A stretch of 64,000 bases of DNA, taken from NCBI GenBank assembly GCA_030264375.1, contig JASCQW010000043.1:24700032-24764031 (forward strand), in the 5' to 3' direction. Origin of the DNA: Carcharhinus longimanus (lineage: Eukaryota). The position numbers and the translations under genes were made by a program. The notes below the pieces were generated by a model. It was not told the DNA's origin, did no database searches, and worked only from the letters and a program-made list of their open reading frames with translations. Position 1 is the stretch's first letter, and the number at the start of each line of letters is the position of its first letter. Of this stretch, positions 1-64,000 are shown in pieces.

Positions 1-191
1 AGCCATGATCTTATTGAATGGCGGGGCAGGCTCGAAGGGCAAGATGGCCTACTCTTGCTCCTATTTCTTATGTTCTTATGATATGGGTCAAATGTAGGCA
101 ATTGGTACTAGCTTAGAGTTTTTTCTAAAAAAAAGGGCAGCATGGACAAGTTGGGCTGAAGGGCCTGTTTCCATGCTGTAAATCTCTATGA
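1..191 (+). mobile_element. Young CR1-type LINE 3' end (1-80) abutting an older CR1 3' end
   Basis: Tail ...gctcctatttcttatgttcttatg, followed by a second CR1 tail (gggctgaagggcctgtttccatgctgta...ctatgact). Confidence 0.8.
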
Positions 192-1185
192 CTGAGGTGA
201 ACCAGACTGTTCATAACTTCAGTGTCCTATTTGACTTCGAACCTCGCTTTCAGTTTCATTTCCTCTCCAACAACAAGCCCATCTACTTCCGTGCTTATAA
301 TATCTTCTCTGGCCATGCCCTTCAGTCTCTTTGCTGCTAAAATTGCAGCTTTGTTATCTCCTCCTACCTTCTATCCTTCTGAAAATTAATTAAAATCTTC
401 AATGTTGTAACTTGTTTGCACATCACCTTTGTGCTCACTGACCTTCAATGCAACAAATTCAAAATTCTCATCCTTATGCTTTAGAATCCCTCTTTGATCT
501 TGTTGCTCCCTATCTCTATAATCTGCAATGCTTCAATCCTCCCAGAATTTTTTGTCCAATTCTGGCCTCCTATGAATTCCTGATTTCCTTTGCTTCATTT
601 TTACTGCACTAGGTTTACTGCAACAGATTTATTTGGTAGCACAAGCCAGTAGCTTTCGGAGCACTGCCCCTTCATCAGGTGAGTGGCAGTTCTGTTCACA
701 AACAGGGCATATGAAGATATAAACTCAATTTACAAAATAAAGGTTGGAAGCGTGTTTTTACAGGCAATCAAGTCTTAAAGGTGCAGACAATGTGAGTGAA
801 GAGAGGGTTAAGCGCAGGTTAAAGTGATGTGTATTGTCTCCAGCCAGGACAGTTTTGCAAGCCCAGGCAAATCGTGGGAGTTACAGATAGTGTGGCATGA
901 ACCCTAGATCCCGGTTGAGGCCGTCCTCGTGTGCGGCATCACCGCATCATTTTTACTGGCCATACCTTTAGTTCCATAAGTCTGAGGTTTTGAAGTTTTT
1001 CCTAAACCTCTGTTTTTGCATCTCTGTCCTCCATTAAGAATTCTTTAAAAACTAGCTCTTGGTTCAAGCTTTGAATTGTTTGCCCAAAAGTCCCTTTGGC
1101 TTGGTGTAAACTTTGATCTAATTGTGCTCTTGTGGAGCTCCTTGGGATGTTTTTATTATGTAACGATATCTGCAAATATATCTTA
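192..1185 (+). mobile_element. Decayed L2-like LINE 3' region, split by a Penelope-like insertion
   Basis: Pyrimidine-rich L2-type sequence (aaattcaaaattctcatcct, tctggcctcct, cttgggatgttttt) on both sides of ~620-940. Confidence 0.5.
622..938 (-). mobile_element. Penelope-like element pLTR fragment with minimal hammerhead motif
   Basis: Closely similar to 34932-35250. Minus strand 646-684 reads CAC CTGATGA AGGGGC AGT GCTCC GAAA GCTA. Confidence 0.75.
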
Positions 1186-4100
1186 TATTTAAAAGGGTTG
1201 CAGATTGCTTTAAGAATTGAAAACATGATCTGATGGTGATGTCGTTAGGGTGTTCCCACAGGTTGTTGTTTAACTTTCAGCTTGTAGCCTGCAGAGACAT
1301 CTCTTTCAATAAAACCTGTTGTTATTAGTTGAATCTACATGTGCAAACCACAACCCACAACAGCTGAGGTAGAACGTTCCAGTATCCCACAATGTTTTGT
1401 GTTGAATCCATGGTACACTGAAATGCACAAGTTAATTTATTTAAAATATATTATGTGGGTAGCTATGTTTTGTACCCTGATTGTAGATCAAAGGAAAGGT
1501 ATGTCATTTGTTAAGAAAATAATCAATAAGCATTTGGACTGACCAAAAATAACAATTAGAAGAAAGTTTAACATAAAATAAACACAGGAGTAAACACAAA
1601 AACACAGATGCCTGGAATTTATTTGTTGGTGGGGGGGATTTCATGGTCAGCCAAATTGACAAAAGTCCATGTATAAATAGAATTTCTTCGATGTTTCACT
1701 AAACATCTAACAACTGGTGGAAAGCACATTCTAAGTAAATTCTCAGTAAGAAAAAATAGAGGAAGTAAGCAGCTATGATGTCGAAAGAGCCCAGTATATT
1801 GTATTGTGATTTAGATGTATGTAATGGAAGTGCCTCTTGAGTTTGTTGAGGTGCTACTTGACCTATCTCACCCTCTCCTGACACCACAAAAAAAAACTTT
1901 TTACTCAAGTAGGTTTTGATCAGTGACACTAATTCATTTTACCATCAAAAGGATCATGGTGGAATTTAAAGTGGTCTTTTGGAACTGGAGTTGGAGGAGT
2001 GTGGAGGTCGGAGAACCAGGAGGCAAGGCAGATGCTGGAGTTCCCTTAATCTTCCACACTCTTAAATTCTCTCGACGATGGACAGAGTAGTGGATGGCAC
2101 TCCTGCCCAAAGGCTGTTACTAGTTGGCAACCTGTGGCCCAAAACCACATGCAGCCCTTGTGGGTTGAGTGTGGCCCAAGTGACATTTTGTTGACTTCTG
2201 CCATGCATGGCGCTGCTTCATTCTGCAGATTTCCATCCAATAATTGTTTTCCCATAGTATGACTGAAGTGATATTCACATAACGCAAGAGCAAGTGAAGT
2301 GAGGTACATGCTGATTTCACACAACATTGACTTAAAACCATGTATTCCGTCTACATCCAACATAAAAATTTCTTTTGTTTTTATCATTTGAAGTTGATAG
2401 CTCTGTTAATATATAAATGATTAAGCATTTTCAATAACTTATTATGAAACATTCGGTATATATTAAACTTATTTAATCTTATCCATGGGCTCCTGGTGAA
2501 TGAACAAGCCTATTTTCAATCTTGTGAGCCACTTGTGCAGCCTACTCACAAGTCTGAGTTGTCCATCCCTAAATTGTCAATCTAAGCGGCTGGTTGAGTT
2601 TTTTGACGTTCTATGGCTGATTGGTCACTCTGTGGCCCTCAGCTGTGGAAACACCCACCTGACCTTAGCAATTTCTGCCCCTCCCATTGCTTTGTCAGGC
2701 CCTGCTTACCAATGACACTGATCTCACTTATCTTGATTCTATGTTGGTTCCTTGTTGCTGTTTGGTTGGGTAGTCATATTTCCAGTGTCATGCCAAGGGA
2801 CTGAAGAACAGTTGGCCTGCTGTCAGAGCTCCTTTGATCCATTGAGTCCCTGCTGGCTCTATGCAAAGCAATCCAGTCAATCCCAGCTATAAACCTGCAA
2901 ATTTATTTCCCTCGAGTGCCCACCTAATGTACCATCTGTGAATGGGAACAGCTTTTCTTTGTCTGCCTAATATAAACTTGTTTTGGTCTTGGTCACCTTC
3001 CAAAAGATCCCCTCGGTGTCTTTTGCTTCTCCAACCTAACCCAGCAGCTAAAATTTCCCATCCCTGGAACTATTCTGATAAATCTCCTCTATCCATCTGA
3101 AGGACATCCTTCCTGAAGTGTGGTGACCAGACTGCACATAGTGTTCAAGCTGGGACTGAATAAAGCTTTACAAAAGTTCACTACAACTTTTTTGCTTTTC
3201 CAGTTGCATTATTTACATAATTTTAGATGTGTCATTGCATGTGAGAATTTCTTACACATTTTGTAACTGTGATTTGGAGTTTAAATTTTTTACTGTACCT
3301 AAATAAAATTGGGATGATATACAATTAAGAGTAATGTAGATTGTTAAAAGATTACTGGCTCGAATTTCTAAAGCTGTCAGTGATTCCTATTGAAGTAGGT
3401 TGTAATTTCTGTGATAGTATTAAAGGTGAAAACTGGCATGCACTATGTAGATTCGTGTGGGCTTGATTCTTAAATGAAGTAAAGGGGCCTACCACCATCC
3501 ATGGAAATATATTGTAGCTTGAGTCATTGGCTTCAGGAGAAGAGGGCTAAAGTATTAGTTTGGAATAGGAGAGGAGGGAGCAGCTGAGTGATGTAATCAG
3601 ACACTGGTCTTTTACTTTTGGGATTTGGATTCAAAGATTTGTCTGCTGGCTGCAGAGATGCTACGTGAAATAAGTTCAGGTAATTTTGTGGAATCGTGTA
3701 ATTGTATAGCCCAGAAGGAGATAATTCAGCCCATCGGGTCTGCACCTTTTAATTTGAAATTCAATCCAGTTATTCACAGTGGGTCCCCATAATGAAAATT
3801 TTCTCTTTTAAGCTTTTGAGGGATCTTATTGAATCTATTGTCACCATTCAATCAGGCATTTCATTTCAAACGCTAACCATTTATCCTGTTTTTTTTATAA
3901 AAAGCTTTCCTTCAAGTCACAACTCTAACTTTTCCTAATCACTTTACATTTGCAACCTCCTGTGTAAACTTTCAGACATTGAGAACCGTTTCTCTTTAGT
4001 GATCTCAGTCTTTCATGATTTTATACTCATCTATCAAATCTCTTCTGAGCCCTCATTCAGGGAGCAATCCCTACTCCTCCAGTCTTTCCATATAACTGCA

Positions 4101-4916
4101 GTTTTAATTTCTGCTGTTAAATGTATGGCCCTGATTAGGGTAGTAGGGAACATGCAAATCTCTTGAGAACTTAGTTGTTAAAGTGGTTTTAAAAACCGAC
4201 AAATATTTACTGTAGGCTGGTAGTATAATACTCAAGCTAACAAAACAACATGAATATCCCAACATTTTCTCCAGCACTCTTCTGACACTCTCCTACTTTG
4301 TTGCATGCTCTCTCTGTTCTCCTATTCACAAGTAGTCCATCAGCTGTGGTACCGTTAGTTGTGGTACTTTAGTGGTTGTATTTGTGTAATAATAGAGAAT
4401 GAAAGTTCAAGTCCTACCATGGTGTTTTGACCAGTCCTTTAAAGAATGAAACCTCCCATCTCATCCAGCTTAACCCATATATGACTCCAGTCCACATAAC
4501 ATGGTTGACTTGACTTACCCTCTGAAGTAGCATAACCAGCCATTTGTTTGTGTCAGTCTACTTCAAGAAGGCATTGCACTACCATCTTTGAACAGCTAGA
4601 GTCTGGCAATATATACTGCTTTGCCAGTGAAGTTTACTTCCAGGAATTAATTTTCTTAAAAGCCACTTCAGCCTAACTCCTTAGAATACCCTGTCTCAGT
4701 GTTGCTACCTTGTTACCTCCTTTCCTGCCATTGCTTCAACTATGTTGCCATTTCTATTTACAGTTTCCCTTTTTCCTTCCTGCTAACATTTCAGCATCTT
4801 GGAAAATGTCTTGAGATATTACGCTTTAGAAATGGCAATTACTGTAATTTTGAAGAATATGTTGTAGCGTCATTGTAAGTTAAACCTAATGATTTTTGAC
4901 CTTTTTCTTTTTGCAG

Positions 4917-5050
4917 CAATTCGCCTATCCCAGTTTCGTCAAGGGTATGTTACATTAAATATCACGATCCTGTGAGTGTTGGTGTGGCCCAGCATCTAAC
5001 AAACGTGGTTTTTATAGACAGAGGCCTGATAGTTGTACCCTTCAATGAAG
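4917..5050 (+). CDS. SREK1: SREK1 coding exon 2 (second half of RRM1)
   Basis: Acceptor ctttttctttttgcag| and donor GAAG|gtaggt. 134 bp, phase 2 to 1. Translates NSPIPVSSRVCYIKYHDPVSVGVAQHLTNVVFIDRGLIVVPFNEG, matching the SRSF11/SREK1 RRM1. Confidence 0.95.
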
Positions 5051-6660
5051 GTAGGTATTTAAGGCTTTGTTGCAAATCTATCAGCTCTCGGGCTGTTATT
5101 TTAATGTACATCCACTTTTTAGCAGAGGGAAAGAGTTTTCTAAGGATTCTTGATGGTGGACAGTGGTCTTCATTTAACACCAGTTATTCCATTGTCTGGA
5201 ATGTTTATCATTGTGTTAAGCATTGGGCCTATTTTGTGGACATTTGAATATTGCATTAAAAGCACAGCTCAAAATTCATGACAGGCAAAATTGTTCCTTG
5301 AGAAGCAATGGAATTGGAATCAAATGGATGTTAAAAATTACTCTGCAAAATTAGTAATTGATATGCTCCATTACTTTAATGAAAATGTTCATCTAGTCGT
5401 TTTAAATGGATTAACAGATAAGTTAAGAGCAGGCAGTTGAATTTCAGCCACACATATAAAGCATTAATTACTAATCTTGCATTGTGGTCCATCAATCATT
5501 TGTGCACATCAGTTGACTGTGGTTTTTATTTTGTCCTTGAAATCTAACTAGCCTATCAATTTTAGTCTTGCTAAAAGCATTTTGCAATAGTGTGTGCCTC
5601 GGCTATTGGGCTGTGTCAAATAGCACAAAGTTTGTGCAGTCTGGCATAGGAGTTATTGCTAGGTTTATCTGCAACCAATCATATTGCGACCAGAAGCTGA
5701 ATGATTAAACTAAAGTAGGTGATGTGAGGCATGACAATATATAATCTATGTATGCATGCTTTTTAATGCTTTGATGCAATATATTAAGTCAATAACATTA
5801 TGCAAGCCATTTAATACTAAAGTATTAGTTTTTAAAAAACACTAGTTATGGATATCCTGTGCTTTCACAAATATTAATACAGATTTTTATTAATTGGAAT
5901 ATGCTCAGTTTTGATGATCGTTTTTTTAAGCAAGCAAGAAAGTAACAGCGTGAAGTATACACAAAAAACATTGATCTGCTTCTTACAGCAGTACTGCAAG
6001 GGCGGTGCTTGCTGCTGACCTAACTTTATTTATTTAGTGTGTGCCTTGTCATAGAGCCAAGCAATAACTTATTAGTGGCTAGTTAGAGTTCTTTAAACCC
6101 ACCTTCAAGGTTAGCCAATGGGTACTCCTCAACAAAGTGAGCCATTGTTAGGCTTGCACCACAGTTGCAGTCTGGATGGTCTTGCCAACCTTACTGATGT
6201 TGGGTGACTTCTCAGAGGACTTAGCCAGTCCAGAAATGGTTTAGAAGGGCCCACTATCTCTGTGCAAGATTGAAGCGAGGTGGATGAGCAGTGGGGTCTA
6301 CGTTGACTGGTTTCTGGTTAATGTTTTCTCCAGTCAGTGCTCCTTAAATAAAAGCTGCCCACAGGGCCTCATAGGGTTGATTTTCTTTATTCCAGTGTGC
6401 CTTTTAATCAGGTGTAATTTTTTTGACATTCAGCCACAGTGAAATCGTCAAGCAATCTAATCAGCTAGAAAAATTGTAACAGGAAACCAAGAAGTAAAAA
6501 GCCTGAATAGCTCATTTTAAAAAATAATTTTACAGAAAGTAAAATAAATGTGACACAATGATGAAATTAGGGTAGAAAATAAAATATTACATTACTGGTA
6601 GAAAAGCTCAAATATGTCTCATTCAACAAAGCTGAATGTTTCCAATGTTTTTTTTAACAG

Positions 6661-6752
6661 CAAGAATAGTGTGCAAAAGGTTGTTGTCAAATTACCGTTT
6701 GTATTGATTGCATCTGTGAAGACTGCAACAACGCAAATTGTGGATGAACAGG
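6661..6752 (+). other. Candidate poison cassette exon A in SREK1 intron 2
   Basis: T-tract plus aacag| acceptor, in-frame TGA at 6705 when joined to exon 2, weak donor AGG|gtatta. Overlaps predicted hairpins. Confidence 0.35.
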
Positions 6753-8124
6753 GTATTATTGACAGCAACCTTTGGATTGAACAATGCAGACTCTGAGTTG
6801 CTGTCAGCTTTACACAATGCTGTAACTGTCTGTTGCTATCATACACAATATGTTACAGCATTGTTATTACTGCATATTCTGGACCAATATCTTAATTTTG
6901 GCCCAGCAAACTAAAAGATGGATTTTGAAACAAACCTTTAGATTTAATTTTTTCATTTGATTTATTCTGAGTAAATATTTTTAAAGCTAGTCAGTGGTTA
7001 TTGTATTCTTGAAAGTATTATGAAGCTGATACTGAGTTCCCTGCTGCCAGGGTTAACACACCATTGTGGCTGTGATTTTTGACATACATGAGACCCATAC
7101 TAAAGAAAATACCAACCAAGTTATTATAAAGATATAAATTTTATTTTATCCCTCAGAGTATTATGAGTTAAAAAATTAACATACTTCCATACTAACATTT
7201 TAAGTTTTAAAGCGAATAGGTCTTCCTGACTGAAGAAATGCATAAGCCAGCAGAGACAGGATTTAAGTTTACTGTCGGCAGTTTTAGTGTCCTTCCGAAA
7301 TTCAATAACTTGTTTCAACTGTTTGTCCCATACTGATCTCATTGTGTAAAACCTAAATGTAATTGAATCTGTCACAAAATTTTCCAGTAGAAAGTCCACA
7401 CCTGAACTTATAATATTTGACCTCGTTCACACATCTTTTTAAGATGAGATTCACCAGTCTGATAAACATTTTGAGATTTTGAAAGTATATTCTCTGGAGG
7501 TACTTTATACTATACATAATAATGTTGGGTAACTAATAATGTAGTGCTGTTCTACCAAAATTATTGTATGAACTGAGAAAAATGTCATGGCAGATAAAGT
7601 TTGACTTTAAAATGATTATTTGAACATTAAACAAAGCTTAATAAAGGTCTGATTCTTGCTATATTTCTTTGAAATTTGTGTTTTGGCTGTTACAAATTAA
7701 AATTTATATTTTGTGACTTTATGTGCCATTTCAATAATGATAATGGAATTTGCAATCTTGTAGGAGCAAACTAAGATTTTGCTCAGTGTACAGACATTTA
7801 AAAAAACCTGAATCTGTGCAGTATTAAGTCATGTGAGCCATTTTTTAATTCCTTTAATTTATGTTGGCACCTGCTCCATTCCAATTCCAAAAGCTGGTTT
7901 AGTATTAATGGGATTGTTAAGTACAAGTGGCTGCATTATCTCATATATAAGCCAAAACAGTGGCTGGTTCTTTTCCTGCAGGTATATCATGTTTTCAAGT
8001 AATTTGAAATATGTCCTAATTAATTTAAGATTTTTCTTTATTAACCATATTTAATGGTCGATGGAATCCCAGTACCAATATTAATTTGGTTTTGTATGTT
8101 TTCTCTGTGATGTGTGTGCATTAG

Positions 8125-8400
8125 TAGATGACTAGACTGGCGAAGGCAGACCTGTGCACTTGCCTACTGTAGGCATTGTTTGCCATGCCACTAATGCTGA
8201 CACCAAGCAAAACCTTCACGGGGGGAATAATGACTGGAGACTGCCCGTCGACATCTTCCAAGATGGATACCCTGTCTTTATTTTTTTATTTGTCCCTTGT
8301 ATACATCTTCTCTTTAAGCATTTTAACCTTTCTGTTTTTGTACTGTGTTGTTTATAAATGTTCTCTAAGATACTGTTTAATAAATTAGTTCCTGATGTGT
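8125..8400 (+). other. Candidate alternative terminal exon in SREK1 intron 2
   Basis: TAGTAG tandem acceptor (8122-8127), in-frame TAG at 8133, AATAAA at 8379, GT-rich tract from ~8395. Confidence 0.45.
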
Positions 8401-11400
8401 GTATGTGTGCATGTGTGTGCGCGCGTGTGTATGTATTGGGGAGTGGAGTTCTTTTTAGATACAGTAGTTTATAATTATATCATTTTGTTTTAAGATGATA
8501 AGATAAATTTATTCTGTTGTTACTTGATATTATGATATGATGCAAAATCTTATGCTTAAAGCCATTAGAGTTTGTTTTCAACAATTATTTGAGAGCATTT
8601 TTGGATGACACTGAAATTTCAATTGATATACAAAGTGATTCTTTGACTGGCTCCATCACGTTTTCTGTGGTTGCTACAGTAGTTTAGTAAATGATAGCTG
8701 TATGTTAATGAGAAGCATTTTTGGAAGCAATGTTATTACATTATGTAGATAGAGTGGCGGCTATAGTGAAAAAAACTGTTTTATACCACACATGACTTTA
8801 CAGACTGGCATCAGACATTTTTACTAAATGATTAAAAAACAGTGGTGTTTTAATGTGCAATATTTTAATCAAATTATGTACAGTAATTAATGCAACCTGA
8901 TTTTTCCCCTGTATTCTATGTAGTGACACTAGTACTTGTGTGCTTTTAAAAGCCTCTGGAAGTAATAATTTCTGCCACCCCCCACCATTATTAAAATAAG
9001 TTCATTGTGCGGTCCTAACAGAGCACGCATTTGATCACATGAAAGTGACCATTTTTAATTTGGTCTTCAGTGATTTCAGGTATTAATTGAATGTCAAAAC
9101 ACGTCAAAGTTTTTGGGTGTAAAAGCCAGTGATATATCCTTTTATAAAGTAATACTTTATATTGTCCTCAAATATAGCACGTGTTTGGACACACTTGTTC
9201 TGTTTGCCTGAAACTGCATTTCTATTTTTTAACCTAAGTTTTGGCATTTTTTTCCAATCTGCAGGCAATGACTGGTGTTGCTGTACAATTTGCTTGGGTG
9301 CCAATAGCTCTTTAGCTCTTTACTCAAAAGCTCATTTTTAGGTGTATGCTCTGACAACAAGCATCACTTGGTTAATAAAAGCAGAAATTACTCGAAATAT
9401 TTAGCAGGAGAGGCAACATCTGTGAAGAAAGCAACAGAGTTAATGTTTCAGATTGATAACCTTTTATTAGTATTGCCAGTTGTCTTTTGAACTATGGGAC
9501 GAAATTAACCAACAGGGCTGAATTTTATCCTCGCTCACTATCCATATGTATGATTCCAATTGAAAATGTGAACCCTAACTAATTTTCTTCACTATTTAAG
9601 GCTTATAGTCTTTCCATCCCCTTGTTCTGGCCTTTCTATGGTGAGCACAAACTGGAGATTAAACCTGGGACCTTCCAATTCTTCATGACTACCAAATTAC
9701 TTGGTGCATTTGTTCACTCAGTTGTTGCTTTTACTGATTGTTTTTAGTAAGTAGTGAAGTTAGGTTAAACTAATATTTAAAAAATTGTTTTAAACTTCTG
9801 AGCTAATAATTTCAGCAATAACCACAACGTACATTTTCAGAGATAGTCATTTAATACAAAAACTGGAGCCTAAGTATATTTGATAGTTAACTCTTCACTG
9901 AAATTCATACATGTTGTTGCTGCTCACAGTATGTCTGGAAGCTGAAGGTGACATCAATAATTTGCTGCGTTTTTTATGCAGAAATATATGGCAGGGGCTA
10001 GCTGGTCTTGTCTAGTCTGATGCATTCAGATATGGTAAAGCCTTCATGTACTACCAATGAGCTGCAACCACCCTTAGACAATTCTCTGGGCAAGAAACAA
10101 TAAACTTGGACAAATCTGTGGAAAATTCTTCCCAGGCCTCCAAAAGCATAAGGGTTGTTATAGGTAACTGGTATCTAAGTAAATCTTAAAACATATTCTG
10201 AAGATCTTACTATCACTACTGTTGAGTCATGACAAGCTTGTTGTTGACGTCTTTGATCTTCAGCACTGAGGAACAAAAACATCATGTTGTGATACTGTGA
10301 GCAACAGAACCACAGGTCTTGATATTAATTTCTATTATAAGGTGGAGCAGATTGGGTAGGGGATTAAACTGGCATGACCTAACCCTCTGTGTGTGCCCAC
10401 TGCATTTTTAAGCTGGTGGGATCCTTGACATCTGAATGTCTACTATGATGAGATGGAACACTTCAATAACCATAGACCATAAGACATAGGAGCAGAAATA
10501 GGACATTTGGCCCATCAAATCTGCTGCACCATTCAGTGAGATTATATGGTCTGATATGATAATATTTAAGTTGGACTCCAAGGATGCAGTTGGAAGCCCA
10601 ATTTAAAATTGACAGGTGCTGCATGGGTTTCCCAGTGGTCAAGGAACAGGTCAAAAAAGGGAGAAGGGCAGTACTGAAGTCACAAGATAATTGCCTTTTC
10701 AGGGCAGGGAGCATTCGTGCTTTTTTCGGCTTTTTGTTCGATCACGGCTTCTCCTTGCTGTCAACTGATCTTCGTCACCATTGTGCTGTGGACTGTTCCC
10801 AGGAGTATTTAACTGCAACCACCTGCGGCTGGCTTTCCTCCTGGCCACTGACCATGTGATCCATTTGGCTGGCTGTTGGATAGAAAACTGAGCCAAAAAA
10901 ACTATAATGCAGTCCAGCAATAACGTTCAAAAGGATACACATTTCTTCCCCTGCCAGGTTCCTTGGCCTCCCCTGCACTCTCTGTAAATATAGTAGCCAC
11001 AATATTAGCATTTTGAAAAGCCAGTCTTATTACTGGGTTTGTTGGGTTCAATAATGTATCAGAATAAGTTATAGCAGGATAGCCAATGTTTTGTAGATAA
11101 CGGAATATCAGAATAATTCTATACTAAAAAAGGATATACAAGTTTAATTTTTTTAAATCCAATAACCTCTCTGATATTCTCATTAAAACAAATTCTGTAT
11201 ATAAGAAACATAGACCAGCAGACATAGAAAAGCCATGAACCTGTTTATTAACACGTTTATCATTTAACTACATGTAGTGACACACCAAATATTGTTGCAT
11301 TATGACTTGGCACACATCTAATTAGCACCGTCTTCTCACACTTTGTTCGTTGAACCCCATTTCTCCTCTTCCCTTTTCTATAATGCTCTACTTTTGCACA

Positions 11401-12565
11401 TTATCCCTTACTTTCCAACACTTACCCATCCTACCATTTTGTCTTTACCTGCCTGCAGCTTTCTCTCATTTGATCACTCTATCCTACTTGTTCCCTCTGT
11501 CTTTCTCATTTTACTTCTTCTGCTTTACTTATTACTTGCATCTCTCTTTTTCAATGTTAATAGCAACAGTTAAGTCTTAATGACCTGAGCAGCATATGGC
11601 AGTGTGGGGTACAGGAATGGGCTTCTGCTTTGCTGCAGAAGCTTGTAAGACTAAAAGGATGTGCTTGTGGCAGTAGCAGCAGTTTTCTCACACCATCCTA
11701 CCCATACCCCTATCTTCACTCTCCTCCCTTTGGAGCATGCAAGGACCATTTGGTTGCTCAAAAGCTTTTGTTTGTTGCAGCATTTCTGGATAAAATTAAT
11801 TAGTTGTTTTATCAAAGGGTTGTGAAGCTTTTGTTTTTAACTCTTTGCATCACACCTCAAAATTGTCAGAAATATTAAGTCAAAGCCAGTTATTTCCTGG
11901 TAATCTTTCTGACCTTGATAACCTGGCTTCTATCTACAGGCAAGAGTCGAAGAATTATAAAATACCACTGATCTGCAGAAGCTTAATTCAGTATTTGCCT
12001 GTTTATACCTCTTTTCCACATAGAATAATTTAGCAGTAATCTTAAAGGGACTCCGCTCTATCTTAGCAAGTAAAAATGAAAACTGTACTCCAATCAATGC
12101 TACAGGAGATCAACTCTGAGTTACCTGGGTCAAGAAGAAAAGAAGGACAGTTAAGTAACTCATCAAAGAAGCACTTCAGCTACAGAAGGGCTGCATAAGA
12201 TTTGAGCTGTCAGCTTTCCCCACCCAACCCCATCCTGGCTTTTTAGCACAGTAACTGGTGATCAGTTAACTGTAAAATCATTTGTGCTGATGCACATATA
12301 TGCCATTGTTCCATAGGCAAAGTAAACCGATGTGAAATTTTAGAGCTGTAATTTAACATGGTATCCAGGACAAATTGAATTACATGAAACAATATAATCT
12401 CATAAATAAACAATTATGGTGTCTTGCTGCGACTGTTTAACTGGTTTTTAATTTTTTTTTAAAAAATCAGTTCTTCGATTTTGGCTATGTCATTTTATTG
12501 GGGACTAAAAAAAAAGAATTTTAAAAAATGTTCTTCTTTTCTGTATCTGATGTTCTGTGTGCTAG

Positions 12566-12691
12566 TAGTGATGCAGCCAACATGAACGGTTGTCGTGTGT
12601 AACACAACTTTCGAACACTGAGAGTGATCGCCTGGGGAAAGCGTCCATGCTTGATATCGTATGGTACATGACCAATAAGTTTCAAGTACAG
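12566..12691 (+). other. Candidate poison cassette exon just upstream of SREK1 exon 3
   Basis: Pyrimidine tract plus TAGTAG tandem acceptor, in-frame TGA at 12583, donors ATG|gtacat (12663) or CAG|gtgacc (12691). Several CpGs retained in AT-rich context. Confidence 0.5.
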
Positions 12692-12964
12692 GTGACCATA
12701 GCTCAAAGTGTTAAATTATTGTCTACATTTTTAATTATTAAAACAACTTTTCCTGTAATATATGGTTGCTTACAGTTTTGACAGTTTTGCATTTTATTTT
12801 AATTTTATTACAGAGTAGGTTAAAAAGACATCTTTGTTTGTATGTTTTTGGAAGGATCTAGAAGTGAGCTCTCAGATTAGTCAATCTGTGCTTTTGAGAT
12901 GGGAAAATAAACTTTTTTTTACTTGATTCCACTATCCTAAGTAATTGTTTTGTTTCTTTCACAG

Positions 12965-13077
12965 GTAAAATCCCAGATGAAGCCAAAGCTGTGTCCCTTT
13001 TGGCTCCTGCCACTTCTACAGGATTGATATCTGGTGCAGGATTGCTCCCAGTCCCAACTTCAAACCCCCTTACTTCC
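12965..13077 (+). CDS. SREK1: SREK1 coding exon 3
   Basis: ttctttcacag| ... TCC|gtatgt. 113 bp, phase 1 to 0. GKIPDEAKAVSLLAPATSTGLISGAGLLPVPTSNPLTS. Confidence 0.93.
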
Positions 13078-13543
13078 GTATGTGACATTGTAACATCTGA
13101 AGTGTCTATAAAACATTCCTTTCATATTTACACAGCATAAATATAATTGATAAGTGTGGTATATGAAATTAGAGCAGCAACTGGATGGTCAGGTAGTTTT
13201 CTTTATAAAATTCAGTATTAAACTGAATTTTAAGGGCAGCAGCATGTGAGGGGAATTAGTTGGTGACCATTGGAAGCAAAGAAATTGGCAGCCATTGGCT
13301 GAGTTGGAACAAGAAATGCAACGTGGTGGAATGAAAGGTGCACCTTGTCCTCAACAAATTAGAATTTGTATTGGAGAATGTGAATACAGGACCCTTCCCC
13401 ATTCCTCTTCACCCCATCATTGTCCATGCTCCAGAACTCACTGNNNNNNNNNNNNNNNNNNNNNNNNNNNNNNNNNNNNNNNNNNNNNNNNNNNNNNNNN
13501 NNNNNNNNNNNNNNNNNNNNNNNNNNNNNNNNNNNNNNNNNNN

Positions 13544-13686
13544 GCCTCTCCACCTCTATCCTATCCATCCCATTCAACATCTTATACGTCTCAATGAGAT
13601 CTCCCCTCATTCTTCTAAACGCTAATGAGTACAAGCCTAGATTATTCAGCCTCTCCTCATAGTTCAACCCCCTCAACTCCGGAGGC
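13544..13686 (-). mobile_element. CR1 ORF2 C-terminal fragment next to a gap
   Basis: ELRGLNYEERLNNLGLYSLAFRRMRGDLIETYKML. Confidence 0.85.
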
Positions 13687-13910
13687 TTTGAGGCTTTCAT
13701 TCAACCCACATCTTGGAGTAAGCTTGTGGTCACCTCTGCTAATAGTTTCCTTGCTCAGCTCGGTGTTGATTTTCACTTGTAAGTTCATTCAATGAGTGTA
13801 CGTTCAGAATGGTAGGATGCAGCATGTTTTGAAACAGACAGTTGATCTAAAATTGTTTAGTTCAATGAAAAAATTTTGCTGACTAATTCCGAAATTACAT
13901 TTTTTGACAG

Positions 13911-14117
13911 ATTACTACAGTTGATGCAGTTGCAAGTACAATGGGAGCTGTTGTTGGTTCTGTCCCTTTTACTACACTGGGAGCACTGCAAGCGGGACTT
14001 GATCCTACCCTCACAGCATTAGGAATAAACTCTCAACCTCCAACAATGGGAAATGTGGACCCTTCCAAGATTGAAGAAATCAGAAGAACCATTTATGTTG
14101 GAAACTTGAACTCACAG
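13911..14117 (+). CDS. SREK1: SREK1 coding exon 4 (linker and RNP2 of RRM2)
   Basis: tttttgacag| ... CAG|gtaact. 207 bp, phase 0-0. Ends GNVDPSKIEEIRRTIYVGNLNSQ; the second RRM distinguishes SREK1 from SRSF11. Confidence 0.92.
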
Positions 14118-14489
14118 GTAACTTGTTTAATTGATTTATATTGATAAAACTGTCAAGCTTTTAAATTCTCCCCTTCCTCTTAAAAATTATTTTTGCTACT
14201 GAGAATTTTAATGAACTCGTACAATGGTTTCCACATCTATATTGAAATTATGTACACCAATTGCTTGTTGCTATATGTTTGAAAATCACATGATTTGGCA
14301 CCCAATCTAAATTAGCCTCAAGAAAGGAAGAGTCCATGTCACAGAGATTGCTAGATCTTAGTTGGTCAGCAATAAGCGCCTTTGCTTTACCATGAAATTC
14401 AGGCCATTATCCTTTATGCTGTGTAATTGAGGATATTTACCTGGATTTGGGGAAAGCAGTTTAAAGGCATAGTTACAGAAATGTTTTTG

Positions 14490-14990
14490 GAAAGCTTCAA
14501 TATATACTCTATTCCTTTCTCAAGTGCATTTTTATTTAGCTTCCCCATATACGTATCTAGACTAGTTGCCTGAACCACTACTGTGATAGAGAAGTCCACA
14601 TCCTCACCACAGTTGATAAAGACGTTTCTTCCAAATTCTTTCTTGAATTTAGTAGTAACTATCTTATATTTATGATCCCTAGTTTTGTCTCCCCCCACAA
14701 GTGAAAATATTTTCAGTCAGCTTGTACTATCAAAACCTTTCATCATGCAATCATCTACGAAATCATCCCCTCAACCTGGAAAAAATGGCCTCAGCCTGTT
14801 CAGTGCTTCCTGATATGTATAACCGCTCAGTTCTGATATTCCAGTGAAGCATTTTCTACCTCTTCTCCAGTGCCTCAATTTTTTAATATAATGCAGAGAA
14901 CAGAACAGTTCACAATGTACCCAATTGTGATCTAACTGCAGTTCTGTACAACTTTGATTTATTTTTTAATTTGAGTCTTCTAGAAATCAA
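14490..14990 (-). mobile_element. Old decayed CR1 fragment
   Basis: GDKTRDHKYKI..FKKEFGRNVF resembles the CR1 ORF2 C-terminus. Confidence 0.6.
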
Positions 14991-15274
14991 TCCCATTCCT
15001 TTCTCTTTTTGATACCCCTATGAATCTGCTTTTAGTCATATGAATATACATGTGAACAGATTAATTAGGAACACTAGTCAACTGTTTGGTTGCTTGGGCC
15101 TGCTCATCATTTGATAAGATCATGGCTGATTGATTTGTGGCCTTCACTCCGCTTCCTTGCCTACCCTTTGACTCCTTTGTCAAAAGAAATAGTTGGTGCA
15201 TTTTTACTCCAGAGTGCTCTAATCCTGGTACCATATCATGTTTCCCAACCGGAATCCGTGGATGAACAGGGATT

Positions 15275-17440
15275 CCACTGACTGCTGAAGCCAGGTCTGA
15301 GGTGTTCAAGTCAGGCAACCCTATCCTATACAAGAAAGCCAGATACGACCTACAGAGATCCATCAAAGATGCCAAACGACAGTACCGGACCAAGCTAGAA
15401 TCCTAGGCTAGCCACATGCACTCCCGCCGACTAAGGCAAGGTCTCAAGACATAAGGTCTTACAAGATGAAGGCAGGTAAAATCGTCAACTCTAATGCACC
15501 CCTCCCTGATGAGCTCAACGCATTCAATGCCTGTTTTAAGCAAGAGGTTAGCGAGAGCACATCCTACATCTGGAAACCTCGGATGAACTGTATCAGAGAT
15601 TGCCATTGCCAACGTCAGAGCAACCTGCTCAAAAGTCAACCCATAGAAAGCAGCTGACCCAGATGGGTACCCAGACGAGCACTCGAGTCCTGCGCAGATA
15701 AGCTGGCGGAGGTATCTGCAGACGTCTTCAAGCTCTCGTTATAGCAATCGGAAGTCCCCACCTGCTTCAAGAAGACAACCATCATCCCGCTAGCAAAGAA
15801 AGTCCAGACAGCATGCCTTAATTACTATCATCCTGTGGCTCTGATATCTACCATTATGAAGTACTTTGAAAGATTAGTCATGGCGCAAATCAATTTCTGC
15901 TGCTCAGACTGCCTGGATCCATTACAGTTCACCTATTGCCTCAGCAGGCACACAGCAGCAGACACCATCACCCTGGAACAACTAGATAACAAAGGCACCT
16001 ATATTAGACTTCTATTCATACACTACAACTCAGCCTTTAACACCATTATTCCTAGACTCATCTCCATACTTCGTGGCCTGCGGCTCAGCTCCTCCCTCTG
16101 CAACTGGATCCTAGACTTCCTAACCCACAGACCGCAGTCAGTAAGGATGGACAACAATACCACCTCCATGATCATCCTCTATATTCGTGCTCCACAAGGA
16201 TGTGTTCTCCATCCCTCACCATATTCCTTATACACCTTTGACTGGCCAAATTCCTCAATTTTCAAGCTTGCTGATGACACTACGTTGTGGGTCTGATTTC
16301 AAACAATGAGAAGACATGGTAGAGGAAAGAGATTGAGAACCTGTGAACTGGTGTGGCAACAACGATCTCTCCCTCAATGTCAGCAAAACGAAGGAGGTAG
16401 TCATCGACTTCAGGAAACGTAGTGGAGGGTGTGCCCCTGTTTACATCACTGGAGATGAAGTAGAAATGGTCGAGAGCTTCAAACTTTTAGGTATGCAGAT
16501 CGCCAACAAACTGTTCCGGTCCCTCCACGCAGATGCTATAATTAAGAAAGGCCACCAACCCCTCTAAGGAAATTTGGCATGTCTGCTACAACTCTCAACT
16601 TCCACAAGTGCACCATAGAAAGCATTCTTTCCGGTTGTATCGCAGCTTCGTATGGCTCCTGCTCTGTCCAAAACCACAATAAACAACAAAGGGTCGTGAA
16701 CAAAACCCAGTCCATTTTGCAAACCAGCCTCCAACCCATTGACACTGTCTATACTCGCCGCTGCCTTGGAAAAGCAGCCGGCATAATCAAGGACCCTCCG
16801 CACCCCGGACATATCTCTACCATAAGAACATAAGAAATAGGAGCAGGAGTAGGCCATCTAGCCCTTCGAACCTGCCCCGCCATTCGATAAGATCATGGCT
16901 GATCTGAAGTTCCACTTTCCCGCTTTCTCTCCATAACCCTTAATTCCCTTGTCTATCAGAAACCTATCTACTCGAAACTTAAATATATTCAGCGAGGTAG
17001 CTGCCACCACTTCAATGGGCAGAGAATTCAAGAGATTCACCAACCTTTGNNNNNNNNNNNNNNNNNNNNNNNNNNNNNNNNNNNNNNNNNNNNNNNNNNN
17101 NNNNNNNNNNNNNNNNNNNNNNNNNNNNNNNNNNNNNNNNNNNNNNNNNCACAGTACTCCAGCTGCGGCCTCACCAGTACCCTGCACAGTTGCAGCAAGA
17201 CCTCCCTGCTTTTATATTCTATCCCCTTCGCTATAAAGGCCAACATTCCATTCGCCTTTTTTTACCACTTTCTTCCGTTGGGAAAAAGATACAAAAGTTT
17301 GAGGTCTCATACCAACCGACTCAAAAACAGCTTCTTCCGTGGTGCCAGCAGAGTTTTGAGTGAACCTATGTCTCATTAAGTTGATCTTTCTCTACAGCCT
17401 AGTTATGACCAAGCACCCTCCTTCTCTATGAGTGGTATGC
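15275..17440 (+). mobile_element. Rex1/Babar-type non-LTR retrotransposon, degenerate RT, interrupted by CR1
   Basis: Frameshifted RT motifs: VALISTIMKYFERLV, LDPLQF, LCNWILDFLTHRPQSVR, APQGCVL, KLADDTT, LSLNVSKTKEVVIDFRK, TNRLKNSFF. Confidence 0.85.
16822..17262 (-). mobile_element. Young 5'-truncated CR1 inserted in the Rex1 element (gap inside)
   Basis: [27 protein letters not shown], canonical tail at 16822. TACCA repeated at 16818 and 17263. Confidence 0.88.
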
Positions 17441-17822
17441 TTTGTGTCTCAATCCTTCTCTGTATTCACTGCCACACCTCTCTTCCCCTGCCCCCGCCAC
17501 CACCACCCCTTATTTCTGTGGCCAAAGATTTAGTATTGATCATTCATTCTGAAATTGTTGTTTGATTCCTGATTGTTTCTATGAATTGTGAATGTCACTG
17601 CTCCCAGTGCTGAGGCTTGAGTAATCTTCCTCAGCCTTGGAGCCAGCTCTGCTTACCCACACTCTAAGTCTACAGCACTTTTGTGCCAGTCCTCTGAAAC
17701 ACAGAACAGTTGAGCAATGCTCCAAATCCTGGACTGGGATTGCAGGATTATTGCTGAATGGGTGGGTGCATTCTTTTCTAACGGTGACAGTAATCATGTT
17801 ACTTTTGTTTTTTTCTTTGAAG

Positions 17823-18001
17823 ACTACTACAGCAGATCAGCTACTGGAATTTTTCAGCCAGGTGGGTGAGGTGAAGTTTGTACGTATGGCAGGAGATGAG
17901 ACACAGCCAACCCGATTTGCCTTCGTCGAATTTGCTGAGCAGTCTTCTGTACTACGAGCCTTGGCCTTCAATGGAGCCATGTTTGGGGACAGGCCTTTAA
18001 A
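17823..18001 (+). CDS. SREK1: SREK1 coding exon 5 (RRM2)
   Basis: ttttctttgaag| ... AA|gtaggt. 179 bp. TTTADQLLEFFSQVGEVKFVRMAGDETQPTRFAFVEFAEQSSVLRALAFNGAMFGDRPLK. Confidence 0.97.
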
Positions 18002-19009
18002 GTAGGTTTTTAGTTGTTTAGATTATTGATTTAAAATAAGAACCAGCTGTTTATCTGAAGTGTGTACTATAAACCCAGAAATAGAGCATCAAACGCTCAT
18101 TAACAGCTGTCTGTGAACTTACCACTTCATTTTTTATTACAGATAATACTCCTCCCTCCAGTATTATTTTCATCTTTTGTTGTGCTATAGAATGTTGGAT
18201 TTCAAATAAAAATTCCAAAGTGAATTTTACCCCCGTGTCTGAGAAAGCATTTATGAATATACAGTTTATGGCTTTAAGTTGGACAGATAGATTTAACAGG
18301 TATTGATTTAACATCTTGACTGAAAAGACACAATTTCCAACAAAGCAGCATTCTCCAGGAACAACTTCACATAATTGGAGTTGAACCCACAACCTTTGAG
18401 CCAAATGCAAGGATGTTTAGCTGGTTCTGCAGGGAAAATTTTGTACCTCTGGCACTAGTCTTGTTTAGGTTGATCTGGATATGTAGCATAAATTCCCTCA
18501 GCTGTGTCCCTGTGGCGCCAGCTTTTCACCAAGCCTAGTACAGAATATCTTGGAAGCAAATGGACTCTGAAATTTAATTTATCTCCTCCTATTCCCAAGT
18601 GTTGGATAGGTTCATCATAACAAAAGTGATTATGCTTCTATTTGGTGGGTTATGTTAGTTAATCATCTGTTTGTCTTCTACCTAGAAATACAATAACTGC
18701 ACAGCTAACCACTGGTCTTCGAGCATTTTGCTGTTTTTTGAAATGTAACTTTTAGGTCTTACCTTTGGGTAAAGTTGTGTGCTGTTGGCAAAATTCCACA
18801 ATCTTCCAAAAGGCCTGCTAATTGCCTCCATAATTATTTTAATTGGCTTCCTATTGTTGACAGGCAAGTTGCCATCATTGCTGTATACCTGTTTCCAACG
18901 TAAGTCAAGGAGGCAAGAGCATGTCGAGCAGACATTTTCCTGAAGGCTCAGAGCTGGAAAAATTTGCTTTGAGTTGGCTGGAAGATTCTCGAAAAGGATA
19001 ATTATTGAA

Positions 19010-19654
19010 ATAAGAACTAGGAGCAGGAGTAGGCCGTCTGGCCCCTCAAGCCTGCTCACCATTCAATAAGATCCTGGCTAATCTTTTCATGGACTGAGCT
19101 GCACTTGCTTGCCTGCTCACCAAAACCCTTAATTCCTGTTCAAAAATTCATCTATCCTTGCCTTAAAAACATTCAATGAGGCACCCTTAACTGTTCCACT
19201 GGGCAGGGAATTCCACAGATTCACAATCCTTTGTGTGAAGAAGATCCTCCTCAACTCAGTCCTACATCTACTTCCCCTTATTTTGAGGCTATGCCCCCTA
19301 GTTCTGGTTTCACCCACCAGTGAAAACAACTTCCCTGCTTCTATCTTATCTGTTGCCTTCATAGTCATGTATGTTTCTATAAGATCTCCCCTCATTCTTC
19401 TGAATTGCAATGAGTACAGCCCCAGTCTCCTCAGTCTCTCCTCATTAGCCAACCTCCTCAACTCCGGAATCAACCTAGTGAATCTCCTCAGCACCCCCTC
19501 CAGTGTCAGTATGTCCTTCCTCAAGTAAGGAGACCAAAACTGTACACAGTACTCCAGGTGTGGCCTCACCAGCACCGTATACAGCTGCAACATAACCTCG
19601 CTGTTTTTAAACTCCATCCCTCTAGCAATGAAGGACAAAATTCCATTTGCCTTC
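19010..19654 (-). mobile_element. CR1 LINE 3' portion
   Basis: 169-aa ORF with [21 protein letters not shown]...RRMRGDLIETY...FFTQRIVNLWNSLP, plus 3' tail. Confidence 0.92.
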
Positions 19655-20169
19655 NNNNNNNNNNNNNNNNNNNNNNNNNNNNNNNNNNNNNNNNNNNNNN
19701 NNNNNNNNNNNNNNNNNNNNNNNNNNNNNNNNNNNNNNNNNNNNNNNNNNNNNNNNNNNNNNNNNNNNNNNNNNNNNNNNNNNNNNNNNNNNNNNNNNNN
19801 NNNNNNNNNNNNNNNNNNNNNNNNNNNNNNNNNNNNNNNNNNNNNNNNNNNNNNNNNNNNNNNNNNNNNNNNNNNNNNNNNNNNNNNNNNNNNNNNNNNN
19901 NNNNNNNNNNNNNGGTAAGTATGTGGGATTACAGGGATAGGGCCTGGCTGGGATTGTTGTCAGTGCAGGCTTGATGGGCCAAATGGCCTCCCCTTATACT
20001 GTAGGAATTCTATGATTCTAAATCAGAAAGGAATGATAAAATTTACAAAAGCTTTACTCTGAGTTGACAGGGTGACTTTTAGGCCAGTAATTTACAAATA
20101 TGTCTTTCCAGAAGTGGCTTTGAATTCTTTGTTTGAAAGAATTTTTAAAAATGTATTTTTGGTGTTCAG

Positions 20170-20300
20170 GATCAATCATTCGAACAATGCAATTGTGAAG
20201 CCTCCTGAGATGACACCACAGGCGGCTGCCAAAGAGCTTGAAGAAGTGATGAAAAGAGTGAGAGAAGCCCAGTCCTTTATATCAGCAGTTATTGAACCAG
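20170..20300 (+). CDS. SREK1: SREK1 coding exon 6
   Basis: ggtgttcag| ... CCAG|gtataa. 131 bp, phase 2 to 1. INHSNNAIVKPPEMTPQAAAKELEEVMKRVREAQSFISAVIEP. Confidence 0.97.
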
Positions 20301-20994
20301 GTATAATAAATGAGTATAAGTAAGTAGACCTCTGGTTTTCATGATTGATATTTCATATTAAACATTTTATCCATAGTAACTGTTTAATGAATTATTTACT
20401 TAACTACCTTTCACTGACTGTGTTGGTATTTTGGTTCATGCTTTGGGCCAAAATTAATGCTGAAGTGCTATATGCTTCTCTTCCCATTCCTACAAGGAAA
20501 AATGATAGTCACTCAAGCTGGGAGTTCAAATCAGCCCTTAGGATAAATTTGATAATTAAATGTGCCAAAGTGAGGCAGTCACGAGGGAGTGTCATGAGCA
20601 GTTTGACAATCTGCATGTGGATATTTTCAATTTAAAATAAGGCTTTTTACCAGAACAAGTTAACCAAATTGTTAGTTTTATTTGCTGAGGAAAACATAAA
20701 TTAAATTTAATTACAGAAGAAACGGATGAGGTATTTGTCTTTTCAGTTTGTCGGTCATTTGCTATCTGAAGAACAATGTAAACAGCAGGAGACTTTTTTT
20801 TTAATATTTGCCCTTGGAAGCAAATTCCCAGGGCCAACATTTCTTGACCATCCCTGATTGCCTTTGAACAGATGTAGTGAGTGCTACCAGCTGCATGAGG
20901 TACAATCCAGTATTATGACATTTTAGTACATTCCCTGCTTTACATATTTTTAATCATATTTAAAGTGGGATATATATTCATAATACAATTTAAG

Positions 20995-21735
20995 TAACAT
21001 TTGTGGCACACAAGTACCAGGAAATGACTGTCTCCAACAAGAGAGAATCTAACCATCGCCTCTTGACCCTCAATACCATTACCATCCTCGGGTTTGCTAT
21101 TGACCAGAAATTGAACTGAACTAGCCAAATTAACACTGGCTACAAGAATAGTTCAGAGTCTAGGAGTCCTGCAGCAAATAGCTCACCTGACTCCCCAAAG
21201 TTTGCGCACAATCAGGTACAAGTCAGAAGTGTAATGGAATACTCTCTTATCTGGATGAGTGCAGCTGTAGCAACATTCCAGAAGCTTGACACCATTCAGG
21301 ACAAAGCAGCCCGTTTGACTGGCACCTCATCCACAAACATTCACTTCCTCTGACATCAACTAACAGTGATAGCAATGTGCATCATCTACAAGGTGCATTG
21401 TAAGAATTCACTAAAGCTCCTTAGATAGCACCGTCCATATCCACAACTGCTAAAATCTAGAGGAACAAAGACAGCAGACACACGAGAGCACCACTACTTG
21501 GAGGTTCCCCTCAAAATCACACACCATTTCTATTTGTAAATAAAGCACCGTTCCTCCACTGTTTATGGGCAAAATCCTGGAACTCCCTCCCTAATTGCAC
21601 TATGGATGCCCCTATACCATAGGGACTGCAATGGTTCAAGAAGGCAGTTCCCCATCATTTTTTCTGGGGCAGTTGGGGATGGGCAATAAATGCTGGCCTA
21701 GCCAGCGATGTATACATCCCATAAATGAATAGGGA
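20995..21735 (+). mobile_element. Older CR1-group LINE 3' portion (second family; related pieces at ~41518-41880 minus, ~42395-42770 plus, ~54670-54865 minus)
   Basis: Decayed QVRSVMEYS..W...LDTIQDKAARL coding, with tail gggcaataaatgctggcctagccagcgatg..catccc shared among copies. Confidence 0.7.
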
Positions 21736-21840
21736 AAAATATTCTAGATACATAAAAGGACCTGTATCAGTGCTGTTGATTCTATTTATTCTATGTAACT
21801 TGCTGACTATTACTCATTGTATTTTTTATATTTACTTAAG

Positions 21841-21931
21841 TTGGGGAAAAGGAAGATGAAGATAAAAACAGAAGATCACGATCCTATTCCCGATCACGAA
21901 AGAAAAGATCTCGTTCTAGTTCAAAGCAAAG
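21841..21931 (+). CDS. SREK1: SREK1 coding exon 7 (start of RS domain)
   Basis: tttacttaag| ... AAG|gtgagg. 91 bp, phase 1 to 2. VGEKEDEDKNRRSRSYSRSRKKRSRSSSKQR. Confidence 0.9.
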
Positions 21932-24664
21932 GTGAGGCATTATACAAAGTGTGCTTACCTCAGATGTTTACTTCAGATGTGGTTATTGGATATTTTATCA
22001 CCTGATGTATGCAGATGTTTGTTAAAACATAAATCCCCAAGTCATTTCTAATTATAGTAACCTAGAAAAATGAAGACCACGATTAATTTCCTTACCTAGC
22101 AATTAACTTATCAACTTTTTTCTTACTGTTATGTCTTGCATTGTGTCCATTTTTCAAAGGTCTGCTGCTTTTCAGTATATATTTATGATGCACTATTGTG
22201 CTGTGCCATTTTATTGCAATTTTCAATCTTTTTTTAAAGCGGAATGAATATAATATGTATGTGAAAGCCCGCATGCAATGAAAATTTAGGCATTTAGCAG
22301 TTAAAATATTGATTTAAGGCTAGGTAATGGTTAAGCAAATGTAATAATGCACTGACACATAGTTTCACATAAAATGCAAATGATTTGAAAAGGAACAACT
22401 TTTGACCAACAAGTGCAATCATAATTATGCTATAAGTTTCTGAGGAGAAGCAAAAATGCAAGTTTAAGATCTTGTAAAAGATAGAATTTGTATTGTGTCA
22501 ACATTTGACCTCGATATTGCCATTATTTTCTGAAAGCATCTATAACTATGTAAAGTGGTTTAGCACAAATATTTATTGGCATTTTATTTGAAGCTGTGTA
22601 CTGGGTTGAGCTTCTCCGCATTGAATCAGCAAGAATTGAAAATGCTGATCAGTATTGAACACTGAGACTGGCCACTGGATACTGTAGTTTTCTGGTGAGA
22701 AGTGGGATCTGAAATTGCAAAAATATAAACTTAAAACTCTGTCCTCTGATAATTATTTGAAGTTTGCAGAGACCAAAATCAGCCAGGATTCAATTTAATC
22801 AAATCTTGCACTGTTCAAATAGTTGGATTTTAATATTTTGATTTATTTTCAGATAAAGGCAGAGGAATAATCATATTACGCATTCTGATTAATCCAAAAT
22901 AAGTAATCATTTTATATCAGACATTCAACATATAAAAATCGTATCCATTATTTTCATAGTTTTTTTTTAAGCTGACTGGTTTACACAGGGAAACACTGGG
23001 CAGAGGGCTGGGCTGGGAAATGGCATACTTGTATCTGACTAGTTTTGGTTACCATGTATCCATACAACTTACAAATGCTTCTTTTCAGTACTTAAATTGT
23101 TGTCCTATTTTGTACCTGTAATTCGAAAAGCCTCCCTCTTGAAAAAGTGATTGTGATGACGAATTTCAAAACTGTTGTCTATTATTTTGGTTTTTAGTAT
23201 CATCTTGGTAGATTTCCTAATATCTGTGACATTAAAGAAACATTACTTCCTGGCCCCTTTACAAAATTTGAGTATTATGTTTAATGAATACTGCCTCATT
23301 TCTCACTGATCTTTCTGTGATGAACCCTGAATGAAGATTTGCATTTTTACAAAATTGAAAAAGTTAAAGATCTGTTTTGTACAGCATTCCTCTAATTGGT
23401 AAATAATAAATTAGCCTGCCATTTTGTGGTATTTTCTTTCCCCTAACTGCAGCTGGAAGTAACTTGCTGAAACATGATACTCAGTGAGTACGATGGCGTT
23501 ATGCAGGCTACCTCCATGAACTCAGAATGGCTGATCTGATGATACATGTGAGAGAAATTACAGGTTTTTGCTTGTCTTTCTTTTCAAGATCTTGAATTAG
23601 CCACAGTAAGAGTGACATAACTGCACTGTCTGAAACTTCCAAATTCCATTGATAGTAATTTTACTATGTAAGTTTCTAAAGCGAGTTTAAAATAACAAGT
23701 TGGAGAGAAAATGTAGAAGAATCTGGTAAAAGCAGATAAAAAAATAACAACTAGATTAATAAATATTAGTAAATGGCTTACAGGGGAGTTTCAGTAGCAA
23801 GCCATTGAATATGGAATTTGTCCCAGAAAATGATTACTCTTGATCGAATGTTATAGCAATAAGTATGAATGAAACATGTCATTTGGAGATTGGATGGCTT
23901 GGTTTGAATAGCAGCAATGAAGATTTAAATGGTGGTTGTGGAGTTTGTCTGCATGCTTTCTAAGACTTAAGGAGATTGTTCCCAAGAGCTGTATTTTGGA
24001 TGACTGAATGAATTGGGTGCAGTCCACTGTGAAGTAGATTTTGCATTTTTTGTGGAAGGGTTGATGGTATAAATGGTGTCTCTGTCTGCTTCTCTTTGTC
24101 TCTCTTTTTACTTTCTTCTATTTTCTTAGCAATTAGCATCAAATATCTCGTGTGTATTGAGTATGCACTTCTAATAACTGGGATAAATTCAATTTTCAGT
24201 GACTTACTAATCAATATTTTGTTTATATCTCAAATGTTTTGGTTATAAAATACAAAAACAAGTCACTTATTTTAGTTGGTAGACACTGCTTGTTTTTATA
24301 TGAAACCAATTATATCACTCAGATTTGATTTATTTTGAAAATCCTGTTTCAGGGTAGCAGTGTCACAATGAAGAGAGCCCAGTGATACACTTGATTTCAA
24401 TCTCGAATAGTAACCATCCTGTTTTCCTGTTGTAGCATTTAGACACTCCTTTAAATTAAACCAGTATCCTCCCCTCAACCACCTCTGTAAATATCAGTTT
24501 TCTGTTTTGTGTATTCACTTCTATTCTAAACATCTCCTTTACAAGCATGAATGGATGGTTTCTTATCCTGGAATATAAAAATATTAATTTGAGTTCACTT
24601 TTCTCAATCCTGTAGGTATTTTCTTTGTTGTTTGTTCTTCATATGTGGGTGACAGTGTCAAAGT

Positions 24665-24962
24665 CGCACAGTGGCACTGTGGTTAGCACTACTGCCTCAC
24701 AGCGCCAGGGACCCAGCATCGATTCCTGGCTTGGGTCACTATCTGTGTGGAGTCCGCACATTTTCCCTGTGTCTGCATGAGTTTCTTCCGGGTGCTTCAG
24801 TTTCCTCTCATGGTCCAAAAGACGTGCTGGATAGTTACATTCGCCATACTAAATTTTCCGTCTGTGTGTCTGGACAGGTGCTGTAGTGTGGCAACTAGAG
24901 GATTTTCACAGTAACTTCATTGCAGTGTTAATGTAAGCCTACTTATGACACTAATAAAAATA
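24665..24962 (+). mobile_element. HE1/V-SINE-type tRNA-derived SINE, 'acagtaacttcattgcagtg...aataaa' tail variant
   Basis: A-box-like gtggcactgtggttagc, B-box-like tcgattcc, V-domain gtggagtccgcacattttccctgtgtctgc. Confidence 0.85.
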
Positions 24963-25427
24963 AAGTAATTTTAAAAAGCAGCATTTATTGCCTGGCTCTT
25001 GTTGTCCTGAGGGCATTAAGAATAAGCATCATAGTACAAGACTGAGGTCATTTAGGCTAGACTATGTGGGAATGCCAAATTATAGTCACTGAAGGAAGTT
25101 ATTAAGTATTGAATTCAGTTTCACAACTTGGCAGGATTTAAACTCAGCCTGTGCATTGCTAATTCTGTGCCATAGCCACAAAACTACCATACTTACACCA
25201 GGTTCATTCTGAAACAGCTGTTCTTGAGCTGAAGATCTCTGGCTTTTCAAAGCATTTGACCTAAATTATCTGCTTATATTAAGATAATGTTTTTTTTTTG
25301 CATTGTCTTTGCAGCTTGGATGGTTCCTCAAATAGTGGAGACTAAAATGCATTCAGTATTCTTGACCTTGGCCTGGAACATTGAGTACCCAGGTCACCAC
25401 AATAGATTCAACGTGATTTCTGGGGGA

Positions 25428-25645
25428 AACAAAAACAGAAAATGCTGGATAATCTCAGCAGGACTGACAGCATCTGTGGAGAGAGAACAGAGCCAATGTT
25501 TCGAGTCTACGTGATCCTACGTCAGAGCTCAGATGAAGGGTCATCTAGACTCGAAATATTAGCTCCATTCTCTCTTCATAGATGCTAAGATTTTCCATAT
25601 TTTTCTGTTTTTGTTTGATTCCAGCATCTGCAGTATTTTGCTTTC
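25428..25645. mobile_element. Palindromic (fold-back) Penelope-derived element with two degenerate hammerhead motifs
   Basis: Imperfect inverted arms of ~90 bp centred on GAGCTC (25525-25530). Each arm has a CTGANGA-like..stem..GAAA motif. Confidence 0.7.
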
Positions 25646-25759
25646 ATTTTAGTCACTTCTGGGGAATTTGAGCTCAGCTGATTTAGCCATAGTACCCATT
25701 AATACCTTTGCCTTTTGATCACCTGGTGCTGTGTGGATATCATGAGGAGGGGAGCTCTG

Positions 25760-27358
25760 CAACTAGAGAAGGGGAGTGAGCAGGGGAAACTCTGCGAAGT
25801 CCAGTAACGCCAAGGATCAAAGTGGACATGTGTGAACGGCAGGAGATGGTTGAGGTTTTCAACGAATATTTCTGTGTGTTAACTGTGGAGAAAGACTTGA
25901 GAAGCTGGGAAAGTTAGTGGCGATGTATTGTGGACTGTTTGTATTACAGTAGAGGAGGTGATGTATTAAATTGTATGAAGGTGATAAATCTCCTGGCCCT
26001 GACCAGTTATATCCAAGAACATTGCGTGAGGCTAGAGGAGAAATTGTGGGAGCCCTGCATGAGATATTTGCATCATTGTTAGCCACGGATGAGGTACCAG
26101 AAGATTGGCGGGTAGCAAATGTTGTGCCCTTACTTAAGAAGGGCTGCAAACAAAAATCTGAGAACTATAGACAGGTAAGCCTAACATCTGTGGTGGGTAC
26201 ATTACTAGAGAGGATTCTGAGAAGTCAGATACACAGGCATTCAAGGTTTAATTGGGAGTAGTCAGCACAGCTTTGTGCATGGGAGACCATGCTTTACAAA
26301 TTTGCTTGAGTTCTTTGATGCAGTGACCAGGAAAGTTGATGAGGGCAGTGCAGTAGTCATAGTCTATATGGACTTCAGTGGAGCCTTTGATAAAGTTCCA
26401 CAGGGTAGGTTGTTCTGGAAGGTTACATTACGTAGAATCCAGGGAGAAATGACAAATTGGATAAACAGTTGGCTTAATAACAGTTGGTAGGAAGCAGAGG
26501 GTAATGGTGAAAGGATGCTTGTTGGACAGGAGGCCTATGACTAGTGGTGTCCCTCGGGGGTCAGTGCTGGGCCCGTTGCTGTTCGTTGTCTATATCAATG
26601 ATTTGGATGAGAATGTAGAAGGCATGATAAATAAGTTTGCAGATGACACTAAAATAGGTGATATTGTAGACAGTGAAGAAGGTTATCAAAAATTGCAGCA
26701 GGATCTTGATCAGGTGGGGAAGTGGGCCGAGAAGTGGCAAATGGAGTTCAATACTTTTAAGTGTGAGGTATTGCATTTTGGAAAGTCAAATCAAGGTAGG
26801 GCTTTCACGGTGATTGGTAGGACTTAGAGAGTATCGTGGAACAAAAGGACCTTGGAGTTCAAGTGCATGGTTTTCTAGAGGTGGAGTCACAGGTAGATAG
26901 AGCAGTGAAGAAGGCTTTTGGCATGCTGGCCTTCATCAGACGGGGCATTTGAGTATCGAAGTTGGGAAGTTAATGTTGCAGTTGTAACGCATGTTGGTGA
27001 GGCCACACCTGGAGTATTGTGTTCAGTTTTGGTCACTTTGCTATGGAAAAGATCTTATTAAACTGGAGAAAGTGCAGAAGAGATTTTCAAGGATGTTGCC
27101 AGGACTTGAGGGACTGAGTTATAGGGAGAGATTGGACAGACATTGGACAGGATGGTACGTATGTGGAATGAGCTGCCAGAGGAAATGGCTGAGGCAGGGA
27201 CATTGATAAAATTTAAAAGACAATTGGACAGATACATGGATTGGAAAGGTTTAGAGGATATGGGCCAAATGCAGGCAAATGGGGTTAGCTTAAATGGTTA
27301 TTTTGTTTGGCAAGGACCAGTTTGGGCCGAAGAGCTTGTCTCCATGACATTGATTCTC
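25760..27358 (+). mobile_element. CR1 LINE ORF2 (RT) remnant with 3' tail
   Basis: [82 protein letters not shown] across frameshifts. Confidence 0.93.
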
Positions 27359-29269
27359 TGAACACCCTTTCCAATTTGCCGTTTCTTGTGGCAAGTCCTG
27401 TTTCAATGTGAAGCGATTAATAACACTTCTAATACCACAAATGCATGAGACAATGTTGCTTAGTTTGAATTTCAAATAAATTTTATTAGTATAATTGTAA
27501 AAAAAGTTTCTTCATTTACTTTTTGTGAGCAGAGTTCTTCAGTAAAAGATTTTTTTGTAACTAGCAGCAAAGGCTGATTCTGCTATTTGATCATTTCCAA
27601 AAGTTAAAATATTTTTGTGTAAAATAGTACAACATCTTGAAAGTTATATTATAGCCTGTTGAAATTGTAATGCACGATAGAAATGTATATTCATTGGCAT
27701 TTATCCAAGAACATTAACTTGGCAGTTATGACATTAAACAGGACACACTAACCACTTTGCTAGACTTTGATTAATGAGCTGACTTATTCAGTTGAAAATG
27801 GGCAAATTATATTTAAGATCCTAATGAAAAAATAGGTGATGGGTTAGCTATCCCATTACTCAATTCTTGGTTTCAACTGTACTGCTATTATAACTCGACA
27901 TTGCATGTCTGATTTACGTGCCTTGTCATGGTTGATAAGTAGGAGGAAAGTTTTTCAGGAAAAATGGCTGTGCTGCTGTGTAACATATTGTTGTTGAAAT
28001 ATTCAAAGTGGCAGAGACATGCATGGAGTTCAGTTGTTGACGGAGCATGATCCAGTAAAAATCTTAAGTTTTCACAAAAATTGGATCATTCTGAACATGT
28101 CCTTTTCTGGACGGAAGTCTCAGAAGTATTTTGTTTGAAAAATGTACTAGAAATTGGCATTATTGAATTATGCATCTATTCTGTCCCGATAAACTTGTTA
28201 GAACAGTTCTAAAGGTTTTCACAACATGATAATGGGTATTCATTCAATTTTTTGAACTTTGACACAAATTCTTAGTGAGTGTGACACCATACCTACATTT
28301 GTAACCTCAGTAAATTAAAACCCTTTCCAATTGCAACCAAAGCCATATGTGCATTTCTCCTATCCATTACTGATTCTGCATTTAATTTGGTGGGACCCCA
28401 CTGCTTGGCTGTTAGATCATGTAAATATTATGGTAAATTTGCTGCATGCAAAAATACTGAAATTTCAGCGCTATTGAACAGCACACATTAGTATTGTGCA
28501 AAATCAGCAGCATGCTGAAAAATATCTGTTTAACAAAGTACGTTCTGAAGTTAGCTTGTGAACAATAAAATAATTTACTCCTAAGCAACGCAGTTGTAAT
28601 ATTTAAATTGAGATACTTTTGAAAATGAGGCTAGTTATCGCTTTGATTTGAGTCCAGATTTTGTAATGGTTTTGTGATATTTTTCCAACTGTCAGTTCTT
28701 TTTTAGGATTGTTCAGATTTCTTTAGGGGTGCAAATTCAACAATCCTTTATCAGGAGAAGCATTGTGAATTGGTGTAGCTGACTTGCATGTCAGATTCTC
28801 CAATCCCTGCTCCCATTTTAGTGAGATTCTGCATCAGGGTGGAGGAATCTTACAAAATGTTTTAGTCTTTTTTTTAATCAATGGGTGACAAGTTCCACCC
28901 TTTAAAATCTTGGCAATACTCTAGACAATGTTGTTTCTTAGTGACATCACAGGGTTATCTATATTATTACTTTTTATCTAGAAATTATGACAGGAAAGAT
29001 ACTGTCAGTTTTACTTTTCGTATATTGCTGCAACAGTAGATCTCTGCTTCAGATATTGAAACTCTGCTCTTTCACTACAGCACTTCTCTTTTTTGCACTG
29101 TCTATATTTCATACAGTCAAACTGCACCAAATTATGAGTATTAAGAAAGAGATATGTGTGTATGCTGTTTGCCCTGAGATAAGAATCATCTCCCACAAGG
29201 GTATGATATGCAGGCTGGCACTGAGAAAAACTTCTGGCCACATCATCAACAAGATCACCTATTTCCACC

Positions 29270-29680
29270 TACATAAAAACACAAAGTAGGAACAAGAAAA
29301 GGGCATTTTCACCATCGAGACTACTTCACCATTCAATAAGATCATGGCTGATCTGCCTGTGGTCTTCATTCCACTTTCCTGCTCATCCCCATTACGATTG
29401 ATTCCCTTGAAGATTGCAAATCCATCTAATTCAGCCTTGAACATATTCAATGACCTAGCCACATTTGCTCTTTGTGGTATAGAATTCCAAAGATTAGTGA
29501 TCTTCTTAGAGAAATTCCTCTTAACCTTCTTCTTAAATGGGAGACATCTTACTGTAAAACTGGCTCCAAGTTTTGGAATCTCCCCATCAACATCCATCCT
29601 GTCAACCCCTTCAGAATTTTATGGCTTAATAAGATCGCCACTCATTCTTCTAAATTCCATAGAGAATAGGCCCAGTCTAT
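29270..29680 (-). mobile_element. CR1 3' fragment
   Basis: ITNLWNSIPQRANVARSLNMFKAELD plus CR1 tail. Confidence 0.8.
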
Positions 29681-30001
29681 AGGGCGGCATGATAGCACAG
29701 TGGTTAGCACTGCTGCTTCACAGCTCCAGGGACTTGGGTTCGATTCCTGGCTTGGGTCACTATCTATGTGGAGTTTGCACGTTCTCCTTGTGTCTATGTG
29801 TGTTTCTTCCGGGTACTCCAGTTTCCTCTGACAGTCCAAAGATGTGCGGGTTAGGTTGATCGGCCATGCTAAAATTGCCCATTAGTGTCCTAAGATGCTT
29901 AGGTTAGAGGGATTAGCGGGTAATAATATGTAGGGATATGGGAGTAGGGCCTGGGTGGGATTGTGGTCGGTGCAGACTCGATGGGCCAAATGGCCTCTTT
30001 C
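29681..30001 (+). mobile_element. HE1-type SINE with CR1-derived 3' tail
   Basis: gggcggcatgatagcacagtggttagc...gggttcgattcc head, V-domain, tail gactcgatgggccaaatggcctc. Confidence 0.9.
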
Positions 30002-30288
30002 NNNNNNNNNNNNNNNNNNNNNNNNNNNNNNNNNNNNNNNNNNNNNNNNNNNNNNNNNNNNNNNNNNNNNNNNNNNNNNNNNNNNNNNNNNNNNNNNNNN
30101 NNNNNNNNNNNNNNNNNNNNNNNNNNNNNNNNNNNNNNNNNNNNNNNNNNNNNNNNNNNNNNNNNNNNNNNNNNNNNNNNNNNNNNNNNNNNNNNNNNNN
30201 NNNNNNNNNNNNNNNNNNNNNNNNNNNNNNNNNNNNNNNNNNNNNNNNNNNNNNNNNNNNNNNNNNNNNNNNNNNNNNNNNNNNNNNN

Positions 30289-30850
30289 GGCCCATAGCCT
30301 TAAGTGTTACAATGTGCCAAATGCTCATCCAGGTACTTCTTAAAGGATGTGAGGCAACTGGCCTCTAACACTTAGCCAGGCAGCACAAACCAGACGATCA
30401 CCACCCTCTGGGTAAAAAAGTTTCTCCTCACATCCCCTCACGTTGAACCTATGTCCCCTCGTGACTGATCCTTCAATTAAGGAGAATAGCTGCTCCTTAT
30501 CCACTCTGTCCATATCCCTCATAATCTTATACGTCTCAATCAGGTCACTTCTCAGTCTTCTCTGCTCAAACAAAAACAACCCAAGTCTTTCCAACTTCTC
30601 TGTTCCATCCTATGCAGCATCCAGGTGAATCTCCTCTGCAACTCCTCCTGTGCAGTCGCATCCTTCCTATAATGTGCTTACAGTACCTTCATACTAACAT
30701 TTTATGGTTCATGTACAAGGGACTCCAGATCAATTTGTATTGCAGACTCTGTAGTCTCCATTTTAAAAATATTCTGCTTTTCTGTTCTCGCCAAAGTGGA
30801 GAATCTCACTTTCCCATATCCAACTCCATCTGTCAAATATTTGCCCACAA
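30289..30850 (-). mobile_element. CR1 fragment
   Basis: LGLFLFEQRRLRSDLIETYKIMRDMDRVDKEQLF. Confidence 0.8.
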
Positions 30851-30889
30851 AAACCTGAAAGACTATGAGGGCTTGTAACTTCATTTCTG

Positions 30890-31272
30890 TCCCACCTTAG
30901 CTCGTCTGCTACTTGTATCCCCACCTGTTACCTCTGGACTTGACTTCCATAGGTGGACAGCCCTATAACCCTCCAATTTCTCTGCAGTCTTCCAGTTCTG
31001 GCTTCTTGTGCATCCTGTGTCATCACTCCACCTTTGGTTGCCATATCTTCATCTATGTCGGCTCTTAAGCTCTGGACTACCCTCTCTAAATTTCTCCACC
31101 CCACTCCTTTGCGCTCTTCCTTAAAGATGCACTTTAAAACCTACCTCTTTGACCATCTGTCGGAATTTTCCCATTATATATCTCATTATCACATTTTGAC
31201 TGATTAAACATACCTCTAAGCACCTTACAATATTTCATCATGCTAAGGGTGCTATACTAATGCAAGTTGTTA
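30890..31272 (+). mobile_element. L2-like LINE 3' end
   Basis: aagctctggactaccctc, ttaaaacctacctctttgacca, gtgctatactaatgcaagttgtt. Confidence 0.65.
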
Positions 31273-31677
31273 ATTTTGAATGCCTACTGGATTTGAGGCT
31301 GCCTCCCCTTTGTCTCATGGCTTGTTTTGCTTATCAAATCCAATTCATATCATCTATTGGCTATTTTCTGCTAAGGTGTATGAAGAGGAAAATGTATCAT
31401 CGTGCTTATTGAACTGTTCCTGCTGCGAATCTGCAGTGTTAACTGGGCTGCCTCATAATCTAATCAAAATTTCACATTCTGCATCGGGCCATGGCACTCA
31501 CAGTATAGAGTGTCCTCAGATTTGTTTTCATGGTAATAATCCACATCGGGGTATAAGATACAGTGTCCTTTCATAGTGTCCGTTTTTCCCATGTGAACCT
31601 AAATAATGAGAGTTGGCAACATATTTGACCATAGTGCAGTCATTGCAGCTGATCCCAATGCTATCCTTATCAACCTC

Positions 31678-33470
31678 ATAGAATGGTTGCAGCACAGAAG
31701 AAGGTCTATTGACCTATCATGTCTGTGCCAGTTCTGTACAGGAGTCCCACTCCTCAATCTTTCTCCAATGTACCAACAGATTATTTTCTCTACACATTGT
31801 CCAATTATCTTTTGAAACTCACAATTGAACATTCCTCCACTGCATTCACAGGCAGTGTGTTCCAGTGCACATGTTGCATTACAAAAAGGTTTTCTTCATA
31901 TCACTGTTCCTCCTTTTGCCAGTCCTGCCAATTGGTGCCCTCTGGCTTGTGATCCTTCCATAACTGGAAATATTCCAGCTTCTCCAATCTGACCACAAAA
32001 ATTCCTCATCCCCAGAATGACCCTTTTGAATCTTTTCTGCTCTGTCTGTAATGCCTGCACAAGTATGGTGCCCGGAACTGGACACAGTATTCCAGTTGAG
32101 GACCAGCCAGTATTTTATACAGGTTTATCTTAAATTTCCCTGCTTTTTTACTGCATGTCCTATTCATAAAGACTAGGATTCATAAGCTTTATCAAACAAG
32201 TTGCCCTGCTACCACAAATGACTTTTACACAATAAGCCCAAGTCTCTCTGCTCTTACACCCCTTTAGAATTCTAACCTTTGGTACATTGCTTCTCCATAT
32301 TTTTTTTCTGACAAAATGAAAGACTTCACACTTCCCTCTGTCACTTCCCACTATTCCACCAGTCTGTTCATGTGCTCCTGAAGGTTATTCTTATCCTTTT
32401 CACAGTTCGCAACATTTCTATGTTTTGTGTATTCTTCAACTTTGCAATCAAGATCCAGGTCTCAAATGGAAATTAGAAAAAGTAGGGATTCTCAACTGAA
32501 ACCCCGGCACATACTTCCATAGAGTAAAATCCCTAGAATGCAGAAGATGGTCATTTAGCCCATTGCGCCTGCACCAACGACAACCCCACCCAGGCCTTAA
32601 CCCTGTAAACCTCATATTTAACGTGCTAGTCCCCCTGACTCTAAGGGGCAATTTTATATAGAACATAGAACATAGAACATTACAGCGCAGAACAGGCCCT
32701 TCGGCCCACGATGTTGCGCCGACCAGTTACANNNNNNNNNNNNNNNNNNNNNNNNNNNNNNNNNNNNNNNNNNNNNNNNNNNNNNNNNNNNNNNNNNNNN
32801 NNNNNNNNNNNNNNNNNNNNNNNNNNNNNNNNNNNNNNNNNNNNNNNTGGACGGTGGGAGGAAACTGGAGCACCTGGAGAAAACCCACACAGACACAGGG
32901 AGAATGTGCAAACTCCACACAGACAGTAACCCAAAGCCAGAATTGAATCTGGGTCCTTAGTGCTGTGAGGCAGCAGTGCTGCTACTTTGACACTTTGTTT
33001 CTTGTCACTCAGTGGCTAATTTCACATTCATGTTGATACTGTCCCTTATATTCCACGGGCTCTAACTTTGCTGGAAAGTTTGTTATGTGGCACTCTTTCA
33101 GATGCCTTTTGGAAATTGGTGTACACCACGTCAAATGTATTACCTTCGACAGCCCTCGCTGTTAACTCATCAAAAAGTCCAGCAAATTAGTTAGCAATTC
33201 ACCCTTAATAAATATGATTTGTTTTTTCTTAATTAATCCACATTTGTCAACATACGTTAATTTTGTCCCTAAATTATTTCTCACTACTGAGGTTAAACTG
33301 ACTGGTCTGTAATTACTGGGCTTATCCTTACACCCCTTCTTCAGCAACAGTGCAATATGTGCAATTCTCAGCCCTCTAGCACCAACCTGTGAGGGATTGG
33401 AATATCCTGGCCTGTGCCCCTGCAGTTTCCACCCTTTCTTCCCTCAGTTGAATGGAACTCATCCGATTCT
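31678..33470 (-). mobile_element. Decayed CR1 interrupted by a minus-strand HE1 SINE (~32520-32980), itself carrying a CR1 tail with (ACATAGA)n at ~32657-32731
   Basis: KKGCKDKPSNYRPVSLTSVV at 33162-33347. SINE head at 32848-32980 and tail at 32520-32655. Confidence 0.75.
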
Positions 33471-33971
33471 GGTCACTTATTGGTAGCAATTGGGAGCTTG
33501 AATTATTGCTGATATTTCCTCTTTTCTATGCATGAGTACTGTGGTTTATTGTGATGCTCTATTATCAGTTAAAATATTAGTCCCTGAGTAAACATCACTT
33601 GGAGGGTACTTGCACACATCCTTTGTTAGATATGGACTCTAGAAACTAGTCACTGCGATATTCCATGCCGCTTATTACATTGCTGTCTGTGTTCATGGGG
33701 GAGTGTACATTTCATAGCCATCTACTTAACAATGACTAGAATGCTAAAAATGTCTGTACTTGGTTGTTTCATCACAAACAGTTTTTTAAACTGGAATGTT
33801 TGAAACTACAGTACTTTAAAACAAAGAGTGTTTTATTTCAAAGTGGTTACAAGGCTGGTCACTAATTTTTCTGCTTTTTCTAAAATAAAAAATCTGCTTG
33901 CATTCAGTTTTTGAATCTCTTTGTNNNNNNNNNNNNNNNNNNNNNNNNNNNNNNNNNNNNNNNNNNNNNNN

Positions 33972-34575
33972 TTCTCCATCACCCATCTAACCTCTCTCTC
34001 ATACTGTCTACAGTCCTTCTCTCCCTGGGAGCTAACCTCCTCACTCTCAGTCACCTCATCTCTATTCCCTCCCCCCAACCTTTCTAGTTTAAAGTCCCTC
34101 CAGTAGCCCTAGCCAACCTTCCCGCCAAGATATTGGTCCCCCTTGGATTCAAGTGCCACCCGTCTTTACTGAACAGGTCACACCTGCCCCTAAAGAGGTC
34201 CCAATGAACCAGGAACCGGAATCCTTGCCCCCTGCTCCAGTCCCTCAGCCACGCATTCACCCTCTACCTCATTCCATTCCTGTTCTCACTCTCCCGCAGC
34301 GCAGGCAGCAATCCTGAGATTCCTACCTTCGCGTTCCTCTTTCTCAGCTGTCTGCCTAATTCCNNNNNNNNNNCAGAGACATCCCGGATCCCAGCACCAG
34401 GGAGGCAGACCACCATCCGCGACTCCCGTCTGCGTCCGCAAAAACGCCTGTCTGATCCCCTCAGTATGGCTTTCCCCTTCCTAACAGTTACCCACTTGCC
34501 TTCTTTCCGTTGCCCCGGTGTGACTACTTGCCGGTAGCTCCTGTCAGTTGCCTCCTCATTCTCTCTAATGAGACG
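33972..34575 (-). mobile_element. CR1 ORF1 (SGNH esterase-like) fragment
   Basis: Minus strand encodes NAWLRDWSRGQGFRFLVHWDLFRGRCDLFSKDGWHLNPRGTNILAGR. Confidence 0.8.
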
Positions 34576-34931
34576 ATTATATTGAATGATTTTCTGCTTC
34601 TGAAAAAGGACTATTTTCAGTACAATGCTAGCTTCTATCTGGTGTTATGGCTTCTTTGGAGGATGTTGACGGGAAGTCCTCTTGACAACTTGTGAATTAG
34701 TTTTCCTGTTGTTGGCAACAAGCTAGACAGCCCTCCACTCCTTGACTGTAGAACTGTTTTGTATCACCATGAATGAAATGAGAAGACTCTTAGAATCTCA
34801 TATGCATGTTACACCTCTTATAAAATGACTGTGTCACTGTGCAAATCAGTTTTATACAAGGCAGATTGAATAGGTATGTCCAAAAGAGAAAATGCTGGAA
34901 AATCTCTGCAGGTCTGGCAGCATCTGTAAGG

Positions 34932-35726
34932 TTTATTTGGTAGCACAAGCCACTAGCTTTAGGAGCGCTGCCCCTTCACCGGGTGAGTGGGAGTTCTATT
35001 CACAAACAGGACATATAAAGACACAAACTCAATTTACAAAATAATGGTTGGAATGTCTTTACAGGTAATCAATTCATAAAGATACAAACAATGTGAGTGG
35101 AGAGATGGTTAAGCACAGGTTAAAGAGATGTGTATTGTCTCCAACCAGGACAATTAGTGAGATTTTGCAAGCCCAGGCAAGGCATGAAGGTTACAGATAG
35201 TATGACATGAACCCAAGATCTTGGTTGAGGCTGTCATCATGTGCGGAACTTGGCTATCAGTCTCTGCTCACTAAATGTCCTGGCTGGAGACAATAACATC
35301 TTTTTAATCTGTACTTAACCATCTCTCCACTCACATTGTCTGTACCTTTAAGATTTGATTAGCTGTAAAGACTTGCATTCCAATCATTCTGTAAATTGNN
35401 NNNNNNNNNNNNNNNNNNNNNNNNNNNNNNNNNNNNNNNNNNNNNNNNNNNNNNNNNNNNNNNNNNNNNNNNNNNNNNNNNNNNNNNNNNNNNNNNNNTT
35501 TAAGATTTGATTAGCTGTAAAGACTTGCATTCCAACCATTATTTTGTAAATTGAGTTTGTCTTTATATGCCCTGTTTGTGAATAGAACTCCCACTCACCT
35601 GATGAAGGGGCAGTGCTCCAAAAGCTAGTAGCTTGTGCTACCAGATAAACCTGTTGGACTTTAATCAGCTGTTGTGAGACTTCTTACTGTGTTTACTCTA
35701 GTCCAACGCCAGCATCTCCATAACGT
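34932..35726. mobile_element. Penelope-like element with inverted pLTRs, nested in a fold-back element (~34885-35839)
   Basis: 34932-35160 is the reverse complement of ~35268-35650. 13-bp direct repeat AGCATCTGTAAGG at 34919 and 35727. Confidence 0.8.
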
Positions 35727-36902
35727 AGCATCTGTAAGGAGAGAGCATCTCCTTACAGATACTGCTAGACCTGTTGAGATTTTCCAGTGTTTTCTGTTTT
35801 GGTTTCAGATTTCAGCATCTGCAGTAATTTGCTTTTATTCAGTGAATAGATGTCTTGACTGCTATGTAGGGTTCTGCTGCTATTCCAGCAATAACACAGC
35901 AGCACAACCTTATTCACAAGGGTCAGAACATTGAAATAAACACAAAACATACTAATACTTCAATCACAGATTCTTACACACCTTAATTCATCAAAAGGTA
36001 TACAGATAACATCCTTCACTCATTATTTGCATAAAGTTGAGATGCACTTCTTCTGCCTTGGAGTTTTAATGCCTTCATAATCATACAGCAGGATCTAAGT
36101 TTCTCCAGATCTTCCCAGCCTAATGTCCAAAAGGAAAACCTCCAGCAGTATCAAAAGTCTTTCTGATCCAACAAATGAGTTCCACAATGGTATGCAGAAG
36201 CACCAGTATTGTGCATTTCTGATGCATACTGCAACCCAAACAATACTCACCCTGGCATAGCAGTTCTCAAATGTTAATTTCATTTAAAAAAAATTAATAC
36301 TGCAAACATAACACCTAATCAAGGAGGAAACCATGACTAAATTTATCCTTGCAGACTTAAGAGCTATAAATTCCTGATGAAGTTGACTTGTTAATTAGAA
36401 ATAAGAGTAAAGTTCTGGAAATGACAGCAAACCACCAAACAGCATCTGCGGAGTTTTGACAATTTAGATTTGTATCCTTTATCAGAATTCACTCTACTTA
36501 GTCTATTTTTTCTAAATCCATTAGATAAAGCTCACTGTTAAGGATTTCAGGTGCAACTATGGCAATTTCCAATAGTCAGTTGAACAGCAGAAATTCTGAG
36601 TAAAGAGAACACTAAATTATCTTTCTTTTAAGGTGTTTGTCATTTATAGCCTTTAATAACTGACCAGTTCTGTGTAATTTTATCTAAATTAAGCAATGGC
36701 ATTGTCAGCTTTTATCTAAAAGCCTGATTTAGAATTGAGTTGATGACACGATAAATACGACAACTTAAGTTCCTGTTATATTCCATGAAACACATGATTC
36801 CAGATAATTCTCCTAGCTTTTAAATGAATGTGCCCTTTTTAATGCACTCTGAGGTGACAAAAGTCAACATCACATTATTAGGGAGGCCAAGACTTTTTCT
36901 CT

Positions 36903-38477
36903 TTCCACTACTGTCTCCTGTTTGGCAGATGTTATTCCTTTTTTTATGTACAGCTCTGTGGTTAACATCACCACCTGCTCCTAGATACAAATAGTCTTTG
37001 CAAGTCTTAGCGGTAGTTGTGGGCATATAATAGGAGCATTCCATATAAACAAAATTTTTCCATATTTACATTTCAAACAATGATTACTGGATTGTGATCA
37101 GAAGCAGGAATTTTACCTCTGGTAAGCTGAGGAGAGTTCTAGTGCCTCTACTGTCCCAACTGAGATCAGCAAAAAGCTTGGTCGGTTTCACTTAACTATT
37201 GTTAGGTAAACTCACTGAAGCATTGCAGGAACTTCTGGCTTCCTAAAAGATATATGAAGTTAGGTACAATTAAAGAAGGAATGCAGCCAGCTAACCCACC
37301 CTTTCTTAGAAACAAACCTTTGGTCCAATGAACACAACATTCATCTACCGCTTGAATGATTCCAGAGTTACTTTCTTTTATATTTGATTTATGTTTTTTT
37401 AAGTTGATATGATCAGGCCAATAAGATTTTAAACATGAATATGAACGGGAAAGAACCACTGATCCATCAAGTCTGTCCCACCCAGACATGCTGCAACCTC
37501 AGACCATCGGCAGCACCTGACCTTATCACCTGGAAGAGGTAGGAAAACGTAGGGTCAGGGCATGGGTGGGATTATTGTTGATGTGGGTTCGATGAGCTGA
37601 ATGGCCTCTTTCTGCACTGCAGGAATTCTATAAGTAGCTATTTTCTCAGCAAGGTCTTTGACTTCTGGAACAAATTGCAGGTGTGATAAATATGAATTAC
37701 TTATAGCCTATCAAAACGGAGGCCATTTCAAGTTAAGTTATAATAGGAAGTATGTGGGCTGAGTTCCGGTACTGTCTACTCTTCTGTAGGTGTTGCTCCT
37801 TTTTTATGTACAGTTTTGTGGGTAACATCACCACCTGGTCCTACATACAAATGGTCTTTGCATGTGAGCTATGAGGAGAGGCTGAATAAACTAGGCTTGT
37901 ACTCGTTAGAGTTTAGAAGAATGAGGGGAGATTTCATTGAGACGTATAAGATGATGAATGGGATGGATANNNNNNNNNNNNNNNNNNNNNNNNNNNNNNN
38001 NNNNNNNNNNNNNNNNNNNNNNNNNNNNNNNNNNNNNNNNNNNNNNNNNNNNNNNNNNNNNNNNNNNNNATGATCTTATTGAATGGCGGGGCAGGCTCGA
38101 AGAGCCAGATGGCCTACTCCTGCTCCTATTTCTTATGTTCTTATGTCTTAGCAATAGCTGTGGACATATTATAGGAGCATTCCATATAAACAAAATTTTT
38201 CCCATATTTACATTTCAAACAATGATTACTGGATTGTGATCAGAAGCAGGAATTTTACTTCTGGTATGCTGAGGAGAGTTCTAGTGCCTCTGCTGCCTCA
38301 ACTGAAATCAGCACAAAGCTTGGTCTGTTTCACTTAACTATTATTAGGTGAACTCACTGAAGCATTGCAGGAACTTCTGGCTCCCTAAAAGATACATGAA
38401 GTTAGCTAGAATTAAAGAAGGCAATACAGCCAGCTAAACCCACCCTTTCTTAGAAACAAACCTTTGGTCCAATGAAC
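36903..38477 (+). repeat. Local direct duplication of ~430 bp (36903-37333 and 37764-38477; second copy interrupted by a young CR1 at 37866-38145)
   Basis: Collinear near-identical text, e.g. catatttacatttcaaacaatgattactggattgtgatcagaagcaggaatttt in both copies. Confidence 0.93.
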
Positions 38478-38778
38478 CTTTGACTAATTCAGGAAAATGT
38501 TCCTGTGATTTGCCAAATAATCATGCAAGCTCCAAGAGACTGGTAACTCATTAGACCCCCGTTATTTCCAATCAGCCCACATACTGCCTATTATAACTTA
38601 ACTTGAAATGGCCTGTTTTGACAGACTACAAGTAATTCATATTTATCACACCTGCAATTTGTTCCAGAAGTCAAAGACTTTCCTGAGAAAATAGCTACTT
38701 ATAGAATTTCTGCAGTGCAGAAAGAGGCCATTCAGCTCATAAACAACATCAACAACAATCGCACTCATGCCCTGACCT
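37552..38778. repeat. Inverted repeat pair of ~210 bp (37552-37762 and 38572-38778)
   Basis: ctttgacttctggaacaaattgcaggtgtgataaatatgaattactt versus aagtaattcatatttatcacacctgcaatttgttccagaagtcaaag. Confidence 0.92.
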
Positions 38779-38991
38779 CATATGTTTATCCTGCTGATCT
38801 CCCTAATACTAAGGAACAATTGAGCATGGCCAAATCTGCACATCTTTGGACTGTGGGAGGAAACTGAAGCACCTGAAGGAAACACATGCAGGCATAGGGA
38901 GAACATGCAAACTCCCCTCAGTTATCTGAGGTTGGCATTGAGCCCAGGTCTCTGGCACTGGGAGGCAGCAATGCTAGCCACTGTGCTGCCC
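38700..38991 (-). mobile_element. Older HE1-type SINE
   Basis: Reverse complement of the SINE head and V-domain (catctttggactgtgggaggaaac...gctagccactgtgctgccc). Confidence 0.8.
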
Positions 38992-39709
38992 ATTCTTAAC
39001 ATATAATCTAGAACTGCTTACTTATTTTATACTCAAATCAAGTAATCTGTCCAATGGGCAGAGTCTAATGTCTTCATCATTTTGAAAACCTCAATTTATG
39101 CTTGCGTTTCTGTAATTAAATTAGCCCCAATAGAATTCATTTGATCCATTTGGTTATCATTCCACAGTTTCCCTATCACAGAATCTACCTCATGAGAGAT
39201 TCCAATCTTTTGCTTACACTGACCTGCCTAGCAGAAATGCTTACTGCAATTACTCCTGCAATTGTATGCTAGTTTGTATCTATCTCTCTGTGCCCTGCAG
39301 TTATATGTCAAAAATAGTTTTCAGATCTTTTCCATTTACTTAGTATTTAACTACTATATAAGCTCCCTGCTAACTTGTCTCCTTTCTTGACTGAAGTCTT
39401 CAAGTTTTTCTACCTTTTTTAATGCTAAAATATTAAGTAGAAGCTTGTGGTCCTTCTTTGCATTTTTTCTAGGATTTAACCTATTTATTTGCGTTGTGCT
39501 TTGGGAATCAGGACTGAATGCAAGATGCAAAGTAAAGCATTATAGAACTTCAGCATTGTAGCATCAGATTTACTAAGCCCTTGGAAGGATGAGTTAGACA
39601 GACTTTGTGATTTTGTTAGTCAGTTATTTTGTAATTGCCAGTGTGAAATCCAGCTTTCTTGTTTATGTTACTATGTTGTATAAGTAATTAATTGGGTGAA
39701 ATGATTTTA

Positions 39710-40490
39710 GAAAATGGGAGCAGGAATAGGTCATTTGGCCCTTCAGGTCTGCTCCACCATTCGTTATGATCATTCAAATCAGTGGCATGACTCCACCCCT
39801 GCACCCTCCCCCCATATTGTTTGATCCCCTTCGCCCCAACTCATTCTTGAAAACATAAAATGCTTTCAACTCAACTGCTTTTTGTGGTAACACATTCCAC
39901 AGGCTTACCACTCTCTGGATGAAGAAGTTTCTCCTCATCTCAGTCCTAAAAGGTTTACCTCATATCCTTAGACTATGATCTCTTGTTCTGAACACCCCAA
40001 CATCGGGAACATCCTACCTGCACCTACCCTGTCTAATTGTGTTAGAATTTTATAGGTTTCTATGAAATCTCCCCTCATTCCTCTGAACACCAGTGAATAT
40101 AATCCTGATTCAATTGCTCCTCATACATTAGTCCCGTCATCCCAGGAAGTAGTCTGGTAAACCCTTGCTGCACTCCCTCTGTAGCAAGAGCACCCTTACT
40201 CAGATAAGGAGACCAAAACGGCGTACAATATTCCAGGTGTGGCCTCACCAATGCCCAGTAAAATTGCATCAAGACTCCCTTGCTCCTGTACTCAAATCCT
40301 CTTGCTATGAAGGCCAATATACCATTTGCCGCCTTTACCACCTGTTGCACCTCCATACTTATCTTCAGTGAAGTATGTAAGGAAACCCAGGTCTTGTTAC
40401 ATATTCCCCTCTCTTATTTAAGCCATTTAAATAATCTGCCTCCTTGTTTTTGCTGCCGAAGTAGATAACCTCACAATTCACGTTATACTG
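39710..40490 (-). mobile_element. CR1 3' portion
   Basis: ANGILAFIARGFEYRSKGVLMQFYWALVRPHLEYC. Confidence 0.88.
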
Positions 40491-40857
40491 CATTGGTTCA
40501 ATTAATGAAGTGCTATGTAAGTGCAAATCTTTTAAGTAAAAGTGGCCATGGTCAGTCTACGCTTTTGGAAAAAATGGATCTGGTCTTTTAAAACCTGTAA
40601 ATAGAATTTAGTTATTTTTCTTCATCAAAGTGTTCACTATTATAGTTTTCAATGAAAAACTATGTGTGAATTTAGATTAGTGAAACAGTTGTATCTTTAT
40701 AAATCTTGAGGTTAACTATTGCAGTAAAATTAATATTCTTTAAAAACAAAGTTGAGTAAACCTCCAGATTTGTATATTTTGAATAAGTGTACAGATTAAT
40801 TTGTAACTTGAATATATTTTTGCTTCTGTGACTTATGAATTGAATACATACCAACAG

Positions 40858-40998
40858 GGAAAGGACAACAGAAAGCGACAGTAAAGTGAAAGAAGAAAAC
40901 AAGGATGAAAATGGGGATAATGAGAAGGAGAAAGAAAAGAAATCCAGCACTCCACAAGAAAGAAACAGCTCATCTAGGAAATCTCGGAGCTCAAGCAG
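40858..40998 (+). CDS. SREK1: SREK1 E/K-rich exon (short)
   Basis: ccaacag| ... CAG|gtatgg. 141 bp, phase 2-2. ERTTESDSKVKEENKDENGDNEKEKEKKSSTPQERNSSSRKSRSSSR. Confidence 0.88.
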
Positions 40999-41209
40999 GT
41001 ATGGTACCAGATAAACTGGGACAATTATTTAATTATGTTCAGAAAATTAGATGAATGCTCTTATGTGTTTGGAATAGTCTTCAATTTGATAACCAAAGGA
41101 TTTTTAAAAAAAGAATTAAGTTGCCATCAGCAAGGATATATAGAGACTTCACCAGGTGATGGCAGATTATTTTCACGCTCAAGTTGACTTGTTACTGCTT
41201 GAAGCTTCT

Positions 41210-43330
41210 TTTAAGATGTTGAGTAGGATATAGAGGAGGTGGCTAAAAGGATGGCAATACTCAAAATGGAAAAGTCTAGATTGCAAAGGCTCAGATCACA
41301 GTCTTCCAATTTTCATTAGATATGTGAGTGATGCCAGAAGACTAGAGGATTGCAAATGTTAGATTTGTGATCAAAGGGGAGGAGCATGCAATGACAAAAC
41401 TTTAAGGGACAGTAACCCAGAACAAATTTAAATGGAGTGGAAAATTATAGATTAATAAATGCAAGCTGATTTATTAAAAACAAATCATTTTTGACTGCTG
41501 ACTTGATTAATTCACTTTTTATTCATTCATGGGATGTGGGCATCGCTGACTAGACCAGCATTTATTGCCTATCCTTAATTGCCTTTCAGAAGGCGTTGGT
41601 GAGTTGTCGTCTTGAACTGCTGCAGTGCATATGGTGTAGGTACATCCACTATGCTGTTAGGGAGGGAACTCTAGGATTTTGACCCAGTGACGGTGAAGGA
41701 ATTGCAATATATTTCCAAATCAGAATGATGTGTGACTTGGAGGGGATCTTCCAGGTGGTGATGTTCCCACTTGTTTGCCACTTTATCCTTCCAGCTGGTA
41801 CTGCTGGTGGGTTTGGAAGGTACTACCTAAGGACTATTGGTGAGTTCCTGCAATGCATCTTGTAGGTGGTACACACTGCTTCCTGTGGTATTAAAGGGAC
41901 CACAGCTGCATGAGTACACAATTGACTATGGGACAGAAAACAATGAACTCTGGTGAACTGAAAGAAGGTTTCCTTGTATAAGGATCACAGGAAGTTTTTG
42001 ATTATTAATAATTACCTGGGTTTCGGTATTCAGAGCATAATTTCAGAATTATGAAACTTGAACATAAACTAAAAGTTAGGATGATTGAAGCATGTTTCAA
42101 AGTATATAGGCTGATGAAATGGGCAGGCACGTAGTAAATTAAAGTTACTGCAGAGAAGTGTGAAGAAGGATGAGGAAGAGAAATATAAGCCAAATGGTAC
42201 AATTTGAAGGAAGCACAGGAATAGAAATTTGAGCAATACAGTTGTTCAAGAGGGCAACTCATTACTATGTTCTCAGGAAAAAATAGGGGTGAGTTGCAAA
42301 TAGTTTCCAGCAACTATTATATTGCATGAAAGAATATTTAAAAAGCAGAGAGCTTGAGGTACATGTGTCCAAACTTCTGAAAGTAGAAGGACAAGGAATC
42401 AGCACCAATCAGGACAAAGCAGCCACTCTAATTGGCACTTGGATAATCACTCACTTTACTATCAGTGCAACGTGGCAACAGTGTCTGCCATCTATAAGAT
42501 ACACTGCAGCAACTCACCAAGTCTCCTTTGACAGCACCTTTTAAACCTATGACCTCTACAATCTAGTAGAATAAGGGCAGCAAGTACATGGAAACTTTGC
42601 CACCAGCAAGTTCCTGGAACCATATTGCTGTCTCTTCACTGTTACTGGGTCAAAATCCAGGAACTCCCTTGTGCGTGTATTTATATGGCTGGGCTGTTCA
42701 GGAAAGCGGCTCAGCATCTTCCTAAGGGGAATTAGGTTTGGACATTATTCCCAGTGATGAATGTTTCTTTTTTTAAGTTGAAAATGCTGTTAAAAAGCAT
42801 AAGGGAACCTGGGCTTTATAAGTAGCAGTATTGAGTAAATAGTCAAGGTTTGGTGTCTGCTGCAGTATTGTGTCCACTTCTAGGCACTATATTGTAAGAA
42901 TGATGTCAAGCCTTAGAATGAAAAGAATCAGTTTATTAGAATAATACCAAAACTTCAGTTCTGTTTTTCAGACTGGGGTTGTTGGGGCTGTTGTCCTTAG
43001 AGATGAGAAGTTTGAGAGAAAATTTGATAGAGATGCCTAAAATCATGGATTGTTTTGATAGTGAATAAGGGGAAACTGTATTCAGTGGCAGAAGGATTAT
43101 TAACTGGAGGACACAGTTTTGAGGTAGTTGTCAAAATAATTCAAGGCAACGTGGAATGCTTTTATGCAGTGGATTATTGTGGTATGGAATGGACTGTCTG
43201 AAAGGCTGGTGAAACAGATTGAGTTATAGCCTTCAAAAAAGAATTGGATAAAAACTTGAAAAGGAAACATTTGCAGCGCTATGGGGGAAGTGGAGATGTG
43301 TGCAGCTAATTGGATTGTTCTGCCAATAAA
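41210..43330 (+). mobile_element. Highly decayed CR1, split by two insertions of the second LINE family
   Basis: Remnants of the PEDWRIANV, QYCVHF and RRLRENLIE motifs in order. Confidence 0.55.
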
Positions 43331-44788
43331 CTTGGAACAAGCACTTGAATGACTGCTGCATGCCTATCAGTTGAGTTGATTTATTGCTGCTTCATGTTTT
43401 TAGGATTTAATTTCTCTTACTGCTGCTTTTTTTTCCTGTTATCTATTAATCATATATACTCGTAACTGTTTGGATTCCAAGATTAAACATGGGCTCAGAC
43501 TACTATTTAAATTCACTCACCACTGATGTGGAACAATTTTCTCCCATTTTCAATCAAAGTTCAGTGGAAGCGCTCGATGCATTCCCAAAGAAGGCCCATC
43601 TGGGGGAAGAAATAAACTAGCAAAATAGCTTGTTGACCACAAGTGGGCGTCTCTATAATTGCTATCAAAGTCCCAACACTCTAGCCTCCTGTTTGAAGCA
43701 AAGACAGAAGGCACTTGAGGATCTAGAAACTCAATCACTGCTGAAAACTGGCAGATAATGGTCAAAGCGTGCAGTGCATGCACCTGCTCTCATGATCACA
43801 GGGCGTGTGTTAAATTTGTGCTGGTTAATGAACCAGATGTGCAACCAGCGTTACCTAAATGTTGTGTTAGTATTTCAGTTGAGTTCATTGTTATGACCTT
43901 TTAGAAGGGGCAGAAATTGGGCATTTCTGAGGCCACTGGTTTCTTCTGAACTTCTAGAACTTAACATGCAAGAAAGATGGCTTTGCATTTATGTAGCATT
44001 TTTTTACATGGAAATTTCACAAATATTTTGTTTTACAATGAATAATTTGAAATACAAGTCTTGAATGAACTACATTTGCCTCCATCAAAACGTTGCAAAG
44101 ACAAATGCCATTGTCCCCAGCCCCTACCATGTGTCACCAGTTACACCCCTCTCCCAGAACACTGCCTCCAGCTGTACCTGCCTATTTGCAGTCTTGGTGT
44201 CATATTCATCCCTGAAGCAAGTTTCTCTCTATTACAAAGCATGTCTACTTCTAGCTCTCTAACATCACCCGTCTCTGGTTTGTAATGGTTTATTTGCCAT
44301 CTCTAGGCTATAATGTCCTAGTACTCTCCTAGCAGGCCAATCACCCTCCACCCTTCGTAAATTTCACCTTAGCCAAAATTCTACAGTCTGTATCCTATCC
44401 TGCACCATATCTTGAGTGTCCATCATCCCCTTCTTCCTTGATCCACATTGCTACCCAGTCAGCCAGCATTGCACATTTAAAATTCTCACTCTTGTTCCAA
44501 TCCCTCGTGGGCTCATTCCTTCCTTCTATAACCTCTTCCACTCTACAACACTCCCAGGTTCTCCATATCTCTGACTCCAGTCTCCTTTGCATTCCTGCAT
44601 TTCTCGCTTTCTCCCCACTCTGGAACTCTCCTTATTTAAGATCCTCTTTAAATTCCACAATCTCAAGTGTGTAATATATATGCAAATTGTTATTATTTAA
44701 AATATGGCAACCAGTTAACACAGTAACATATTAAAAGCAGAACTTGCTGAATGACCCGTTATTCTCTTTTCGGACAGTGCCATTGTAT

Positions 44789-44873
44789 TTTTGTTGGGTG
44801 TTCATCTCATCTGTTAGACTGCACTTCTAGCTTTTGTTGGGTGTTGATCTCATCTGTTAGGCTGCACTTCTAG
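44789..44873 (+). repeat. 43-bp tandem duplication (2 copies)
   Basis: ttttgttgggtgtt(c/g)atctcatctgttag(a/g)ctgcacttctag twice. Confidence 0.9.
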
Positions 44874-45011
44874 GAGTGTGGCACTCCCTCAGTGAGCTAG
44901 AATTTCAGCCTAATTTATGCAGACATGAACCCACCTTCTGGCCCAAGTGATGCCTGCCACTCAGGTGACAGCATGGTTTATTTATCTTCATTCAGTGTCA
45001 CTTTGTACCAG

Positions 45012-45416
45012 GTGTTGTNNNNNNNNNNNNNNNNNNNNNNNNNNNNNNNNNNNNNNNNNNNNNNNNNNNNNNNNNNNNNNNNNNNNNNNNNNNNNNNNNN
45101 NNNNNNNNNNNNNNNNNNNNNNNNNNNNNNNNNNNNNNNNNNNNNNNNNNNNNNNNNNNNNNNNNNNNNNNNNNNNNNNNNNNNNNNNNNNNNNNNNNNN
45201 NNNNNNNNNNNNNNNNNGGAGGTCCAGGTCGCCGAGGAGGAGGTCCAGGTCGCCAAGGAGGAGGTCCAGGTCGCCGAGGCGGGTATCCAGATCACCAAGG
45301 AGGAGATCCAGGTCACCAAGAAGAAGATCAAGGTCACCAAGAAGGAGGTCAAGGTCACCGAGAAGGCTGCCACGAACACCAAAAAGAAGATTTTCTAGAT
45401 CTCCATCTCCAAGAAG
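45012..45416 (+). CDS. SREK1: SREK1 RS-repeat exon, interrupted by a 199-N gap (45019-45217)
   Basis: Probable acceptor ctttgtaccag|; donor AAG|gtgact. Encodes (RSRSPRR)n then LPRTPKRRFSRSPSPRR. The 5' boundary is less certain because of the gap. Confidence 0.82.
45218..45366 (+). repeat. 21-bp coding tandem repeat (RSRSPRR heptads), at least 7 copies
   Basis: Variants of AGGTCCAGGTCGCCGAGGAGG. Confidence 0.92.
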
Positions 45417-46396
45417 GTGACTTTACGCAAATTTCTATACATAACAAAATTAACAAAATTGATTTTGGACCTAATATTTCCATTCTTTTATTACTTTTTA
45501 TCATTAAAACAGTTTAAGTGCACTTAGGTTCTCAAGCTTTGAACTTTTATACTGCCGACCTCTGGACCTCTTCCCATAGCCCTTCATCTTTCCTGTGCTT
45601 TAACTCACCTTCAGTTGACTGCTCATCCTGCCTTTTTGACTGTGCCTTCAGTTATTTCCCTAATGGTTCTCTGATGGTTGATCTGTGGCTTTTCTTCCTC
45701 TTCCCATTTCTATCAAATGCTTTGGGGCACTTGGCTGTGATAAAGTTAGTGTATTGGCAAGCTGTTGGTTTTCTGTTATGTTGAGTATGCATGGCAGCTT
45801 GATTTCAAGGTTATTTTATCTGCATTCTCTCATTTACAGTAAATAATGCTAACTCCCACCCAATGCAATGATTTGTTGGCTAGTGGGAGTTGGGGATGGC
45901 AGTAGGCCACTGCCAAGAAAAAGACTCCATCAAGATACATGCAAAGAAAGAGGGGCATGGGGATGAAAGGAAATTGACATTTGAGGCAGGCAAAACCCTA
46001 GGGGTCCTTGTCAGGCCCAAAGGAACACCCCTGCTCTTCCAAGCTCATAAGCAAACCTTCAAAAGACAAGGTTAAACTTAACTTATCTCAATCTCTTCTA
46101 GTGTGTGAACTTGTGTATCTCCAGGGCAAATCCTTTATCAATCAATCAACGGTCTCTTCTCATGTAGTATAAATGTGTTGTTTCCCCTTACGTTGTTATC
46201 CTCGCAATTGTCCTGTTGCTTCCAAGACAGAAAGCTTTGACAAAAAGGTCTCCTTTTTTTCAGCAATCTTCAAGTTCTGTATTATCAAAAGACCACTAAT
46301 ATGCTTGTTATGTACTTCGGTGTTTGAAAGTCCCAAGATTTTTGTACATTGCATTTTCAATAGAAATCATGAATAAAAATGTGGCTTGTTTGTCAG

Positions 46397-46574
46397 AAAT
46401 AAGAAAGAGAAGAGAAAAGACAAAGACCGAGCGCACAGCAGAGATAGAGCAGAGAACAGAGAGAATTCAAGCGGTCAGAGCCAGGAGAAGAGCAAACGGG
46501 ATCATTCTACCTCCAAGAAGAAAAAAGACAAGGAGAAAGATGGCAAAATCAAGCTGGATAAAACTGATATCAAG
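46397..46574 (+). CDS. SREK1: SREK1 penultimate coding exon (K/D/E/R-rich)
   Basis: ttgtttgtcag| ... AAG|gtgata. 178 bp, phase 2 to 0. NKKEKRKDKDRAHSRDRAENRE...STSKKKKDKEKDGKIKLDKTDIK. Confidence 0.9.
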
Positions 46575-47017
46575 GTGATATTTAATGAAGAATTGCCAGA
46601 ACTATAATGCAGCCTAAATTGATATCAGAGATGATGTGTTAGGCTGAATCAGATTCCTGTTCTTACCCTGAATCATTGGGTCTTGACGTATAATACAAAG
46701 AAATAAGTAGCTTTTGAATAAAGATAAATTTGTGTAAAGTACAAAGGGCAAATCTACAAAATAATGATGCCTGCACACCCAGTGGAGTTCTGAAGGCTTT
46801 GTTCGCAGTGACAAAGGCAGTCACAGTTTAGATCAACTGTCTGATGCAAAATGGCAACCCATAATAACACACTTCTAATTTGATGTCTGAACGCTGCAAT
46901 TTTACATAAGATGTGCTAGAAGCAAAAAATGTCAGTTTGTAAGCTGGTCTGAGAAATTACAAACCATTTGTCCTATCCATTGGACATTCCAATTGTACAA
47001 CTGATGTGATTTTTTTT

Positions 47018-47311
47018 TAGTTTATTTACTAGTGTCACAAGTAAGCTTGCATTAGCACTGCAATGAAGTTGCCGTGAAAATCCCCTAGTCGCCACTCTTC
47101 AGCACCTGGTCAACTACACTGAGGGAGAATATGGCATGACCGGTGCACCTAACCAGTGCATCTTTTGGATTGTGGGAGGAAATCGGAGCACTCGGAGGAA
47201 ACCCATGCAGACAAGGGGAGAACGTGCAGACTTCACACACGCAGTGACCCAAATTGGGAATAGGACTCGTGTCTGTGATGCAATAGTGCTAATCACTGTG
47301 CCACCGTGCTG
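47018..47311 (-). mobile_element. HE1/V-type SINE, aataaa-tail variant
   Basis: Reverse complement of the 24665 and 55565 element family. Confidence 0.85.
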
Positions 47312-47532
47312 CTTTGGCTTAATGACAAACCGATACAGTATTATAAAACAGATTACCTGTTTAGAATTGCTTTTCATCTCTCCAGGACTACCTGAACATC
47401 ATATTAGGAAAGGATTTAGTTCTATTTAAGTAAATATCATGTTATGCTGGCATATGCAAACAAAGTTTATTTAGATTACTAACATTGGTCATGATTTTTG
47501 TGAGGTTTTAATGGATATTTAATATTTTTCAG

Positions 47533-47796
47533 GTTGAAGGAGACTGCAATAATGAAGAAGTGCATAATAATGATAAAAGCAAAGAAAACACTGAAACCAG
47601 TAGTGAAGTCTTGGTTAATGTTAAAGAAAATGGCGATCATAACATCGTTCACCAAAACACAGAAGAAGACAAATCTGAAAACACCCCTTTAGTTAGTGCC
47701 GAAGAGGAAAATGAGAAGAAAACAAACACCATATCTACAGACTTAAATGATGTGCAGAATGAATCTGTCTCTTCAGCTGAGGTAGAATGTCCTTAG
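47533..47796 (+). CDS. SREK1: SREK1 last coding exon (acidic tail, TAG stop)
   Basis: atttttcag|GTT GAA GGA, phase 0, open to ...SSAEVECP*. E/N/K-rich and followed by an AU-rich UTR-like stretch. Confidence 0.85.
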   Translation, partial: VEGDCNNEEVHNNDKSKENTETSSEVLVNVKENGDHNIVHQNTEEDKSENTPLVSAEEENEKKTNTISTDLNDVQNESVSSAEVECP

Positions 47797-48288
47797 CATT
47801 TAATCTAATTACACATCTGTGTGGCATTCTCCTTGATGGATCCCAGAATTGGGCACTGCTTCAATCTTTGAAAGCTGATAGTGGAAGGAATCAAATGAAA
47901 AACTTGACTGCGTTCATGATGAACCAGTGAGCATTGAATAGATGGATGAGCAATGTCACTCAGACTGAAAATGACAAAGTTGTGTGCCTTTGTCATAAAA
48001 GAATTTGTAAATATATGTACTACTTTCTTTAAACTCTCAAACACACATTTGCCTTCACAGAATGTTGTTAAGTCTGTAAGATGTCCTTACATTATTTTGC
48101 TAGCATTGTTAATGAAGGGAGGGAACAGTGTCATACTGAATTAACAATTTCTTCATCTGGAATTTTTTCACTCCTTGCAATTATAGACATAGCATTTGCA
48201 GATATACTGATACAGAAAGATGAAATATAGATAAATACACAGTCGGATCGAATGAGATTTTATTGCAGAGTGCAAGTTTTTCATGAGA

Positions 48289-50348
48289 AATAAAATTAAT
48301 GATTCCAATCTCTGAATTTTTCTATTTGTCTGATGTAGCTTTGATAAGTAAACAAATTTGAGCTCTTCTCTGTATGCATCACATATAGGCAGTGGTTTGT
48401 GATTTGATGAGTAACAACAGGGGTATCAATACTTTCAGTGGAATTATAGTGTTGTTCAATTTATTCAGGGTGGCTTTTTAATTATTTCAAAAGATTGACT
48501 TATTTACTTCAATCAAGGTCAAGGACAGCACTGTTAATTTATTGACTAATTTTTTTGAGACCCGTGAATCAAATTGTTGTGTTGCTATGAATCACTTTGT
48601 TACTGAAAGCTTTAAACTATGGTCATTGTTTATTATTCTGTCTATGGGCTATCACATCTAGAATCTTACTGATTGCAGATAAACAAATGAATTTGTGAAC
48701 TAAGACACCAAAACTAGACATGGGGATGTGTCTCATGATTAGCTAAGTAGACAAAGCGCTTACAATGACTCAAGTGAGTAGATGCATCACTTAAAGTCAT
48801 GCCAAGCTATACCGATCAGGACGATCCCACATTCAGTGGTTAGTCTGTGCTGAATTCCCTGTGAGATGGCAGTTGAGTTTGACAGATGGCCTCAATGCTT
48901 TGGAAGAGGAACGGGAGCAAACAGCCTGGGTGCCTGGTTTTAAATGCCATTAGTAATCCTTCCAAGAAATTTGAACAGATGCAATTGGTAGATGAGGGCA
49001 AGATTCAACTTGGTTGCTCATAAGCCTTGGGTTGTTCACAGTCACCAAAGAGGTTCACGTATGAGGATTGGCTTCATGAAGTATCAAGGCTACATAAGTC
49101 AAGTATTGGATTACTCTTGGTGTCTGAACTATAATGATGTGAGCTATTAAGAGGAAGAGATAAAAATTGAACAGGTAAACCAAGTGGTATCATTTATTTC
49201 TACATTTAACCCCATTATATTTAAGATGCCAATATAGTATTGTAGTATAGCAAGAAATCATTTCAACCTCAACCTCAATCTGATTTTGTTAGGCTAAAAC
49301 ACTGCAACGTAGTACAAAAGAGTTATATGTCGCCAATGGAACACTTCCGGAAAATAATGCTCACTCTCCTATTTCAGTAATTTTGTTATTTTTGGTGGCA
49401 ATTGATTGTTTTGGCCTAATTGGGGGGGGGGTGGGGGAGATTAAGCTATTTTAATTGCCCTATTNNNNNNNNNNNNNNNNNNNNNNNNNNNNNNNNNNNN
49501 NNNNNNNNNNNNNNNNNNNNNNNNNNNNNNNNNNNNNNNNNNNNNNNNNNNNNNNNNNNNNNNNCAGTGCACTACAACTGATATTAGGCAGAAGGCTTTG
49601 AGGCCATAATGTATCTACTTCATAGTAATATGTTATTCTAAACTACTGTTGAATTTATTTGTTTTAGCAGGAATCTGTTAACACATTTTCCATACATGAC
49701 TGCTTTCCAGCCAAAGAAAATGGAGATTTGAACTCGTATTTCTGAAAGCAAGACCTGTAATTGAGTTCAAGTACTGTACCATGATATACTGTTCTTACCA
49801 ATACAAGAATTTGTTTTAACACACTACCATTCATAGTCCAAATACCCTTTTCCCTCACTTCTACAGAATGCCAGAGGGTAGGTTATTTCTTAGTTGACCT
49901 AACAATGCAGAAGTGAATAATGTCTGTTTTATTTTGTTAATGGTTCTTGTTTGTTAAATATGCTCCATTTATTATGTACTGCTTACATTTTGAAAGATGC
50001 GTTGTGTTAGGAAGGTGAGGTATTTTACTGACAGTTTGGAATATTTAGTGCGTGTAAAACTCTTGACAGTCTGCAAAGATGCTATTTGTATGTTGTGTTA
50101 AACTGTGAAGTGCAATTTTCTATTAAAAGTTTATAGTACAAAAAGAACCATAGTACAAAATTGCAAATTGGTTAGTTGCTAATTACAATCTATTTCAGAA
50201 AATGCAGCAGAATTCATCTTTGTGGCACTAAAGGTTGTTGTGTGAAACCCATTTTAAGAATAGTCACGGATTGCTGATGTGATTATTTAGTCCAACTGTT
50301 CTTTTTAATTGTTATAAGATTAATAAATATAGTTAAACTATTAATAAA
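48289..50348 (+). terminator. Candidate SREK1 polyadenylation signals (AATAAA at 48289, 50322, 50343)
   Basis: Canonical hexamers in AT-rich, repeat-poor sequence after the stop. Usage cannot be shown from sequence alone. Confidence 0.4.
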
Positions 50349-50941
50349 AGGTCAATTGGTTGATTTCCCTCTTAAAATATGACTTAGCTTGATTACTGTG
50401 CTTTGTAATGTCTTCGGAGTCATGTTTTCTAATGATATTAATTAAGGAAGTAACTTGCCTAATGCTTATTTTTGATCAGACAAAAGTAAGTTTGATTATG
50501 GTTAATGATAGCTGCAAACTGCAGAGGATATTTACATATATGTAAATATGTGTGTGTGTACGTTAATGCCAGATGAAAAGAGTTTGATGGGCTCTCCTCT
50601 TTTCCCTTGTTTGATTGCAACAGGGTTTTTGTTTTTTTTAATTTATACTTGCCAATTCACTATTCTTGACTTTAAGTTTTATGTGACTGTGATTATAAAG
50701 TACAGCAGGTTTTCAGTTTCACAAAGTAAGAGGTTAGTTAAAACTGACCTGTGTAAAAATATTTTTAGAAGTTCTGCAAGTATGCACACGTATACTCAAA
50801 AACCACGCATGCAAATATGGATTACAGAGTAGAAAGGAATAAATTTGGCCAAATTGGAGTTCATAAAAAATAAACAAAGTTTGAAGCTTGCTTCCTTGTC
50901 CGGCTGCAGACAGGATTTGAGAGCCTTGGCTTCAGGTGGTT

Positions 50942-51945
50942 TAAGAACATAAGAAATAGGAGCAGGAGTATGCCATCTAGCCCTTCGAGCCTGCCCCACC
51001 ATTCAGTAAGATCATGGCTGATCTGAAGTGGATCAGTTCCACTTTCCCNNNNNNNNNNNNNNNNNNNNNNNNNNNNNNNNNNNNNNNNNNNNNNNNNNNN
51101 NNNNNNNNNNNNNNNNNNNNNNNNNNNNNNNNNNNNNNNNNNNNNNNNTCCCCCATAATTATCGCCGTTCCATTTCTGCACGCATCATTTATTTCCATGT
51201 TTATAGCCCACCCCACTTCTAAGCTATTATTTGGGGGCCTATAGACCACACCCACCAGCATGTTCCTCCCCTTGCTATTCCTTATCTCCACCCACAACGA
51301 TTCCATGTTTTGCTTTTCAGAGCCTATATCTTCCCTTACTACCGCCCTGATATTATCCTTAATTAACCACCCCCTTTTTCCTCCTGTCAATACCCCTGGA
51401 CATTCAGCTCCCAGTCCCTGTCACTTTGCAACCACTTTTCCGTAATGGCCACTAGATCATATCCATTTGTGCTGATCTGCACCATCAGTTCATTCCGAAT
51501 GCTTTGTGCATTCAGGTAAAGTGTCTTTACACCAGCCTTTACCTGGACCTTATTTGAAGGAACACTACTTACCTCTCTCATGCCCCCTACTCCTTTTATT
51601 ATTGGGACATCCTTAACATTTTCCTGCGCCCGTACCCTCTCCTTTACTTTAGATTTTGTCATTTCTTCCACTCCTGCACACCCCCCACCCCTCTTAATTA
51701 GTTTAAAGCCCTATCTACAGTCCTAGTTATACGATTCGCCAAGACTCTGGTCCTGGCACGGTTCAGACTAAGACCATCCCATCTGAACAGGTCCCATCTG
51801 CCCCAGCACTGGTGCCAATGCCCCATAAATTCAAACCCATTCCTCCCACACCAAATCCTGAGCCACCCATTCATCTCCTTAATCCTATTTACCCTATGCC
51901 CATCTGCATGTGGTTCAGGTGGTAATCCAGAGATAACCACCTTGT
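50942..51945 (-). mobile_element. Young long CR1 (ORF1 esterase end, ORF2 endonuclease start, 3' tail), middle collapsed in a 100-N gap
   Basis: WLRIWCGRNGFEFMGHW..DGLSLN (ORF1). LYLNAQSIRN..YDLVAITEKW and ESLWVEIRN..VGVVYRPP (APE endonuclease). Flanking TGGTTTAA at 50937 and 51946. Confidence 0.9.
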
Positions 51946-52664
51946 TGGTTTAAAGCTGTAGGTGTTTTCCTCTCCTCTGGGCACACTGCTGTAAGATTGA
52001 AGTTTTCCTTTAAAGTTCTGTTCACTGCAACAATGAAGAAACAATCAAATTTAATAGACGGGCTCAATCTTTAGGTGGAGAGAGAGCAGTAAATTTCCTT
52101 CACTCAACTGATGTCCAGCTGTCAGCTCATGTTTCAAGCACAGTAACTGTAGCTGATCACGTGACCCCTCTCCAAATGCCAGTATTTAAAAATATTACCA
52201 TGTTTTCTAATGATAATTAGCTTGTTTGGAGAGCTATCTTAGAAAAATATGTTTTGTCCAAGCAATTAACCATTGAATGGTTGATTGTTGAATACTTCCA
52301 TAGATGTCTTTGGTAAGGTAGGAAGAGTGTTGTTTACAAATCCCCAGGAAAACCATCATCTGTTGGAATTTGTAGATTTGTCATCCTTGATGAAATAATT
52401 CAATTTCACCTGTAGATTTACAATTACTTCAGCCTTGTCTCAAAGAAAATCTTCATAGAAGTCGAATATTTGACGTAAGTATATCCTCATTTTTATATGT
52501 ACAATTAATACTTGTATATGTCCTTGTATGCTTGACAATGCACCTGGTTATAAATCAATAAAAATTATTGAGCTGAAAGTAAAGAGAGGAAAAGGGGAAT
52601 AATGGAGGGTCGGAAAAAGCAGTATTTATAAGAGTCAACTTATATTCACATGGTATCTTTGATG

Positions 52665-54125
52665 CAGAACATACAGCGCAAGAACAGGCCCTCCAAGCTT
52701 GTGCCAATCTTGATGCTCTAACTCAATTGAAAAAAAATCTTCTGCCCTTATTCTGTCCATATCTCTCTATCCCCTTCCTATTCATGTACTCATCCAGATG
52801 CCTCTTAAATGTTGCTAATGTGCCTACTTCCACCACCTCCTTTAGCAGTGCATTCCAGGAACCCACCTTTCTCTGCGTGGAAAACTAGCCCACACACCTC
52901 CCTTAAACTTACCCCCTTCACTTTGGATCTCTGCGCTCTTGTAATTGATACTTCCACCCTAGGAAAAAGCCTCTTGACTATCCACCCTGTCCACACATCT
53001 CAATTTTGTGGACTTCCATCAGATCTACAAAAGAACATAAGAAATAGGAGCAGGAGTAGGCCATCTAGCCCTTCGAGCCTGCCGCGCCATTCAATAAGAT
53101 CATGGCTNNNNNNNNNNNNNNNNNNNNNNNNNNNNNNNNNNNNNNNNNNNNNNNNNNNNNNNNNNNNNNNNNNNNNNNNNNNNNNNNNNNNNNNNNNNNN
53201 NNNNNNNAAAATATCCTTGCGCAAGTGCGGCGACCAAAACTGCACACAGTACTCCAGCTGCGGCCTCACCAGTGCCTTGTACAGATGCAGCAATACCTCC
53301 TTGCTTTTATATTCTATCCCCCTCGGCCTCCATCCTTCCAGTGAAAGCATTTTTGTTACCGCATCATCTCCTCAAAGTCAACACCCTAGAGACCAGACAA
53401 CATCCTGGTGAACATTGCACTCTTTCCAAAGCTTCCATATCCTCCTGGTAATGTGGAGAGCAGAACTGCATGCAATACTCCAAATGTGGCCTAACCAAGA
53501 TTTTATTTGGCTGCAACGTGATTTCCCAACTCTTGTACTCAGTGCCCTGGCTGATGAAGGCAAGCATGCCACATGGCTTCTTAATCACCTTGGCTACCTG
53601 TGTTGCCATTTTTAGGGAACTGTGGATCTGCAGATCCTTCTGTATTTCAATGTTTCTAAGGGTTCTACCATTTACAGTATAATTCATACCTAAATATGAT
53701 CGTCCAAAATGCATCACCTCGCCTTTATCCAGATTAAACACCTGGCATTTCTGTGCCCAAATCTCAAATCTGTCTAAATCCTGTTGTATCCTTTGACGAT
53801 CTCCTGCACTATTAGCAACTCTACTAATCTTTGTGTCGTCTGCAAACTTACTAATCAGACCACTCATACTTTCCTACAGATCATTTATGTATTACAAACA
53901 GAGGTCCCAGCACTGACCTCTGCAGAACACCACTAGCTACAGATCTCCATTCTGAAAAACACCTTTCCACCGCTACTCTCTTATCTTCTATGACCAAACC
54001 ACTTTTGTATCTATCTAGCCAGATGTTAGTTTTTGTACCAATCTGCCATGTGGGACCTTGTCAAAAGCCTTAGTAAAGTCCATATAAACAACATCCACAG
54101 TTCTTCCCTCGTCAATTGTCTTTGT
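52665..54125 (-). mobile_element. CR1 RT remnant with a young CR1 nested at ~53030-53322
   Basis: SKFADDTKISRV..LVRPHLEYCMQF. Nested copy has a canonical tail and [21 protein letters not shown]. Confidence 0.9.
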
Positions 54126-55047
54126 CCCCAAGTAGGAATGTAAGAATAAAAATGGATGCCAAGCCAAAAGACAGGAGGAGGTATAATTTAAACAGTCCTG
54201 ATTTCTCCTCTTGTAAATGAAGTGCTGCTTTCCCTTCTACAACTAGTGACGTTTTGACCAACCCTTCAATTTTGGTGTGTTTCAGTCTCATTAATAGCCC
54301 CACAGCAAACTCAAGATATGATGTTAGTTTATTTACACACTTTCAAACTGCGGGAGAAAGGTTGCCACATTTCCTCCTATACACTCATGCACTAAAAGAG
54401 GAATAAAGATCTAAGATTTACAGGGCAAAGATCAGAGAAAATAATTATTGTTTAAAGTGGATTCCAGAGTCCAGTATCAAAGTCCAATGAGATGCTCCTT
54501 CATGGATGTCGACAGGTTGAAAACCTATGCTGCAGAATTTGCTTTTCAGGTGACATAATGAGATAGACATGCAAAGATGACTCAGTCTTATAGGCGATGG
54601 TACAGAAGTTCCAGCAGAAATAGTGTAGATGTACCCAGCTGAGGTTACTTGTAGATGGTAAAATGGCAGGTCGAGTTTGCAGCTGAAAGACGGGGTCCAT
54701 GTCACTCTTCACAGTGTGAAAGGGGTATGTATTCACTTTCTAGGTCTCCAAGATGGTTAAATGTATCAACCATCATGAATTGAAAAGGAGGTGGTGGGGC
54801 CCTTTGTTCTAGCAGGTGATTAGACTGCAGTTGGCCAACCTGGCTTATGAAATGTCAGTGGTGTTNNNNNNNNNNNNNNNNNNNNNNNNNNNNNNNNNNN
54901 NNNNNNNNNNNNNNNNNNNNNNNNNNNNNNNNNNNNNNNNNNNNNNNNNNNNNNNNNNNNNNNNNNNNNNNNNNNNNNNNNNNNNNNNNNNNNNNNNNNN
55001 NNNNNNNNNNNNNNNNNNNNNNNNNNNNNNNNNNNNNNNNNNNNNNN

Positions 55048-55120
55048 ATCTTATTGAATGGCGGGGCAGGCTCAAAGGGCTAGATGGCCTACTCCTGCTC
55101 CTATTTCTTATGTTCTTATG
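55048..55120 (+). mobile_element. Young CR1 3' tail after a gap
   Basis: atcttattgaatggcggggcagg...ctatttcttatgttcttatg. Confidence 0.85.
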
Positions 55121-55564
55121 AGAAAAGAAACTTAAGATTTGGAAGGGATTAAGGGAGAATTCTAGAAGCATAGGTTGAAGGCATAGCCCTTAGTATACTT
55201 TGGGGTACTCAAAATTAGGACTCAGAAGAATGAGGAGTTTGTGGATGGGACGTGTTGTACTGGAAATTAGAGATGTGGTAGGGAGGCAAATATAGGTGGA
55301 CGAGAACAGGTGAACAGGATCATGCAGAATAAGATACATGCAGCAAGGTTTTGGCCCAGCTGAAGTTTGCAAAGATTGGGAGTAAGTGCATATTAAGACA
55401 ACACTCAATGGTCAAATTGATTGGATAGGCAAGAATTGAAGAACACTTAGAGATAGTGATGTTGTTGAAAGGTGTGGAAAACTCACTGAGAGATGATACA
55501 CCATCATCACAGAATATTGTTTGAGAGTTTGGGTAGAGCTGCTGTGGGAGATAATTTGTGTATG

Positions 55565-55838
55565 AGCAGCACGGTAGCACAGTGATTAACACTGCTGCCC
55601 CACAATGCCAGGCACTCAGATTTGATTTCCGGCTTGGGTCACTGTCTATGTGGAGTTTACACGTTTTCCCTGTGTCTGCCTTGGGTTTCCTCTGGGTGCC
55701 CTGGTTTCCTCCCACGGTCTGAAAGATGTGCTGGTTAGGTGCTGAATAGGCACCGAAGTGTGGCGACTAGGGGAATTTCACAGTAACCTCATTGCAGTGT
55801 TAAAGTAAGCCTTACCTGTGACTAATAAATAAACTTTT
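55565..55838 (+). mobile_element. HE1/V-type SINE, aataaa-tail variant
   Basis: gcacggtagcacagtg head, V-domain, tail acagtaacctcattgcagtgtt...actaataaataaac. Confidence 0.85.
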
Positions 55839-56974
55839 AATGTAAATCTGAGCTGCCAAAGTGATTGGCATGCTTTCATGAGGTGACAATACGGTCAAGC
55901 TTTGGACAAGAAAAGGAGATTGGAAATCATGTCATTTTTATGAATATTAGTGTTGAAGGTGGGACTTTTGCGGAGTGATGGAGTGACAATGGTGTTTTGG
56001 AGAGGGAATGCAAAGGTAGTGAGCAGAAAGGTACCTTTGCGCCTAATATGGGTGCAGAGGAGATAGAGAATTACCCTATTTAGGAACGGGTATTTTTGAA
56101 AAGTATGCTAGTAGAAAGAGAAACTCTTGTCGTGGGAAGGTATCTCTGATTTTACTTGGCTGGTCTTAGTGGGCTTGTGTTATAAATCACCATAATTCTA
56201 ATTTACCATCAGTGGTCTATTAGTAATAAATATGTATTTTACAGTTACATTGCTGCAAAGATTACATAGGATTTTGTCTAGTTCAAAATGGCTTCCAAAG
56301 TAGAACTGTTTAACTGAATTCCATTGTATTCCACTGTACTTGGGTTAGTGTATCTTGGGTCTAATGATTGATTAATCATGAAAAGTTGTTTGTTGAAGAA
56401 GACCTGAAATTGTCATGATCACTTATCATTTAGCACAAAATAAACTATTTTTGGGGATTTTTATAGATTAAGTAATGCACCAAAGTGCAAAGACATAGAA
56501 AAGATATACAGCACATAGACTATGTATCACCTGCTTTTAAATTCTTGACTAACTTTCATCTTCTGCTGACAGAGTTCTTTTTGTCTGACCTGTGTAGCAC
56601 CTCAATGTATAGAGGATTGAAGAATAGTTGCAATATCTGATAGGTATATGCAGGATCCTTTTGGTGCTACATAGGCGCAACATCGTGAATTTGCTATCAG
56701 ACCTTCAAAATTACCCAATATATTCTGTCCGCAATGATGTCCAATTAAAGACAGGGGGAATGGTATTGAGATCCCAAAGAGAACATCTAATGAGATTAGT
56801 CACAGCGATCAAACCTAGAGCATGTCCAATTGTTAAAAACCTGGAGGGGGAAACACATTTTTTTTATATACCATCACCAAGTGGCTAACATTGCACTTGA
56901 GACTTGTAAAACCTAGTTTAACATAGGACCTGTTGAGCTTGCTCCACAGTGCTGATTGATCTTGAACTTAAAGT

Positions 56975-57445
56975 CTACTATCCTGCCTGCTCCCCATATC
57001 CTTTAATTGCTTGTAGCACCAAAAATCTGTCCATTCCAGCCCTAAGAATGGAGCATTGGCAAACTCATGGGGTAGAGTATTCCAAAGATTCACAACTCTT
57101 TGAAGAAATTCCTCATCTCAGCCCCAAATGATCAATCCTTTATCCTCAGACTGTGCCCCCATGTGGATTCCCCAGTCAGCAGAAACAACTCCTGTCGCTA
57201 CTTTTTCAAGTCCCTTCAAAATTTTCAATTCTTCTAAATTCTAGACAATATAGGCCCAATTTACTCAGCCTCTCAATATAGAACAACCCTTTCATCCCAG
57301 GGACCAACTTAGTGAGTCTCCTCTGCACTGCCCCCAACACAAGTATATCCTTAAATATGGAGACGAAAACTATTCCAGATGTGGTCTCACCAAAGCACTG
57401 TACAAGGCTCTTATTCTTGGGCTCCATTCTCTTAGCAACAAAGGT
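56975..57445 (-). mobile_element. CR1 3' fragment
   Basis: AVQRRLTKLVPGMKGLFYIERLSKLGLYCLEFRR. Confidence 0.8.
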
Positions 57446-57679
57446 GTAGGTGAAACCCGGAGGCATTCAATAGTCAACAGTACCTAGAGGATGCGTTAAA
57501 AGAGAACCTGGAGACAGCAGCACCTAGAAGAGATATTGAATCCAGAGCAGTGTGGCTGCAGTCTGAGAAAGATTAAGTGTAGCACCAAAGGAAAACCAAT
57601 AACTAATGAATACTTTGCTCATTTACTTTCAAACCTTGTATGATTTATTAGTAATTGGAAGGTTTTATTAGTTGTAATG

Positions 57680-59299
57680 AGGCATTTGATAAGGTGCCAC
57701 ATCAAATGTTATTGTGGAAAATAAAATATCATGCTGTAGTGGGTAACGTAATGTGGAAAAAAATTGGCTGGCTGACAGAAAACCAATTATGCATGTATTT
57801 TTTTCTGATTAGCAAGATGTATTGAAGAGTCCCTCGGGTCTGTGCTGGGGTCTCAACTTTACAACTTATATCAAAGACTTAAATGAGGGGTGTGAAGGCA
57901 TGCTAGCATAGTTTGTAGATAACAAAGATAAGGAAGAAAATAAGTTGTGAATAGGAAATAAGGAGTTTCGAGCAGAGGTAGGTAGGTTGAGTGACTGGGC
58001 AAAAATATAGCAGATGGCATATAATGTGGGCAGATGGTGTACAATGTGGGAAATTGAAGTTGTTTGCTTTAGCAAGAAGAATAAAGAAGTAGAGTATTAG
58101 GTAAATGGAGAACAGTTGTATTTTGAAATGCGGAGGGATCTTGCTATTCCAGTGCATAAATCACAAAACATTAGTATACAGGTACAGCTAGTAATTATGA
58201 AAGCTAATGGAATGCTATTGTTTATTATGAGAAAAATTAAACATATAAGTAAGGATGTTATGTTTCAATTATACAGGGCATTGGTGAGCCCTCATCTCAA
58301 ATACTGTCCAGTTTTGGTCTCATTTAAGGAAAGATGTAAATACAATGGAGGCAGTTCAGAGGACGTTTACTAACTTGATACTGGCAATGAGTTTCTTGTC
58401 TTGAGAGGAAAGGTTCACAGATTGGGATTGTTTCCACTGGAGTTCAGAAGAATAAGGGATAACATATCAATATATAAGATCCTGAATAGTCTTGACATGG
58501 ACCGGAAAGGGTTGTTCCTTCCTGTGGATGATCAAACACATCTATCGTAAGGGTCTACAACCTGAGGAACTTTGGGAATTATTGAGTTGGAGGCCAAGCT
58601 GCAGACGCTGCAATGTATCGAGAGGGGATAATTACCTGAGTACTTTTTAGCCAGAGGCAAATGCGCACCTTAAGAGATGGTCTTCGGATTTGGCCAGTGG
58701 TGAAGGATAGGAGATTGTGACTGCAAGTGAGGTAGGTGTGTCGACCCAGAAGGTAAAAGTGGGGGAGCCTCAGCCTGTGCTATGGCTAACAGGTACAAAA
58801 TACTTGCAACCTGTATGAGTGAAAGTGGCTGCGGGGTGCATAAGCAAACTCACCACAGTACAGGAGACAAGTGAAGTGGGGCAAGAAAATAGGAATGTAA
58901 TGAATAAAGGGGGCAGTATTGTCAAGGGAATAGACACAGCTCCATGCAACTGAGAACAAGAGTCCAAAAGGCTCTGGTGCCTGCCTAGTGCAAAGGTTTG
59001 AAACATCTGCTCTGGGGCAGTGGGAGGGAGAACAAACCAGTGGTCATGGTCCATGTAGGTACGAACAGCATTCGTAGGACTAGAAAAGAGGTTCATCTTG
59101 GGGCAGCTAGAGGTTAAATTAAACAGCAGAATCTCAAACTAATGTCTGCAATAATACCTGAGCAATGAACAAATTGATGTAGGATAAATAAGACTAGGAG
59201 TTGAATAAAGCTTGGTGTGGGAGAAATGGGTGTTGATTCATGGGCCATTGGCACCAGTACTGGAGAGAGTGGGAGCTGTACTGTTAGGGTGGTCTTTGT
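57680..59299 (+). mobile_element. Decayed CR1 RT fragment (57680-58520) followed by a decayed CR1 ORF1 fragment (~58560-59299)
   Basis: AFDKVPH, ANGMLLFI..QLYRALVSPHLKYC, then WCLPSAKV and VVMVHVGTN (SGNH block). Confidence 0.7.
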
Positions 59300-59870
59300 N
59301 NNNNNNNNNNNNNNNNNNNNNNNNNNNNNNNNNNNNNNNNNNNNNNNNNNNNNNNNNNNNNNNNNNNNNNNNNNNNNNNNNNNNNNNNNNNNNNNNNNNT
59401 AGTGAGCAAATGCTGACCAGGATAATGAGAAGCACCAGCTCTTTTTTGGGACCTTGGGAAAGAGCTTTAATGTCTCAATTGAAAGGTACTGACAATGCAA
59501 CACTCCTTCAGTTCTCTGGAGTGTTAACCTGAATAATTGCTCAAATCTTTGAATGGGGGTGGGATGAGGTGAAGGGTGTTAAACCCATGATCCTGTGATC
59601 CGGGCGAGAGTGCCTATGGGCCACAACTGATACCTGAACACAATGTTGCTTTCGGTCAGACAACATTTTATGGTAAAATTGTTAAAACAGTGCAGTTTTA
59701 ATTCCAAGCCCTCAGGACAGAAGATGCTGATCCTGTTTTATGATGTCTGTACCATTGATGTAGTTAATGTGACATCATAAAGAGGTTTCACTTTGGTTTG
59801 TGACATGAGAGCTGCTCATAATTTTTAATCAGTTTGAAGGTCAGATTAATTAATTATTTCTGTTGTTCAG

Positions 59871-61387
59871 GTGGATTTTCTACTCGGCCTTTTGTGAGGA
59901 GTGTCCAGCGCCAGAGTTTGTCGTCTCGGTCCTCGTTTGCCAGTCCCTTGGTGCTCAATGAGAACGGAATTAAATCTCAGAGGTCGCTATCCAGCAAGCT
60001 GCACATGCGGTCCAGTTCTCCATCGCCATTCTCGTTCGAGTCTCCGACTCACAGCCCATCTCCAACAGCAGACATCCTCGGGCGCAGGAGCCCCAACCGA
60101 GGCACCTCTCCGTTGCAAGGCCAGGGGGCAGCTCATGCTGGACAGTCAGGCAGGGCACCCCTAGCAGTCATGGAAGGCATGGTCCGTGAGGAGGAATTGA
60201 GAGTCACCGGAAAAGCAACTGGGCAGAGCAGACCCATTTTGCCCCTTGATAAAAAGTTGGACCAGTGTGGGAATGACGCAGGAGGGTTGGACACACTGAC
60301 CCCTTCGCTTGATGCTCTTGACAATAGAAAAGGTACACCTGGCTTGGGAAGCCCTCGTTCTCCAAGTATTAGTGGAGCTTCTTCAGCAGAAGAGCAAAGA
60401 CAAAAGAAAGGCTTTGTGTCAGGAGCTGTGAATGCAGAGAGCCTGCAGAAGAAAACCACTGCTTCCAGAGCACTTCATGAACAAGCCAAAAGTTCTTCGT
60501 CCAGAGCTCAGTTAGCTATGTCTTCATCACACAAGAACCCTCAAAAGATTTCAGTTGCACGCGAAAAGAGTGAACCAAAAGTGGGAGCCCGACATTCTTC
60601 ATCAAACTCAGTTCTCCGAAAGGACATGGCCAAAGGTCAGGAATCAGCCTTGTCAGCGTATCAGCAGAAACCTAAATTGGTCTCGCCTTCTCCCCAGTCT
60701 CCTTCTCCAGCACGGAAAAAGGTGCCTGGAAGATCCAAGACTTCTGAGGGTCGGTCCAAACGCAGTCCCTCTCCTGAAAAACGCAGACTGACATCGTCTT
60801 CTAAAGCTAGCAGTATGAGCAGACTCTCACATGCTAAGTCAGGGAGCCGATTGGAAAACAGAAGACTGAGGAATTCGAGCAGCAGCTCCTCCATGACGGA
60901 AGCAAAGTCGTCAGATACCAGCTCGAGGACTGATTTGAGGAGAGATAGTAGCAAGTCGGATGACAAAGGACTGTCATTCTTTCGGGCAGCGCTGAGGCAG
61001 AAGGAGAGTCGGAGGTCAGCCGACTTGGGGAAAAGCAATATTCTTGCCAAGAAATCGGCAGATGGACCTTCCAAAATGGCAAGTAAAAAAGTGCCAGGTG
61101 AGGGGGCAACCAAGGAAGGAAAACGATTGACAACTGAACAGCCACCATCCGCTGCTGCCTCAGCCCTGACCCTGACCAGCAAAACTGCTACACGAGGGAA
61201 GCTGCCGAGCAAAGATACCACTCCCACCAAACGCCCACTGCTTCCAGCTACCAAATCCAAGTCGGCGTTACCAGAGGTGGGGGCTCAGTCTCCTACAAGC
61301 AGGAAGAAACCTGCAGAAAAAACATTTAAATCCAGAAAGATTGTTACTAGTGGCATGCAGTCTTCTGTGCGCCATAACAAAAAGTAA
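59871..61387 (+). CDS. USP31: USP31 terminal coding exon (~505 aa Ser/Lys/Arg-rich disordered tail); upstream exons not in window
   Basis: Acceptor ttctgttgttcag|, phase 1, 1.5-kb intact ORF. Contains GGFSTRPFVRSVQRQSLSSRSS, GRAPLAVMEG and DKGLSFFRAALRQKESRRSADLGK, which match my recollection of the vertebrate USP31 C-terminus. Confidence 0.88.
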
Positions 61388-63687
61388 ATGAGAAAAAAAA
61401 ATCAAAAAGGAAAAGGCTCCCCAGAAATGCTAGTCTGGTTTTGTTACTATGACACTTTCTCTTTCTTTCTGACTCTTTCTCCATTTATTACACCGGCTTT
61501 CAGTTTGGAGGAAGGTTTAATTTTTTTTGTGGTTAGTGTGCCTACATTGTTTAGGGAGATTATTGATTTCAAGCGCCTTTTGTTGTGCCATCAAACCAAA
61601 TAACGAAAATGTGGTATGCGAGGATCATGGAACTAGTTCATCGGTTACCTTTACTTTTCCCCAGAGGCTGGCCTTCCCTGGTGGTTTTAACACAGCACTT
61701 TGTATCAACCTAAAGAACTTTTTGTTGCTGAATAACACTATGTACTGTTCAATGAATGGTTTGATTTTAAAAGTTTTTTTTATAAATGTTCTTTTTAAGA
61801 CTAACATGACTACTGCATGCTCTGAGGAAGCCATCAAATTAAGTTATCACTTTTATTTTCTCCAGCAAGGGTTTGTTTGCTTGATGCCATGTTAAGTACT
61901 GTTTAACAACAAGTTTCATGTGAACATGAGGAACAAACGGAGGCATTGACTGCTTTAATTAGTGTGCCCACTTTTTAAAATAACCACAGCCCCGCATGTT
62001 TAGCAGAAAGAAGGGTGAGAGTGATGGAGTATAATGAGATGCAAAGCTTCTGCCATTTTTTTGTTAGCTTAACAAGTGAGTGCTGCATCAGCAAATTGAA
62101 CGTGGTCTGTTGTTTATTAGCAGCTTGGTTTATCTGCAGATGAATAGAAATGGGGATTTCAACTTCAATTGTGGCTCCAGACTCCATGGGTCAAAGTTTG
62201 AATCCTCCTATTGCTCAGAGACTTGAGAGCCCTTCACATAAATGGTTTTGTTGCAATAACTGCCCCAAATACATCTCCCGTCTTGCTACCATTTTGCAGC
62301 CTGAAACGATCTATTTGCACCTGGTTGCAAAGGCCTTGCCATGATTAACATTTCAGATAAACAGTTCAGCTCAAATGTTGTTCTGTCAGAAATAATTGAA
62401 AATTGAATCTTGTGCACAGTATTCCAGTCTGAAATTTGAAGTTTACAGTCCTAGGCAATGATGTCAACACCTTGTATTTCTTGGATCATAACAGTTGAGT
62501 ATGGAGAACTCTGTCTTGCTGTTGAAATTTTAGTTATTGAACATCAATGATAATCAATGGTGGTTTTCATATGGGTAATAAGCATTGTCTACCAGCACAC
62601 ACCTCACCTAGGTTAGTAATCAATGAAATTTCATTCGCACTTTTACTAAGGAGGAAAATTTTTTTTTATCATATTATTCTTCTGTCTATATTTCAACATC
62701 TTAGGGTTCAACATTTTAGATTACATTTCTGATTTCAGAGAATCTGTGCTGCATATCCTTTTTATATACTGGTTCNNNNNNNNNNAACGATACAACTTTC
62801 TTATAACCCTGCAGTTTTTTTTCATTTAGTTCATTTTTTCATTTCAACCCTTCAAGTATTTAATTTCCTATTGAAAATTACTCTTGAATTGACTTGTACT
62901 TAGGAAGTGTGTTCCAGATTTGTCCTTTAACTCTTTCTTGTCCTTTAACTCTTTCTTGTCCACTCAATCTCATAAACATTGGCAGATTAATTCTCTGGTG
63001 TAATAATGTTAGGTTGTGATGACCAATCTTAATTATGAAATTTGCCAATAACATGTTGTAGAGTATACCATGAGCTCTATCCACCCACTGCATCTCTTTC
63101 CACACGCCATGTAGAATTTCTGTTATCTGGAAAAGAGCAGTTATAAAACTGATTTCTATTCCCAAGCCTCTTGGGCAAAAGCAAAGACTCTACTCCAAAT
63201 TGGTCATAGGAAAACTCTTGTATATTACCTGGTTACACCATCTAAATCAAACCAATGTCCTGATCCACTTCATTTTATATGTGGCTTCCTATTAAGAAGG
63301 ATGTAATGGAAATACAATTGTGAACTCGGGTTAGAGTTGTGTAGTTTCATATATTTTGTTGCTCGTCGTCACAGAGGTATTGATGATTGCAATGAGGTGA
63401 GATTCGCCCTCTAAGGTACTTATGAAGCTTTTAGTAGCTTTTTTTGAACCAGGATGGGAAAGGCATGTGATAATCCTGACCAGAGGTTGCTGAATTGAGA
63501 ATGAAACAACAAGCAAATTCCTGAGCCCTAATTGGAGGCTGCACTCTCACTGTAAAGCCTGTAATCTCATATCTTGTACCATCCGGGTCAGCATCTACAT
63601 TGTGTATGCTTCATCAACCAAGAATTTAAATTGCATGAAGCTCTGAAATTCACAGCAGAAAGGCTGCAATTGGGGGACTGGAGAGAT

Positions 63688-63812
63688 GGAAAGTTGCATT
63701 TATAATAGCATCTTTCACCTTCTCAGGATATCCTTAAGTGCTTCATAGCCGATGAGTGAGGTACATTTGAAGTATAATCACTGTTACATCTATAAACACA
63801 GCAGTCCATTTT
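63688..63812 (-). mobile_element. Old L2-tailed (Deu/AmnSINE-like) SINE 3' remnant
   Basis: Reverse complement of an aagcactt..atatcctgag..tgaaag..gcta..taaatgcaac tail. Confidence 0.5.
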
Positions 63813-64000
63813 GCCTTGAAGCCGCTCGCCCTTGACACCATTCCAGCGAGCGCGGTGTGCCTATTCCTTACCTTTCCATCCTGATATGTCGGCGCTGAAT
63901 AAGCGCTCAGCTCAAATAGTGTTTTCCGGACATTGGGGGGAGAGGGGGGGCGGGGATGGTTGGTGGAGGAGAAGGAAGGTGGTGAGTCATATTGAGGGTG

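Follow-up and report, generated by a model that had tools for sequence, protein, structure and literature searches.

The intron-2 cassette of SRSF4 and SRSF6 was inherited from the gene that preceded their duplication, as described in the available part of Lareau and Brenner 2015 (PMC4379411), in which SRSF11 and SREK1 do not occur. Human SRSF11 has two poison exons whose flanking introns are retained, in speckles, according to the accessible part of PMC12052203. For human SREK1, the available sections of PMC7363496, citing VastDB, term the 124-nt exon 3 the only conserved alternative splicing event, and the inclusion of exon 3 was unchanged upon SRSF6 knock-down in that work. Decoy exons in retained introns are represented by SF3B1 intron 4 (Parra et al. 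2018, PMC6097662, whose main text, as far as available, names neither SREK1 nor SRSF11). In SF3B3, a stem-loop with a concealed branch site lies upstream of a poison exon (PMC11162794, accessible part). In the available parts of PMC6203201, PMC11357089, PMC10465970, and bioRxiv 10.1101/175901, SREK1 appears only in lists, figure legends, and unrelated contexts.

How does the SREK1 gene of a shark compare? I analyzed a window of 64,000 nucleotides from Carcharhinus longimanus (the whole stretch of DNA, contig JASCQW010000043.1), in which SREK1 intron 2 lies between an exon 2 with 95-100% identity to chondrichthyan SREK1 and a constitutive exon 3 (Table 1). As in SRSF4 and SRSF6, to the extent that the available text describes them, a poison cassette is common to two paralogues, SREK1 and SRSF11, by descent. 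SREK1 intron 2 also resembles SF3B1 intron 4, as partly available, in being long and retained with conserved non-coding exons and competing splice sites, but its decoy role is putative, and decoy function requires deletion tests. The SF3B3 stem-loop, in the part of the account available, is of the gating type first proposed for this locus, whereas no stem both conserved and significant was found at the SREK1 sites. In summary, of the four acceptors proposed in the earlier note, two are upheld, each with its distal AG alone: 8127 and 12568. No new mechanism is established; rather, known SREK1 alternative events are extended to a cartilaginous fish.

Table 1. Features of SREK1 intron 2 and its surroundings (window coordinates)
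Feature	Position	Strand	Basis or remark
SREK1 exon 2, second half of RRM1	4917..5050	+	translation
Intron 2, phase 1, GT..AG, likely often retained	5051..12964	+	between SREK1 exons 2 and 3
Conserved 5′ end of intron 2	5051..5272	+	organism H contigs
Proposed acceptors 5988/5991 with small hairpin	5980..6022	+	unsupported
Old dispersed repeat copy	6025..6344	.	genomic matches
Second dispersed repeat copy, contains 6660 AG and long hairpin 6671-6777	6602..6778	.	matches, alignment
Near-invariant single-copy block around DD-stop acceptor	8010..8330	+	right limit is end of stretch compared
Predicted 8-bp helix 8118-8125 : 8190-8197	8118..8197	+	prediction only
Distal AG 8127 and first 8 nt of alternative exon, DD-stop	8126..8135	+	sequence, isoform records
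AATAAA, candidate polyadenylation signal for terminal DD-stop exon	8379..8384	+	motif
Dispersed repeat closing repeat-poor zone	9380..9475	.	matches
123-nt stop-carrying cassette exon	12569..12691	+	SRSF11 alignment, isoform tails, human counterpart
Predicted stacked helices, cassette 3′ half up to donor	12628..12695	+	folding
Constitutive exon 3 of SREK1	12965..13078	+	translation

A stop-carrying cassette exon and its SRSF11 counterpart

The exon that follows the AG at 12568 is bounded by AG and GT within an intron of a splicing-factor gene. Its in-frame stop (12583-12585) lies 106 nt upstream of the exon end, beyond the 50-55 nt spacing for nonsense-mediated decay (NMD), and its conservation exceeds that of the flanking intron, as judged by the paralogue windows and the isoform tails. 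I searched 127 non-shark vertebrate SREK1 records without a continuation into exon 3; such short records are protein annotations from bony vertebrates, many of them probably projected from one another and so not independent. The tails of 28 records (mammals, birds, crocodile, teleosts, and turtles) start with V(M/T)QP, and 5 further records show the PCLIS frame of the cassette exon. Human exon 3 and the 132-aa SREK1 isoform (e.g. P0240) have the intron and the acceptor in common with the shark, and the P0240-type tail, VMQPT..TVV.CNTTF..KRPCLIS, agrees with the reading frames of the window. By sequence, the shark exon is the counterpart of the human 124-nt exon 3. The first stop comes at codon 6 in the 123-nt shark exon, while 34 codons are read in tetrapod records. 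Thus, the stop position has turned over. None of the 127 records has the VVMQ tail of the proximal AG of the 12565/12568 tandem, nor the VDD tail of the proximal AG at 8124. The acceptor proposed at 12565/12568 stands for its distal AG, which the isoforms and SRSF11 homology support; tandem use was not seen among these records.

I compared SREK1 intron 2 (7.9 kb) with the intron of SRSF11 at the same position (3.1 kb). The local score was 162.5, against a mean of 57.2 and a maximum of 75 in 200 shuffles, and z exceeded 5 nowhere in the 76 windows except in 12451-12850. In the alignment, 130 of 209 columns are identical, and the acceptor AG and the donor AGTACAG/GTGA line up; the SRSF11 position homologous to 12565/12568 has a single AG and no tandem. 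The shark SRSF11 intron has a 120-nt stop exon aligned in this way to 12569-12691, as well as two more acceptors agreeing with annotated isoform tails. The last 10 residues of a chimaera SRSF11 record, P0189, are identical to those of the shark SRSF11 exon. By alignment, the SREK1 cassette and the SRSF11 exon are homologous; thus, since the homologous exon lies in the same SRSF11 intron, the cassette predates the SREK1-SRSF11 duplication. The poison exons of human SRSF11, in the accessible part of their description, are those of the paralogous gene. The SREK1 cassette and the SRSF11 poison exon are one ancestral exon, older than the gene split, with a stop position free to move, and they offer a clean paralogue pair for cross-regulation tests. 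This homology was not found in print in a literature search that left most subscription papers outside its reach, and the common exon is a modest new point.

The other proposed sites gave no such result. When the 5988, 6660, and 8124 regions were compared with the whole SRSF11 intron, the scores (43.5, 58.5, and 63.5; shuffle means 48.4, 56.1, and 53.9, respectively) were not significant. The 8127 block was matched to a chosen SRSF11 segment as well by 2 of 500 shuffles, which is weak at best. Within SREK1, the similarity between 8124 and 12568 was reached by 1 of 500 shuffles, with segments chosen post hoc and a shared UG-rich tract driving the score; an ancient tandem duplication linking the two sites would be a weak lead.

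The DD-stop acceptor at 8127 and contigs of presumed RNA

A DD-stop follows only one of the 455 AGs in intron 2, namely 8127, and 3 of its 7906 positions overall. Among the 127 records, 31 end exactly in DD, and they come from mammals, birds, crocodile, and teleosts. A 99-100-aa SREK1 isoform (e.g. P0212 'SREK1 isoform 14', P0227, and P0268) has the DD-stop directly after exon 2, as 8127 would provide. This annotated isoform is RRM1-only, and splicing to 8127 in the shark would likewise yield a product limited to RRM1, about 85 aa long. The block around the acceptor is nearly invariant. Organism H has 1 difference in 318 nt over 8010-8327 (background, 82 in 1625; p 1e-5), organism K has 1 in 162 within the block against 14 in 112 (p 2e-5), and organism B has none in 859 nt over 7472-8330. 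No GT donor scoring above -1.7 in a rough matrix of my own was found within 330 nt of 8127, only weak GC sites. Thus, 8127 does not look like a classic cassette acceptor.

Contigs of four shark sequencing runs were compared over 4700-8330, a stretch that ends before the cassette and exon 3. A search of sequencing runs listed none recorded as RNA, and the four runs were taken as RNA by guess; in three of the four, contigs join exon 1 to 4917, which supports RNA, and one of these contigs continues into intron 2. The part 5051-8330 is covered nearly unbroken in organisms B and I and in pieces in organism H, and the contig X20 runs about 169 nt beyond 8330. X3 contains 0.81 of the words of 4900-13100, where 0.84 is expected for full cover, so that it appears to contain the whole of intron 2. 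As in decoy introns, a long (>1 kb) intron with conserved non-coding exons is present unspliced in RNA, the RNA label being guessed. The earlier note had looked to junction reads from exon 2; the contigs of the four runs showed no junction into 5988, 6660, or 8124/8127, but contigs drop rare variants, so that this is not absence. An intron 1 control stretch (4700-4821) had no cover in the four runs, a gap that alone proves nothing.

Both 8127 and 12568 are conserved far above the intron background and agree with annotated vertebrate isoforms. It is therefore probable, with good though not full confidence, that intron 2 has two conserved stop-introducing acceptors, 8127 and 12568, which draw part of the pre-mRNA away from the full-length message, like those of other SR-protein genes. 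This would be unproductive splicing of the usual SR type, accompanied by retention of the intron, and it likely throttles SREK1 output. Inclusion of 12569-12691 would produce an NMD substrate. Splicing to 8127 would produce an RRM1-only message, with an exon that should be terminal or long because there is no donor close by. If the two acceptors are engaged weakly, the intron may stay unspliced in the manner described for decoy exons, and a putative homeostatic feedback may arise if SREK1, SRSF11, or other splicing factors set the balance on the conserved primary sequence. The earlier proposal that stop-carrying acceptors yield NMD substrates or an RRM1-only product thus survives for 8127 and 12568, through the isoforms, shark conservation, and the paralogue, and finds no support at 6660 and 5988/5991.

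RNA folding and other explanations

Does RNA folding control these sites, as the earlier note inferred? Hairpins were found near three acceptors (5988, 6660, and 8124), as it had described, in tight windows picked after the fact: z was -2.0 at 5988 (11 of 200 shuffles as good), -4.8 at 6660 (0 of 200), and -2.15 at 8124 (5 of 200). In wider windows, z became +0.41, -2.99, and -1.73, respectively, and -0.28 at 12565, and only one of 202 sliding windows, at 6660-6779, fell below -3. Under a gating model, a helix would hide 8124, cassette helices would cover a weak donor, and helicases or RNA-binding proteins would switch inclusion. The predicted helix 8118-8125 : 8190-8197 (pair probability 0.98, 0.98, 0.77, and 0.4 in four windows) covers the proximal AG, 8124, and leaves 8127 largely free, which fits the distal-only isoform records; a comparable nearby 8-nt complement exists at only 22 of 422 intron AGs. 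Both paralogues fold a same-register helix in the cassette 3′ half, and SF3B3 offers a precedent in the available part of PMC11162794. On the other side, the z-scores at 8124 are modest (-1.7 to -2.15), and at the cassette they are -0.28 for the wider window and, for the helices, -1.9 in SREK1 and -0.7 in SRSF11. One of 33 consensus pairs is changed on both sides, in a comparison of just two sequences (SREK1 and SRSF11), and covariation cannot show in the nearly invariant 8127 block. The mean pairing across windows is 0.29 for both 8124 and 8127, a value that random sites also show (median 0.37, quartile 0.15). In SRSF11 the donor is for the most part open (0.55, in 3 of 4 windows), the donor of constitutive exon 2 is almost as paired as that of the cassette, and SREK1 is not among the listed rows of the human concealed-branch-site table in the available part of PMC11162794. 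With z of about -2 or less extreme, no covariation, and accessibility within the random range, the proposal that folding governs splice-site access is unsupported, and gating of the real sites is improbable. The same low probability applies to a fuller version, in which SREK1 and SRSF11 would keep one ancestral, pre-duplication intron-2 switch, with helices hiding 8124 of the TAGTAG and locking the cassette donor, and the paralogues would cross-regulate.

The absence of a donor near 8127 would also fit a functional terminal isoform made by intronic polyadenylation, for which 8010-8330 would mainly be the 3′ UTR and in which the RRM1-only protein or the RNA would act itself, not through NMD or as a decoy. 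The conservation reaches at least 200 nt beyond the stop, candidate AATAAA signals lie at 8379 and 9374 (two of nine in intron 2), and a frame reading DD-stop persists from mammals through teleosts to the shark. However, the contig ends past the block disagree among runs (about 8327, 8355, 8417, and 8499), and X3 appears to contain the whole intron. Moreover, two aspartates amount to 8 conserved nt, which conservation of the splice signal would give equally, and the 12569-12691 exon is left unexplained. This terminal isoform is slightly less probable still than gating. A reading in which the conserved blocks act as enhancers at the DNA level, and in which the alternative junctions are splicing noise that is tolerated, is very improbable. 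Many ultraconserved elements act as enhancers, according to the available part of PMC4379411, and the lack of a junction into 8127 in the four runs would fit. However, the SREK1-SRSF11 homology has a single exon at its centre, whose acceptor and donor both align, annotations from across jawed vertebrates contain these same junctions, and the chimaera P0189 tail matches the shark SRSF11 exon. Unproductive splicing through 8127 and 12568 is preferred to all of these.

Probable bystander sites and repeats in intron 2

The four acceptor-like sites were reproduced, each with a stop within 16 codons after exon 2: after 11/10 codons (5988/5991), 15 (6660), 3/2 (8124/8127), and 6/5 (12565/12568). Three of them are NAGNAG tandems, as had been described, yet so are 44 of the 455 intron-2 AGs. 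A stop within 16 codons follows 67% of these AGs, which bears out the earlier caution that in-frame stops are expected by chance. Early stops and NAGNAG tandems alone are no more than chance.

It had been reported that no recognisable transposon lies between exon 2 and about 9350. The zone is indeed repeat-poor (5060-5900, 5880-6070, 7100-7700, 8060-8300, and 8450-9400 match only themselves), but two old repeats, which local self-BLAST failed to detect, lie inside it. The copy at 6025-6344 has at least 39 other genomic matches (67-80%), and that at 6602-6778 has at least 11 (70-85%); the repeat that closes the zone has 40 other matches (76-89%). The 6660 AG is not supported as a conserved acceptor, as it is part of a dispersed repeat and the contig that contains it diverges at the background rate. 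The 5988/5991 pair has no junction in the four runs and no isoform record among the 127, and its candidate donors (6110 and 6137) sit inside a repeat; it is thus unsupported as an acceptor. On the preferred reading, both sites are bystanders. That the 6660 hairpin is merely the palindrome of its repeat family proved only half right: of its 42 pairs, 33 are each possible in 4 or more of 7 other copies, but 5 other copies fold poorly (z +1.6 to -0.6, against -4.8 here).

No match was found in an Rfam scan of the whole window at gathering thresholds, none of the six tandem repeats in the window falls inside intron 2, and direct and inverted repeats within the intron are only short, chance-level pairs. 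The 5′ end of intron 2 is conserved as well: over 5051-5272, organism H differs at 3 of 222 nt, against the background of 82 in 1625 (Fisher p 0.01).

SREK1 and its paralogue in the shark assembly

By its sequence, the window carries the SREK1 gene of a cartilaginous fish. Exons 2 onward are on contig C43, while exon 1 lies on another assembly contig, C99 (locus L029, G000:C99:49273733-49273852, in the genome searched). Most of the 20 kb that precede the window is N (L009, L010), and the separation of exon 1 from exon 2 is probably an assembly misplacement. The last 30 nt of exon 1 match the loose ends preceding position 4917 in contigs of sequencing runs X3 and X18 and, with one difference, X23. 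In the Mustelus SREK1 record P0002, another short N-terminus stands where exon 1 would be expected; this may be an artefact of annotating the gene with exon 1 missing. The paralogue was identified as SRSF11 from its match to named SRSF11 records.

Exon 2 DNA is nearly invariant among the sharks aligned (0-1 differences per 134 nt in organisms B, H, and K). The first 222 nt of intron 2 (5051-5272) are conserved too, exceeding protein needs as does exon 2. The exon 3 donor at 13079 is far from consensus (score -5.3, rough matrix). A 21/42-nt tandem array at 45218-45386 may represent the E/K-rich repeat in the SREK1 coding sequence.

Features of SREK1 intron 2 and of the SRSF11 counterpart (window positions unless a contig is named)
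Feature	Location	Length	Remark
SREK1 exon 2	4917-5050		encodes RRM1 second half; 95-100% identity to named chondrichthyan SREK1 proteins (translation, comparison)
SREK1 intron 2	5051-12964		phase 1
SREK1 cassette exon	12569-12691	123 nt	first stop at codon 6
SRSF11 paralogue, intron	G000:C81	3117 nt	position equivalent to SREK1 intron 2
Homologous SRSF11 exon		120 nt	stop at codon 11
UG-rich tracts	8100-8135; 12540-12575; upstream of both SRSF11 exons (L004)

Proposed stop-carrying acceptors of intron 2

The earlier note had proposed four acceptors in intron 2 (5988/5991, 6660, 8124/8127, 12565/12568). All of these AGs are present, with stops 2-15 codons past exon 2. Since 67% of the 455 intron AGs likewise yield an early stop, such stops alone are expected by chance; NAGNAG occurs at 44 of the 455.

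The acceptor at 12568 is real. Of 76 sliding 200-nt windows compared with the SRSF11 intron, those at 12451-12850 alone gave z above 5. The stretch 12500-12740 scored 162.5 against that intron, whereas 200 shuffles averaged 57.2 (sd 5.9) and reached 75 at most; 130 of 209 alignment columns are identical, and both the distal AG and the donor line up. I classed 282 proteins as SREK1 (238), SRSF11 or other (41), or without anchor (3). Tail counts refer to the 127 SREK1 records lacking a continuation into exon 3; as annotations partly projected from one another and counted among the cluster members listed (at most 15 per cluster), they give taxonomic spread, not independent observations. A V(M/T)QP continuation was found in 28 of the 127 and the PCLIS frame of the cassette in 5 more, and the cassette-type tails align to 12568-12668. 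The last 10 residues of the Callorhinchus SRSF11 record P0189 match those encoded by the shark SRSF11 exon. For human SREK1, PMC7363496 gives skipping of the 124-nt exon 3 as the only conserved alternative splicing event.

The acceptor at 8127 is probably real as well. A tail of exactly DD follows exon 2 in 31/127 SREK1 records, and 2 more begin with DD; among the named sources are chimpanzee, bison, birds, crocodile, and many teleosts. Among the 455 shark intron AGs, 8127 alone gives DD-stop. The surrounding block is nearly invariant in organisms H (1/318 differences vs 82/1625 over five further contigs of the intron; Fisher p 1e-5), K (1/162 vs 14/112, p 2e-5), and B (0/859 vs 14/2450, p 0.03). 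No joint into 8127 was seen in contigs of 4 runs. No GT donor scoring > -1.7 lies within 330 nt (rough donor matrix), and thus 8127 looks like either a decoy acceptor or the acceptor of a terminal or long exon. There is an AATAAA at 8379 and another at 9374, but the contig ends downstream disagree on any cleavage site. At the real sites, too, no use of the NAGNAG tandems pointed out earlier was seen (0 VDD and 0 VVMQ tails among 127 SREK1 records).

The proposals at 5988/5991 and 6660 gained no support. No joints into them were found among contigs of 4 runs, and their predicted tails appear in 0/127 SREK1 records, a search of bony-vertebrate records in which shark-only sites could not show. 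By alignment, AG 6660 sits inside a dispersed repeat, and an H contig across it differs at background level (14/273, p 0.88). Candidate donors closing a 5991 exon fall in the repeat at 6025-6344. The zone up to ~9350 is not transposon-free as first described: 6025-6344 has at least 39 other genomic matches (40 of 54 candidates scored) and 6602-6778 has at least 11. It is nevertheless repeat-poor, since five other pieces matched only themselves and the next dispersed repeat begins at ~9380.

Shark SRSF11 intron 2 (L004) has three acceptors (G000:C81:45127476, 45126219, and 45125743). Their frames (VEK.., VLFPGSA, and VKQPT..) match annotated SRSF11 tails of mammals, teleosts, and chimaera; thus, the paralogue does have a layout with several acceptors. 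At all four conserved acceptors (8127, 12568, and those of both SRSF11 exons), a UG-rich tract rather than a plain pyrimidine tract precedes TAG, possibly as a common binding site or through ancient duplication.

RNA folding around the acceptors

The earlier note had folding control access to the splice sites, a reading left unsupported. Folding z was below -2 in 7 of 202 windows and below -3 in one (6660-6779), and it is weak at 8124/8127 (-1.73 and -2.15), at the cassette (-0.28 and -1.9), and at its SRSF11 counterpart (-0.7). Two predictions favour gating. A predicted 8-bp helix would bury the proximal AG 8124 while mostly sparing 8127 (probability 0.4-0.98 by window), and a comparable complement lies near only 22/422 AGs; however, averaged predicted accessibility does not set 8124 apart from 8127 or random AGs. 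Another predicted helix lies near the cassette donor in the same register in SREK1 and SRSF11, but both sides changed in only one of 33 consensus pairs and the SRSF11 donor is predicted to be mostly open. SREK1 is also absent among the rows listed of the concealed-branch-site table of PMC11162794.

The sole strong hairpin (6671-6777, z -4.8) falls in the repeat 6602-6778 and is partly inherited and partly specific to this copy. Most other copies could form 33 of its 42 pairs, yet for 5 other copies folding does not surpass that of shuffled sequences. The stem, which 5 other copies do not form, is completed here by a 6-nt gap together with several bases peculiar to this copy. Quasi-palindromes can undergo mutational correction; this or chance would suffice for the hairpin, while selection may maintain it.

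Probable unproductive splicing and retention of intron 2

Unproductive splicing of the SR type is most likely. Skipping of the cassette would give full SREK1, while with its inclusion a stop would lie 106 nt upstream of the following junction, presumably leading to NMD. Use of 8127 would yield an mRNA whose RRM1-only product has ~85 aa. Non-productive engagement at alternative acceptors may keep intron 2 unspliced, by analogy with the decoy model of PMC6097662, and feedback by SREK1 or SRSF11 may operate as in the family (PMC4379411).

Contigs of B and I span 5051-8330 almost unbroken, those of H in pieces, and one H contig reads exon 1, exon 2, and then intron 2; these come from runs presumed by guess to be RNA and indicate presence, not level. 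The words of 4900-13100 are present in X3 at a fraction of 0.81, compared with 0.84 expected at its divergence if cover were full, which suggests that X3 contains the whole intron. PMC12052203 describes two poison exons in human SRSF11 with flanking introns held in speckles, a retention resembling what appears for shark SREK1 intron 2.

Existing records already include the human cassette as well as the two short isoforms. New here are the shark orthologues and the finding that the cassette is homologous between SREK1 and SRSF11. A literature search found no paper stating this homology. According to PMC4379411, SRSF4 and SRSF6 likewise have a cassette common to paralogues.
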